Program-made: the position numbers and the translations under genes
Assembly: GCA_025594325.1 (NCBI GenBank)
Contig: JANHCV010000001.1
Location: 1,674,001-1,738,000 of the forward strand
DNA: 64,000 bases
Origin: Blastocladiella emersonii ATCC 22665
Taxonomy: Eukaryota > Fungi > Blastocladiomycota
Direction: 5' to 3'
Shown: positions 1 through 64,000 of the stretch, piece after piece
Layout: each line of letters starts with the position of its first letter
How positions within the stretch are numbered: the first letter of the stretch is position 1
The notes under the pieces: model-generated
What the model was told of the DNA's origin: nothing
Database searches by the model: none
What the model saw: the letters and a program-made list of their open reading frames with translations, nothing else

Positions 1-479
1 TTTCCGTTGCCGTACCGGCCGCTACTGCTCCCGCCGCTGCCCCAGTTGCCGCTTCCGCTCCTGTCGCTGCTCCAGCTCGGGTTCCGTCGCCAGCCCCAGC
101 TGCGGCTCCTGCTGCGTGCGCCGAGCCCGCGTCGTCGAGCTCTTCCGCTGCACCCGCGCCATCATCCTCATCCGCGGCCGCCTCTGCCCTAGACCCTGCA
201 GCTGCCGCATGGGCTGAGCGCGAGGCCGAGAAGTGGCGGGACTCCAAGGCGAGCAGTTCCCGCACCACCGCCGCGACCGAGACCGACCCGATCCGCGACG
301 ACGAGCCGCCCGTCCTCCACGCCCGCCAGGAGACGCCGAGCGAGGAGGATCTTGACATGGAGATTCCCGCCAACGGACCTGCTCGCGCCCAGCGTGCTCC
401 TCGTCCTCCTCATCGCGACCGGCCCCTCATCGACGAGTTTGAGCTCGATCCCAATCGCCGGTGGCCCAATGACCCGTAA
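1..479 (+). CDS. 3' end of an Ala/Pro/Ser-rich hypothetical protein (5' part outside window)
   Basis: Frame 3 is open from base 3 (SVAVPAATAPAAAP...WAEREAEKWR...DEFELDPNRRWPNDP) to TAA at 477-479, followed by an AT-richer 3' flank. Confidence 0.6.
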   Translation, partial: SVAVPAATAPAAAPVAASAPVAAPARVPSPAPAAAPAACAEPASSSSSAAPAPSSSSAAASALDPAAAAWAEREAEKWRDSKASSSRTTAATETDPIRDDEPPVLHARQETPSEEDLDMEIPANGPARAQRAPRPPHRDRPLIDEFELDPNRRWPNDP

Positions 480-682
480 TCGCGGTGATGTGTGTGCGTG
501 ACAAGAGTATAAACGAGATTTTACGACGACTCGAAGCGTGCTGTGCCGAAGGGCGGTGAGTCGCGCTCTGAGTCGAGCCCAAGAGTCACGAAGCAGTGCA
601 GCTCGAGGCGATAAAACGGTGGCCGCAGCGACGCTGCAGCTCTCGCTCTCTCACAAGTCACCGACACGTACTCGAATGCACT

Positions 683-1321
683 ATGGCGACTAAGTTGCAA
701 CACCTTCGCTTCACCGTCGCCGCCGACCCCGCAGCCAACCGGCCCGCCGTCTACGTGACCGAGTGGACCGACGCCGACGCCGCGGCCCTGCCCGCCATCT
801 TCAACAGCAACCCGTCGATCCACGCCAACACGATGCGCGTCCCGGACCCGTACACCGAGGGCAACGCCGTCTCGTTCATCGACTTCGTCAAGCGGTCGTA
901 CGCCTCGGGCAACCACGAGCTCGCCCTGCGCGTCGACTCGCCGACCGGCCGCGTCATTGGCGGGTTCATGATCGAGGAGCAGACGCTGCGCCAGGGGATC
1001 CCCGAGTCGCCGCACGCCGCGTCGGGGCTCGCGCAGGACCAGCTGCGGTCGTGGCTCCTGGGCTACTGGCTCGACGGGTCGATGCGCGGGCGCTCCATCG
1101 CGCCGCGCGTCGTCGAGGCGACGCTGCGCGAGGCCGAGGCCCAGGGCAACGTGGTCCGGGTAGCCCTCGACTGCTTTGTCGAAAACGTGCCGTCGCGCCG
1201 CGTCGCCGAGAAGGCCGGGTTCGAGCTCGAGGGCCGCACGCGCGCGTGCTTTGTCAAGGACGGCAAGCTCCGCGATATCTACACGTTTAGCTGGATCGCT
1301 CCCAAGTTTCGTAGTGAATAG
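683..1321 (+). CDS. GNAT N-acetyltransferase, RimJ/RimL-like (copy 1), intronless, 212 aa
   Basis: Motifs LGYWLDGSMRGRSIA, NVPSRRVAEKAGFELEG and KDGKLRDIY are typical of Acetyltransf_3 enzymes. ATG 683 was chosen because it aligns with the paralog starts. Confidence 0.88.
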   Translation: MATKLQHLRFTVAADPAANRPAVYVTEWTDADAAALPAIFNSNPSIHANTMRVPDPYTEGNAVSFIDFVKRSYASGNHELALRVDSPTGRVIGGFMIEEQTLRQGIPESPHAASGLAQDQLRSWLLGYWLDGSMRGRSIAPRVVEATLREAEAQGNVVRVALDCFVENVPSRRVAEKAGFELEGRTRACFVKDGKLRDIYTFSWIAPKFRSE

Positions 1322-1809
1322 ATGACTACCGTCTTTTGCGCCGAGATGCCGAGATGCACCGCGACGCAAAGCGTGAGACAGTCTGTGAGTCGCGACCATG
1401 TGACGAGCGCGAGACGTTTCAGATCATGCATATGGACCTTTGTTCGTCGCAACGTGCGCGCTTGCCACGGGAGAGGATGATGGTTGATACTCGGTTTCTT
1501 GCCGTGTACCTCGACATCACGCCAAAATGTTTAAACCTCGGATCCCTTGAAGCTGTCGCCGAGTTGCGCGACTCGCTCTGTTTCAAGCTCGAACGCGTCC
1601 TGCGACGCAGTTCGAGGCGGAGCGCCGGACTCTCGCTTACTCTTCATTCATTCATCCCGCGGAAGAACTACACCCAAATCACGGCTACCATTGAAGAGAG
1701 CCTCCGGCGAACCGTCGTCTCGGGCCTCGATGACATTTAAAGCAGCAGCCCAGCTCTTAGCGCTACACTCTCTCCTTCATCGAACCTGCAGGAGTATTAC
1801 ACTCAAATC

Positions 1810-2395
1810 ATGGCTACCAGCGCACAGCACCTCCGCCTCACAGTTCCTGCAGATCCCACGGCCGACCGCCCGGCCATCTTCGTCACGCAATGGACCGTGG
1901 CGCGCTCCCCGCCATCTTCAACAACAACCCCTCGATCCACGCCAACACGATGCGCGTCCCGCACCCATACGCTGAGCAAGACGCAGTGTCGTACACCGAG
2001 TTCGCCAAGCAGTCATACGCCACGGGCCACCATGAACTCGCGCTCCGCGTTGACTCACCGATCGGCCGCGTGTCCTCGAAGCTCCGCACGCCGGTTCGGG
2101 CGTCGCGCAGTACCAACTGCGGTCGTGGGTCCTGGGCTACTGGCTCGATTCGGCCATGCGTGGTCGAGCTATCGCGCCGCGCGCCGTCGAGGCAGTCCTG
2201 CGCGAGGCCGAGGCGCAGGGCAACGTGGTGCGAGTTGCGCTCGACTGCTTTGTCGAGAACGTAGCATCGCGCCGGGTCGCCGAGAAGACTGGGTTCGAGC
2301 TCGAGTGGCGGACGCGTGCGGCCCACGTCAAGGACGGAAAGCTCCGCGACATCTACACGTTCAGTTGGATCGCTCCAAAGTTCCGCGGCGAATAA
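1810..2395 (+). pseudogene. GNAT acetyltransferase pseudogene (copy 2)
   Basis: Collinear with copy 1 but split over three frames by a ~10-nt deletion near 1897 and a ~43-nt deletion near 2073 (loses IGGFMIEEQTLRQG). Neither gap is an intron. Confidence 0.8.
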
Positions 2396-2797
2396 AACTA
2401 CCATTTGTCGACGAGACAACCAAAACCAGAGTGATTCCGCACCACGTGAGCGCGTTATACATATCAGATCACGTAACCCATCACGACGACGCCTCCTTGC
2501 AACGGCTGCCGCTGCGCCTCCGACATGTTCTCCAATAAATTGCAGCGGACGGGCAAACCGAGACCAGCTTCTTTCAAAGCCGCGGACCTGTGCGATAGAA
2601 ACGCAGGGACTGCAGCGGTATCAGCACCAGGTGCTGCGCAGTGGCCAACCAGCTGCGGCCGCCGCTGCGAGCTCCGATTGTCGCCGCAGCCAACGCCGAT
2701 TACGACCGCAGCACTGCTCGTTTGCTGCCACCTCGCCGAACACGAGGACGTGGGAGATTGTTCGCAGAGAGGGAGACGTGTCACCACCCGGTGGTGG

Positions 2798-2804
2798 TAT
2801 AAAA
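2798..2804 (+). promoter_or_regulatory. TATA box (TATAAAA) upstream of GNAT copy 3
   Basis: TATAAAA in a GC-rich context ~160 nt upstream of ATG 2965. A similar ATAAAACGG lies upstream of copy 1 (611-619). Confidence 0.4.
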
Positions 2805-2964
2805 CGGATCCGATGCCCGGCTACGAAAGTTGGTGAGACCAAGCAGCTCAGTGACGAGCAACTCGTCTCTCAACTTCGCAAACGCCCTCAAAGTGCAACT
2901 CTCACGTCCCGGCAAGGACCGAGCTCTCACTAACCGTGACCCAAAAACGCCCTAGTTAGTCACC

Positions 2965-3609
2965 ATGGCCACCGACAAGACCAACTACCTCCGCTTCACC
3001 GTGCCCGCGGCCGGCGCCGACCGCCCTGCGCTCTTTGTCACCGAGTTCGAGGCGAGCGACGCGGCCGCGCTCGAGGCCATCTTCAACTCGGACCCGGCGA
3101 TCCACGCCAACAGCATGCACATCGAGGCGTCGTACACGCGCGACTCGGCCGCGGCCTTCATCGCCAAGACGCGCGCGTCGTACGCGGCCGGGTACCACGA
3201 GCTCGCGGTCCGCGCCGACACCGAGCACGGGCCGATCGTCGGCAGCCTGACCATCACCGAGCGCACGCTGCGCCAGGGCTTCCCCGCGGCGGTCCACGCG
3301 CCGACGGGCCTGCCGCAGGGCCTGCTGGTCACCTGGATGCTCGGCTACTGGGTCCACGCGCCCATGCGCGGCCGCGGCATCGTGCCGCGCGTCCTGGCCG
3401 CGACGCAGAGCGAGGCCGAGCGCCAGGGTAACGTGGTCCGCGCCGACCTCGTGGCGTTCATCCAGAACACGCCGTCCAAGCGCGCGGCCGAGAAGGCCGG
3501 GTTCGTCGTCGAGGGCCTGATCCGCGCGGCCGGCGTCAAGGACGGCGTGCTCGTCGATATCTACCAGATGGCCTGGGTCGCCCCGCAGTTCCGCCGTGGC
3601 GAGAACTAG
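2965..3609 (+). CDS. GNAT N-acetyltransferase, RimJ/RimL-like (copy 3), 214 aa
   Basis: LGYWVHAPMRGRGIV, NTPSKRAAEKAGFVVEG and KDGVLVDIY; clear paralog of copy 1. Confidence 0.9.
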   Translation: MATDKTNYLRFTVPAAGADRPALFVTEFEASDAAALEAIFNSDPAIHANSMHIEASYTRDSAAAFIAKTRASYAAGYHELAVRADTEHGPIVGSLTITERTLRQGFPAAVHAPTGLPQGLLVTWMLGYWVHAPMRGRGIVPRVLAATQSEAERQGNVVRADLVAFIQNTPSKRAAEKAGFVVEGLIRAAGVKDGVLVDIYQMAWVAPQFRRGEN

Positions 3610-3697
3610 AAACGTGCTTGGTTGAAGTGTCACCTCGAAGTGTTGAATGAACAAAGAAGCTAAGTGATATATAACAGCGTAACGTCAAATACCTTCC

Positions 3698-5506
3698 TCA
3701 CCGACGCTCAAACACGAGCGGCACCGCGACGGGCCGCGCCGTGATCGAGTAGTGGACCGCGGGATACGGGGTGCTCTCGGGGACCGAGACGCGGTACCGG
3801 CGGACGAGGCGGGCGAGGAACAGCTTGAGCTCCATGATGGCAAAGGCGCGGCCGATGCAGGCGCGCGGGCCGGCGAGGAACGGCATGAAGTTGAGCGGGT
3901 GCAGCGTGCGCGTCGCGGCGGGGTTCTCCTCATGGCCCGTGATCTGGATCTCCTTCCACCGGTCCGGGCGGAACGACTCGGCGTCGTCGCCCCACACCTG
4001 CTTGTCGAGGTGCATCGCTTGCTACAGACGTCGGCACGGGAGGGTGAGCTGGGAGCGTGCGAGGGCGAGCGTGAGCGCAAGAAAACGTACGATTGGGATC
4101 AGAACACCAGCGCCGGCGGGGATCTCGAGCGTGCGGCCGTCGGACATGGTGACCTCGTTGTCGTTGAGCGCCTTGCGGACCGTGAGGAAGACGGGCGAGT
4201 GGAGACGTAGACCCTCATTGACGACGCGGTGCAGCTCGGCGACCTGGTTGGCGTCGTCGAGCGAGATATCGTCGCCCTCGGGGAGCTCGTCGACGAGCGC
4301 GCGGTACAGCGTCTCCTGCACGTCGGGGTTGAGGCCGAGGAAGTAGAGCGTCATGGACAGCGCGTTAGAAGTAGTCTCGTGCCCGGCGAGCAGGAACGTC
4401 AGCAGCTCGTCGCGGATCTCCGTCAGCGTGAGCCCCGTGTCGCCGCCGCCGTTGCCGTCCTTCTGGTTCTCGAGGAGCACCTGAACCAGCGACGTGAGGT
4501 TCTGGCGGGCCAGCGCATCGAGCTCCTCGGAGTGCGCGTCGCTCGAGCCCTCGCGGGAACTCAGGTCATGCACGATCTTCTCGACGGCCGAGGTGACGAG
4601 GTGGCGGTCACGCACGAGCTCGCGGTTGGCCTCGAGTGGCAGCCAGCCGAGGAAGGGCAGCGCGCGCTTGGCAATGTTCCAGCCCGTGATGCCGAAGGTG
4701 TGCAGGAGCGAGTTGTAGGCGGCAGTCAGCGGCGACTCGGTGGGGCCGAGGGCGGCAAAGTCGGTGGCGAAGGCGGTGCGGCCGATGACGTTGAGCGTCA
4801 GCGCGATGGACAGGTGCTGGAACTCGACCGGCGCGGCGGAGCCCTTGGTGGCGGACGCGTCGAGGATGGTCTCGAGCTCGTTGAGCGAGCGGTGCATGGT
4901 CGGCGTCAGCTTCTTGAGCGTGGCGGCGTTGAAGAGCGGGAGCACGAGGCGGCGGTGGCGGCGGTGCTCGTCGCCCTCAATGACGAGGAGACCCTTGTCG
5001 CCCGTCACGTACGCGATGAGGCCGCGCACCACGTCGAGCTTGGCGAACTGGTAGCCGCGGGACGACAGAATGGTCTGCAGCGCCTTGGGGTCGGCGACCG
5101 TGATGTTGGGCCCGTGGAACAGGTCGTACGAGAGGTACACCGAGTCGCGGGCGTGCGCCAGACTGGCGCGGTGGAAGTGGACCGGAGTCGGCGAGGCCAA
5201 GATTGCCGTGGAGTGGCCGAGGAACCAACGGTTCGAGAACGTCGTGTTGGGCGGGTTGGCCGGGGCCTTGCCGCCGACCTTGACGCGGCGCGCACGCCGG
5301 TAGTTGGTGAGCATCTTGTACACGGTGCGGACGGCCGGAAGGACGAGCGCCGTGACCGAAACGCCGAGCAGCGCGGCCATGCGAGTGACGGCGGCCGGGT
5401 TGGCCCAGAAGGTGGCCGACGCGCGCTGGAGCACGGCGACGACCGAGGTCGAGACCTCAAGCGGCAGGTGGCCGAGCTGGGCCACGAGGGTTTGCGATGC
5501 TTCCAT
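3698..5506 (-). CDS. Cytochrome P450 (paralog 1), 2 exons: 5506-4091 and 4021-3698, 579 aa
   Basis: I-helix AGHETT, ExxR (EGLR), RPDRW and heme motif FLAGPRACIG. A 69-nt GTACGT...TAG intron (4022-4090) joins LIPI|QAMHL in frame. Confidence 0.93.
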
Positions 5507-5564
5507 GGTGGTGATGGTTGAATGTGGGTCAGCCCAGTACGGCGTGGGGAGGGATTGCGGGCGC

Positions 5565-5570
5565 TTTATA
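5565..5570 (-). promoter_or_regulatory. TATA box of P450 paralog 1
   Basis: CTATAAAGCGC on the minus strand ~60 nt upstream of ATG 5506. The same 11-mer precedes the metacaspase. Confidence 0.45.
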
Positions 5571-6069
5571 GCGCCGGCCCTGCCCCGAGGGCGAGTGGGA
5601 GACGCGCATGGTGCGAACAGGTGCCGCGAATGCCGAGTCCGAGGTTTCCGAGCGCGTTGACGTGTCGTGGCGCACTTTCAGCGGGGCATTTGAAATCAAG
5701 TGGCAGGGCTGAGGTTCCGATGTTTTTCCGCGGAGAGCAGCCAAGGCCCGCAGGTCGAAACGTCCGTCCCACCCTCGTTTCTTTGCCTCCCCTCGTGTCG
5801 GCAATCGCGGAAGCACGATGTGGTCGCGTTCAACGAGTTGCGGCAAGTTGCGGAGGCGAAAACAGGGGTGATGCGAGGAGCAAGGAGCAAGGGCAGCCGA
5901 GTGTGCAAGCTGAGCCACTCGCGTGACCACGCGTTTGGAGTTAGGTCGACGCGCGACGCGGAGAATTATGGCAAACTATTCACAGGATCTCTTGCTGGCA
6001 GCTACCGCCCAACACACACACACACGGACACATTACATACACAGGTTCACATCAGAGACGGGTTTTTGG

Positions 6070-9000
6070 TCACTCGGCAAACACGACCGAGTTGCGCGCG
6101 CGCGGCCGCAGCGTGAGCACGAGCCCCTCGTCATCGTCGCTGCTCTCTTCCTCTTCCTCTTCGTCGCTCTCATCGGCGAACGTGACCCCGACCACGCCCT
6201 CGGCCGCCGCCGCCGCCTCCGCCGCAGCCTCCCGGTCGTGCCGCAGCGCCATGGCCTCGGTCGCCGTGAGCCACGACCGGAGCTGTGCCGCGACGCCGTC
6301 GTTGGCGAGCGGCGACGGCAGGTTGACGGGCGAGTTACCCGCCGACACGGACGCGGGTTTTGGGCTCGCGGACCGGCGCCCGTCGTGCTGGTCCGCTGCG
6401 GCGGCGGCGGCGGCCGTGATCTCGCTGTACCACGTCGGCGGCGTGTGTGCGAGCGCCACGTCCGCGGCGTGCGTGACAGCCTCGAGGAGCATGAGCGTCG
6501 ACGACGCGCGGCGCGGTGGCGCAGGTGCGTGCGGCGACGTGATAGTGGACCGCCGCCGCCGGCTCGACGACGACGCGCCGCTCGTCAGCGAGCCCGTGGG
6601 CGAGGTAGTGGGGGGTGCGGCGACCGGGCTGAGCGACGCGGCCGATGGGTGGAGCAGGAACCGTGGTGGTGCGGGGAGCGGCGGGAGGCTCGTGATGAGC
6701 GAGGGCGACGAGGACGAGGGGAACGACGGGAGGCTGCCGAGGTGAAGCGGCGGGGCAGGAGGGATCCGGCCGACGCTGCCGCGGCGACGGGCAACGGGTT
6801 TCCCGATACTGCTGGCGGGTGGCGAGACGGGGAGGCCGGCGGGCATGGGCGGCAGTGGTGGTGCTGCCGCAGGGGAATCTACATGAGGAGGTTCAACGGT
6901 GAGCTGGCGAACTTGACAAAAGTTCGGCGCCAATCGAAAGACGTACACTTGCCCGCCAGTGCGCGCTCGAGCATCCCGGGCGTCCACGAGTGCCGTTGCC
7001 GCCGCGCCTTGCGCTGCGTGCTGCTCGTGTGCATGTCGGTAGCCGCGTCCGCGTCCTCAGCGAGGTGGGGCGGCACGGCGCCGGGACGGACGACCGGGGA
7101 CACGCGTGCAGCGACGGCGCCGAGCGTGAGCGAGATGGGCGACATGCTGCTCCCGCTGCCGCTGCTGAGGAGGCCGCTGGAGGAGGTCGAGGACGACGAC
7201 GAGGAGCCGCCGGTCGAGGAAGATGGCGACGCCGATCCCGAGGACGACGACGAGGACGGGCAGTCGATGGAGACCGACGCGCGCTTGTTGGGCGCAGCCG
7301 TGACGAGGGTCTGCTCCGCGTCGCCGTCGGCGTCGTCAAACAGCGACAGCCGCCCGCCGTACACGGCGCCGACGTTGGGCGATGCGGCCACGACCGACGG
7401 CAGGGCGGACCGCGGGACGGCGAACACGAGTTCGCGCATGACGATCTCGGGCGGCGCGTCGGCCCGCAACGAGTCCTCGCGGACGAGTCCGGGCGCGACC
7501 GAGAACAGGACCGCGTCAGCGGCGGCGGCGTCGTCGGTGCGCTCACTGACCGTCTCCATGTGCCCGCCGACCGCGGGCGCCTCGAACCCGGCCCACGTCC
7601 ACCGCAGCAGCGGGTCCGCCGACATGATGTACGCGAACAGGCGCGTCGACCGCACCACGAGGTCCCACAGGTGCTGCGCGCGCGGGACGAGGAGGTGCGC
7701 CTGGTGCAAGATGCGGAGCAGGTCGATGGTCGTCGACGCAAACTCGCGGCGCAGGAGCGCGGCGAGGCGGTCCTCGGGCGTCGCTTTCGGATCCGCGAGC
7801 CACGAGGGGAGCAGCGCGTCGGGGACCGGGTGGTGGTCGGTGCCGCACTCGAAGAGCTCGTCGAACTGGCTCTCCCACGGCGTGCCGATGAGCAGCTCGG
7901 CCGCGTCGTCGACATCGTCCTCACCGTCGTCAAAGTCACCGAGCGACTCCCACGACCGGTGCGACGAGGCGACGGACGCGAGCGACGCGGTGCTCCGCGG
8001 GCGGCGCAGGCGGCGGGTCGCGGCGCCCTGCATCTGCTCCTGGACCGCCTCGACCTCGGCGGGGCACGTCACGAGCAGCACGGGGATCGCGTCGCGCGGG
8101 CGCGCGAGCAGGCGGCGCAGCAGCGGCAAGCAGTGCAGGTGCTCGAGTTTGGCGAACAGCCGGTAGCACGCGCCCGCGAGGTGGTGCGTCAGCAAGTACT
8201 GCGCCGACTTAAGCGCGTGCGCGTCGGCGGCGGCGGACTCGACGTCGCGCGGCGATGCGAGCGACGACGTGGACGCGGTGCGGCGCAGGGACGACACGGT
8301 GCCGAGCGCCGTGGGCGACGGGACCGGGGTCCGTGGCGGCTCGAGCAGCGCGGCGGGGACCTCGGACAGGCGCATGAAGGTCGACAGGCGCGACGCCGCG
8401 ACCGATTGCGCGAGCGACGAGGCGGCCCCGTACGAGCTGCGCGGGTGCGGCGACACGGGCGCGCTTGTGTCCGTGTAGTCGCCGTCGCTGTTGTTGCGCG
8501 CCAGCGGCTCGACGCGGTGATCGGCGGCGCTGCCGCTCCCCGCGTCGTGCGCAGCCGACGGCGACGCGGGCGTGAAGGCGGGCGGCACGCCGTCGGCGCA
8601 GGCGTGGCGCGTGATGAGCGTCGAGTAGAGGGCGACGACGAGGGTGCGCGGCGACCGCTGGTAGTGCAGCTGCAGGACCTGGCTCGTGTACCCGGCCCAC
8701 AGCAGGCGCATGCGCTCGACGAGGGCGTCCACGTCGGCGTGGTCGTCGGCGTAGATGCGCTCGAAGCGCGGCCGGCGCAGGCGGCGGATCTCGAACGGCG
8801 TGCGGGCCGGTGCGGGGAGGACGGTGGGGACAGCGGATGCCGCGGCGTGCGCAGTCGAGTTGAGCACCACGGCGCTCCCGTTGGTGCCGCCACGCGGCAG
8901 CGAGCTCGTCGAGTGGGTGCGGCGCAGCAGCGTGGATGCGCCGTGGGACCGGTCGAGCGTCGTGGGCGACACGGTGATGTCGGGCGCGACGATGCCGGCG

Positions 9001-9569
9001 AGGTGGGGCGGGATCGGCGCGAGGGGCGGTACCGCCGCGGTCGCAGCTGCCGCCATGACGGGCGTCGGGAAGGCCGTGTCGGGCGGCGAGGCGACAGGGC
9101 CCGAGGCGATGGTTGACCACGACATGGGCCGTTCGCGGGTGACGACAGACCCAGGTCTCCGGGAGCGCAGCAGCAGCGGATCGCGGCCGCGCGCCACCAC
9201 GGTCGCCGTACTGTTCGAGGAAGCGCTCGAGCTGCTGCTGGAACTTGCGGGGGCGCTCCCCGAGCTCGACGAGGAAGGATCCGAGGCATTGAGCGAGATG
9301 AGCGAGCCGCGCGGGTGCAGGAGCAGGCCGGGGGTGGCGACCGAGGCCGGGGCCGGCGCTGGCGCCGAGTCGATGGACGATCCCGAGGCGGACTGGCGGC
9401 GGTGGTGCGACGAGGCGCGCTTGCGGTGGTGCTGGCGGCGGCGCGGGAGCAGGCGGTCGAAGAGGGTCGGCATGCAGCGCGGCGCGAGCGGGCTGCACCC
9501 GGCGGGCACATCCTGCAGGTCGGCGCCGTTACTGGCGGCGCCGTCGCCGGTGCGGACGGGCTGCGACAT
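6070..9569 (-). CDS. Hypothetical low-complexity protein with a conserved helical core (family member A), 2 exons: 9569-6947 and 6878-6070, ~1143 aa
   Basis: Long ORF with a 68-nt GTACGT...TAG intron (6879-6946) that restores frame. Shares several blocks with 14624-17749. Start codon uncertain. Confidence 0.72.
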
Positions 9570-10491
9570 GTCGTGCTGGCCGCTCGCGGGGACGACAGAG
9601 CGAAGTGCGGGGCGCTGTGGCGCGGGTCGGGCGACTTGCTGTGGGCGGGAAGGTGGAGCGTGGGCCCGATTCGGCGAGTCGTCGGAGCGCGCGGGGGCAG
9701 CCGATGCAGCAAGTGCAGAGAGCAATAAGCAAGAGCCGAGTGCGTCGTGTGGAGCAGGCAGCTGCTGACCAAGTTGCGGTGCGAGGGAGAGAGCGAGGGA
9801 GGGGGAGGTGGCGGACGGAGACGATCAGCAAGAGTTTCCAGGGCAGGAGAACGGGGACCGCTTCGAGCGCTGGCGAGCGCTTTGCCCTGGAAAGCGCGGC
9901 CGGCCCGGTCGCATTCCCACACATCGCTGATGGCGAGCGACCCGTTGTCCTCCTCGACACTGGGAACCCCTTGCCCTCGCCCACACCGTCTACGCTTCCG
10001 ATCGGGATTCTGGTTCCGCAAAGGCGCTGCAGCGTTGAAACGTGTGGGAGCGGCTTGCGATGCCTAGCCGATTACGCGCTACGCCGCGATACTGCTTAGA
10101 GCTTCAACCTGGCTAGCGGATGGCGTCATGGATCGGCACGGACGTGTGCGGTGGAGGGAAGCGGCATTTCACATGATGTCTCGCACCCTGTCTCGCGGCC
10201 ACGCGACGCGACGCGCCACACGGTGCCTCGCGCGAGTCGGGCCGGCGCCGTGGCCATTGCACATCGCGCATCGGTTTTTCGCACCACCTGCACCCGCGCT
10301 CGACTCCCGTGCTCTCCCACCGGACATGCCTCCCGCGCCTTACGCGAGCGGGTGAGGCCGCGCTGAGGCCGTGTCCCTTGTCTGAGCACCCGAAGTAGCG
10401 CGTGATCCGCACACGGCAGCTAATTTGGACGATCCTGCTCCATGCTTGCGTGTCATATCGCGCCACGGCTACCACTGCTGAAGTTATCGCA

Positions 10492-13400
10492 ATGTACCCG
10501 CAATGGAGAACCATGGCGATTGCCGCCGTCGCCACCGTCATGATCTTGCTATCGGCGACCAGCGCCGTGCTCGCGACCAATCTCACGGTCGTGGCCATGC
10601 TGCCCATGTCGGATCCCGGTATGACGATTCCTCGGCACACGTCAGATCGGTGAGCTCCGTGACCTGACGGACGGTCCGCCTCTAGTCCTCGGCGGAATCT
10701 TCAAGGGCATCGCCAACGCGCTCTCCGTCGTGCCCGATGTCATTACGACCATCGACCCGGACCACAACTACACGGTGCAGTTCGTCGACTCGGCGTCCTC
10801 TCGCTTGACGGGCGTCAAAATCCTGAACGAGCTGGCCGTGGCCGGGCGCCCGATCCACGCGCTCATCGGCGACTACTCGTCCCGCGTGACGCTGCCCGTC
10901 GCCCTGACTGCAGCCTCGCAACGGCTGTGGCACTGCGGCGTGCCGTCATCCGTCGACTTCAACAACAAGGCCGACTTCCCGCTCTTCTACCGGACCGCTC
11001 CCGACGACTTGCAGGGCGGCCGCGCGTTGGCCATGGTCGTGCGGTCCATGGGCTGGGGGTCGGCCAACTTGATCGCGGTCGCTGATCCGTTTGGTCAGTC
11101 GCTGACCGAGAGCTTCATGGCCGCGGCCAAGTCGCTCGGCATTGACGTTCATTCAGCACAGCAGTACGCGCCGGGGACCACCAATTTCGCGCCGTTCCTT
11201 GACACGGTCGCGGCGAACGGGTCCAAGGTCACGCTTCTACTCGGATTTCCCGGCGACGCGCGACTCATTTTCCGCGAAGCAAAGTCGCGCGGGATGCTCA
11301 CGTCCGAGTGGGCTTGGGTACGACTCTCGCGTATCTTCCTGCGGCCTCAACTGACTCGCGATGCGCGCAGCTAGGGCCGGTGACCATGTCCATGTACCTC
11401 GACTCGTTCACGGCCGACGTCGACAAGGACCTGGCCGATGGCATGTTCTACGTGTTCCCGCTGCAGTCGGCCAACCCACAGTTACAGCGATTGCGTTCGT
11501 CGTACCTTGCCAAGTTCCCGAACGCGACCGCCGAGTCGCTCCTGGGGTACCCGCTCATGTACCTGGACTGCCTCATGTCGGTGGCTCACGGTGCGGTCTG
11601 TCGTCGGGACTGCTCATGACAGTCCTAACAAGTTGTGGCACTCTAGGGTTCAAACGCCTGACGGCAAAGTACGGCGACGCGGCCGTGCTGGCCAAGTCGT
11701 ACACGGCCAACCTGACCGAGTTCCTCGTGCCGTTTGACGGCGCCTCGGGCCCCGTCAGCTACGACCAATACGGCACCCGCCTCGCGTACGGTCGCGCTCG
11801 ACAGCACGCTCCCTCCCAACTAACCGCCCCCGCGATTCTAGCAACTGGAACGTGGTGAACATCGTCAACCGGCGCGCCGTCGTGACGCACGAGGTGTTCC
11901 TGTCCAACAACACGTTCGTGCAGCTCGCCGCCCCGCGGTTCGCCGGCGGCTCTGCAACAATCCCGCTCGACCGCCCGCCGCTCGTGCGCGCGTACCCGCA
12001 GTGGGAGGACGGCGGCGTGCAGGCGCTGGCGGCCGTGCGCGCGCTGCTGATCTCACTCCAAATCGCGGGCATGGTGCTGCTGTTCGCGTACCGCACCGAG
12101 CGCCGCGTGCGCCAGCTGTCGCTGCCGTTCCTCCTCATGATCGGCACGGGCTGTGTGCTGGTCCTCGCCAGCGAGTATTTCCTGGTGGGCGTGCCCACTC
12201 CGTTCCACTGCTTTGCCTCGCCCATCCTGCTCGCGTTCGGGTTCCAGATGGTCATGGCGAGCGCAGCCGCGAAAACGTACCGCATCTACCGCATCTTCGA
12301 CAACCGCGTTGGCGTGGCCATCTCCAAGGCGGTCCTGAAATCGCACATCCTGATCCGCAACGTCGGCGCCGTCCTGTTCGCGCAGGCCGTCCTGTTCCTG
12401 ATCTGGATTGGCGGGTTCCCGTCGTGCGTGACGCTGGTCCAGACGCGCACGCTGCTCTACTACGCGTGCACGTCGTCGAGCGTGGCCGGGTACTGGTTCG
12501 TCCTGGGCCTGTCGTTCGCCCTCAACGCGGTGCTCCTCGGCGTGGTCGTGGTCCTCGCGTACAAGACGCGCGACGTGGACTCGAGCTTCCGCGAGACGTC
12601 GTGGATCTTGTACACGGCGCAGAACGTGCTGCTGTGCGCCGTGGTCGTGGTCCCGCTCAGCGTGATCCCGCTCGACACGCTGGCCATGCCCGCGTACTAC
12701 GTGCGCGCGGTGGTGCTCATCTACGCCGTCATGTTCGCGTACTACGCGCTCGTCGGGCGCCTCGTCGTGACCATCCTGTCCGAGCGGTACGCGCCGCGGA
12801 CCGGGAGTCTCGCGGAAGCGCTCGTCACGCACACGGGCGGGTCGCAGAACGGGCAGCGGCTCGACGGTGCCGCCATGTTCGGCCCCGTCACGAAACGCGG
12901 CGGGGCCAAGCGGGCCGGGTCGATGGCCGTCATGGCCGCGTTGCAGCACGCGTCCGGCCCGCTTCCAACACCAGGCGGCTCGTGCTCGGCGACCGCGGCG
13001 AACCTGCCCAGCGCGTCCGTGCCCAACGAGCTCTCGGGCCACTACCCGGTGCTCCGTCGCGGGTCAGGGCTCGGGTTATTCGGCAGCATCGTGCAAACGT
13101 GGCACACGCACCACGTCTACGCGAACCTGCGGCCGACGGCGAGCCACATTGTGATCACGCCGCCGCAGGATCTCGCGACCGCGTCCAAGGAGCCCGGCGT
13201 CGCGCTCGGTCTCGGCGGGGTCGCGTTCGACGCGTCGCCCGCGGGCGTCCCGCCCGGGTGCATCGAGGTGATCCACCGCAAGACGGGCCGCGCGTGGGTG
13301 GTGCAGCTTGGCGGGGCCGATGAAGTCGCAGCGTGGGCGGCGCTGCTGCGTCCGGTGGTCGGTGCGACGCTGAGCACGGGCGCGGCCGACTCCAAGTCGC

Positions 13401-13540
13401 AGACGCGGTCGCAGGCGGGCAAGTCCAAGAAGACGAACGGGACCGAGTCCGGGAGCAAGACGGTCGAGTCAGCCGGGGCCCCGGCACTGCGACCATCACC
13501 GAGCTCGAGCGGGCCGAAGCCGATGGACGACGACGAGTGA
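10492..13540 (+). CDS. Class C (GABA-B-like) GPCR 1: signal peptide, Venus-flytrap/ANF ectodomain, 7TM and PH-like tail; 5 exons, ~938 aa
   Basis: Introns 10619-10685, 11318-11370, 11591-11646 and 11786-11841 give a continuous frame. Ectodomain motifs ALIGDYSSRVT and FPLFYRT; 7tm_3-type KTYRIYRIFDN; seven hydrophobic segments. Confidence 0.88.
11704..12777 (+). repeat. Left arm of a 1,074-bp inverted repeat (partner 18638-19711)
   Basis: Both boundaries were checked base by base and give no net indel. The supplied translations of the two copies match in the sense, alternative and antisense frames. Confidence 0.9.
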
Positions 13541-14623
13541 GATGTGCATGTCACCCGATAAACCTTGTTCCAACTCCGTGGGTAGGGGTGCCGACCTCGG
13601 GCGCGTGTTGTTCACCACCTCAAGGTGAAGTGGCGCGGCGCGTGCGCTCACCCGATCGCACCTGTCGCAGGTGATCGGCGACTCGGGCGGGTAAAGCCGA
13701 AGCGCGCGCGCGACGCGGCGGGGCTTGACCCTGCCGAGAAAGGGAAGGGACCGCGGCATTGGTCGCGCGCTGAAGAGGGCGCCACGCCTAATCATGACGC
13801 ATGCGGGCGTCAGCGCGGGTCGGGCCACGTTTGTCACCTCCCGCTTCGCGGCGGCGGCACGTCGGCGACGGGCCTCCGCAGCTATCCTAGCTGTCACGGC
13901 CGCAAGCGAGTCGCGTCTCCCCGCGCCTCGGCCACGACGACCGTGAGGCGCACCGCGTAAGGCAGGGCGACAAGACGAGTGAGGCAACCGTGGGCGGGAC
14001 CGCGGCAGCGGGTGATCGATCCGATGGAGCGTCGCTTTCGGCAAGCGGAATGATCGGGAGGCGGCGGGCAGGATAGAGTTCGGCACGAGCACAGCAACTG
14101 TGCCCTGCCATCACAGCGGGCCTTGGTCGGAAATGCCGCAACACGGATGGTATGTGGCAGCGCTCGGGCGAGGCGGCCGCGCTCTGGGTCGGCCGCGCGC
14201 GACCCCAACCGCTCCCTTCCGCCCTCCCGCGCTCCTCGCTCTCCCCGGCATACTAGCCTGTTTCTGCACTGCATCCGCCCTCGCCGCCCGCCGCTACCGA
14301 CCGTGTTCGTGATCGGGGTGCCCCTCGCGATCGCGTACTCTGCCCGCGCCGCGTCCCGCCAGACGAGTGCGCGCGCCCCCTCGCCGGTCACGGCGGATCG
14401 GTTGCCGAGGCGCGCCGTTCCCCGCAATCTGCAATCCGCAGCCGCCGCCACCACCGCCGCCTTCTCACCGACGCGCGCGCTCTGCTGCCCTCGCCGCCCT
14501 CGCGCGATCGCTCTCCCCGACTTGCTGCAACGCCCGCGGCTGCCTCCGAGGCACTCGCTCAAGGTGCATTCGCCCTTTTTCCCTCGCGCGGCCCGTCCCA
14601 CCCGCTCACTGCTCGTGTTTGCC

Positions 14624-17600
14624 ATGCAGATCGCCCGTCCGCCCCGGCTCTCGCTCGCCGCCGTCGCCCAGCTTTGCCTGCCCGCAACCATGACCGGCAC
14701 CGACTCGTCGCACTTTGCTCCGCGCACCCCCGGCATCCCGCGCTGCATGCCGTCGCTCGTCGCCCCCTCGCACTCGGCCGACTCGCCGCGCGTCGGCGCA
14801 GCCGCCATCCAGCGCATCGCCGCCGACACCGCCGCCACGGCACCAACAGCGTCGGCGTCTACTCCACGCACCAGCAACCCGCCTCGTCGCCGCTCGGCCG
14901 CTGCGGGCGGTGCTGCCCCACCATCCATGCCCACCGCAACACATGCACCGCCGCGCAAGTCGTTCCTCGGCCAGGCCGCTTCCCTCCTGCGCTTCTCGCA
15001 CCGCCGCAGCGCACCGGCCACCGCCGTCATCCCGCCCATGCCGACGCGCCCGCGATCTGCCCCCGCCACCCAGCAGCTGCAGCTGCAACCGCCACCGCCC
15101 TGCCCGCTACGCCGCCGCGAGCCCCGCTCCTCCAAGAAGCACCGCGAGCGCCACGGTGACGACGACCGCGACGACGAGAGCACCCGGATCCGCGCCGATT
15201 GCACCGAAACGGAGCGCAGCCCAGACTCCGAGTCGGACGCCGCCGCTGCCTCGACCTCGACCTCGGATCCGGCGGCCGCGCCGACCTCGTGGTCGCGGCG
15301 GCTCCGCCGATCGCTCGCCCGCCGCGCCGGCAAGAGCAGCGGGAGCAGCAGCAGTCGCAGCTCCAGTCGCAGCGGGAGCGCCTCCTCGCCCGGCAGCGAC
15401 AAGGCAACCCCACCGCCCCCGCTACCGGCCTCGCCCGCGACCCCGTCGCCGCTCCTCGCCGCGTGCTCGCACCACCGCCGCCCCACATCGCGGCCCCGCT
15501 CCGCCACCGGGTCGCGCTCGCGGTCCCGGTCGTACGCCCGATCGCCGTCGTCGCCCGCCGCGTCGCACGCGGACGTGTCGTCGTCGCGGTCGAGCCGTCG
15601 CGCGCGCAGCCGGATCCGCCGTGGCGGGACACCCGCTCCACACGTCCACGAGGACCTGCACCTGGCCTCTTCGGCCGACGACGAGTCGGGGTCCGAGTGC
15701 GAGACCGACGGCCGCAATGGCGACGATGGCGCGCACAGCATCGCGTCGGACGCCACGGGCCTGCACCGCCGGCGCAGCCGCCGCCGCAAGCTCGACCGGA
15801 TCCACAGCGACGAGCGCGACGACCCGCTCGCCCTCGTGCAGCGCCTGCGCCTCGTCTGGACGCTGTCGGCGTCCGAGCTGCTGCAGGAGAGCTACCAGAA
15901 GTCGGCCCGCGCGCTCGTCGTCGCCCTGTACTCGGCCACGCTCGTCGAGCCCGGGTCCGCGGCCGGCGGCGCGCCCGCCTCGCTCATCGGGTCGCCCGCC
16001 TCGTCCACCAACGGGTCCGCCGCGTCGCTCGACACGGGCGCGAGCCCGAGCCCCAGCAACGCCGCCGCCGCGGGGCTCGCGCAGCTCCGGTCCATGCTCA
16101 TGCACTCGTCAGTCCCGCGCGAGCTCCTGGTCCCGCCGCAGGGCACCGTGCCTGGCCCGACCGTCCTCAACCGCCGTGGGTCCGCGCACCGCCGGTCGCG
16201 CGGCCAGTCTGACCGCCTGAGCGCCGAGCCCGACGTCCCGCGGCCCGCCTCGATCCAGCGTCTGTACGACGCCGTCTACGGCGACGCCTTCGAGCACCTG
16301 ATCACCGACTCACCGCCCACGGCCAGCCCGACGGCCACCTCCTCGCCCACGTCGCCCGCAAGCGCGTCGCGGTTTGGGTCCGCCACCCTGCCGACATCCC
16401 CCAGCACGCCGACCGTAGCGGACCTCGAGACCCAGGTCCGCCTCGCGGGCGGCCGCGCCGACGATATCGCGGCCGCCGAGGCTGCCCACACGCTGCGCGT
16501 CGCGCACATGCTGCTGACGCACCACCTCGCCGTGGCGTGCCTCGACGCGGTCGTCCGGCTCGAGCCCATGCACCTGATCGTCGTCCTCGCGCGCCCGCGC
16601 GACGCGCTGCCCGAGATTCTCCTCGACTGCCCGTCGCCCGCCAAGGTCGCTGCCATGCTCGGCGTGCCCGTGCGCGATATCACGGGCGAGTCCTCGCCTG
16701 ACCACGCGATCGAGGACGACGCTGATGAGGCGCACCCGGCACCCGCACCCAACTCGATGGCCGCGTGGGCGCTCGAGGTGCGCCACGCGCTGTGCGCCGC
16801 GGCCGTCGGCCTGATGCGCGCGCTGGTCCAGGCTCGCCTCACGCGCCCGCCGCTCGCGTACCTGTACGCGTCGCTGCTCCGCGCCGTCCGCCTCGCCGCG
16901 TACGTGTACGCCGTCGACCCCTCGGTCCAGTGGGTCTGGTCGCCGCGCGACGCCCTCGTCAGCGGCACGTCCATGGAGATTGTCGGCGGGGTCCCGCCCG
17001 GCGGGGACGGAGATGGCGATGGTGGCGACGCGATCGTCCTGTTCAGCGTGTGTCCCGGCCTCGTCCTCGTCACGGGCTCGGGTCCCGCCGAAGTCAACCC
17101 CGTCGCGTCCGTCGCCGCGGCGTCGAGCGCGTCGCTCGCGCCGAGCCCGAGCGGGTCGGCGGCTTCGGGGTCGCAGCTCGCCGAGGCGACCGCCGCGTCG
17201 ACGGCGCAGCGCGGGATCGTCCTCGTCCCCGAGCAGGTGTTCGCGATCCGGTCGCCGCTGCAGGACCTCGACGCCCTCGCTGCCGCGTCGCCCGCGTCTT
17301 CGACCTCAATCAGCCCACGCACGTCGCCGCCCAAGCCCAAGCCTGCAGGCCACTCGCGCAAACACCGCAGCCAGACCCAACAGCAGCAGCGGTTCCGCCC
17401 GCACCACGGCGCCACCGCCGGCCGGCCGTGGTCCAACACGTCGTCGCTCTCGGCCTCGTCATCGTCCTCGATCGCGACCATTCGCGTCGAGTCGGACGGC
17501 GACGAGCCGTTCGTCCCGCCGCTCCCGCCCGTCCCGCCGATGCCCACCAACGCCGAGGGCCCGTTCGCGTACGCGTACGCCGCGCCGCCGCTGCCCGAGT

Positions 17601-17749
17601 TCTTTGCCCCGGCACCACCTCCATCGTTCTCGTCCCTCGACGCCCCGCTAATTCTGCTCCCACCACCCGCGCGCGCACGCAGCGCGCTCGCTCACGAGAT
17701 GGTCGGCCTCGGGCTCGAGGAAAAGGGCACGGCTGCGCCCGCGCCGTGA
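14624..17749 (+). CDS. Hypothetical low-complexity protein (family member B), intronless, ~1041 aa
   Basis: Long ORF paralogous to 6070-9569 (LVVALYS, LLTHHLA, LARPRDA, LFSVxPGL blocks). ATG 14624 follows a pyrimidine-rich leader; start uncertain. Confidence 0.75.
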   Translation: MQIARPPRLSLAAVAQLCLPATMTGTDSSHFAPRTPGIPRCMPSLVAPSHSADSPRVGAAAIQRIAADTAATAPTASASTPRTSNPPRRRSAAAGGAAPPSMPTATHAPPRKSFLGQAASLLRFSHRRSAPATAVIPPMPTRPRSAPATQQLQLQPPPPCPLRRREPRSSKKHRERHGDDDRDDESTRIRADCTETERSPDSESDAAAASTSTSDPAAAPTSWSRRLRRSLARRAGKSSGSSSSRSSSRSGSASSPGSDKATPPPPLPASPATPSPLLAACSHHRRPTSRPRSATGSRSRSRSYARSPSSPAASHADVSSSRSSRRARSRIRRGGTPAPHVHEDLHLASSADDESGSECETDGRNGDDGAHSIASDATGLHRRRSRRRKLDRIHSDERDDPLALVQRLRLVWTLSASELLQESYQKSARALVVALYSATLVEPGSAAGGAPASLIGSPASSTNGSAASLDTGASPSPSNAAAAGLAQLRSMLMHSSVPRELLVPPQGTVPGPTVLNRRGSAHRRSRGQSDRLSAEPDVPRPASIQRLYDAVYGDAFEHLITDSPPTASPTATSSPTSPASASRFGSATLPTSPSTPTVADLETQVRLAGGRADDIAAAEAAHTLRVAHMLLTHHLAVACLDAVVRLEPMHLIVVLARPRDALPEILLDCPSPAKVAAMLGVPVRDITGESSPDHAIEDDADEAHPAPAPNSMAAWALEVRHALCAAAVGLMRALVQARLTRPPLAYLYASLLRAVRLAAYVYAVDPSVQWVWSPRDALVSGTSMEIVGGVPPGGDGDGDGGDAIVLFSVCPGLVLVTGSGPAEVNPVASVAAASSASLAPSPSGSAASGSQLAEATAASTAQRGIVLVPEQVFAIRSPLQDLDALAAASPASSTSISPRTSPPKPKPAGHSRKHRSQTQQQQRFRPHHGATAGRPWSNTSSLSASSSSSIATIRVESDGDEPFVPPLPPVPPMPTNAEGPFAYAYAAPPLPEFFAPAPPPSFSSLDAPLILLPPPARARSALAHEMVGLGLEEKGTAAPAP

Positions 17750-17853
17750 TCTCTTGCACACACACTTCTCCTTCTCCCTCATTCCTCTAGATTCTCGCCC
17801 ATGCCATGCACTTCTTGTTCCTAGAATATGTATTTTTTCGATTGCACAACAGC

Positions 17854-20800
17854 TCACGAGTCTTCGCTGACCGGCTTCAGCCCGACGCCGGCGCCTCGCG
17901 ACGCGGAGCCCGTTGAGGCGGATGTGACGGGGACCGCGGGACCCGGGCTGCTCCCGGTCCCAAGCGACCCGCCGCGCGCCTGCCCTCCGTGCTGCCGAGA
18001 CTGCGACCGCGACTGCGACCGCGACTGTGACCGCCCGTCGCTGCTGGACCCGAGCGTCGCCGCGACGACGGGCTTGAGCGCGGCTGCCCACACGCCCACC
18101 TCTTCGGCGCCGCCGAGCTGGACGACCCACGCGTGGCCCGACGTCCGGTGCACGATCTCGATACACCCGAGCGGGACGCCCGCGGGCGCCGCGTCGAAGG
18201 CCACGCTGCCGAGGCTCACGGCCACGCCCGGCTTGCGCGAAGCCGTCGCCAGGTCGGCCGGCGGCACGAGTACGAGGTAGCCGGAGCGTAAGTTTGCGTA
18301 CACCTGGTGCGCGTGCCACGTCTGCATGATGGCGCCGAGGAGGCCGAGGCCCGAGCCGCGGCGCAGGACGGGGAAGCGGCCGGAGAGCTCGGTGGGCGTG
18401 GCCCCGGGCATTGTGGTGGCCGCGCCGACGACGGCGGTCGAGGTCCCGCCCGAAACCGAGGTCGTCGCGGGAAGCGCGCCGACGGACATGGCGGCCAGCG
18501 CGGCGACCGACGAGGTGCGTTTCCCGCCGCGCTTGGAGACGGGGCCGAAGATGGTGGTCCCGTTCTGCGACGACGCGCCGATCTCGGTGACCAGGGCGCT
18601 CGCGAGGTCGGTGCCGCCGTTAGCGCGGCGTTCGGAGAGGATGGTCACGACGAGGCGCCCGACGAGCGCGTAGTACGCGAACATGACGGCGTAGATGAGC
18701 ACCACCGCGCGCACGTAGTACGCGGGCATGGCCAGCGTGTCGAGCGGGATCACGCTGAGCGGGACCACGACCACGGCGCACAGCAGCACGTTCTGCGCCG
18801 TGTACAAGATCCACGACGTCTCGCGGAAGCTCGAGTCCACGTCGCGCGTCTTGTACGCGAGGACCACGACCACGCCGAGGAGCACCGCGTTGAGGGCGAA
18901 CGACAGGCCCAGGACGAACCAGTACCCGGCCACGCTCGACGACGTGCACGCGTAGTAGAGCAGCGTGCGCGTCTGGACCAGCGTCACGCACGACGGGAAC
19001 CCGCCAATCCAGATCAGGAACAGGACGGCCTGCGCGAACAGGACGGCGCCGACGTTGCGGATCAGGATGTGCGATTTCAGGACCGCCTTGGAGATGGCCA
19101 CGCCAACGCGGTTGTCGAAGATGCGGTAGATGCGGTACGTTTTCGCGGCTGCGCTCGCCATGACCATCTGGAACCCGAACGCGAGCAGGATGGGCGAGGC
19201 AAAGCAGTGGAACGGAGTGGGCACGCCCACCAGGAAATACTCGCTGGCGAGGACCAGCACACAGCCCGTGCCGATCATGAGGAGGAACGGCAGCGACAGC
19301 TGGCGCACGCGGCGCTCGGTGCGGTACGCGAACAGCAGCACCATGCCCGCGATTTGGAGTGAGATCAGCAGCGCGCGCACGGCCGCCAGCGCCTGCACGC
19401 CGCCGTCCTCCCACTGCGGGTACGCGCGCACGAGCGGCGGGCGGTCGAGCGGGATTGTTGCAGAGCCGCCGGCGAACCGCGGGGCGGCGAGCTGCACGAA
19501 CGTGTTGTTGGACAGGAACACCTCGTGCGTCACGACGGCGCGCCGGTTGACGATGTTCACCACGTTCCAGTTGCTAGAATCGCGGGGGCGGTTAGTTGGG
19601 AGGGAGCGTGCTGTCGAGCGCGACCGTACGCGAGGCGGGTGCCGTATTGGTCGTAGCTGACGGGGCCCGAGGCGCCGTCAAACGGCACGAGGAACTCGGT
19701 CAGGTTGGCCGCGTACGACTTGGCCAGCACGGCTGCGTCACCGTACTTGGCCGTCAGATTCTGAAAGCCTACGTGGTCGGCATCAGCTCGCGTCAACGGC
19801 AGCGCGCAGTGAAGAACCGTACCGTACGCCAGCGACAGCAGGCAGTCAAAGTACATGATCGTGTAGCCTGAGAGAATGTCGGCCGTCGCGTTCGGGAACG
19901 CGGTGAGGTACGTCGACTGCAGCCACTGCAGCTTGGGCGTGACCGCTTGCCGTGGGAGCACGTAAAGGAACCCGTAGGCGTTGTCCTTGTCGACGTCGGC
20001 TGAGAACGAGTCCAGGTACATGGTCTGCGCCGCGGGCCCGAGCTACACATGGTAAGGGTGAGAACGCGGCCTTGCATTGACGAAGGTACAGGGACGCACC
20101 CACGCCCACTCGGCCGTGAGCATGTTGCGCGCCTTGGCCTCGCGGAAGATGAGCCGTGCATCGCCCGGGAACCCCATGATCAGGGTGACCTTGGACCCGC
20201 TCGCCGCGACCGTGTCGAGGAACGGGGCGAAGCTCGTCGTCCCAGGCGCGTACTGCTGCGCCGTGTACACCTCGATGCCGAGCGACTTGGCCGCGGCCAT
20301 GAAGCTCTCGGTCAGCGACTGCCCGTACGGATCCGCCACGGCAATGAGGTTGGCCGACCGCCATCCCATGGAGCGGACCACCTGCGCGAGCACGCGGCCG
20401 CCTTGCAAATCGTCGGCGTTGGTGCGGTAGAACAGCGGGAAGTCAGCCTTGCTGTTGAAGTCGGTCGATGAAGACACGCCGCAGTGCCACAGCTTCTGCG
20501 GGGCCGCGGCGAGCGCGACGGGGAGCGTTACCCGTGACGAGTAGTCGCCGACGAGCGCGTGGATCGGCTGCGCCGTGACCTGGTCGTTGAGCAGCTTGAC
20601 GCCCGTCAGGCGCGAGCCTTTGGTGTCGACGACCTGGACCGAGTAGTTGTGGCCCGGATCGATGGCGCTCATGGCGGCTGGTGCGACCGAGAGCACGTTG
20701 GCGATGCTTTTGAAGATCCCACCGAGAACTAGGGAGGGCCTTTATCAGTCCGGATCGCACGCCTCTTGCAACGGCGCATAGGGTACCTGCGTCCGACATG

Positions 20801-20925
20801 GGCAGCATCACGAGCACCGTCAAGTTGCTCGCTTGCACCGTGCTGGCCATAAGCAACACGGTGAACGCCGCGATGGCCAGCATCGCGATCGTGACGCGTA
20901 TCGACGGACCGGCGAGTCGATACAT
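17854..20925 (-). CDS. Class C (GABA-B-like) GPCR 2; 5 exons, ~948 aa
   Basis: Introns 20729-20786, 20043-20099, 19769-19822 and 19574-19629 sit at the same positions as in GPCR 1. Signal peptide, ALVGDYSSRVT, 7TM identical to GPCR 1, and PH-like tail. Confidence 0.88.
18638..19711 (-). repeat. Right arm of the 1,074-bp inverted repeat (partner 11704-12777)
   Basis: Reverse complement of 11704-12777, including the 56-nt intron. Confidence 0.9.
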
Positions 20926-21374
20926 TGTGTAGGTTGACCTCCTGTTGCGGTTCAGGAGCTGCATCGGTTACATTTAGAGACGCCCCAGTCTTTGCACGAT
21001 CTCGCGGGCCTCCATTTGCAGTCGTGCCCGTTACGGGATCGGGAGGCCGTTCTGGCTCGCGCGGACCACCCTCTAGCCGAACGACGTGTGAGACGGCTAT
21101 CCGCACCGACTTCGACGCCAACGGAGAGCGCGTTGTGTCTTCCGCGGTGCGTCGCAGGACGTGTCGCGTTGTGACGCAGCCGCGAGACACGCGTGAGAGA
21201 CATCACGTGCACAGCGAACGCGTTCCGCCACAGCGTGATCTCGCGTGGGCTTGCCGATCTTCGCGTCGCACAGCACCGCCGCCGCGCGCGGCCGCTCCCG
21301 CTCAACCGACCTCGTCGGTCTCTCCTTAGGCTCAGTATCACCCTAGAACACAACGAAGCTCATGCAAAGTAGTC

Positions 21375-22133
21375 GTGGAGTGGAGCCACTTATGTCCCCG
21401 AGGCGCGGCGCGGCGATTCACGATGCTCGAACTGGCTCGGGACGCGACGACGAGTCGCACGGTCCTTCCTCGAATCGCATCGCGTCGCACTCGCAAGAGT
21501 GTCTCTTCGTCAAGTGGAGGGCACCTTCCTTGCATAATAAGTTCGGCGCGCGTTGGGTCTTCGCGCGTGTACATTCGCCTCGCTTTGGGCGGTGTAAGTC
21601 TCGCGCTAAGCATGCATAACCCAATGAACGTGGTTCCGTTATTCGCGGATACGATCAACAGCCCAACTGTTCGAAGTGTGTTCAAGGTCATTGCGCCGAT
21701 TGCCGAGCTGCGTTGCGTACGCTTACAGCTACAATTGATCGACTTGATCGTTACCGAAGTAGTTCTCATCGCGGCGTGAATCACTCCGCCTCGCGACTGG
21801 TACCTTCGCAATTATCTTTTGGCGCACACCGGCATAACACATTTGCGCTTCGACCTTTGCTTCCGCAATCCAATCGTCGTGGTTCCTTTCGCCCCGGTCG
21901 CTCGGAATAGCCCAACGATCAAAACCCTCCACAAGGTCTTTGCGACGATTGCCGAGCTACTTTGCTCATCCTTTTCGCTATCCTCGTTTGACCTTATCAT
22001 CGCCGAGTCCGTCGCCGTGTTCACGTCGAGCGGCTTCCCTCAGCAATACCTGGCGAACTCAAACTCGAACTCGAACTCTAGCGATCCAATTTCAAGACAT
22101 AGTTCAGGCTCGCTCAATCGCATAAGGACCTAA
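21375..22133 (+). pseudogene. Possible decayed coding relic with an ~83-codon internal repeat
   Basis: One reading frame interrupted by a single TGA (21777-21779). Blocks at 21629 and 21878 (offset 249 nt) align without gaps and show synonymous third-position changes in the plus frame. GC is lower than in neighbouring genes. Confidence 0.3.
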
Positions 22134-22661
22134 GACTCTCATTCACGGAATATGATGTGCAGGTCACCGCTTTGCCTCGGATCGATAGGACCAGTCCGTG
22201 TCCACTCACACGCATCGGCTCCACTTCCTGCGCTTTCTTTGTTCACGCTTCATCACGGTCACTCAATGTACCACCCTGCCTTGAACATCTGCTCAGCAGC
22301 CAGCGACCTTTACCCGCAGTTGCTGGTTGGGTGTCGAGGCCGCGCATGAAAAGTGCATTGGGGCCGTTGCTACCGTTTCAGTAACGACGCGACTTGGTCT
22401 CGGCGAGGGAAAACGAACTGTGCGAGGGAGAGCCAGCCACAGGCGTGTGTGCGCGGAACCGGACCCTTCTTTCGAGTCGGGAAACGTTGACACGCGAATA
22501 AGCATAAATTTCTACGTCGCAGTTAAGATGTAGGGAAGGATGACGGTCATTGGGGACCGAGACGGCCTTTGGGAACCGACAACAGCCGCTCAAGCCTTTA
22601 GGTTACATCGTGGAACCTCGTTCACATTCACGGCGCGGACTGCTCGGCCTTTGAACCACAG

Positions 22662-22867
22662 CGTGTCCGTTCTGGCCGCGATAGGAACGCCGAGGCTCGC
22701 ACTGCGCAAGGGTGGGCCGGCTGCCTTGGACGACCTCACGCAACGCACGGTTCAACGTTGAACCGAGGAACGAGTACAAAGTGCGTTGCGTGAGGGCGTC
22801 CAAGGCAGCCGGCCCACCCTTGCGCAGTGCGAGCCTCGGCGTTCCGATCGCAGCCAGAACCGACACG
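22662..22867. repeat. Foldback/hairpin element: 87-bp inverted arms, 32-bp spacer, 18-bp perfect palindrome
   Basis: 22662-22748 versus the reverse complement of 22781-22867 differ at 4 of 87 positions. CGGTTCAACGTTGAACCG lies at 22748-22765. Confidence 0.9.
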
Positions 22868-23103
22868 TTCGGGTAGTCCAAGTAAAGTCGACCCACTTGC
22901 CTGGGTCAGTGGTGAAAGCCAGGACTGATGGGTGGCGCAGCGCGTGAGGACAGGGTTGACGGCCTGTACGGCTGATTTGGGAGGCTGACAGGCTGGGCAG
23001 CCGCCAGATCAGAGGCGATCACGGCTGCTCTCGGCTGCTCTGCTCTCGCTTGACCCCCCTCCACTGCGACGAATCTTTTCATTGAACTTGCTGCATTGTC
23101 ACC

Positions 23104-24804
23104 ATGGGAATCCTCGGTACCAAGCCTGCGGGCGTGGTAGCCACAAACATGTAACTGCCGCTGAGCCACCGCACCCGCCATGTATTCTGCCATGTAACAG
23201 AGAAGATCAACGACATCCAGGTGCGTTCGCAGTCAGGAGGGTAGACCGGAAGGAGGCTCACGCGTGGCGCACGTTTGGCTAGGCCGAGATCAACCGGACG
23301 CAGAAGAACAAGGGTGCGTTGCGGCTGGCGGTCGCCGCCGACCTCCCCGCACCTCCCTGGACGTCATCTACGCCTTCTCTGCTCGTCGCTAACTCATTTG
23401 GGGCTAGCAACGGAATTCCACTTGGGCCTGCTGAAAGCGAAGCTCGCAAAGTACCGGTTGCAGCTGCTCGAGCCAACTGGCAAGTCTGGGGCCAAGGGCG
23501 AGGGATTCGATGTACGCCGAGGTTCCCGCGGCCCCGCAACCTCCCACCACCACTCTCACCCTCACCCATGCTCCTCCGAACTCTAGGTTATGCGCAGTGG
23601 CGATGCGCGTGTCGGCCTAGTCGGATTCCCCAGTGTGGGCAAGTCCTCGCTCCGTATGCATTCGCCAACTGCCCGTTTGCTCCACGTTTCTTCCCAGAGC
23701 GTCGCTGACCACTCCGCTACGTTCGCTCGCGTCGTTGCGCCCTCTCGCAGTCTCCAAGCTCACCAAGACGCAGTCCGAGGCCGGCGCTTACGAGTTCACG
23801 ACCCTGACGTGCATTCCCGGGTGCGTCTGCCGTCTGGACCGTCATTACTCTGCTCCGAACTGATCATGACCGTCCTCGCATTTGTAGTAAGATCGACTAC
23901 CACGGTGCTCAAATCCAGCTCCTCGATTTGCCCGGCATCATCGAGGGCGCCGCCCAGGGCAAGGGGCGTGGTCGCCAGGTCATTGCCGTGGCGCGTACCT
24001 GCGACCTCATTGCGATCGTTCTTGACGCGGTACGTACAGTTCTCGAATGCAAGTAGGACATGGTCTGACCGCGGTCGTTTGTTCCTGTAGACCAAGCCCG
24101 CGACGCAGCGCGAGCTGCTTGAGCGCGAGCTCGAGGCCGTCGGCATCCGCCTCAACCGCAGCAAGCCGAACGTTACGTTCAAGGTCAAGACGGGTGGTGG
24201 TCTGTCGATCACGGCCACGTGCAAGCTGACCAAGATCAACGAGAAGATGGTGTACGGCATCCTGCACGATTACAAGATCTACCACGCCGAGGTGCTGATC
24301 CGCGAGGACATTTCCGTCGGTACGTCGTTGTCCCGCCACGAGTCGCGGAGATTGCCTACTCACCTCGCTGTTGAACTCATAGACGACCTCGTCGACGTGA
24401 TTATCGGAAACCGCAAGTACATCCGCGCCATGTACGTGGTCAACAAGATCGACGCCATCTCGATGGAGGAGGTGGACGCGATCGCGCGCCAGCCCGACAC
24501 GGTGGTCATCTCGTGCGAGCTGGACCTGAACCTCGACTACCTCGTCGACAAGATGTGGGAGTACCTCAACCTGGTCCGCGTGTACACCAAGAAGCGTGGC
24601 GAGTACCCCGATTTCGAGGGCGGCATCATCCTGCGCAACGGCGCCACCATCGAGCACGTCTGCCACGCGGTGCACCGCACGCTCCGCGACCACTTCCGCT
24701 ACGCGCTCGTGTGGGGCACGTCGACCAAGCACAACCCGCAGAAGGTCGGGCTCGCGCACGTCGTGCAGAACGGTGACGTGGTCCAGGTCGTCAAGAAGAA
24801 GTAA
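23104..24804 (+). CDS. DRG2: Developmentally regulated GTP-binding protein 2 (DRG2/Rbg2), ~9 exons
   Basis: Spliced product [38 protein letters not shown]...GFPSVGKSS...[12 protein letters not shown]...[19 protein letters not shown]...TGS domain, with eight GT-AG introns. Confidence 0.95.
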
Positions 24805-25042
24805 GCGCCGTGTCATTCCGTCGTTGCTCACCCTATGTTTATCAACCCGCAGTTTGTCAGTCTGTTCCAATCAAAATCCCAGTTTGTTCATTGTTTTCTC
24901 GCCCATTCCTGGATCAAGATGCGCGACACGTGGGTGCGAGACGCGGTGGTTGGTCGCGGCTTGGTCGCGACTGGTCGCCGGTCAGTCGGTCGAAGCCCCG
25001 TCCTGCTCACCGCGGAGTTACGCTGGACCCGAGCAGCACGAG

Positions 25043-25048
25043 TATAAA
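25043..25048 (+). promoter_or_regulatory. TATA box upstream of the 25111 ORF
   Basis: TATAAA 24-63 nt upstream of the candidate ATGs (25072/25111). Confidence 0.35.
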
Positions 25049-25110
25049 GCCCAGGCCCCGCCCATACTTCCATGACAGCAAGTCACAGCTTCACAACCAG
25101 GCAATCATAC

Positions 25111-25902
25111 ATGGGCCGCAACAACCAGTCCACCATCCTCACCAAGTCCGCCACTCCCTCGGCGGCCACGGCCACGGCTTCGGCCGCCCACAAGGCCGCG
25201 CTCCACGGCGCCGCGACGGGTCCGGCTATGGCCCGCGCGTCCGTGGCCGCCGTCATAGGCCCTGCCTCGGCCAAGACGGCGCTCATCGGCAACAAGGCCA
25301 CCGCCGCCGCCAAGTACATTCCGCCTCCGCTCCGCAACAACGCCGCGGGTACCACCAAGTCCACGGCCAAGCCGGCACCCCCTGCCCTCACCCCGCTCTC
25401 GCCAACGTCGCGCGCTCGCTCGAACCATGGCCGCTCGCTCTCGCCCAAGGAGAAGCGGATCCAGACGGCGCCGACGTGGCGCCCGACCAACAACGCGGGC
25501 AAGCTCGAGCGCATGTTCTCGGGCCGCTCGGCGTCCGCCGGTCCGCGCACCTCGCTCGCGATGCGGGTCACGGTGCGCGGCGGCGCGCCGGTCCTCGGCG
25601 CGACGCCGGTGCGCGAGCACCCCGACGACGCGTTCTTCTCGGGCGCGTGGCTGTTCGACACGGCGCGCGTGCCGCTGTGGATGCAGCTCGCGGTGCCGGA
25701 CCTCGCGTCGGCGCTGGTCGTGCGCCGCCGCATGCTGGTCCGCGCGTGCCCGAACCCGCGCTACGCGAGCCGCGACGTCCCTGCCCTCAAGAGCACGGTC
25801 AAGAAGCCGATGCGCGTGTTCCCCGGCATCAAGGTCAAGGAGCTCGCGGCGGCGCCCAATACGGCCGGCGGCAGCAAGCGTTCGGCCAAGGCGCAGCGCT
25901 AG
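25111..25902 (+). CDS. Hypothetical basic protein, ~263 aa
   Basis: ORF with GC3-biased codons, an upstream TATA, and a structured-looking C-terminal block (HPDDAFFSGAWLFDTARVPLW...). No family recognised; ATG 25072 is an alternative start. Confidence 0.6.
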   Translation: MGRNNQSTILTKSATPSAATATASAAHKAALHGAATGPAMARASVAAVIGPASAKTALIGNKATAAAKYIPPPLRNNAAGTTKSTAKPAPPALTPLSPTSRARSNHGRSLSPKEKRIQTAPTWRPTNNAGKLERMFSGRSASAGPRTSLAMRVTVRGGAPVLGATPVREHPDDAFFSGAWLFDTARVPLWMQLAVPDLASALVVRRRMLVRACPNPRYASRDVPALKSTVKKPMRVFPGIKVKELAAAPNTAGGSKRSAKAQR

Positions 25903-26241
25903 TGGGTGTGGATGTGCTGAGAGCGAGACGCGTGGCGTCTCTTACTGCCGATGAATATACCGTCTTCCCTGAGCAGATCAAACATTGATCGGAACGGACG
26001 AGAGGAAACGCCAGCAGGGCGAGCGGAAACGCCAACCGCGACGCGTGAGGTTTGCGCACGTGAGGCGCCACGGCGACCGCCACGCCACGAAGTCCGCCGC
26101 CGCCGCCGACCTGTTCGACGCGCTCTCCGCCACCCTCGCCGATCGCCCCTCTCCCCTCCCCTCCACGCGCGCGGAGTGCAGCCAACCCGCTGCAACGAGT
26201 CGTCTCGCACCGCCGCGCCCCTCCACCCCCACCACACTGCC

Positions 26242-29200
26242 ATGGACTCGTGCTACACCATCATCCGGCCGGTCGACAGCGCCGAGGCGCCGACGGTCGA
26301 GTCGCTCAAGGCGGCGCTCGACAAGGGGTCCGACGAGGTCAAGGTCGCCACCATGAAGAAGGTCCTGCGCGGCATGCTGAGCGGCGAGACGTACGGCCAG
26401 CAGCTCATCATGCACGTCATCCGCTTCGTGATGCCGTCCAAGCACAAGCCGCTCAAGAAGTTGACCCACCTGTACTGGGAGACCGTATCCAAGCACAGCC
26501 CCGACGGCAAGCTGCTGCCCGAGATGATCCTCGTGTGGTGCGTGCTCTTGTCCTCGCATTCGCGCTTGTTCGTGGACGCGCCTTGACCCGATCCCGTCCC
26601 CGCGATCTAGCAACGCCCTCCGCAACGAGCTGCTGCACCCCAACGAGTACATCCGCGGCATGGCGCTGCGCCTCGTGTGCAAGCTGCGCGACGCCGAGCT
26701 GCTCGAGCCGCTGGTCCCGTCGTGCCGCCAGAGCCTCGACCACCGCCACGCCTACGTGCGCAAGAACGCGATCCTCGCCGTCTACTCCATCTTCAAGCAC
26801 AACCAGGTTCTGATCCCCGACGCGCCCAAGCTCATCAGCGACCTGCTCGCCAAGGAGACGGACATGGCGTGCCGCCGCAACGCCTTTGTCATGCTGCAGA
26901 ACTCGGCGCCCGAGCTCGCCATCGCCTACCTCGCCTCGGTCGCCGCGCAGATCCCGACCTTTGACGAGAACGTGCAGCTCGCCGTCGTCGAGCTCGTGCG
27001 CAAGGAGGCGCGCAGCCGCGCCGAGGACCGCGCCCGCTACCTCAAGCTGCTGTTCGCGCTGCTGCAGTCGCCCGACCCCGCCGTCAAGTACGAGGCCGCG
27101 AGCTCGCTCATGTCGCTGACCAGCAACCCGGACGCGGTGCGCGCCGCCACCGCGTGCTACGTCGAGCTGCTCGTCAAGGCCGCCGACACCAACGTCAAGC
27201 TGATCGTGCTGGAGCGCATCCAGGAGCTCATTGAGCAGCACGAGCGCGTCGCCGCCGACGACCTGACCGTCGACCTGCTGCGCGCCCTCGCCACCCCGGA
27301 CATGGAGGTCCGCCGCAAGGCCAGCAAGGTGGCGCTCGCCATGACCAACGCGCGCAACGTCGACCAGGTCGTCGCGTTCCTGAAAAAGGAGCTCGCCAAG
27401 ACCGCCGACGCCGACATGGACCGCGCCCCCGAGTACCGCCAGCTGCTGATCCAGACCATCCACACGTGCGCCATCCGGTTCCCCGCCGTCGCCGCCACCG
27501 TCGTCTACATCCTCATGGATTATCTGGGTGACACATCCAACGCGTCCGCCGTCGACGTGGTCGCGTTCGTGCGCGAGGTCGTCGAGCGGTTCCCCGACCT
27601 CCGACCGGGTATCCTCACCCGCCTCCTCGCCTCGCTCAACGACCTCAAGAGCGGCAAGGTCGCCCGCGGCGCGCTGTGGATCCTCGGCGAGTACACGCCC
27701 ATTGACCTCGTCGACGCCACGCTCGACACGATCAAGAAGAGTCTCGGCGAGATCCTGACCAAGGCCATGGAGGCGCAGGCTGGCGCGGCCGCCGCTGCGG
27801 CTACTGCTGACGGCACGGCGAACGGTACCTCGGCTGCCGCGCCAGGGACCCCGGCCGTTGCTGTGCCCGCCACCGCCGGCAGCAAGCTCAAGGTCAACAC
27901 GACCAAGGTGCTGGCGGACGGCACGTACGCGACGCAGACGGCGCTGACCACGTCCGGCACGCCGACGGCGGCGGGCGGGGCCGACGGCAAGCGGCGGCCA
28001 CCGCTGCAGGCGCTGCTCCAGAACGGCGACTACTTCACGAGCGCGGTGCTGGCGACGTGCCTGACCAAGCTCAGTCTGCGGCTGCACGCGGCGGCCAAGA
28101 CGGACTCGGCGCTCGTCGCGGCGAGCAACCGGGTCACGGCCGACTGCATGTGGGTGCTGACGTGCGTGCTCAAGCAGGGCATGGCGAGCACCATGGACGA
28201 GGACTCGTACGAGCGCGTGCAGCAGTGCCTGGCCACGCTGTCGGGCGAGGACGTGGACAACGACGAGGTGCGCGCCGTGTACCTCGGCGAGTGCCGCGCG
28301 TCGTTTGCCCGCGTGCTCGCGGCGCAGGACGCGCGCACCGCCAAGAAGGCGCGCGACGCCGCGCCCAAGGCCAAGGTCGAGGACGTGATCTCGTTCGGTC
28401 TCCTCAAGCGCGCCGACGCGTCGGGTGCCGGCGGCGCCGACGGCGGGCTGCTCGGCGGGCTCGACTCGTACGAGGACGACCTGACGCGCGCCACGGGGGC
28501 CGCGGCGGCGGGCGCCGAGCCGCGGGCCGAGAACCAGCTCAGCCGCGTGGTGCAGCTGACGGGGTTCTCGGACCCCGTGTACGCCGAGGCGTACGCGAAC
28601 GTGCACCAGTTCGACATTGTGCTGGACGTGCTGCTGGTGAACCAGACGTCGACGACGCTGCAGAACCTGACGCTCGAGTTTGCGACGCTGGGCGACCTCA
28701 AGCTCGTGGAGCGCCCCGCGCCCGTGACGCTGGCGGCCAAGTCGTACCACACGCTCAAGGCCAACATCAAGGTGTCGTCGACCGAGACGGGGGTCATTTT
28801 CGGCAACATTGCGTACGACGTGGGCGCGCTCGACACGCGGTGCGTGATCCTGGCCGACATCCACATCGACATCATGGACTACATCCACCCGGCGCAGTGC
28901 ACCGAGACCCAGTTCCGCGCCATGTGGACCGAGTTCGAGTGGGAGAACAAGGTCAACGTGCACTTCCAGGGCACCCAGGACCTGCGCAAGTACCTCGACC
29001 ACATGATGGCCGCCACCAACATGGCGTGCCTGACGCCCGAGCCCGCGCTCGCCGGCGCCGAGTGCGGCGTCCTGGCCGCCAACCTGTACGCGCGCAGCGT
29101 GTTCGGCGAGGACGCCCTCGCCAACCTGTGCATCGAGCGCGCCCCCAACGGCGGCGGCATCGTCGGCCACATCCGCATCCGCGCCAAGACCCAGGGCATC

Positions 29201-29296
29201 GCGCTCTCGCTTGGCGACAAGATCACGCTGTCGCAGAAGAACGCGGCCAACGGCGGCGGCGCCGACGCGGCAACGCTGGCCACGGCCGCCGCGTAG
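26242..29296 (+). CDS. SEC26: Coatomer subunit beta (beta-COP), 2 exons, 993 aa
   Basis: EMILVC|NALRNELLHPNEYIRG, HRHAYVRKNA, LSRVVQLTGFSDPVYAEAY, FRAMWTEFEWENKV and IRIRAKTQGIALSLGDKI; intron 26538-26610. Confidence 0.96.
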
Positions 29297-29564
29297 CCTC
29301 TCCTCTTACTTGATTTCGCTCCCCCCCTCTCTCCATTTTGTTGTTCCTCGCGCTACTCAAACGTATTCTGTCACCCAAGCCTTTCGTTCCTATGCGTGCG
29401 AGGTGTGTGGGATGGGATGAGCGACACGCGTCGGTCGGCGCGTCGGCTCGACTCACTTCGCTGCCCGTCAGGCGGCGCCGATCCCACTCGCATCCCGCGC
29501 TCTCTCCTGCCTGCGACTGCAACGCATCAACACCACGTAACCCAGCGCAACCAGTCTATGAAAC

Positions 29565-30740
29565 ATGTCTGCCGAGGCCGGTCTTGAGTTTTCCGTGTAT
29601 GGGGGCGATCAACGAGTGCGTGCGAGTCTGCGCGGTCTCGACTGACGACGACAGCGTCCTCCTGCTGATGGTAGCCACCCGCTGGTGCTCCTCAACATCT
29701 CGGACCACTACAACCGTGGTCGCGTCCAGCGCCAGGACTTTGCCGGGCTCGGTACGACTTATGGCAACCGCACTACCGCGTTCGCACGCTGACCATCGCA
29801 TGTCTAGTGTTTGGCGCGCTCATGGGCGTGCAGTCGGGCCGCCATGCCGAGATCTTCACGTCGTTCGAGGTCAAGGTGACGCCCGACGAGTCGCGCGAGA
29901 ACTGGGTCCTTGACACGGAGCTGTTTGCGACGCGTCTCAACCAGTGTACGTTCCTCACTGGCGTGAGCACGAAGACATGTCGCTGAACCCTGTCGACAAC
30001 GACCTACGCGTTTAGACAAGACCGTGTTCCCCGAGTACGATTTCCTCGGGTGGTACTCGACGCACAGCCAGTCGCCGAGCGCGCGCGAGCTGGCGATCCA
30101 CGCGCAGTTCATGCAGTTCAACGAGCTGCCCATCTACGCGCGGCTGGACCCGACCATGATGGGCGGCAGCAAGCACCTGCCGTTCTACGTGTACGAGGCG
30201 TCCATCGACCCCAACTCGGGCAGCGCGGTGCTGGCCGAGTCGCCCGTCAAGGTGGTGACGAGCGAGCCCGAGCGCATTGCCGTGGACGGCGTGGCCAAGG
30301 ACACGAGCGCGGCGGCGGGCGCCGAGGGCGCCGTGATCGCGCACCTGTCGTCGCAGCGCAACGCGCTCGACATGCTGCGCCTGCGCATCAAGGCGCTGCA
30401 CGCGTACGTGGACGCGGTGCGCCGCGGCGACGCCCCCGCCGACCACGCCCTGCTGCGCCAGATCGCCAGCGTCACGCACCAGCTGCCGTCCGTCGCCAGC
30501 AACGAGTTCGCGTCGCAGTTCGCCAAGGACTACAACGACGTCCTGCTCGCCCTCTACCTCGCCGTCATGACCAAGACCACCCACCTCACCAACGACCTCG
30601 TCGACCGCCACCTCGAGGAGCACCCGACCGCCGTCCCGCACGCGGGCGGCGCCGGCGGCAGCGGCGGCGGGCCCATGGACCGCGCCGCCGGGCGCAAGTG
30701 GGCCGCCATGCAGCGCGACCGCGACCGCATGATGTACTAG
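29565..30740 (+). CDS. CSN6: COP9 signalosome subunit 6 (MPN- domain), 4 exons
   Basis: LEFSVHPLVLLNISDHYNR, VFGALMGVQ, YKTVFPEYDFLGWYST, EPERIAVD and NDVLLALYL; introns 29597-29674, 29752-29807 and 29946-30015. Confidence 0.88.
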
Positions 30741-30937
30741 GCGCGCAGCGTGCGTGAGAGTGGGTTTGTTGTGTGTGTGAATGGAGGATGAGGTTCTTAG
30801 GATGCGACGAATTTCAACACCTTTGCGGCGGCCTATGGTCGCCGGCGGGGTCGGGTTAGGGCCGCACGCCCCTTGTTCTCACGCTCTCTTCTCCCCTTCA
30901 ACTCCACCACCAACTGCAACGTAAACTGAATGAAACC

Positions 30938-32035
30938 ATGGCCAACGCCGGCCTAGACCCGCTCCCGCCGTCCACGACGACCCAGCCCAAGCGCCGCCGC
31001 GCCTCAGGCCCATCGTGGACATGGATTGCGCGCGAGTTCGGTGTCGCTGTCGTTGCATGGATCCTCGGCGTTGGCTCGCTGTTCCTCAAGGCGACGCGGG
31101 ACCGCACCTTTGACCCGCGCGACCTCAGCATCGACCTCCCGATGCGCCCCGACTCGGTGTCTGACGAGGTCATGGGGGTCCGTCGTAGTCGCTTGAGCGT
31201 ACCGCCGCCTGCGATACTGATGGCAGTGGGTCTACTGTAGGCAGCGTCGGTGATCCTGCCCGTCGTCACGGCGCTCGTCACCGAGTGGCTCGTCCATCGG
31301 CGGGGCATCGCGGCGACAGTCAAGGCGGCGGCGCCCATGGCCATCGGGTCGCTCGTCGCCAACGCCATCACGGAGGTTCTGACCAACGTCGTCAAGGTGT
31401 TTGCGGGCGAGCCGCGGCCCGACTTTCTCGCGCGGTGCCAGGTACAGCTCACACTTCCCCCGCGTCACAGCGCCCATCTAACGAACGACGTACGGCTAGT
31501 CCGCGATCCCGCCAAACCACCGCGGCGCGCTGACCGTGGCGGCGTGCACGGGTGACGCCAAGCTGGTGGACCAGGGGCTCAAGGCGTTCCCGTCGGGCCA
31601 CGCGTCGCTGTTCATGTGCGGGATGCTGTACATGGCGCTGTACTGGCGGCACGCGCTCGCGCACCCGGCGGCGCGGCGTGTTGTGGGTGTCGGGCTGCCG
31701 CACCTCGTCGGCGCGATGCCGGTGCTCGCGGCGCTGGTCATGGGAGTCTCGGTACGATTCGCGGCGAGGGGGCGCGGCATTGCAGGGCGACTGACCTCGT
31801 GTGGACGATGTAGCGCGTCGCTGACAACCACCACGACGGGTACGACGTGACCGCGGGCCTGGTGCTCGGCGCGGCGGTCGCGCTGGCCACCTTCCCACTG
31901 TACCTGCCGCCGTACCACGACGAGGCGGGCAGCGAACCGGTGGCCGCCGCGTCGAGCGATACCGAAGCGCTCCTCGGCAACGGCGACGCCGAGGCCAACG
32001 CCTCCACGGCCAAGACTTCGCGGAGAAAGCCGTGA
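30938..32035 (+). CDS. PAP2-family lipid phosphate phosphatase (DPP1/LPP1-like), ~4 exons
   Basis: All three PAP2 motifs are present after splicing: KVFAGEPRP, FPSGH and SRVADNHHDGYD, with TM segments. Confidence 0.88.
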
Positions 32036-32089
32036 TGAGGGAAACACAACTGCTCATATTCAAATGAAACTGTCTGCTTGCACACCACT

Positions 32090-32699
32090 CTACTCGCCCT
32101 GGAACCGCAGCGAGACGCTGTTGACGCAGTGGCGCTCGTCGGTGGGGGTCTTGAACCCCTCGCCCTTGAAGACGTGGCCGAGGTGCGACCCGCAGTTGTT
32201 GCAGACGATCTCGATGCGCGTCATGCCCATGCTGCGGTCCTCGTTGCGGCCGACGGCGCCCGGGATCGCGTCGAAGAAGGCGGCTACACGATCGACTGAG
32301 GTCAGGGCCCGAACCGCCCGCAGCCGCACTGCAGGTCGACGTACGCCAGCCGCACCCGCTATCGAACTTGGTGGTGCTCTTGTACAGCGGGGCGTCGCAC
32401 GCGCCGCAGTTGTACACGCCCTTCTCGTAGTGCTTGTTGTACTCGCCCGTGCCCGGACGTTCGGTGCCGGCCTGGCGCAGCACGCGGAACTGCTCGGGCG
32501 ACAGCACGGCGCGCCACTCCTCGTTGGACTTCTGGACGGGGAACGACGACATGGTGCGGGACGGCTGCTGGCGAGAGAAGACCGAGGGAAGAACGACGGC
32601 AGCGGCAGCAGCGGCGGCAGTGAGGGCAACGAGGCCGGCGGTGGGGGATGTCAGGGACCGGAGGCGCATGGCGGCAGAGGAGGCAGTTGCATGGAGCAT
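32090..32699 (-). CDS. MSRB: Peptide methionine-R-sulfoxide reductase MsrB, 2 exons, 182 aa
   Basis: [25 protein letters not shown]|[16 protein letters not shown] and RHCVNS; intron 32284-32344. Confidence 0.95.
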
Positions 32700-32902
32700 C
32701 GTGGACAAACCTGGTCGGTGGAGGTGGTTGATAAGTTGCAAGAGAGCGGAGGTGCGATGCGAGGGGAGAGAGAAGAAGAGGGAGGGGAGGAAACGCGACC
32801 ATCGGCCTCTTGCGATCGCGTCGGGCGCGCGTCAGCTGCCCCGAACACCGAAGCCAAGACTAAGATCACAGAATTCTATCAAAACTGAGCCACACCTTCC
32901 CT

Positions 32903-34574
32903 CTACCGACGCTCGAAGATGAGCGGCACCGCGACAGGCCGCGCCGTGATCGAGTACACGACCTTGGGGTCGCCGGCGCCCTCGGGCAGCGCGACGCGGT
33001 ACCGGCGGACAATGTGGGCGAGCGCGACCTTGAGCTCGAGCAGGGCAAACTGGCGCCCGATGCACGCGCGCGGGCCGACGAGGAACGGCATGTACTGCGT
33101 CGGCAGGATCGTGCGCGTCGCCGCAGGGTTGGCCTCGTGCCCGACGATCTGAATCTCCTTCCACCGGTCGGGCACAAACTCGCCCGCGTCGTCGCCCCAC
33201 GTCGCCGGCGACAGGTGCAGCGCCTGGATTGGCACAATGATCCCCGCGCCCGCCGGGATCGCCAGCGTGCGGCCGTCCGCGAGCGGGAGCGCCGAGTCAG
33301 CGACCGTGCACCGCGCCGTGACGAAGGCCGGCGACCGCAGCCGCAACGACTCGTGGATCACGCGCGCGAGCTCGGGCACCTCGAGGTCGCCCGCGCCCGC
33401 GTCCCGCAGCGCCGCGTACAGCGCGTCCTGCGCCGCCGGGTGCTTGGCGAGCAGGTGCAGCGTCTGCGAGAGCGCGTTGCTCGTCGTCTCATGCCCCGCG
33501 AGCAGCATCGTCAGCAGCTCGTCGCGCACGTCCACGTCAGACAGCTTCCCGTCGGCGGTGTCCGCGGCCGCGTTCTCGAGCAGCACCTCGGCCAGCGTGT
33601 GCGGCGCGGCCGCAGCCGCCTTGACCCCGCAACGCAGGTCGCGGATGATCCCCTCGACGGTCCCGAACAGCAGCGCGCGCGCGGCCCGCATCGTGCGCGA
33701 GCGCGGGATCGGTAGCGAGTCGACGACGGGGACGATGCGGCGCACCAGGTTCCACAGCGACAGCTGCAGCGTCCCGAGCAGCACGTGGTACGCGTCGGTC
33801 AGCGCGGTCGGCGCCGCGGCGCGCTGCGCGTCAAAGTCGGCCGCCATGCCCGCGCGGCCGATCACGTTGAGTGTCAGACCCTGCGCGAGCACCTGGAAGT
33901 CGACGGGCGAGCCGGGCGCGCTCGCGTCGAGGAGGCGGTCGAGCTCGTCGAGCGTGCCCTGGATCGTCGGGATCAGCCTACAGCGAGCGGTTGAGCTTAA
34001 CGCTCTCACGGCGAGCAGGAGGGGTATCGTACTTGAGCAGCGTGGACTTGTTAAAGGTCGGGGTGAGGATGCGCCGGTGCAGCTTGTGCTCGTCGCCCTC
34101 GAGCGACAGCAGACCCTGCTTCCCGACAATGTGGACGGCGAGCTCCGTGACGCTCTTGAGCTTGTTGAACGTGTACGAGCGCGACGAGAGCAGGTGATGC
34201 AGGGCGCGCGGGTCGGCAATCGCGACGTTCGGGCTGCCCAGCACGTCGTAGCTCACGTAGACCGTGTCCTGGACGTGGTCGAGGTTGTCGAGGTGGAACT
34301 CGTACAGCGCCTCGTACCGCAGGATCATGGGGATGTGGCCCGTAATCCAGCGGTGCAGGAACGAGGTGCCCTTGGGCGACTTGAGGCGCCGCCCGTCGGT
34401 GCGCACGCCGTTCGCGATACGGTAGTTGCGCAGGACGCCGTGGATGAGCTTGGCGAGCGGGACCAGCACGAGCAGACTCACGGCGAGCGTGCGGCGGTGC
34501 GCGGCGAGGCGGGTGAAGGCGTCGACGGCGGCCTCGAGCACGCGAGCGGCGTCGGGGCGGGCGAGGGAGCTCAT
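32903..34574 (-). CDS. Cytochrome P450 (paralog 2), 2 exons: 34574-34033 and 33977-32903, 538 aa
   Basis: AGHETT, ESLR, VPDRW and FLVGPRACIG. The C-terminus YSITARPVAVPLIFERR nearly matches paralog 1. 55-nt intron at 33978-34032. Confidence 0.93.
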
Positions 34575-34805
34575 GACTAGAGTGGCTCGTGTCTGACGCC
34601 GGGCACGAGTTGCATGGGCTTACGTGATTCATCAGAGGGCGGAGAAGCGGGAGAGGGAGGAGTAGGTTGGCGGTGAGCGGGAGGGGAGTGCCCTGGGGAG
34701 TGCCACGCGGACCTTCAAGTACGGAAGGTCCCCGGACGCGTGGTATCTCGATATCAATTCTTCCGAGAGCAGAAACTGCAACTTGCACACTCACTCACAG
34801 ACAAC

Positions 34806-35438
34806 ATGGCGCAGCAGCAGCACATGCAGCAGACACCCGAGATCCGGTTCGCGCTGAATCCGGCCAAGGAGGGCCAGGAACCCGTCTTCATCACGGCGCC
34901 CGTGGCCAGCGACGCCGAGCACCTCAAGGAGATCCTCAACCGCGACCTGACGATCCACCAGGCGGCGTTCCGCGTGCCATACCCGTACGGCGACGCCGAA
35001 GCCGCCGCGTACCTGGCGCACGCAGCGGCGCCCGAGGGCCGCGGCGAGTCGCTGATCCGGGTCGGGTCGGCCACGGCGCCGCCCGTGGGCCGGTTCGCGG
35101 TCACGGAGCGGCAGCTGAACCAGGGCCTGCCGGCGGACCCGGTGGGCGGGATCCCGCAGGCGGACCTGCTCGAGTGGACGATCGGGTACTGGCTCGACTC
35201 GCGGGTGCGCGGGCAGGGAATCGTGACGCGGGCGATCCGCGCGTCGCAGGCCAAGGCCGAGACGGACCCGCGCGTGGTGCGCGTGTTCATCTACTGCTAC
35301 ACGGACAACGCGGCGTCGTGCGCGGCCGTCGAGCGGTGCGGGTTCGAGCTCGAGGGGACGATGCGCCGCGGCACCGTGGCCGGCGGCCGTCCGCGCGACC
35401 TGTTTGTCCTGTCGTGGATCCCGTCGCGGTACCAGTGA
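34806..35438 (+). CDS. GNAT N-acetyltransferase, RimJ/RimL-like (copy 4), 210 aa
   Basis: IGYWLDSRVRGQGIV, NAASCAAVERCGFELEG and RVPYPY; distant paralog of copies 1-3. Confidence 0.88.
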   Translation: MAQQQHMQQTPEIRFALNPAKEGQEPVFITAPVASDAEHLKEILNRDLTIHQAAFRVPYPYGDAEAAAYLAHAAAPEGRGESLIRVGSATAPPVGRFAVTERQLNQGLPADPVGGIPQADLLEWTIGYWLDSRVRGQGIVTRAIRASQAKAETDPRVVRVFIYCYTDNAASCAAVERCGFELEGTMRRGTVAGGRPRDLFVLSWIPSRYQ

Positions 35439-36242
35439 CGGGTGCGGTCAAGGGCAGGCAGGAGGGAGACGCGCGCACTGGAACCCGGCGCCAAGACCAA
35501 AACCCGTTTGACTCATGGTGAATACACTCGACTACGATTGCTTCCTTCCTCCCGCGCGTCTCGCAGCCGGTCGTGAGCGGGCAAGTGAGGGATAGCCGCC
35601 AATTGAGCGCGCCCAGCCCTGCCAAAGCGCACGGAGGAGCGGCCGACATGGGCGGCCCTCGTGGTCGGCGAGGGTCGGCGGCGGCGATTCCGTGGTCGGC
35701 AGGGCCGTGCGGCGCGGCGCGTCGCGAGCGCGCCGTGGTTCGACCCGACGCGCTGGAACGCCACTCGCGCGCCGTGCGAGACACTCACGTGATGAGTCCC
35801 GATACGTCATCGTGAATCACGGCCGCGCACGCCGGCCCCAGCTGTCTCCCCAGGCGTCTCCCGCCTCGCTGGCCGCCCCGTTCGGCGCGATAGGCAGGCG
35901 CGCCGGCCGCGATAGCGCGATGGGACGCGGGCCTCACTCTGACTGATCGCTCGTCACGGCGCGTTGCGTCTCCCAGCGCGCGGCCGACGCGTTGGCGGCC
36001 GCTCCCAACGTGTTGGTGGGCCGCCGTGGCCGCCGTGCCTACAAAAGCACGCGGCGCCCGCCCGCCCCCTCCGCGCGCTCGCTCTCCAACGCATCGCTTC
36101 GGCGCCCCTTTCCTCCCGTCCTGACTAGACTACCTCTTCAACCTTAGCTGCCTGCAACACTCGCTGGCTGGCCCATCGACTGCCCACCCCCGCCACACTC
36201 CTCGATCCATCACACACCATCTCGCATCGCTCCACCGCCACC

Positions 36243-38179
36243 ATGCCGAACTTTTTGGCCAAGCACTTTGCGGACACGCGACGCCGCACCACGCCCGAGC
36301 GAGTACGGCTTCACCCGCGCCCACCCACGTCCATGATCACACCGCGCTGACACTCCCACCATGTAGATCGAGCGCGAGCGGTACCTGTGGGGCACGGTGC
36401 CCTTCAAGCGGTGGATGATGCTGCCGACGGGCGCCATGATCCAGATGACGGCCGGGTCCTTCTACGCCTGGTACGCTTCCCCTTCTTCTCCCTCTCTCGC
36501 GCGTGTGTGGGCAGACGCGCCGCTGGACGCGCCGTCCGTTGACCGCTCAAGTGCGGCACGGCGCGACACGTCTCCCACTCTCGCGTGTGATCGCGGCTGT
36601 GATCGGCTTGACGCTCACACTCGACTCCCGCAGGTCCGTCTACAACGGCCCGATCGTCAAGCACTTTGACGACACCATCACGCACGAGGCCATTGCCGAG
36701 GTCTTCTACTGCGCGGTCGGCTTCTTCGGCATCGCGTCGTGCCTGTCGGGCCCGTGGCTCGAGCGGCACGGCCCGCGCCGCATGTCGACGATCGGCGCGC
36801 TGCTCTTCTTCGTCGGTCACCTCATCTCGGCCCTCGGGACCTACCTCAAGCTACTCCCACTCATGTACCTCGGCTATGGCCTGTTCGGTGGACTCGGAAT
36901 CGGCATGACCTACCCTATTCCCGTCGCTGTTCTGCAGCAGTGGTACCCGGACTACCGCGGTTTCTCGGCCGGCATCTCGGTCGGCGCCTTCGGCCTCGGT
37001 TCGGTCATCGCCAGCTTCACCCAGTCGGCGCTCCTGCAGGGCCTCGGCCCCACGCTCACGTTCCTCATCCTCGGCTGCACCTACGCCGCGATCCACCTGA
37101 CGTGCTCGTGGTTCATGCGCTTCCCGCCCCCGAACTACACGGTCCCGCACAAGGGTAAGGGCCTCGACGTGCACGCCTCGCAGCCGCCCATGGCCGCGGC
37201 CCGCACCGGCCGCGCCGCCGCCGCCGCTGCCGAGTACACGCCCACGATCCAGGACGCCGAGGAGGGCCACGCGCCCGCGCACGACGACCACGCCGACGAC
37301 CACCACCACCACCACGTGCACGGCTCCGACACGCGCCTCAACGCCGGCGCGGCGCCCGCCGGCCACAACGCGCACGACGCGCTGCTCGCCGACCCGCTCG
37401 CCCACGTCCGCGGCGCGAGCCACGTCAGCACGGGCCACCACGCGCCCGGCGCGCCCATGGACGAGGACGAGTTTGGCCGCGACCTCAAGTCGGTCGACTT
37501 CCGCTACATCTACGCGCTCTTCTTCCTCGGCGTCATTCCCGGCCTGGTCCTCGTGTCGCGCGTCGCCGACATGGTGCAGTCGGCGTTTGGCCAGACGGTC
37601 GCCACGTCGACGTGGATCGTGGGTGTCAACGGCATGTTCAACGTGCTCGGCCGCCTCGTCATGGGCCTGCTCTCGGACAAGGTCGCCCGCCTCAAGCTCA
37701 TGGTCACGTCGATCCTGGCCTCGATCGCCGCCATGGTCGCCATGTACATCTCGCTGTCCAACAACATCTTCCCGCTGTTCATCGTGTCGATCTGGGTGCT
37801 CACGGGCGCGTACGGGGCCACGTCGAGCCTGATCCCGGGCATCCTCGCCGACAGCTTCGGGTCGGCGCACATTGGCGCCCTGTACGGCACGGCGCTCACC
37901 GGGTGGGCCGCGGGCGGCGTGATCGGCGGCGTCGGGTTCACGGCGCTCATCAACCAGCAGAAGGTGTCGGGCGTCGACCCCAAGCACGTGTACGACGTGT
38001 GCCTGTACTCGATGATCCCGCTCGCGGCGCTCGGCATCGTCATCACGGTCCTGTTCATGATCCGCCGCCGCAAGGTGCCTGCCGTCCAGCACGACCTCCA
38101 CCGCACGCTCTCGGTCTCGTCCATGACGGGCGGCCGGTACGCGGTCGCCGGCGTCCTGCACCACACGGGCCACCCGTAG
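36243..38179 (+). CDS. MFS transporter, oxalate:formate antiporter (OFA)/MCT-like, 3 exons, 569 aa
   Basis: About 12 TM segments; GSFYAW|SVYN, GPWLERHGPR, QWYPDYRG, GRLVMGLLSDKV and ADSFG; introns 36303-36366 and 36471-36633. Confidence 0.9.
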
Positions 38180-38720
38180 ACGTGGGCGCGCGCGCGTCGT
38201 GGTCGGGCGGCGGTCCGGCGTCGGGTACTCGACGGGCGAACGGGATTTGCTGTTCATTACCCCTCCTCATCGCTCGCAACCCGTTCTGCTCTCTTTGCAT
38301 GTTCCTCTCCGCTTCCTCTGGGTGTGTTTTCGTTTTGCATGATTCCCCCTCGCGCTGTCCCCCGTCGCCCTCGTCGCTCGCCTGCTGGATCCCGCCCGGC
38401 CCCCTACATTACAAACCATACACTTTTCTTCATCATTTGCCTGTCTATTTTGTCTCCGAATCGTTTGTTCTGCCTCGATGCTTCAGTGATCTGAAAGAGC
38501 CACTCCCGTTTTGTCTCCTCTCGGACGCGTTGCGCCACACACGTGATTCTCGAACGCGTCGCCTCGTCTCGAATGTCTCGCACCGCCGACACGTGTCTTT
38601 ACTGGACGCGTCTCAACCCGCGCGCACAGCTTGAAGCTTGGGTGCGAGCCCGCGTCCCCAGCGCACCGCCCGCGCTCCCTCCCACGCACCCTCGCTCGCC
38701 CCCTTACCTTGCCGCCCGCC

Positions 38721-40125
38721 ATGTCGCGCTTTCCACAGATTCACCCCGACGACACTACTAGCCACGAAGCACTTGAACCGCTGAACATGGCGTACCCTCC
38801 GAACATGAATGCCAACGGGGTGCAGGTGGGCCAGCCGGCGGGGAGCGTACGCATCGGCTGCGACACACGGCGCAGGGTCGCTCGCGGCTCACGCGCCGAC
38901 ATCGCTCTCACTCGTAGCCCCAGCGCCAGGTGTCGTATTCGACCAAGATCTCGGGTGCGCGTTCCTCGAACTCCAGGTGCAGTAAGTTCTCGTACTGACC
39001 CGCGACTCCGTGTAGACCCGACCGGGTACGGGATCTACGGCGCCATGATGACGGCCATCGGCGACGTGGTCGGGTTCCTCGGCTCGTTCCCCTGTATCTG
39101 CGTACGTCAGCTCGTGCACCCCGTCAGAGCCGCGCTGTGGCTCATCCCGCTCCCGTCTCGTAGTGCCTGCCGAACCAGTTCAAAACGGTGGAGCAGGGCA
39201 AGGTCGGGATCATCAAGCGCTTCGGCCAGGCCACGGTCATGGTCGATCCGGGATTGTACAAGATCAACGTCATGTCCGAGTCGCTGTTGGCCGGTACGTC
39301 GCTAGCCCGTCCACCACTTCGCATCCCGCTCACCGCGCCCATATGTAGTTGATATCAAGCTCCAGGTCGTCGACATGCCACGCCAGGTGATCATGACCCG
39401 CGACAACGTGTCCATCAACATCGACTCGGTGCTCTACTACGTGGTACGTGTACGGCCGACATGGCGCTTCCGTCATGTCCTCACTCACACCGTCGCCACC
39501 TCCAGATCGCCGACCCGTACGTGGCCACGTTCATGATCGCCAACCTGCGCCTCGCCATCACCGAGCTCGCGCAGACGGCGCTGCGCCAGATGATCGGCAT
39601 GCGCACGCTGCAAGAGTGTATCGAGCTGCGCGGTACGCCCTACTCCTCTTCACTCAGCGGCCATCACCATACCTGTAACTGACCGCCCACCTTTTCGTAG
39701 ACTCGATCGCGCACGACATCGAGAAGTCGATCCGCGGTCCCGCGCACTCGTGGGGCGTGCGCATCCAGACGGTCCTGCTCAAAGACGTGCTGATCTCGCC
39801 GGACCTCGTCGAGTCGCTGTCGGCGGCCGCCAAGCAGCGGCGGCTCGGCGAGTCCAAGATCATTGCGGCCGAGGCCGAAGTGGCCGCGGCCAAGCTCATG
39901 AAGGCCGCGTCCGAGGCCCTCAACAGCCAGTCGGCCATGCAGATCCGGTACCTCGACACGCTCAAGCACCTCGCGTCGACGCCGCACACCAAGATCGTGT
40001 TTGTGCCCGACGAGCCCGAGGAGGGCGGCGACCAGTCGGCCAAGAAGCGGAGCGGCGCCGGCGGCGTCCAGGAGATGCGCAAGGCGATCGAGGTCCAGGA
40101 GGCGTTCGTCGACGCGTCGTCTTGA
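38721..40125 (+). CDS. Stomatin-like SPFH/band-7 protein, ~7 exons
   Basis: VEQGKVGIIKRFG, PRQVIMTRDNVSINIDSVLYY, WGVRIQTVLLKDV, AAAKQRRLGESKIIAAEAEV and AMQIRYLDTL; six GT-AG introns. Confidence 0.9.
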
Positions 40126-40227
40126 TTCCATACCCATGATATTAGAGAGATATAGAAGAAACCGGTTTACTTATTACTGCTGCTGCTGCTGCTGCATGTC
40201 CCATTCGCGACACATCCCCAACCTCAC

Positions 40228-41933
40228 TCAGCCCAGCGTGAACGCGTCGAGCCCCCACTCGCGCGCCCACGGGACGTGGTCCGCGATGAGCCCGACCTTG
40301 GCGGCGCTCGCGGCACCCGGCACGAGACGGACAAACGGGATCCCGAGGCTGACGAGGTCGGTCTCGGGGACGACTGCGGGCAGGGCGAGCCAGGTGACCC
40401 AGAGCGCGATGAGGAGGGCGAGGATCGCCACGAGGATCGGCGACGTGGCGAGGTGCGCCGCCGCGTGCACGAGCGCGCCGCTCCGGCTCGCCTCGGGCGC
40501 GCGCCACGTGCGCACGAACCCGTCGCCCGACGCGGTCACGACCACGGGCTTGGCGCGGCTGATCCCGATCGACATGATCGGCACGTCGTGCGCGTTGGCG
40601 TGCCGCTTGGCGACGCGCATGTCGTGCAGCAGGACCAGCGAGCAGTCGGCGAGGCCAACGGCGGCAACGGCGCCGCTACAGATGTGGGGACTGGTGAGCG
40701 GTGTGGGACGCGGTTGAGCGACGGAGCGAGAGCGTACCGGACACTGAACGAGACAGCTGGCTTGGACGCGAGCGTCGTGGTGCGCAGCGGCTTGCTCGGG
40801 GCAGTCAGGTCCCACTCGCTGATGAACGACTTTTTGCGGCCCTGGTTGACGAGCGTGTAGAAGCGCGATCCAATCCCCTTTCTACTCGTGCAAGTGTGTC
40901 AGCTTGATGGACACGCGCGCGCGATCCAGCGGCAAAGTAGAAACGGACCCTCCTGCTCGGAACGTGTGGCCCGCTGGCGGCACCACCTCGAGCATGATCT
41001 CGCCCGACTTGACGGCGTAGACGCGCAGCGCGTTGGCCGAGGTGGCGATCACCTGGGTCGAGTCGTCGGTGAAGGTCACGTTGTACACCTTGGACCCGAG
41101 GTCGATCGGGGCCCAGTCGCACTGCACGAACCCGGGCACGCGGAGGACCGAGAGCTGTGGTAGCGGCGGCGAGATCAGGTTAGCCTGGTGTATCTCGAGG
41201 AGAGAGAGAAAGTAGCAGAGAAGAAGAACCCCGTACCCGCCCTTCGTCGGACCCCGTCGCGAGCAGCGTGCCGTCCGGGCTGAACGCGCAGGTGCACTGG
41301 TAGTCGTGGTCGCCCTCGCGGATCGTCATGAACGCAGACGACTCCTTGAGTCTGACATGATGTGCGTGAGTCGGTCGGGAAGCGCGCGAGGATCAGAATG
41401 ACGCGTGGATAAACGTACTCGGTCTCGCCCGGGCTCAGGATGCGGCAGTTGCGGTTGAACTCGGACTTGGCCGGCGCGTTGACGCCCGTCGCAATCAGGG
41501 AGCCCTACGCAAGCGGGGTTAGTGCGCTGTTCGTGCCTCGAGTCGGGCACTGCGTCGTACATCGGGGTGGAGCGCAGCAGACCACGGCGCGTCCTCGTTC
41601 TTGCCGAACGTCGCCTCCTTGACGATCTTGAGCGTCGGCTCGAGCGACTCGTCGTCCCACGCCAGCATGCACTACGCGGCATTGTTCAGGTCGCGCGGGC
41701 GTCAGCCGCACAGGGACCGAATTCGGATAGCGAACGACGGATCATACGAGCTTGTTGACAAGCCCGGTGCTCCCAGGGCCACCGCCGCCTCCGACGAGGA
41801 TCACCTCGCGGGTGCTGCTCACGGTCGCGGGCGTGCTGGTCACATCGCCGGCGCCGTTCTCAGACCCGGCCTCGGTGCGCGGCAGAGGCAGGGCCGCGAT
41901 CTCGATTGCATTTACTGGCACTTTGATATCCAT
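40228..41933 (-). CDS. SEC12: Sec12/PREB-like WD40 Sar1 GEF with a C-terminal TM anchor, multi-exon
   Basis: K-loop signature ILVGGGGGPGSTGLVNKL, WD40-like blades (CAFSPDGTLLATGSDEG, VVTASGDGFVRTW) and the C-terminal hydrophobic helix ILVAILALLIALWV. Internal exon borders were not all resolved. Confidence 0.78.
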
Positions 41934-44900
41934 GGTAGCGGTGGGCGACGCGGTTACGATAGAGAGGGAGAGAGGGAGAGCGGCATCACGCACCGCTGAC
42001 GCTGACGCCAACGCCAGCCTGCCGACGCGCGCCCGCCACACGTGATTGAGCGGCGCGCCCCAACGCGTCGGCCGTGCTGCGCCCGCGAGACATGCGGCCG
42101 GCGGGCCCTCAAGGCGGAAGTGATATGTCGCGGGTCTGAATGGTTTTATTGAGTGGATCAACGTCTCCCTGAAGCTGCGGGCTGGATCACGGTCACAGCT
42201 CGATGCTGCGCGTGGGTCGGGGCTCTCAGTTCACGGGCTTTGTCGCGGTGGCGGCCAACACGGCGTCAGGCCGGCCATGAGCGGGCGGCGAAGGAGTCGG
42301 TCATGCCTCTCGTGGCGACGAGGACAGCGAGCACGCGGGTGTAGCGCCAAGGAAGCTGAGGTCGAATCGGCGAGTGTGCCGTGATCGTGCACCCGCAGCG
42401 AGTCCACAACTGCGCAAGCTCCACGAGGAGCGCCTCGTTGTTCGAGAAGATAGCTGCGAGAGCGGGTGGCAGGGAATCACGCGAGTCCGACGCAACGGCG
42501 AGTAAGGGAAGCGATGGGTCCCGATCACGACACACGCGCCGAGTTCGTGTGAGGCCGACGCACCGTGAGATCGGGGATGGGAAAGAGAGCTTCGAGGGCG
42601 TCGCACATGTCGGTTGCGGTCATGTCGCGGAGCGCACCTTTGGTCCACGATGCTGCGCGTAAAGCGACGAGATGGTCCGGCGAGTGGGTTGCGCGCTCGG
42701 GCTCGTGGAGAAGCTGATCCCGCAGTTGGCCGGGTAGCGATGCTCGGAAGGCAGCGACTTGACGTGAATGAGGAGAAGTGTCCGATGCACCTTGCGAAGG
42801 ATCTGCAAGTTGCGCGCGTCCTTCGTCGATGGAGAAGGCGAGGCCAACAACGGCGGGGAGGCAGCAGCCTTGGCGAAGTGCCAGTTCGAGCGTTGCATCG
42901 AGTCGTGCTTCATGAGAAGAGCGGCGGTATGGATAGCGGTGAAGAGCCAGCTTCCGGCGAAGGGGCGCAGCGGGCGGGCGCAAGAGAGGTGGGCGGCGAG
43001 GTGGCCGCGAAGGGGCGACGCGTCGCGTCGGCTGCTGCTGCTGCTTCTCCCTCGTCTCTCTCGCCCACTTGCGATGTAATCAACCCACGGCAACAACTTC
43101 ATGCACCCATGCCATCAACTGTCTGCAACGCGCCCTCCGAGCACTCCGTGGGCGCTACAGCGCTCCCGCGGTGCCTCAGACCTCGCGTCGACCGCGCAGC
43201 ACATCACGCGAGACATCAAACCTCGCCGCGCTCCGGGCACACGGGCCTGCTGCCGCCGTCACCGCCGCGACCTTCCGGCGCGGCTTTGGCGGATGTGCGG
43301 CAGCGCGCGCGCGGTGCGCCGGCTGCAGCCGGACGCCCGCCGAGTCGGCAGCGGGACGCACGGCACGCGGCCTCGCACCGCTGTCCCGCCGCTGCTGCCG
43401 CCACGACTATCGGTGCGCCTCGTGCTACTGACCGGCTTCCGTCGTAGACTGAAACATTGAGGTCGCGGTGGCCGTCGGTATCGGGCGCCGAGCGGTCGCA
43501 GCCACGGCCGGACGGCACCGAGGCTGTACAGCGGTACGTTCGCGTTGGCGGACACGCCTCTCTGACGGACTAGCTCGCTTCGACGTGTTCTGTAGCCCGA
43601 CACTCAGATGCGCCAAGTGACCGTGGACATGGCGGGCTCGCACGCGCACTGCATCGTGTCTCATCTCAGCCGACAACGCGCCCCGCGTGCGCGTTCCCCG
43701 CGTTCCCGACGTGGCGCCGCCACACGACGCCACCGGCCTCCCATGTACGTCGCGTCACTGACCGCTCCCGCTGCCCGCGCTAACCGCCCACCCCACGAAA
43801 CCCATGTAACTCGCTCGACACCACTTGCTGAAACTATGCCGCATCGGCCCCACGAACCTCCTCCTCCGTCCGCCGCCGCCCTCGTCGCCGAGCTCCCCGA
43901 CACGCACAACCGCTCCCCGACCGCTCTCCGACACGCGCAACCGCCGCAGAATCGATCCGCCGCGGAAACGCACCGGTATCACCCACTCAGCAGCTCATTT
44001 CGCATACACTCGCGCTTGCGCGCTTCCCCAACCTGTCCCGCGTCGTCTACCCCTCCCTGAGAGCGTCGCCGCACGACTCGGGCGTCACGGCGGCTTTCCG
44101 CAGGTTCTCGCCCTCGCGTCGGCCGCACCATCTCCCCTAGTTCCTCGACCCGCTGCTCGCTCGGGACGACTGCCACGGCGTGGCGGTCTCGTTGCATCGA
44201 GCGACGGTCCGATTGACCTTGACGAGCTTTCTATACGCTCCGCCGCCGATCCCTTTTTGCTGCTGCAACGCTTCCCGCTTCGACAGGCCCCAAAAGTGCG
44301 AGACATCACGTTCTTCGTGTTCGCGCCATCGACGTCACTCTCGCGCTGCGATCGCTCCTCCAGCGAGCAGCGAAAGCAGCTCAAGGTCAGGCCGGGTCAG
44401 GTGGCCAGTCGCGCGCGCTTTCCGACTGGTTTTCATCCTCCTCCCGCTCCGCCACCACGGCCCGTCGACGATGAACCAGTCAGTCTGTCGTCGTGACCGA
44501 ATCGGCTTGACAGCTACGACCTTTCTTCATGCAACGGACTGGAACTATAAAGGCGGCCGGGGGCCCCGTCATCCCCGCTCGCTCTCCCCCATGCCCTTGC
44601 TCGTCCATCGCTTTGCCCCGCTGGCTACAGTCCCACCCGTATCCCGCACCGCAACGTCTTGACCGAGCTTCCCCGCACGTCCTATCCTGGATTTGCAACC
44701 CCGGCTGCATCCCGCGCACATTGGCATCGCCTGCCCGCTCCCGTTCACGCTCGCCTCCACCGTCGACGTCTACCGCGTCGTCACCTTCTCGACGCTCGTC
44801 TACGGCTCGACCTGAACGGCTCAGCATCTCGGCACCGCCGCTCCTGCGCTACCTGCATCCGACCCAACCCGACCGACCCGACCGGCCCTGTTCCCGGCCA

Positions 44901-44950
44901 GTCCGTCAGTCGTCCACGACCTCAAGCTCACCATCATCACCATCCGCATC

Positions 44951-46416
44951 ATGGTGTCGCTCGAGGTGCCCATCCTGCGCGGCCGCGGCCGCGTCGCCCG
45001 ACTCTGCGCCATGTACGAGTCGATCTCGGCGACGTCCGCGCCCGCCGCCGCCATCAAGCTGCCCGAGGCCGCGCCGCTCCCGACGCTCGATCTCAACACC
45101 ACCGTGGTCGCCGCCGCCGGCCCGGCTCCCGCTCCCGCGCTCGCCCGCGACGAGTCGGTCGAGACGCCGGCAGCCGACCACGCCGTCGCCGTCGCCAACT
45201 CGGGCTCCGAGGAGCATCTCGTTCCCGTGCCCGAGACTTCGGCGGCCTCCAAGTCCATGCCCAAGCCGTCGTCGCCGTCGTTCCTCGACAAGATCGTCGG
45301 CGCGCTCAAGGCGCCGCTCAAGCGCCTCCACAAGTCCGCGTCGCAGCTCAGTCTCGGCGGGGTACGTCTTCTCTTCGCTCTCACTCGCTCACTGATCCGC
45401 GACTCACGCCGAAGCGAATCGCCCGACAGACCCCCGTCGCTCCCGAGCACCAGCAGCTGCAGGTCAAGGTCGACACCGCGGGCCTCACGTCCGCCGCCAC
45501 CTCGACCACCCCCAAGAAGGTCAAGCCGGCCAAGGTCCTCAAGGGCCCCAAGAAGTCGGTCATCCGCCGGGTCTCGTGCACCGTGTACAACCAGTGCACG
45601 GGGCTCGCGACGCGTGCCAACACGATCGACTCGCGCGACTACTCGGCCGCCGCCAAGATGGCCCGCATGATCCTCGAATGCCGGTCGCGCGACCTGGCCG
45701 CGGACCTGGCGGCGCCGGCGTCGCTGGAGCTCGGCGACCTGGTCGAGACGATCCGCGCGGCCATCCGCGGGACCCAGTCCGAGGACCCCGAGGTCGTGGG
45801 CGCCGCCGTCGCCGCGATCCTTCAGGCCAACACGCCGGTTACCTACAACCGGATCTACCAGATTGTCAAGGGCTCGATCCACGGGACCACGACGCACTGC
45901 GACGCCGTGGTCCAGAAGTGGATTCGCGTTGCCGAGGTACGGTTTGCTGCGCCCGATCATCCCGCCTCGACCAGTCACTAACTCTCCCGTACTCGCCCGC
46001 CTCGTGAACAGCACGCGATCAACAGCAACGCCGATTTCGTCACCTTCAACGCGATCAGCTCGGCGCTCGAGATGATCGACGCGCACAAGGTGTACGCGAT
46101 GGCGCCGCACGAGCGCCGCGCCCTCAAGCGCATCATGGCGCTCAACAACGTGTGCGACAAGCTCAAGGGCGTCAAGGAGATGATGGAGAACAAGGTATTG
46201 GCGGCGGCAGCGGCCAAGGGCGCGACGGCGCCGCCGCGCATGGTCCCGCTGATCACGCCGGTGCTGGCGTCGCTGTACACGGCCAAGGCGTCGCCGATCG
46301 AGGACTCGTACGCCAAGGAGGTGGCCAAGATGGTCGACTTCTTCGACCGCGTCGAGATGCCCCTGGTCGCGCCGGCCCCCGAGGCTGTCGCGGCGGCCAT
46401 GGCGGCGCTGATCTGA
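44951..46416 (+). CDS. Hypothetical protein with a divergent RasGEF (CDC25-homology)-like C-terminal domain, 3 exons, ~440 aa
   Basis: Introns 45362-45429 and 45937-46011 keep frame. VVQKWIRVAE|HAINSNADFVTFNAISSAL and PPRMVPLITPVLASL resemble CDC25-domain conserved regions. Confidence 0.55.
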
Positions 46417-47197
46417 GTGAGGGAGAGCGTGTATGACTGCGCTCCGACGTTGATTTTCGTCAGTGTAAGCCGTTTGTATTCTTCTTAGTGTATTATATCT
46501 CGTTATTATGCCTTCAAATTGTCGTGCTTCCTGCCACTGTCTCTCGGACGTGCTCAGGGACTTGGAGACGCGACGCGAAATGGCGTGACCAACGCGGACC
46601 TGAAACGCGCCGCGGCGTCCAAGTCCGCCACACCTCGCTCACTGATCCGCTCGCGCTCCCGGGCTCCACGCACCTTCCTGAACGGCGATGCAAGCAGATG
46701 AAACGCGACTGGATGCAACGCACGAACAGAGCGATGCAGCAGACGCGTGTGGCTCCGCGAAAGTGGACTCACGGCGGCCGGCTCCGGTGACGCGCTGGTG
46801 CCGTGAGTGGACCTAACGCAGCGCCGCGAGTGGATCTAGCGCAGCAACTGGAGCTGGGCTCGATCTGCTGCCCTCTTCGGCGTCCCTGCCGTTCGCGCCG
46901 CGCACAGTTAGCTCCGTACGCCAGCTGGCGTCGCGCCAAGACGCGCAGGCGCACGCGGCGGTCCTCGTCGTGGACCCGCGCTTCCCTTCGCGCGACGACA
47001 CCGTGTTCATCGCCCGTTCGCTGCTCGCCGCCGCCGCTTCGGCCCTCGCGCTCCCCGCTCTCGACCCGACCCGCCGATAAATACCGGCCGCCGCCCCGCA
47101 TCCCTCCCTCTCGATTCGACAGCGAGCACCTCCCAGTCCTCTCTCCCTTGCACTCTTGCACACCCTCCCCTCCCCCCACCCCACCCTCTTCACCACC

Positions 47198-47929
47198 ATG
47201 ACCGGCTACGGCTACGGCGACGACTCGAAGGGCTACGATTCGGGCTACTACGGCGACGACTCGAAGGGCTACGAGTCGGGCTACTACGGTGACGATTCCA
47301 AGGGCTACGAGTCGGGCTACTACGGTGACGACTCGAAGGGCTACGACTCGGGCTACTATGGCGACGACCCGAAGGGCTACGACTCGGGCTACTATGGCGA
47401 CGACTCGAAGGGCTACGAGTCGGGCTACTACGGTGACGACTGCGGTAAGGACTCGGGCTACGATTCGGGCTACTACGGCGACGACTCGAAGGGCTACGAC
47501 TCGGGCTACTACGGTGACGATTCCAAGGGCTACGAGTCGGGCTACTACGGCGACGACTCGAAGGGCTACGACTCGGGCTACTACGGCGACGATTCCAAGG
47601 GCTACGACTCGGGCTACTACGGCGACGATTCCAAGGGCTACGAGTCGGGCTACTACGGCGACGACTCGAAGGGCTACGAGTCGGGCTACTACGGTGACGA
47701 TTCCAAGGGCTACGAGTCGGGCTACTACGGCGACGACTCGAAGGGCTACGAGTCGGGCTACTACGGCGACGACTCGAAGGGCTACGACTCGGGCTACTAC
47801 GGCGACGACTCGAAGGGCTACGACTCGGGCTACTACGGCGACGATTCCAAGGGCTACGAGTCGGGCTACTACGGCGACGACTCGTACGGTAGCTACGACT
47901 CGGGCTACTACGGCGACGGCTGCCACTAA
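47198..47929 (+). CDS. Tyr/Gly/Asp-rich tandem-repeat protein, 243 aa, 19 units of GDDSKGY(D/E)SGYY
   Basis: ATG in a CACCACCATG context, upstream ATAAATA (47077-47083), strong GC3 codon bias with synonymous variation between units, and stop TAA. Confidence 0.8.
   Translation: MTGYGYGDDSKGYDSGYYGDDSKGYESGYYGDDSKGYESGYYGDDSKGYDSGYYGDDPKGYDSGYYGDDSKGYESGYYGDDCGKDSGYDSGYYGDDSKGYDSGYYGDDSKGYESGYYGDDSKGYDSGYYGDDSKGYDSGYYGDDSKGYESGYYGDDSKGYESGYYGDDSKGYESGYYGDDSKGYESGYYGDDSKGYDSGYYGDDSKGYDSGYYGDDSKGYESGYYGDDSYGSYDSGYYGDGCH
47216..47914 (+). repeat. 36-bp coding tandem repeat (19 units; unit 7 is 45 bp and unit 19 is 39 bp)
   Basis: Consensus GGCGACGACTCGAAGGGCTACGA(C/G)TCGGGCTACTAC repeated head to tail. 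Confidence 0.95.
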
Positions 47930-48668
47930 GCCCTCCTGCCCGTCCCTTCCACCCTCTGCCTCCATCGCTGATACCGCGATGTGCTTCTTCCCCTCGTTGT
48001 TTGCTTTTCTCGCTCCCTTGTCTCCCTTTCCTTCCGTCTCGTTGAACTCGTTCGCCTTGCTCTTTCCTCTCTCCTCCTCTTCTCCGTGCGCCGTTCTCCT
48101 CGACCACCTTGTTCCCTCTCGATGATCGAGTTGAGATAAAACCGCGCTTCTCCAAACCATTCTCTCGATAGCGATCAGGCAGCGGGTTGATTGGCAAAGA
48201 GCACGCCCCATGCTTTCTGCTACCTTGGCCTCCCGAGCGGCATTGCGATTCGCAGCATTGGGAGGAGCTGGTCAAGCGCCGCTGCGAGAGCACTCCGATG
48301 CGCAATGCGATCCACCGAAGCCGAGCGACGTGACGTGATCGGAGGGGTGATCGGCGAGGAGAAAGTCGTTGACCGAGCTCAAGTTCACCAACGCCCAGGC
48401 GATGAGCCGTCGTTGCAAGCTTGGCCCGCACCCAATGCTGTATCGAGACCAGGAGATCTGTCCTGCCCTCTCAGTGCTTAGCTTGAGGCGCCCTGAGTGA
48501 GCGTGATCAGCTTGAGCTGCAGTCGTAGCAGCAGCTACTCACTCGCCCATGCGTAACTGATGTTTGTCCCGAGTGTTGTGGACTGAAAAGAGAGTCGATC
48601 CGAAGCCCAACTTTGGAGGGTAACAATGTGTATTTGCAAGAGTTGCACGCAATCCGAGCGAGCAGAGC

Positions 48669-49904
48669 TTAGAAAGCCGCGTCGCCACCAAAGTCGGCGT
48701 CGCAGTCGATGGCGTGGTCGTGACCAGCGAGCTGGGCGCCCGTCGCGTGGATGCCGTCGAGGGCGAGGCCCGTGAGGTCAAAGCCAGCCGGGAGGTCGGC
48801 CGAGCCATCGCCGTTCACATCCGTGTTGGCGTCGACGAGACCGTCGCCGTCCTGGTCGAGGTTCTGCGTGAGGTTGCCGTTGCGGTCGTAGACGCCGACC
48901 GTGACCGAGCCGTCGTCGTTGGCGTGCAGCTGCGTCTCGTAGTAGCCGTCGCCGTCCGCGTCGTAGGCCGCCATGGTCAGGTTGCCGTCGGCGTCGAACC
49001 GCGCAGCCGCGTCCTGCGACCCGTCGCCGGTCACGTCGCCCTCGAGCTGCACCGACCCGTCGGCCGACGTGTACGCGATCACGTTGGCGGTGCCGTCGCC
49101 GTCCGTGTCGACCGAGCGGATCTCGGCGCCGCCCTGGAACCGCTCGATGTGCACCTCGTTGCCGTCAATGATCTCGACCGCCACGGCCGAGCCAATGTCG
49201 CCGACCTCGGCCGACGCGTCGCGGGCCGCGTCCTCGGCAGGCGCGAAGGCCGGCTCGTACAGCAGCTCGGTGCGGTTGGCCGCCACGTTGGCGAACTGCG
49301 TGTCGCTGCCGTCGGCCTGGTCGATGAGGTTGGCGGCCTCGGCCCAGGTGATGCCCGGGTTGTTGGCGAGCACCTCGGCAATGGCGTTGGTGAAGAGCGA
49401 GCCGTTGGCGGTGGCGCCCGACAGCTCGGTCGACGAGCACGACGACAGGACCACGAGGTTGCCGGCAATGTCGGCGTCGCTGAAGTCGAGGTCGACGATC
49501 GTGCCCGACTGGCACGAGTCGTACACCATGGTCATGTTGGCGCCCTCGGGCAGGTCGGCCATGATCGCGCGGATCTCGTCGTCGGTGATGGGCCCGTCGG
49601 CGGCGTAGATGGCCTCGTCCTGGCCGTCGGCCTCGTCGCCGTTCCTGTCGGCGACCTGGCCGCCGTGGCCCGAGAACGAGAACATGAGCGTGTCTCCGGG
49701 CTCGGCCTGGGCCACCATGTCGCGGAGGCTCTGCAGGATGTCCTCGCGGGTGACGGGCGCATCGGTGTCGGTGACGGTCTGGACGTTGTCGATGCCCATG
49801 CCGCACGCCACGTTGGTCATGGTGTTGGCGTCGATGTCGCAGCCCGACAGCGGGTTGTCGGTGCCGGCGTAGTTGAGGCCAAAGAAAACTGCCGAATTAA
49901 CCAT
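48669..49904 (-). CDS. Metacaspase (peptidase C14) fused to an acidic DxDGDG Ca-binding-loop domain, intronless, 411 aa
   Basis: GLNY...LSGCDIDA, FSFSGHG (catalytic His), DGQDEAI, YDSCQSG (catalytic Cys), VVLSSC and GSLFTNAI. The C-terminus has DTDGDG, DADGDG, DQDGDG and DVNGDG. ATG in an AAAAATGG context. Confidence 0.9.
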   Translation of the reverse strand: MVNSAVFFGLNYAGTDNPLSGCDIDANTMTNVACGMGIDNVQTVTDTDAPVTREDILQSLRDMVAQAEPGDTLMFSFSGHGGQVADRNGDEADGQDEAIYAADGPITDDEIRAIMADLPEGANMTMVYDSCQSGTIVDLDFSDADIAGNLVVLSSCSSTELSGATANGSLFTNAIAEVLANNPGITWAEAANLIDQADGSDTQFANVAANRTELLYEPAFAPAEDAARDASAEVGDIGSAVAVEIIDGNEVHIERFQGGAEIRSVDTDGDGTANVIAYTSADGSVQLEGDVTGDGSQDAAARFDADGNLTMAAYDADGDGYYETQLHANDDGSVTVGVYDRNGNLTQNLDQDGDGLVDANTDVNGDGSADLPAGFDLTGLALDGIHATGAQLAGHDHAIDCDADFGGDAAF

Positions 49905-49980
49905 TTTTGATGTGCAAGATGAGCTACGTTGAGTTGGGGTGGGTGGAGAGCGAGAGGAGGGGGCGGGGAGGCCGGCGCGC

Positions 49981-49986
49981 TTTATA
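49981..49986 (-). promoter_or_regulatory. TATA box of the metacaspase gene
   Basis: CTATAAAGCGC on the minus strand 77 nt upstream of ATG 49904, followed by a pyrimidine-rich leader. Confidence 0.5.
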
Positions 49987-50770
49987 GTCGCCGCCCCTCG
50001 GCCGCCTTCGCCTCTCCTGACCCTTTTTCGTACGTGCTCGTCCCTGGCCCACATGGTTTCGCGCCGCGCCGCAAAGGGTTTCGCGCGGCCCGGCTTCTTG
50101 GCACGAGGACAGCCTCTCGCCACCGGATTCGCGGGCGTGCCGGGCGCCCCCTGCTTCACATTCCCTGAAACGAGTGGCGATCAGTTTGCCGCACGTGCCC
50201 AGCGCATCTGGTGTGTTCACAGCCGTGTTGGAAGCGCGAGGGGGTTCGCTGATCCGCTCCGATGCGGGTCGGTCCAGCAGCGCTGCGGGCAGCGGCAGCG
50301 CTCGCACTTCGATTCGCGAAGGGGCCCTCCCTTCGACGATGTTAGAACAACCCTTCCCCGCATCCGGCGTGCACTGAAGCGGTCCCCAATTCGACGAAGC
50401 GGCCTCAATGACGATGCCGCCGCGGCGTGCGGCGCGCGTCCCCCCGTTGCGCCAGGGTCCGACCGGTGCCGACTCGCCGTGTCTAGTCCTTAATCGAGCA
50501 CCATCTCCCGTTTAGGGCGTGACTGCGCACTGCCACATCTACGGAAGCATCGAGCATGACGGGATGCGTGCACATTTCGCTCACGGAGAGCCGGGCTGCG
50601 AGACGTGTTTTGAAAGCACGTGTGTGGCGCATCGCGTTCTCGGTGAGCCACCTCGCAAAAACCTCAGGTGTTGGAGCGTAAGCAATTGTCTCAAAACGCG
50701 ACTATGTTATTCTCTCAGCGGTTCTATACCGTGCGCGACGCCAGCCGACACCCACCCTGCGACCGGTTCC

Positions 50771-53700
50771 CTAAGTGGAAGCAGCAGGCGCGGCGCCCGC
50801 GGTGGTCGCCAGACGCGGCGCGCGGTTCCGACCGCCGCGATTACGGCGCTTGGGCGAAGCCGTCGCGTCGCCCGCACCGCCCTCGGTCTTGGTGCTAGCC
50901 GCCGCCGCCGCCGTCGACTCGCCGCGGGCGCCCGAGTCGCGCTCCGCCTGCTTCTGCGGCCGAGCTTGGGCGCCGTCGCCTGCGCCTCGCGGGGGCCGTG
51001 CACCGTTGTTCGCTGAGCCAGTCCCGCCACCGCGGCGCGACGACTGCTGCTGCTGCTGCTGCTGCTCCTGGCGCTTGGAATCGGCGCCAGCACCAGTCGG
51101 CGCCGATTTGGCGCCGTCGCGTGCGCCACTCGCCGCGGCCGGCGCGTCCGCCGATCTGCCGTTACGCGCGGCGTCGCCTTGGTTGTTGGACTTGGCGGGC
51201 TGGCCGCGGCGACCCTGCTGCTGCTGTTGCTGCCCGCGACCTCCGTCGGCACCGCCGCGGTTCCCACGGCCACCCCCGCGCTCAACGCGCGGCTCCTGCT
51301 TACCGGCACCGCCGCGACCGCCGTCGTTCTGGCGGTCACGACCACCGGACCCAGACCCAGCCGCGGGCTGCTGTTGCTGCTGCTGCTGCTCGCCGCTGGC
51401 CTGGCGGCCCTGCCCGCCGCGACCGCCGCGGCGACGCGGCTCCGAGTTGGCGGCAACCGAGGCAGCGTCGCGGTCCGAGCCGCTGGCGGGTGCCGGTGCG
51501 GCGCCGTCGGTGGCCGACTTGGCGCTGTCCTCGCGGCCACGCCGGCGACGGCCGCCACGGTCGCGCTGGCGCTTCGAGTGGTCGCCCGAGTGCTCGCCCT
51601 CCTCGGACGCGGAAGTGGCCGACTTGCGGCCGGACGTGTCGCGTGGAGCGGCGGCGGACGTAGGGGGTGCGCTCGGGGTAGCGGCGGCGGCCTTCGCCTT
51701 GGCGGCCCACGACTCGGTCGCTGCGGGTTTCGCGACAGGAGCGGGCACGGTCGGGTCAGCGGGCGCAGCAGCGACGGCGGAAATCGTTGCCGCGTCGACC
51801 GCCGAATCCGAAGCACCCGACGATTCCGCTGCCGCGGCATCAGCGACCTCGCTTTCGTTCGCGTCATCGGCCTCGACCATGAACGAGATATTTGACAGCA
51901 CGACGGGCGCGGGGGCAGCCGCCGACGCGGTCGCGCTGTGGACCGATCCCGTCGCCGACGCCGTGTCGCTGAGCGGGTCGACCTTGGGAAAGTCGCGCGG
52001 CGGGAAGTCGGACCGCGCGTTCGCGTACGCGTGGTCCTGCTTGGCGGGGACCGCCGCCGTGGCCGCGGTGTCGATCTCGGGCTCGGCCGCCACGGCCGCG
52101 AGCGAGGACGACGACGAGGACGCGGTCAGCGTGCTCTTGATACGCTCGAGGACCGAGTCGAGGTGGTCCATGGAGACGGGCGGCACGCCGCCTGCGGCGC
52201 GGTCCGCGGCGTCGATGGGCGAGTGCAGGATGGAGCCCGCCGCGCGCGCGGGCACCGTGATGGGCGCCGTCGGCGGCGTCTGCGCAGGCTGGCGCGAGGG
52301 CGGCGGCGGGGACACGTGCGGGGCCGCAGGCACGCGCAGGTGCGCGGGCGGCATCGTCGGGTCGCCGCTGCCGAACCCCTGCGGGACCTGCGTCGGGACG
52401 CCCATCGGGGCAAACGACTGCGGGCCCATGGGCGGCTGCTGCGCGCCGGCGCCGTACCCGTGGTGCATTGGGAGCGGATGGAACTGACCGTGGTGCAGCG
52501 GGTGCGGCTGCTGGGACTGCTGCTGCTGGTGCATCGGCGGGACGTTGGGCGGCACCGGGTGGTGCATCGAGTGCTGCTGCTGGCCGTAGAACCCGTGGTG
52601 CGGCGGGCCCATGGGCGGCTGCTGCTGCTGGTGGTGGAGGAGCTGCTGAGACTGGAGCCCGTACTGCTGCTGCGAGTACTGCGGCTGCTGCGCAGGACCG
52701 GTCCGCGGGCCCATGCCGGTGTTGCCGTAGCTGTGGTCCATGGGCGACTGCATGGACCCGTAGTGCTGCTGTTGCGGGGACTGCGGCTGCTGCTGCTGCG
52801 AGTGGAGCGGCAGATGGCGAGCACCGCCGGGGCCAAACGGCTGCTGCTGCTGCTGCTGGGACTGCTGCTGCGACTGCCCGAACGGCGACGACGGGTACTG
52901 GCCGAGCGCCATGGTCATCGCGACGCCCATCGGGACGCTGGCGCCCATACCGCCAGGACCGTTGGGCGGCCCACCCTGCTGCTGGTTGGACTGGCCGTTC
53001 CCGCCGACGGGCATGATCGGCATGTGGAGCCCGCCGCCGTAGAAAGGGTTCGGCGAGTACTGCGCAAACGACGAGGGCGTCGCGGGACCCATGGGCGCCG
53101 AGGCGGGCGGCTGCGGCTGGCGCGGCTGCTGCTGCGACGATTGCATACCGAGCGGGCCCTGCGGCGGCTGCTGCTGCGAGTACGTGTACTGCTGCATAAG
53201 CGGGTCGTAGCCGTAGTACATGGGCGCCGGGTTCGGGCCGCCGACGGACGTGCTGCCGACCGCCGACGTCGGGCTCGGGACCGACGCGACCGCAGGCGTG
53301 AACCCGTGGAGCGGGCCAAACTGCGGGACGGGTGGGCCAGCGGGTGTCGAGGCCGACGCGGGCGCGGCGTTGCTGAGCGTCGAGACTGCGGTGACGGGCG
53401 AGCCGGCGCCGGACCCGCCCGTGGCGAGGTGCGACAGGGTGATGGGCTGGCGCGGCGGCGAGATGGGCCGCGGGTGCGAGGGCTCGCCGGACGCGGCGCC
53501 GGCGCCGGGCGCGGTGGAGGACCGCTTGGCGAGCTCGTACTTGTCGACGGGCAGCGACGCATTGGACATGCGGTCCTGCTGCGACTGGAACAGCTGCGCG
53601 CTCGGGTGCGCCGAGCCGCGCGTGAGGATCTTGACGACGGGCGGGTCGACGGCGGCGGGCGCGGCGACAATGGACGCTGCGGGGCTCGACGAGCTCTTGG

Positions 53701-56677
53701 TCGGCAGCGGCGGCTTGCGCTCATCCGCAGCCGACGGGCCCGAGTGCTGCTGCACAATCGGCTCGGCGGTCGGGAGTCCGGGCTTGGACGGGCGGCGAAG
53801 GAGCTGAGGCTGCTGCTGCTCGACGGATGCGGACGCGGCGAGCGCCTTGGCGTTGGACTGTGCGGCCTTCCAGCGGGCCTGGCCGGCCTCGGCGGCTGAC
53901 TTTTTCAGGCTCTCGACGGCGCCCTCGGGCAGGTCGGCGCGGCGGCGCGGGTCGCGCTTCTGCTGCATCTCGCGCTCGCGCTGCTGCGGCGACGGCGAAC
54001 GGAGCTTACCCACGCCCGAGGCGGTGCCCTCGCGGCCCTTGGGCGGCGCAGCTGCGGCGGCGGCCTGGGCTTCGGGCTCGGCGTAGTTGCCGCCCTCGTT
54101 GTCGTCGTGGGGGTGGTGCTTCTTCTCCTGCTCCTTGACCTTGGACTTGATGAACTTGGTCAGGTCCACGGCCTTGGGCGGCGGCGACGTGGAGCGGAAC
54201 TCCTCGTACAGCGGGTCGTCCTCGTCCATGTCGGCCCACGCGGTGGTGACGCTGTTGGACGACTGCTGGAACGGCTGGTACGGGCGCGCGGGCGGCGTGC
54301 ACGCGGCGGTCGCGGCGGGCTTGGCCGACGAAGACGAGTCCTGCGTGGGAGCTATGGGTCATAAGCCATGTCAGTGACGAGTTCCAGCGGAATAGAGAGG
54401 AGCGAGAGACGTACCAGCAGCTGAACGGTCCTCGCGGCGACCGGGCGAAGCACGGCCAGCGTTGGGCTGCAGCTGCTCTTGCGAGCGCGTCGGCGGCGCC
54501 GGCTTGACGCCGAGCGAGCGGGCAGCACCGCGGGGCGCCTCGGGCGACTTGGCGCGCGCGGGAGCACCCGGGCTCGTCTTACGGGCAGCGGGCTCGCCGT
54601 TGCGGTCACGACCGGCGTTCTGGCGGGTCCCACGCTCGCGGCGGTTGTCGGCCGACTCGTCGACCTGCTCGTCGTCAGCGCGCTCGGACCGGCGACCGCC
54701 GCCGACGCGGCGGTTCTGGCCAGCGGCGGACGAGGCCGGCGGGCCCTGCACGCTGCGGCGGTCGCGCGGCTCGCGCTCGCGCTCGCGCGTCGGCTTGGTG
54801 GCACGCGCGCCGTCGTTGTCGCCCTGCGCGGACGCGGAGGTACGGTCCTTGCCCGCGTCGGCACCGCGAGCGCGCACCGCGCGCTGCTTTTGCGGTGGCT
54901 GCTGCGACTGCGCGCCGTAGGCGGGCGGTGGTGGTGGGCCGGCGCGGCGCGACTCGGGCTTCTCGGGCGCGGCAGCCGCAGCGGCGGGCGGAGCGGGTGC
55001 GAGCGCGGGCGCGAGCGCGGGCGCGGGCGCAGGAGCGGGGACGGGAGCGGCAGCGGGAGGAGCGCGCGACGCCTTACGCGGGAGCTCGGCCTCCTGCTGC
55101 TCGACGGGCGCAGCACTCTCCTCCTCCTCAGGTGCGACCTCGTCCTCGACGCGGCGCACACCAGGCGGTCCAGTCTGGCTGGCGTGGCCGCCGCGGGCCG
55201 TGGTACGGCCACGGGGCGGGTGGCGCTCCTCGGCGGGCTCGTTGCGGTCGCGCTGGGGCGGGCGGCCGCCGCGTGGCGCGCCGGATTCGTAGGGTCTGCG
55301 GTCGTAGTCGCCGCCGCTGCCGGGACCGTACGGGCCCGCGTCGTAGTACGAGTTGCGGTTACCGCGACCCGTACCACCCCCGCCGCCGCCGCCGTGATGG
55401 TGACCGCCGCGCGGCGCGTACGTCGAGTCGCCGCCGTGGGCGTCGTCGAAGCGGTCGTCGTTGCTGCCGCCGCCGCCGTACGGGCCGGTGGCGTAGGGGC
55501 CGGCCTGGTATCCGCCGCGGGCGGGTCCGCCGTAGTGCGACGGAGGCGCGGGTCCGCCACGACCGCGGCTCATGCGCGCGTCGCCGTGCTCGTGGTCGGC
55601 AGGCGCCAAATCGTGGCGGTGCTGGGGGCGGTCGTAGCCATTCTCACCACCGCGGAACCGCGGGTCCTGCGGGGACATGGAGCGATCGGGGTAGCGCGGC
55701 GGCCCACCGTACCCGGCGCGCGCGTCGCCGCCGCCGTAGTGCGAGGGCGGGGGCGGTCCGCCGGCACGCGCGTCCTGGGTGCCAAACCCGCCGTGCCCAG
55801 CGCCGGGCCCGGTTGGGAACCGCGCGTCGCCGCCGGCGTAGTACTCGCGGTCGTAGTAGTTACCGCCGCGGGGAGGCGGCGAGCGGTTACGGCCGGCATT
55901 GGACGACGAGGCGGTGGCGACGGGCGGAGCATGGCTGAGCTCCTCGGCGAGGTTGACGACGGCCTTGGGCTTCGCGACGCTGCCCCACGGGCTCGACGTC
56001 GTGGACGCCGCCGCGGCGGGTGCCGCGCTCGCAGCAGCGGCCGACGAAGACGAGGCAGACGCGTGCGCGGCAGCGGGTTTCGCGTTGCCGGGCGTCGGGC
56101 TCGCGGCATCGTCGCCGCTCTCGGGGAGCGAGTCTTCGGCACCGCCGACGGAGCGCGCGGACGCGGTGCGCGAGAGGGTGATCTTGGCCTTCTGGACAAG
56201 GCCAGTGCGCTCCGAGAGCATGGAGGGCAGCTGGATGGGCCGCGGCGCGTGGACGCCGGGACCCGTGCGCTTCCCGCCGGCCGCCAACGCCGCGGCGCTC
56301 GGCGCGGACCCGGCGCGGGAGCCGGACGGCGCGCCGCCGCGGCCAGCGGGCTTACCGGCGTTGCCGGCGGCGGATCCGGCCTTGGGGCCCCATGGCGCGA
56401 GCGGGGTGGAGCCGACGCGCGCAATGGACGGGCCAGCGGCGGAAGTGGAGGAGGAGGACGGGGTGCCGGCGCGCGCCGCGGTCGAGGAAGAGGCGGTGGC
56501 GGTCGGCTTTCCGGCGACGCTCTTGATGGCGGCGTGCTTGGCGGACGAGGCGGAGCCGCCGTCGGACGCGTAGCCGGCAGCAGTCGAGGCGGAGCCGTGG
56601 GCGCCGGCCGAGGAGGCCAGAGCGGGCGACGCGCGGCCGGCCGTGACCTTGTTGAACAGCTGGTTGATGGAGGCCAT
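50771..56677 (-). CDS. Large disordered PRRC2/BAT2-like protein, 2 exons: 56677-54415 and 54351-50771, ~1947 aa
   Basis: A 63-nt GTACGT...TAG intron (54352-54414) joins two long ORFs in frame. APRPIQLPSMLSERTGL resembles the BAT2_N core; RGG/Tyr-rich and Q/P/H-rich tracts follow. The family call is tentative. Confidence 0.7.
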
Positions 56678-57334
56678 CCGAGGTGGGGCCGATGGGGCGG
56701 GCAGCGCGGGTGCGCGCGGGAAGGAGGGAGAGGGCACGAGAGCTCGTCGAGGAAGGGCGTGTTACTCGGAGGTCGGGGCCGGCTCGAAGGGGGTGAAGTT
56801 TGCTGCTGGACGGGCGGGCGACGCGGTCGGTCAGCACTGCACCGCTAAACGACGCGTCTCCCCATACATACCGTGCTGTCCGAGCAGCTCGCTGGATCTG
56901 AAGGGCCGAGAACCGCGTAGGTCGGCGGATGCGCGCTCGGGCGACCTTGCGAGCGGGTGTGGGGTGATCGCGCGCGGCGCGAGTGGGTTCCTCGGTGGCG
57001 TGGTGCACGGTAGCGGATCCGCAGCGAGGCAGATGCGTTGCAGGCGGTGGCGGGTCGGCGTCGCGGGTATCGCAAGGAGGGGGGCGCGGCTCGGCGGATG
57101 GGAAGGAGACGCGGCGCGACTCAGCGCGCGCGAGCGATCCTCATGGCACATGGGGTCACTCGCCCGTCACGCCGTTTCGCGGCGCGTCTCGCGTTTTGTT
57201 CTCGTTGCAAGGGCGCGTCTCTCGTTTGGTTTCCGTTGAGCGGGCGTGTCTTTCGTTTTTTTTTTTGGTTTCGTTGCACGGGCGCTCTATGGTCGTAGTC
57301 ACAAAACAGTCTCTTCATCGCCGTCTCTCTCAGC

Positions 57335-60203
57335 TCACGCTTCGCTGACCAGCACCGCGAGCGCGTCGCGGATCTGGATCGGCGCGGGCGCGTCCACGCC
57401 CTCCGTCGCAGCGGCCACTGCAGGCGCGCCGGGCCCAACATCCACGAGATCCACGCTGCCGACGGGGTGCACGCCGGCGCGCAGCGCCTGGAACCGGACG
57501 CGGACCGCCGTGACCTGTCCTGGCGCGACGGGCGCGACGCGCACGTCGTGGTCGAGGCACATGATAGCGGGCTCGACGACCTCGACGGCGCGCGCGAGCG
57601 CGTCGAACGCGGCCTCGTCGAGGAGTCCGACGCTCGGCGCGACCGCCGCCGACTCGGCCGACTCCTCGGGCACCAGCTTGCTCGCGGGCACGCGCACCGC
57701 AAACTCGCGCGCGACCGGCGTGCGGTTGATGATCTGGATCGACAGGTAGAACTCGTCGCCGCACCGGACCGCGGAGCCGGCGACTGCGGGGGCGACCGAC
57801 AGGGTGACGACGAGGGCGCCGCCCGTGCCGTCGGCCGCGGCGGCGGGGGCTCCGGCCAGCGAGTCATGCGATTCGTCGCGCGGGAGACCCAGCGCCGGCG
57901 GTGGCGGGAGTCCGCCGTACACGGGGCTCTCCGGGAGCGGCGACGTGCCGGCCGACCCGCGCCGGCCGAGCCCGACCGACGATCCGCGGCGCGGCGGCGG
58001 GCCGCCTTGCTGGCCGGGCATCTCGGGCACATCCTCGGCCGCGCGCACGGGGGACGTTGGCCGCGACGTCGATCCACCGTTACCGCCGCCCGACTTGAAC
58101 GAGAAGGTGCGCGTCATGGACAGGATCGCCTCCTCGGTCATCGACAGCCGTTTCTTGAGCGTGAACTTTTGCATGATCGACGACGCCGACCCGGGCGACA
58201 CGGGCGCCGGGCTGTTAGCCGCGTTCGAGTTGGCCATGACCGTGTCGATGGCGGGCATCGACGGCGACCGCGTCGGCTGGCGGCGCGAGGTGCGCGGTGG
58301 CGCGACACCCGCGCGCGTCGGCGAGGGCGACCGAGCGTGCTGCTGCTGCTGCTGTCCACGCTGCCCGCGCGGCCGCGAGTCCCGCCCGCGCGACGCCGAG
58401 GCGCCCGTGACGGCGGCGAGCGACCGGAACAGCGGTAGCGGGTTCGCCAGCGTGCACTCCCACTGCGACGCCATGGTCTGCCCGGTCCGCTCGCGCGCGT
58501 ACACGACGGAAACGGTGGCGCGGATCGCGCCCTGCGTCGCCGGGGCGGGAGCGGCGGGAGCGAGCGGGACGGCGGGGACGGTGCGGTTGGGCGCGTGGAC
58601 TGTCGTTACCGGGCTGCTGACCATGGGACTGAGACTGGTCGCGCGCGCCGGGTACGCCGACTGCGGCTGGGCCGCACGCGACTGGGACCGGGCGCGGAAC
58701 CCGCCGCCGTCCTCGACCGCTGCCGCTGCCGCTGCCGCCGTCGCTACAGCTTCGGCACCCGCAACCGGTGCACCGGCCGCGAGGCCCTTGAGCGCGGCGC
58801 GCGGCAACGTGAGCGTGTGTGCGAACGCGAGGTCGACCTGGTCGCCGGGCGCGAGCGCGGCGGGGATCCCGGCGTCGCCGATCCCCCGCGTCGCGTCCTC
58901 CTTGCCGGCGGCGCCGCGGACCGAGCACGCGAGGATCTTGATCACGTCGTCGTCCCCACCACCCTCGACGGCGTCCTCGGGCCCGGTCCACGGCAGCACG
59001 TTCTCGAGCCCGACGTGCAGGAGCACCACGTCGTCGCGCTCGCGCTGCGCGACGCACCCGACGTGCACGCGGAGCGCGTTGACGGCGCGCATGCGGTGGT
59101 GCAGGATGCGGCGCGGGGGCGGGGCGGCTGCTGCTGCTGCTGCCGCGGCGGTGGCCGCCGCGCGGTAGCCTCCCGTGGGCGACTCGGCGGCGGCGACGGA
59201 GCGCGGGCGCGCGCGGGTGGCGTCGAGGTGTGAGCGGGCCTTGGCAATGGAGATGTCGGCGCGGGCAAACGACGAGTCGCGCAGAGCGAGCCCGCGGACC
59301 AGGTTGACGGCGTCGTGGGTATCGGGCATCCACGCGTCGCTGGCCTCGGACGGGTCCTCGGCGCCGTCCTCGCCGTCCTGCGCGGCCACCGTCAGCGCGG
59401 TCTGCGCCACGCTCACCATGAGCGAGAGCGCCGCGTCGTGGGTCGTTGGCGACGGGTCGACGTAGGCTGCACACGCGGTGGGTTAGCGGGAGCCGCGCAG
59501 TCGGGGAACTTCGGGAGGCGAGCGTACCAACGGGGACGCGCATCGGCACCAGGATGAGCCCGGACGCAACGCTGATGAGCGGGGCGGACCCGGGCGTGCG
59601 GCGGCTGTAGACGTGGCTCGACTGGTGGATCCACTTGCGCGGCGGCTGCCCGGGCGCCTGCTGGGCCTGCGCGGCCGCCGCCGCCGCGGCGGCGGGATGT
59701 GCCATGCGGCCCGTAGGGATCGGCGGCGGCTGCGCCTCACCGACCGTGACCTGGACCGCGATCTCGAGCGACGCGGCGAACCGCTCCATGAGCGCCTGGC
59801 GGACCGCCGTCGCCGCGGTCCCGGGCCGCGCGCCCGGCGCCGGTGCAGATCCAGGGAACTTGACGGCAATGTACACGGGCAGGACCTCGTCGAACACGGC
59901 CGTCTCGCGGCGCAGCAGCGCGTCGAGGTCGATGCCGTCGGCCGACGCCAGCGGCGCGCTCAGCTGCGGCACGACCACGTCGAAGGTCGCGGCGGCGAAC
60001 ATGGCCTGCGGCGACTCGCCGGCGGTCGTGGCGGCGAGCCAGGTCGGCGGGCCGCCCGCGAGCAGCGAGGACGCGGAGCTGGCGCCGCTCGCGCTCCCAC
60101 TACCGCTGCCGATGGCGCTCCGCGGCGAGCTGGGCGACGCGGGCGCGGGCGGCGACGGTGCGCCGAGATCGATTTCATGGGATTCCGAGTCTGAGCCTGA
60201 CAT
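57335..60203 (-). CDS. TRS65: TRAPP II complex subunit Trs65-like, 2 exons, ~935 aa
   Basis: N-terminal RRETAVFDEVLPVYI; C-terminal VRCGDEFYLSIQIINRT and IMCLDHDVRVAPVAPGQ...FQALRAGV match the Trs65 pattern; intron 59467-59527. Confidence 0.72.
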
Positions 60204-60395
60204 GGTGTCCGAGTGCCAGGCGAGGGAGCTCAGAGGGAGAGAGGAAGGAGAAGAGCGACGCGCCGGCCAGGTCGCCCTGCCTTCGCCACCAGCGAGCGCC
60301 ACACGGCCAGCCGGCTCACGCGCTCGCCCACGCCTGCCTGACCATCACGCCGTTTCGCGACGCGTCTCGCAGCCAACATCCATTTATCATACATC

Positions 60396-62379
60396 CTACG
60401 CGTCGCCCTCGAGGATCCGCTTGAGCAGCGCACAGTGGCTCGCCTCGGCGGCCTGGCCCTCGGCCGAGAGCACGCCGCCGCCCGCGACCGTCGTGAGCCC
60501 GCGCACCGCCTCGTCGGCCGTGACCGCGAGCACGACGAGGGCGCTGCGCATCCCCGACGCTGCCCCGCTGCCGATCGCGCGCCGCCGCCCGCCCGCCGTC
60601 CCCGTCGGCCCGACCCCGGCGCTCGAGTCGCCGCGCACCTCGAGCAGCCCGTTCGTCTCGAGCCGCATCACCACGTCCAGGAACTCGGCCTCGGAGATGC
60701 GCGGGATCGGCAGGTCGCGCGAGTCCAGCAGCCGCGAGTAGTGTACGTCGTACAGGTCGCCGCACGTCAGCGCGTTGGACTTGGTGGATACTGCCGCGGG
60801 TTTCTTCTCCTCCGCCGCTTCTTGTGACCACTGCGACCCGCCCGACTGTCCCACAAACGGGACCGCGACTGGCTCCGCTGCAGCAGCGACCGCCTGCTTG
60901 GCTCGCGCGGGGCGCACCGCCGCGACGGCCGCCGCGAGCACCATCTTGGCCGTAAGGTTGAGCGCGCGCACCTTGACGACGGCCGACTGCGCTGCGCCGC
61001 CGCCCGCTGCGTCGCCGACCTTGAGCGCCTGCACGACGTGCGGGACGTTGGCGACGGCGCCCTTGGCTTTCGCGAGCCGGACCGCGGTCCGCGCGATGGT
61101 CAGCGCGCGCCGCACGTCGCTGCTGCCCGCCGCGATCTTGCGCGCAATGAACTTGGCCGCCATCGGGAGCATGTCGCCCGCGAACCGCGCCGCGAGGATC
61201 GCCTCGAGGTCCGCCTCCGAGTACGCCGCGAACGTCACGACGCCTGGGGCAAGCGCCCCCGTCAGGTGCGGCAGCAGACGCTGCGTCAGGTCGAGCGAGT
61301 TGGCAATCCCAATAAGCACGAACCGCGACGGGCACCGGTGCGCGAGCGCAAATAGTGCGTAGAGGACCGTAGGGTGCGTCGACGCCAGGTCCCCGCCGCC
61401 GCCGCCCGCACCGGTTCCGGGACCGCCAGCGCCCGACCCCGCGCCGCCGCCGCCCGAGCCCTGGCCCAACGTGCCGCCCATGGCGCCCGGGTACAGCGCG
61501 TCGAGCTCGTCGAGCACCACCGCGCACGGCCGGTCGCTCTGCGCCACGAGCTCGCCGAGCGCCGCCTGCGCCTTGGCCGCCGTCGGCGCGGGTCCCCACC
61601 CGGCCGCGCCGGCGCCCGCCGCGCGCTTGCCCTTGGCCCGGGCCGGAGCCGGGAGGACGTCGGCGAGCCGCTGCCACAACACGCCGAACACGGCGTTGGG
61701 CGACGACAGACCCATGCAGTTGACGAGCACGTGCGCGACGCCCGGCGACGGGTACGCCCGGAGCAGCTGAGTCACGAGCGCCGTCTTGCCGCCGCCCGGG
61801 CTGCCCGCGACGTACAGGCTGGCGGGGACGGGCGAAGGGGACGGGGTGCCGGACAGGTGGCGCGCGAGGAACGCGCTGATCTGCTCCCGCTCGGCGGTGC
61901 GGCCGACGATCTCGATGGCGGGCTCGGCGACCGAGGGAGGCGTCGCTGCAGCTGGCGGCTCAGTGTCGGCGGGGACGAGGTCCGGTTGACTCGTCGTGGA
62001 TGTGGCGGTCGTCGCGGCGGGAGGGGCTGCGGGCTCATCCTCATCGTCGTCCTTTTCGCTCGCAGCAACCGCCTCCACCTCCTCGCTCCCAGAATCTTCG
62101 CCGTCGGATTCCGGTTCCTCGGCCTCCTCGGGCTCGTCCTGTGTGGACTTGCGCGAGGATCGCGTCGACCTGCGCGTCGCAGCAGCAGGAGCAGCGGATT
62201 TCGGCGTTGCTACACATGCACTGCGAACTCAGTGATACCCATACGCGACAAGAACATGCGACCGTACCGCCTGAGCGACTAGTACTCTTGTTCGCGGTCC
62301 GCTTCGCTGGGGTCGACGCTTCAGCCGCGACCGGCGAGTCGGGCGACGACGCTGGCCGCTTGCGCGTCCGGAGCTTCAT
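60396..62379 (-). CDS. CDC6: Cell division control protein 6 (Cdc6/Cdc18 AAA+ ATPase), 2 exons, 641 aa
   Basis: IVGRTAEREQI, Walker A GSPGGGKT, VNCM, Walker B VVLDELD, LIGIANSLDL and a C-terminal winged helix; intron 62210-62267. Confidence 0.92.
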
Positions 62380-62668
62380 GGTTTCCGGCTATTACGGAAC
62401 TCGCGTAAGCATTGCATCGACTAAGATGTGTTTCCATTGAGATCATACATGGTTGGTGATTGGACGTCGGAGCGAAGTCTCCGAAGTCGAACGCTCAAGT
62501 CGGCCAGCGACCAAGCCCTCGGGCAGCGACCTCGCGACGACCACCGACCACAACTCGCTCCATCACTGAACGATCAAACACTCTGTATTGAATGAAAACG
62601 ACGTTGTCAAGAGGGAAGAGAGAGGAGAGAGAGGCCCGTCCACACACGCCCAGAACTCTCGAACTTCA

Positions 62669-64000
<1,332 letters not shown>

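Follow-up and report, generated by a model that had tools for sequence, protein, structure and literature searches.

In Blastocladiella emersonii ATCC 22665 two facing class C GPCR genes, here called GPCR1 and GPCR2, share an inverted tract of 1074 nt that very probably arose by non-allelic (interlocus) gene conversion, very recent and probably repeated, between the two inverted paralogues. Positions 11704-12777 of the window (the whole 64,000-nt stretch that was analysed, to which all coordinates refer) and the reverse complement of 18638-19711 are equal at 1074/1074 bases by direct comparison, so the initial annotation, which had claimed this identity down to a 56-nt intron and the synonymous sites, was correct to the letter. 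The outcome is a pair of receptors that have one stalk and 7TM core and differ in their Venus-flytrap heads and PH tails.

Structure of the two genes

GPCR1 and GPCR2 are convergent, lying tail-to-tail on one chromosome with 4.3 kb between them (Table 1). The GPCR2 sequence was compared and searched exon by exon; its introns lie at positions homologous to those of GPCR1, boundary mapping finds GT-AG at each of them, and the reading frames are open in all exons. Both genes specify a Venus-flytrap domain, then a 7TM domain, then a PH-fold tail. The 7tm_3 family (PF00003) scores 102.5 bits in each gene (cut-off 33.5) and ANF_receptor (PF01094) scores 71.5 and 76.4 bits (cut-off 25.4), with a match to PF13458 as well; on these sequence grounds, a 7tm_3 domain plus a Venus-flytrap ectodomain, the two are class C GPCRs, as had been proposed. 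A search for the cysteine-rich-domain family (NCD3G-type) in the exon pieces of both genes found none at a Pfam E of <= 0.01. The receptor tails have no match in the Pfam search; their assignment to the PH fold rests on a predicted structure of the GPCR1 domain, for which the Foldseek PDB matches listed were nearly all chains named PH domains. In a word-based protein search the nearest proteins among the five matches listed are Allomyces homologues (41-45% identity), and GPCR2 is absent among those five despite its identical 7TM region.

The gene in the spacer between the arms (B) has a paralogue (A) on the other side of GPCR1. A and B are mutually inverted and 30-47% alike, in patches only, and neither has a match in the Pfam search. 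No single duplication or inversion yields the order A(-) GPCR1(+) B(+) GPCR2(-).

Table 1. Coordinates in the window of the inverted tract, the two receptor genes and their surroundings
Feature	Position	Strand	Basis or remark
Left arm, exact inverted repeat	11704..12777	+	in GPCR1
Right arm, exact inverted repeat	18638..19711	-	same gene parts, in GPCR2
Extended tract with both shoulders	11658..12786; partner 18629-19757	+	1129 nt at 99% (repeat search)
Spacer between arms	12778..18637	.	5,860 bp; tail 1, gene B, tail 2
Gene B	14123-17749	+	only long open frame of the spacer
Gene A	6879-9725	-	flanking paralogue of B
GPCR1 (H9P43_000611)	10513..13540	+	931 aa; database protein 100% identical, tblastn mapping, GT-AG checks
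GPCR1 exons (five)	10513-10618, 10686-11317, 11371-11590, 11647-11785, 11842-13540	+	last exon includes stop
GPCR1 intron 4	11786..11841	+	56 nt; GT 11786 to AG 11841
GPCR1 Venus-flytrap (ANF_receptor / Peripla_BP_6), exon 2	10751..11320	+	PF01094, E 8.8e-20; outside tract
GPCR1 7tm_3 domain	11999..12742	+	PF00003, 102.5 bits; residues 88-335 of frame from 11738
GPCR1 PH-fold domain (predicted), tail	13022..13366	+	AF2 pLDDT 87.3, pTM 0.81; Foldseek
GPCR2	17854..20883	-	intact paralogue of GPCR1; tblastn of GPCR1 protein
GPCR2 exons (five)	about 20883-20787, 20728-20100, 20042-19823, 19768-19630, 19573-17854	-	last exon includes stop
GPCR2 intron 4	19574-19629
GPCR2 Venus-flytrap (ANF_receptor), exon 2	20097..20672	-	PF01094, E 2.8e-21; outside tract
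GPCR2 7tm_3 equivalent	18673-19416	-
GPCR2 PH-fold equivalent (predicted)	18052-18393	-

Extent of the tract and divergence around it

The tract comprises the last 82 nt of exon 4, the whole of intron 4, which carries a CTAAC branch-like motif and whose boundaries agree with the GPCR1 database protein, and the first 936 nt of exon 5; this exon 5 part encodes the stalk and all seven helices, and the GPCR1 7tm_3 domain lies within the tract over its whole length. No copies other than these two are present in the 32.65-Mb assembly. Beyond the tract the first mismatches fall at 11703 (left) and 12778 (right). Identity does end abruptly after the last helix, as the initial annotation had it, and the linker that follows TM7 is 58% alike in the two genes. 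The shoulders of the extended tract are short, with four mismatches in 46 nt on the left and two in 9 nt on the right.

Along the genes identity runs from 79.3% in exon 2 and 72.3% in exon 3 through 91.3% in the left shoulder to 100% in the core, and beyond the linker it is 72% in the PH region. Intron 4 is identical at 56/56 positions, as against 58-64% identity in introns 1-3, which with the ectodomains and tails have diverged as originally described. By the Nei-Gojobori method dS is 0.72 in ectodomain exons 2 and 3 together, 0.95 in the tail and 0.96 in the PH domain, whereas the tract has no synonymous difference over 268.7 sites, which places the 95% upper bound on its neutral divergence at 0.0092, or about 1.3% of the flank dS. 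Divergence along the genes is therefore stepped and non-uniform. A dN/dS of about 0.2 was obtained for the ectodomain and for the PH domain. GC3 is 0.953 in the tract and 0.87-0.92 elsewhere, a modest excess, so that any signature of GC-biased conversion is weak.

The clustering of identical sites was evaluated with a Sawyer-type permutation test (Sawyer/GENECONV logic) in which mismatch positions were shuffled. The longest identical run in 10,000 shuffles averaged 39.7 nt and never exceeded 102 nt, compared to the 1074 nt observed; for silent third positions the observed run is 344 codons and the permutation maximum 57. The permutation result agrees with the step in dS between the flanks (0.7-0.95) and the tract (0), and together they strongly support the earlier proposal of recent or ongoing conversion between inverted duplicates. 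Purifying selection alone is ruled out as the source of the identity, since synonymous and intronic sites are equal too, and so is a simple recent duplication, as the flanks of both arms are homologous yet saturated at silent sites.

Gene conversion as the best explanation

From these observations we infer that recombination produced the tract, that it did so repeatedly, and that heterology sets the tract boundaries. An intermediate of recombination would have arisen between the 7TM-coding regions of the two genes. One copy, which could be either, would have served as the template and overwritten the other from just inside exon 4, across intron 4, to just past TM7. The tract would end at collapses of homology: on the left at intron 3, which is diverged and lies 11 nt upstream of the high-identity boundary, and on the right at the linker after TM7, which is low in complexity and rich in indels. 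The 7TM region has probably remained open to conversion from the duplication onwards; the ectodomain exons and the PH-domain tail would have dropped out of it earlier and now evolve as separate genes would, under purifying selection. The longest perfect matches outside the tract are 47 and 21 nt, so that recombination should now be able to start only within it.

The class C family of B. emersonii has about 60 members, and three further pairs display stepped or patchy synonymous divergence. In the pair L038/L039, pS is 0-0.14 through the 7TM region and 0.26-0.45 directly after TM7, and the homogenised part takes in the ectodomain. In L040/L041 a tract of about 600 bp has 97-100% identity over a background of 50-88%, and pS grades from 0 to 0.5; the tract is limited to the linker plus the beginning of the 7tm_3 match, by estimate about TM1-4. 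These other mosaic pairs are found on separate contigs, or as direct repeats at a distance of 184 kb, and their mosaics are older than the GPCR1/GPCR2 tract.

Alternative explanations

The initial annotation went further and proposed that conversion keeps one signalling 7TM core attached to two ligand sensors. Its conversion part stands, but the selection that it implies does not follow, as a neutral, homology-limited process explains the pattern equally well. Class C GPCRs are dimeric, and conversion could in principle have been retained because both receptors must share a signalling core, for example in a heterodimer with two Venus-flytrap sensors. This established dimeric function, the intactness of both genes with purifying selection outside the tract, the close match of the tract to a stalk-plus-7TM module, and the step in L038/L039 at the same post-TM7 boundary all fit such concerted evolution under selection. 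The tract ends, however, also coincide with homology collapses (intron 3 and the indel-rich linker), exactly as a neutral process predicts, and the tracts of the other pairs cover differing parts of the gene. GPCR1 and GPCR2 moreover have separate upstream regions, so co-regulation is not obvious. The same conserved lobe-1 stretches are retained in both Venus-flytrap domains: both keep those stretches that HMMER aligns, with the GPCR1 protein as query (96-211), to mGluR3 residues 146-260, and we take these to be the motifs through which lobe 1 contacts the ligand in class C receptors that bind amino acids. The case for two different ligand sensors appears weakened because both genes retain these stretches despite residue differences of 21% in exon 2 and 40% in exon 3, and a selected functional pair is on balance unlikely.

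Two further readings concern the repeat itself. If the arms crossed over, the spacer would be inverted, and because the arms are identical and in register both reading frames would survive; the locus could thus be a cassette in which reversible inversion of the 5.86-kb spacer swaps the PH tails and flips gene B, the arm identity being a by-product of switching or a requirement for it. A report on Saccharomyces offers a fungal precedent, a continually homogenised 4-kb inverted repeat with a 24-kb region that has repeatedly been re-inverted, but it also describes the orientation as stable on laboratory timescales (PMC9731477). Against such a cassette, the B. emersonii assembly shows only one orientation of the spacer; nothing in the spacer was noticed that resembles a recombinase or other specialised machinery, and its sole long frame has no Pfam match; and inversion cannot be the purpose of mosaics on different contigs or in direct repeats 184 kb apart. 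A switching role for the repeat is accordingly improbable. It would be similarly surprising if the repeat were an active substrate whose spacer flips in B. emersonii populations or cultures to give both head-tail combinations, domain-bounded 7TM conversion shuffling the sensors and tails of the family.

There is very little chance that the arms truly differ and were equalised by error correction, repeat collapse or short-read polishing. The PacBio HiFi assembly (34.27 Mb, from 6.37 Gb of HiFi bases in reads of mean length 10.5 kb) did undergo LJA error correction, duplicate purging and Pilon polishing with 65-bp reads (PMC9730499; HiFi read set SRR19593111), and over-polishing of near-identical repeats can yield perfect identity over 1 kb. 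Such an artefact is unlikely because 10.5-kb reads can span the whole structure of 8.0 kb, let alone a 1.1-kb arm, and each arm is anchored in unique, strongly diverged flanks. Polishing cannot take identity from about 75% to 100%; at most it could have hidden a few differences, too few to alter the conclusion, and older, imperfect tracts of like kind occur elsewhere in the genome. A fold-back assembly artefact would be a palindrome reaching the contig end and is rejected, as the tract is internal and diverged on both sides. The value of exactly 100% may nevertheless be slightly overstated, as LJA correction or Pilon polishing could have removed a few true differences. Interlocus gene conversion remains the best explanation of the tract.

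Significance and comparison with known systems

Gene conversion is already well known, and the present case is an unusually clean example of it: a textbook-clean, datable interlocus event in an early-diverging fungus, with a tract that has no differences and takes in an intron, with sharply defined ends, and with flanks that are saturated. Because several class C pairs are mosaics, paralogue trees of the B. emersonii family that are based on the 7TM region would be misleading. With a common stalk and 7TM core and different heads and tails, GPCR1 and GPCR2 also form a natural chimera pair, in which what the head and the tail each contribute to signalling could be teased apart. Were the spacer indeed to flip, the locus would be a second fungal flip/flop driven by an inverted repeat, one that recombines receptor modules.

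The known class C GPCR paralogues that exchange sequence resemble GPCR1 and GPCR2 in that parts of them are far more alike than the rest, and they are detected by the same reasoning, from a Sawyer-type run of identical sites. The present genes differ from them in coming from an early-diverging fungus and in being inverted and convergent with a gene between them, and the tract here has no mismatch at all, contains an intron and has ends that match those of the stalk-plus-7TM module almost exactly. GPCR1 appears to join its Venus-flytrap domain straight to 7tm_3, as receptors of the GABA-B type (GABBR1/GABBR2) do. Among PDB chains only those of GABA-B R1 align with the GPCR1 protein from end to end (query 15-670, chain 23-712), although this alignment is very weak (E about 1e-9 to 6e-9) and no better than the 7TM-only matches to mGluR/CaSR. 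The GABA-B subunits, which divide the labour between them in a heterodimer, are held together by a C-terminal coiled coil, whereas the tail of GPCR1 and GPCR2 carries a predicted PH-fold domain, and the 7TM domains, which differ between the two GABA-B subunits, are identical in the present pair.

The Saccharomyces chromosome XIV flip/flop is an inverted repeat whose paralogous sporulation genes stay almost identical because they are continually homogenised (PMC9731477). B. emersonii likewise has a homogenised fungal inverted repeat of paralogous coding sequence, long and near-identical around a unique segment (1,074-nt exact arms, 5,860 nt between them) as in flip/flop regions, and in both a crossover between the arms would invert the interior. 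The Saccharomyces repeat consists of whole genes and is documented there in both orientations across strains, whereas that of B. emersonii is an internal 1.07-kb part of a gene with a 5.9-kb spacer, seen in one assembly and one orientation. Paired opposing leukocyte receptors such as KLRC/NKG2 also confine conversion to one functional module while the others diverge (PMC3210942). The polarity is opposite: in the leukocyte receptors the ligand-binding domains are homogenised and the signalling parts differ, whereas in GPCR1 and GPCR2 it is the 7TM core that is homogenised.

Structure of the receptor pair

GPCR1 and GPCR2, described in the initial annotation as facing class C receptor genes, are indeed convergent, with separate upstream regions and another gene between them, and in both, a Venus-flytrap domain (ANF_receptor) and a 7tm_3 domain score above the Pfam cut-offs. 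The last exon of GPCR1 matches NCBI protein H9P43_000611 (P0001, 931 aa) of Blastocladiella emersonii ATCC 22665 at 100% identity, and P0001 mapped back to the DNA, with splice sites checked, gives five exons. GPCR2, which was searched and aligned one exon at a time (full-length searches cover P0001), has homologous intron positions, and every exon frame is open and every intron GT-AG. The only end-to-end alignments of P0001 in the PDB are to GABA-B R1 chains; they are weak, and in them the flytrap is joined directly to the 7TM domain. GPCR2 is absent among the listed matches of a word-based protein search, even though 312 residues of its last exon are identical to those of the query; the public gene set may lack it, or may contain a model whose length fell outside the range searched.

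The two genes carry the arms of an inverted repeat that are equal at 1074/1074 bases by direct comparison, including, as had been claimed, a 56-nt intron. A repeat search returns a slightly longer pair (11658-12786/18629-19757; 1,129 nt, 99% identity), whose extra length is a left shoulder of 46 nt with four mismatches and a right shoulder of 9 nt with two. The window spans positions 1,674,001-1,738,000 of contig 1. In the 32.65-Mb assembly (21 contigs) the tract is present in only two copies, the remaining matches being short and 68-81% identical. It comprises the final 82 nt of exon 4, all of intron 4 (11786-11841) and 936 nt at the start of exon 5, and the 7tm_3 match (11999-12742) lies entirely within it; the encoded protein segment takes in about 79 residues of distal ectodomain and stalk, continues through all seven helices and extends about 12 residues past TM7. 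Codons in the tract have a third-position GC content of 0.953, versus 0.87-0.92 for the adjoining coding sequence of the two genes, which may be a weak signal of GC-biased conversion or may just reflect codon usage in the membrane domain.

Features of the receptor locus (window positions) and of other class C receptor pairs (assembly G000, contigs C7, C11 and C19)
Feature	Position	Strand	Remarks
Left arm of exact inverted repeat	11704-12777	+	in GPCR1
Right arm of exact inverted repeat	18638-19711	-	in GPCR2
GPCR1, exons	10513-10618, 10686-11317, 11371-11590, 11647-11785, 11842-13540	+	
GPCR2, exons (about)	20883-20787, 20728-20100, 20042-19823, 19768-19630, 19573-17854	-	
PH-fold domain, GPCR1 tail	13022-13366	+	AF2 model, Foldseek
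PH-fold domain, GPCR2 tail	18052-18393	-	counterpart of GPCR1 tail domain
A, long unnamed open frame	6879-9725	-	head to head with GPCR1
B, long unnamed open frame	14123-17749	+	between GPCR1 and GPCR2
L038/L039	G000:C19:1471500-1480500/G000:C7:3600-12600		different contigs
L040/L041	G000:C11:275000-284000/G000:C11:459000-468000		same strand, direct repeats 184 kb apart

Evidence for gene conversion

Divergence is far from uniform along the two genes. By the Nei-Gojobori method dS is 0.73 in exon 2 and 0.70 in exon 3, falls to zero in the tract (no synonymous differences over 268.7 sites), and is 0.95 in the tail after 12777 and 0.96 in the PH region. Intron 4 is identical at 56/56 positions, whereas introns 1-3 are only 58-64% identical, in accord with their reported divergence. 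Neutral divergence in the tract has a 95% upper bound of 0.009, which is about 1.3% of that in the flanks. When mismatch positions were shuffled in 10,000 trials, the longest identical run averaged 39.7 nt and never exceeded 102, and for silent third positions the real run spans 344 codons, against a shuffled maximum of 57. The gene conversion proposed initially is strongly supported by both the dS profile and the run test.

Purifying selection is ruled out as the cause of the identity because silent and intronic sites are identical too; outside the tract both genes remain under such selection (dN/dS is about 0.2 for both ectodomain and PH domain). A simple recent duplication is likewise ruled out, since the flanks on both sides are homologous yet saturated. 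It is very improbable that the identity was produced by assembly or polishing. The assembly was made with LJA followed by purge_dups, and polished by Pilon with 65-bp Illumina reads (PMC9730499); such polishing might remove a handful of true differences, but it could not create identity from about 75% similarity. Moreover, unique sequence flanks both arms, and the PacBio HiFi reads (mean 10.5 kb; 6.37 Gb in total versus a 34.27-Mb assembly, about 186-fold; PMC9730499) are long enough for a single read to cover either arm (1.1 kb) or even the full 8.0-kb structure.

Gene conversion also fits the tract's limits. The high-identity region begins 11 nt inside exon 4, directly past the diverged intron 3, and, matching the abrupt end noted earlier, stops within a few codons of TM7 at the onset of an indel-rich, low-complexity linker (58% identity, many gaps), as expected of a process limited by homology; heteroduplex or synthesis tracts would halt, or be rejected, where the partners cease to match. 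The longest perfect matches outside the tract are 47 and 21 nt, so the tract is now the sole readily usable start for homologous recombination between the genes. Had the 7TM regions drifted apart for as long as the flanks, they would probably have differed too much to recombine efficiently, and we therefore infer that conversion has been repeated since the duplication, with the flanks escaping step by step.

Sensor heads, tails and neighboring genes

The Venus-flytrap domains differ, as first described; the figures are 21% of residues in exon 2 and 40% in exon 3. The stretches aligned by HMMER to mGluR3 residues 146-260, which we take to be the motifs through which amino-acid-binding class C receptors contact their ligands, are kept in both. 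The two heads may possibly differ in ligand specificity. Pfam finds no match at the PH-fold region of either tail; a PH fold is predicted with high confidence in both (AF2 model of the tail domain, pLDDT 87.3, pTM 0.81), and nearly all chains among its listed Foldseek PDB matches are named PH domains. The same module lies 3' of the 7TM domain in at least five further B. emersonii loci (including L046-L050) and follows it in Allomyces homologs.

Crossover between the arms is geometrically sound: it would flip the 5.86-kb spacer and exchange the PH tails, leaving both reading frames unbroken. The Saccharomyces flip/flop region (PMC9731477) is a fungal precedent for such inversion. Open frames A and B, both without any Pfam match, are weak, mutually inverted paralogs (30-47% amino acid identity in patches). 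Neither one duplication nor one inversion can yield the order A(-) GPCR1(+) B(+) GPCR2(-). Upstream of GPCR2 lies a hairpin-forming inverted repeat (22655-22748/22781-22874; 94-nt arms, 93% complementary, 32-nt loop).

Other receptor pairs and known systems

The B. emersonii genome has 77 7tm_3 matches in roughly 55-60 loci, and several mosaic pairs occur among the 30 best of these loci. In L038/L039 the ectodomain and 7TM are 97-98% identical over about 2 kb, and pS leaps from 0-0.14 there to 0.26-0.45 directly past TM7; this looks like an older conversion tract, larger than that in GPCR1/GPCR2 but sharing its distal boundary. L040/L041 share a tract of about 600 bp (97-100% identical within a 50-88% background) that starts about 180 nt before the 7tm_3 match and takes in roughly the first half of it, with pS rising gradually from 0 to about 0.5, and L042/L043 show patchy divergence. 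From these mosaics, conversion among the class C paralogs looks recurrent. Among the 30 best loci GPCR1/GPCR2 is the most recent and only exact pair, with a run of 1,074 nt against 266 nt for the next-longest.

A literature search found no paper on gene conversion in B. emersonii GPCRs, and the genome paper mentions only domain recombination and tandem duplication (PMC9730499). The tract matters for building GPCR trees in this species, and the genes offer a natural chimera pair to those wanting one. Specialists are unlikely to find the conversion surprising: the pair is a new and very clean case of a known process. Homogenization restricted to one domain is known in paired receptors (PMC3210942), and gene conversion is documented among chemosensory GPCR paralogs, including the OlfC genes, which like GPCR1 and GPCR2 are class C (PMC6588630).
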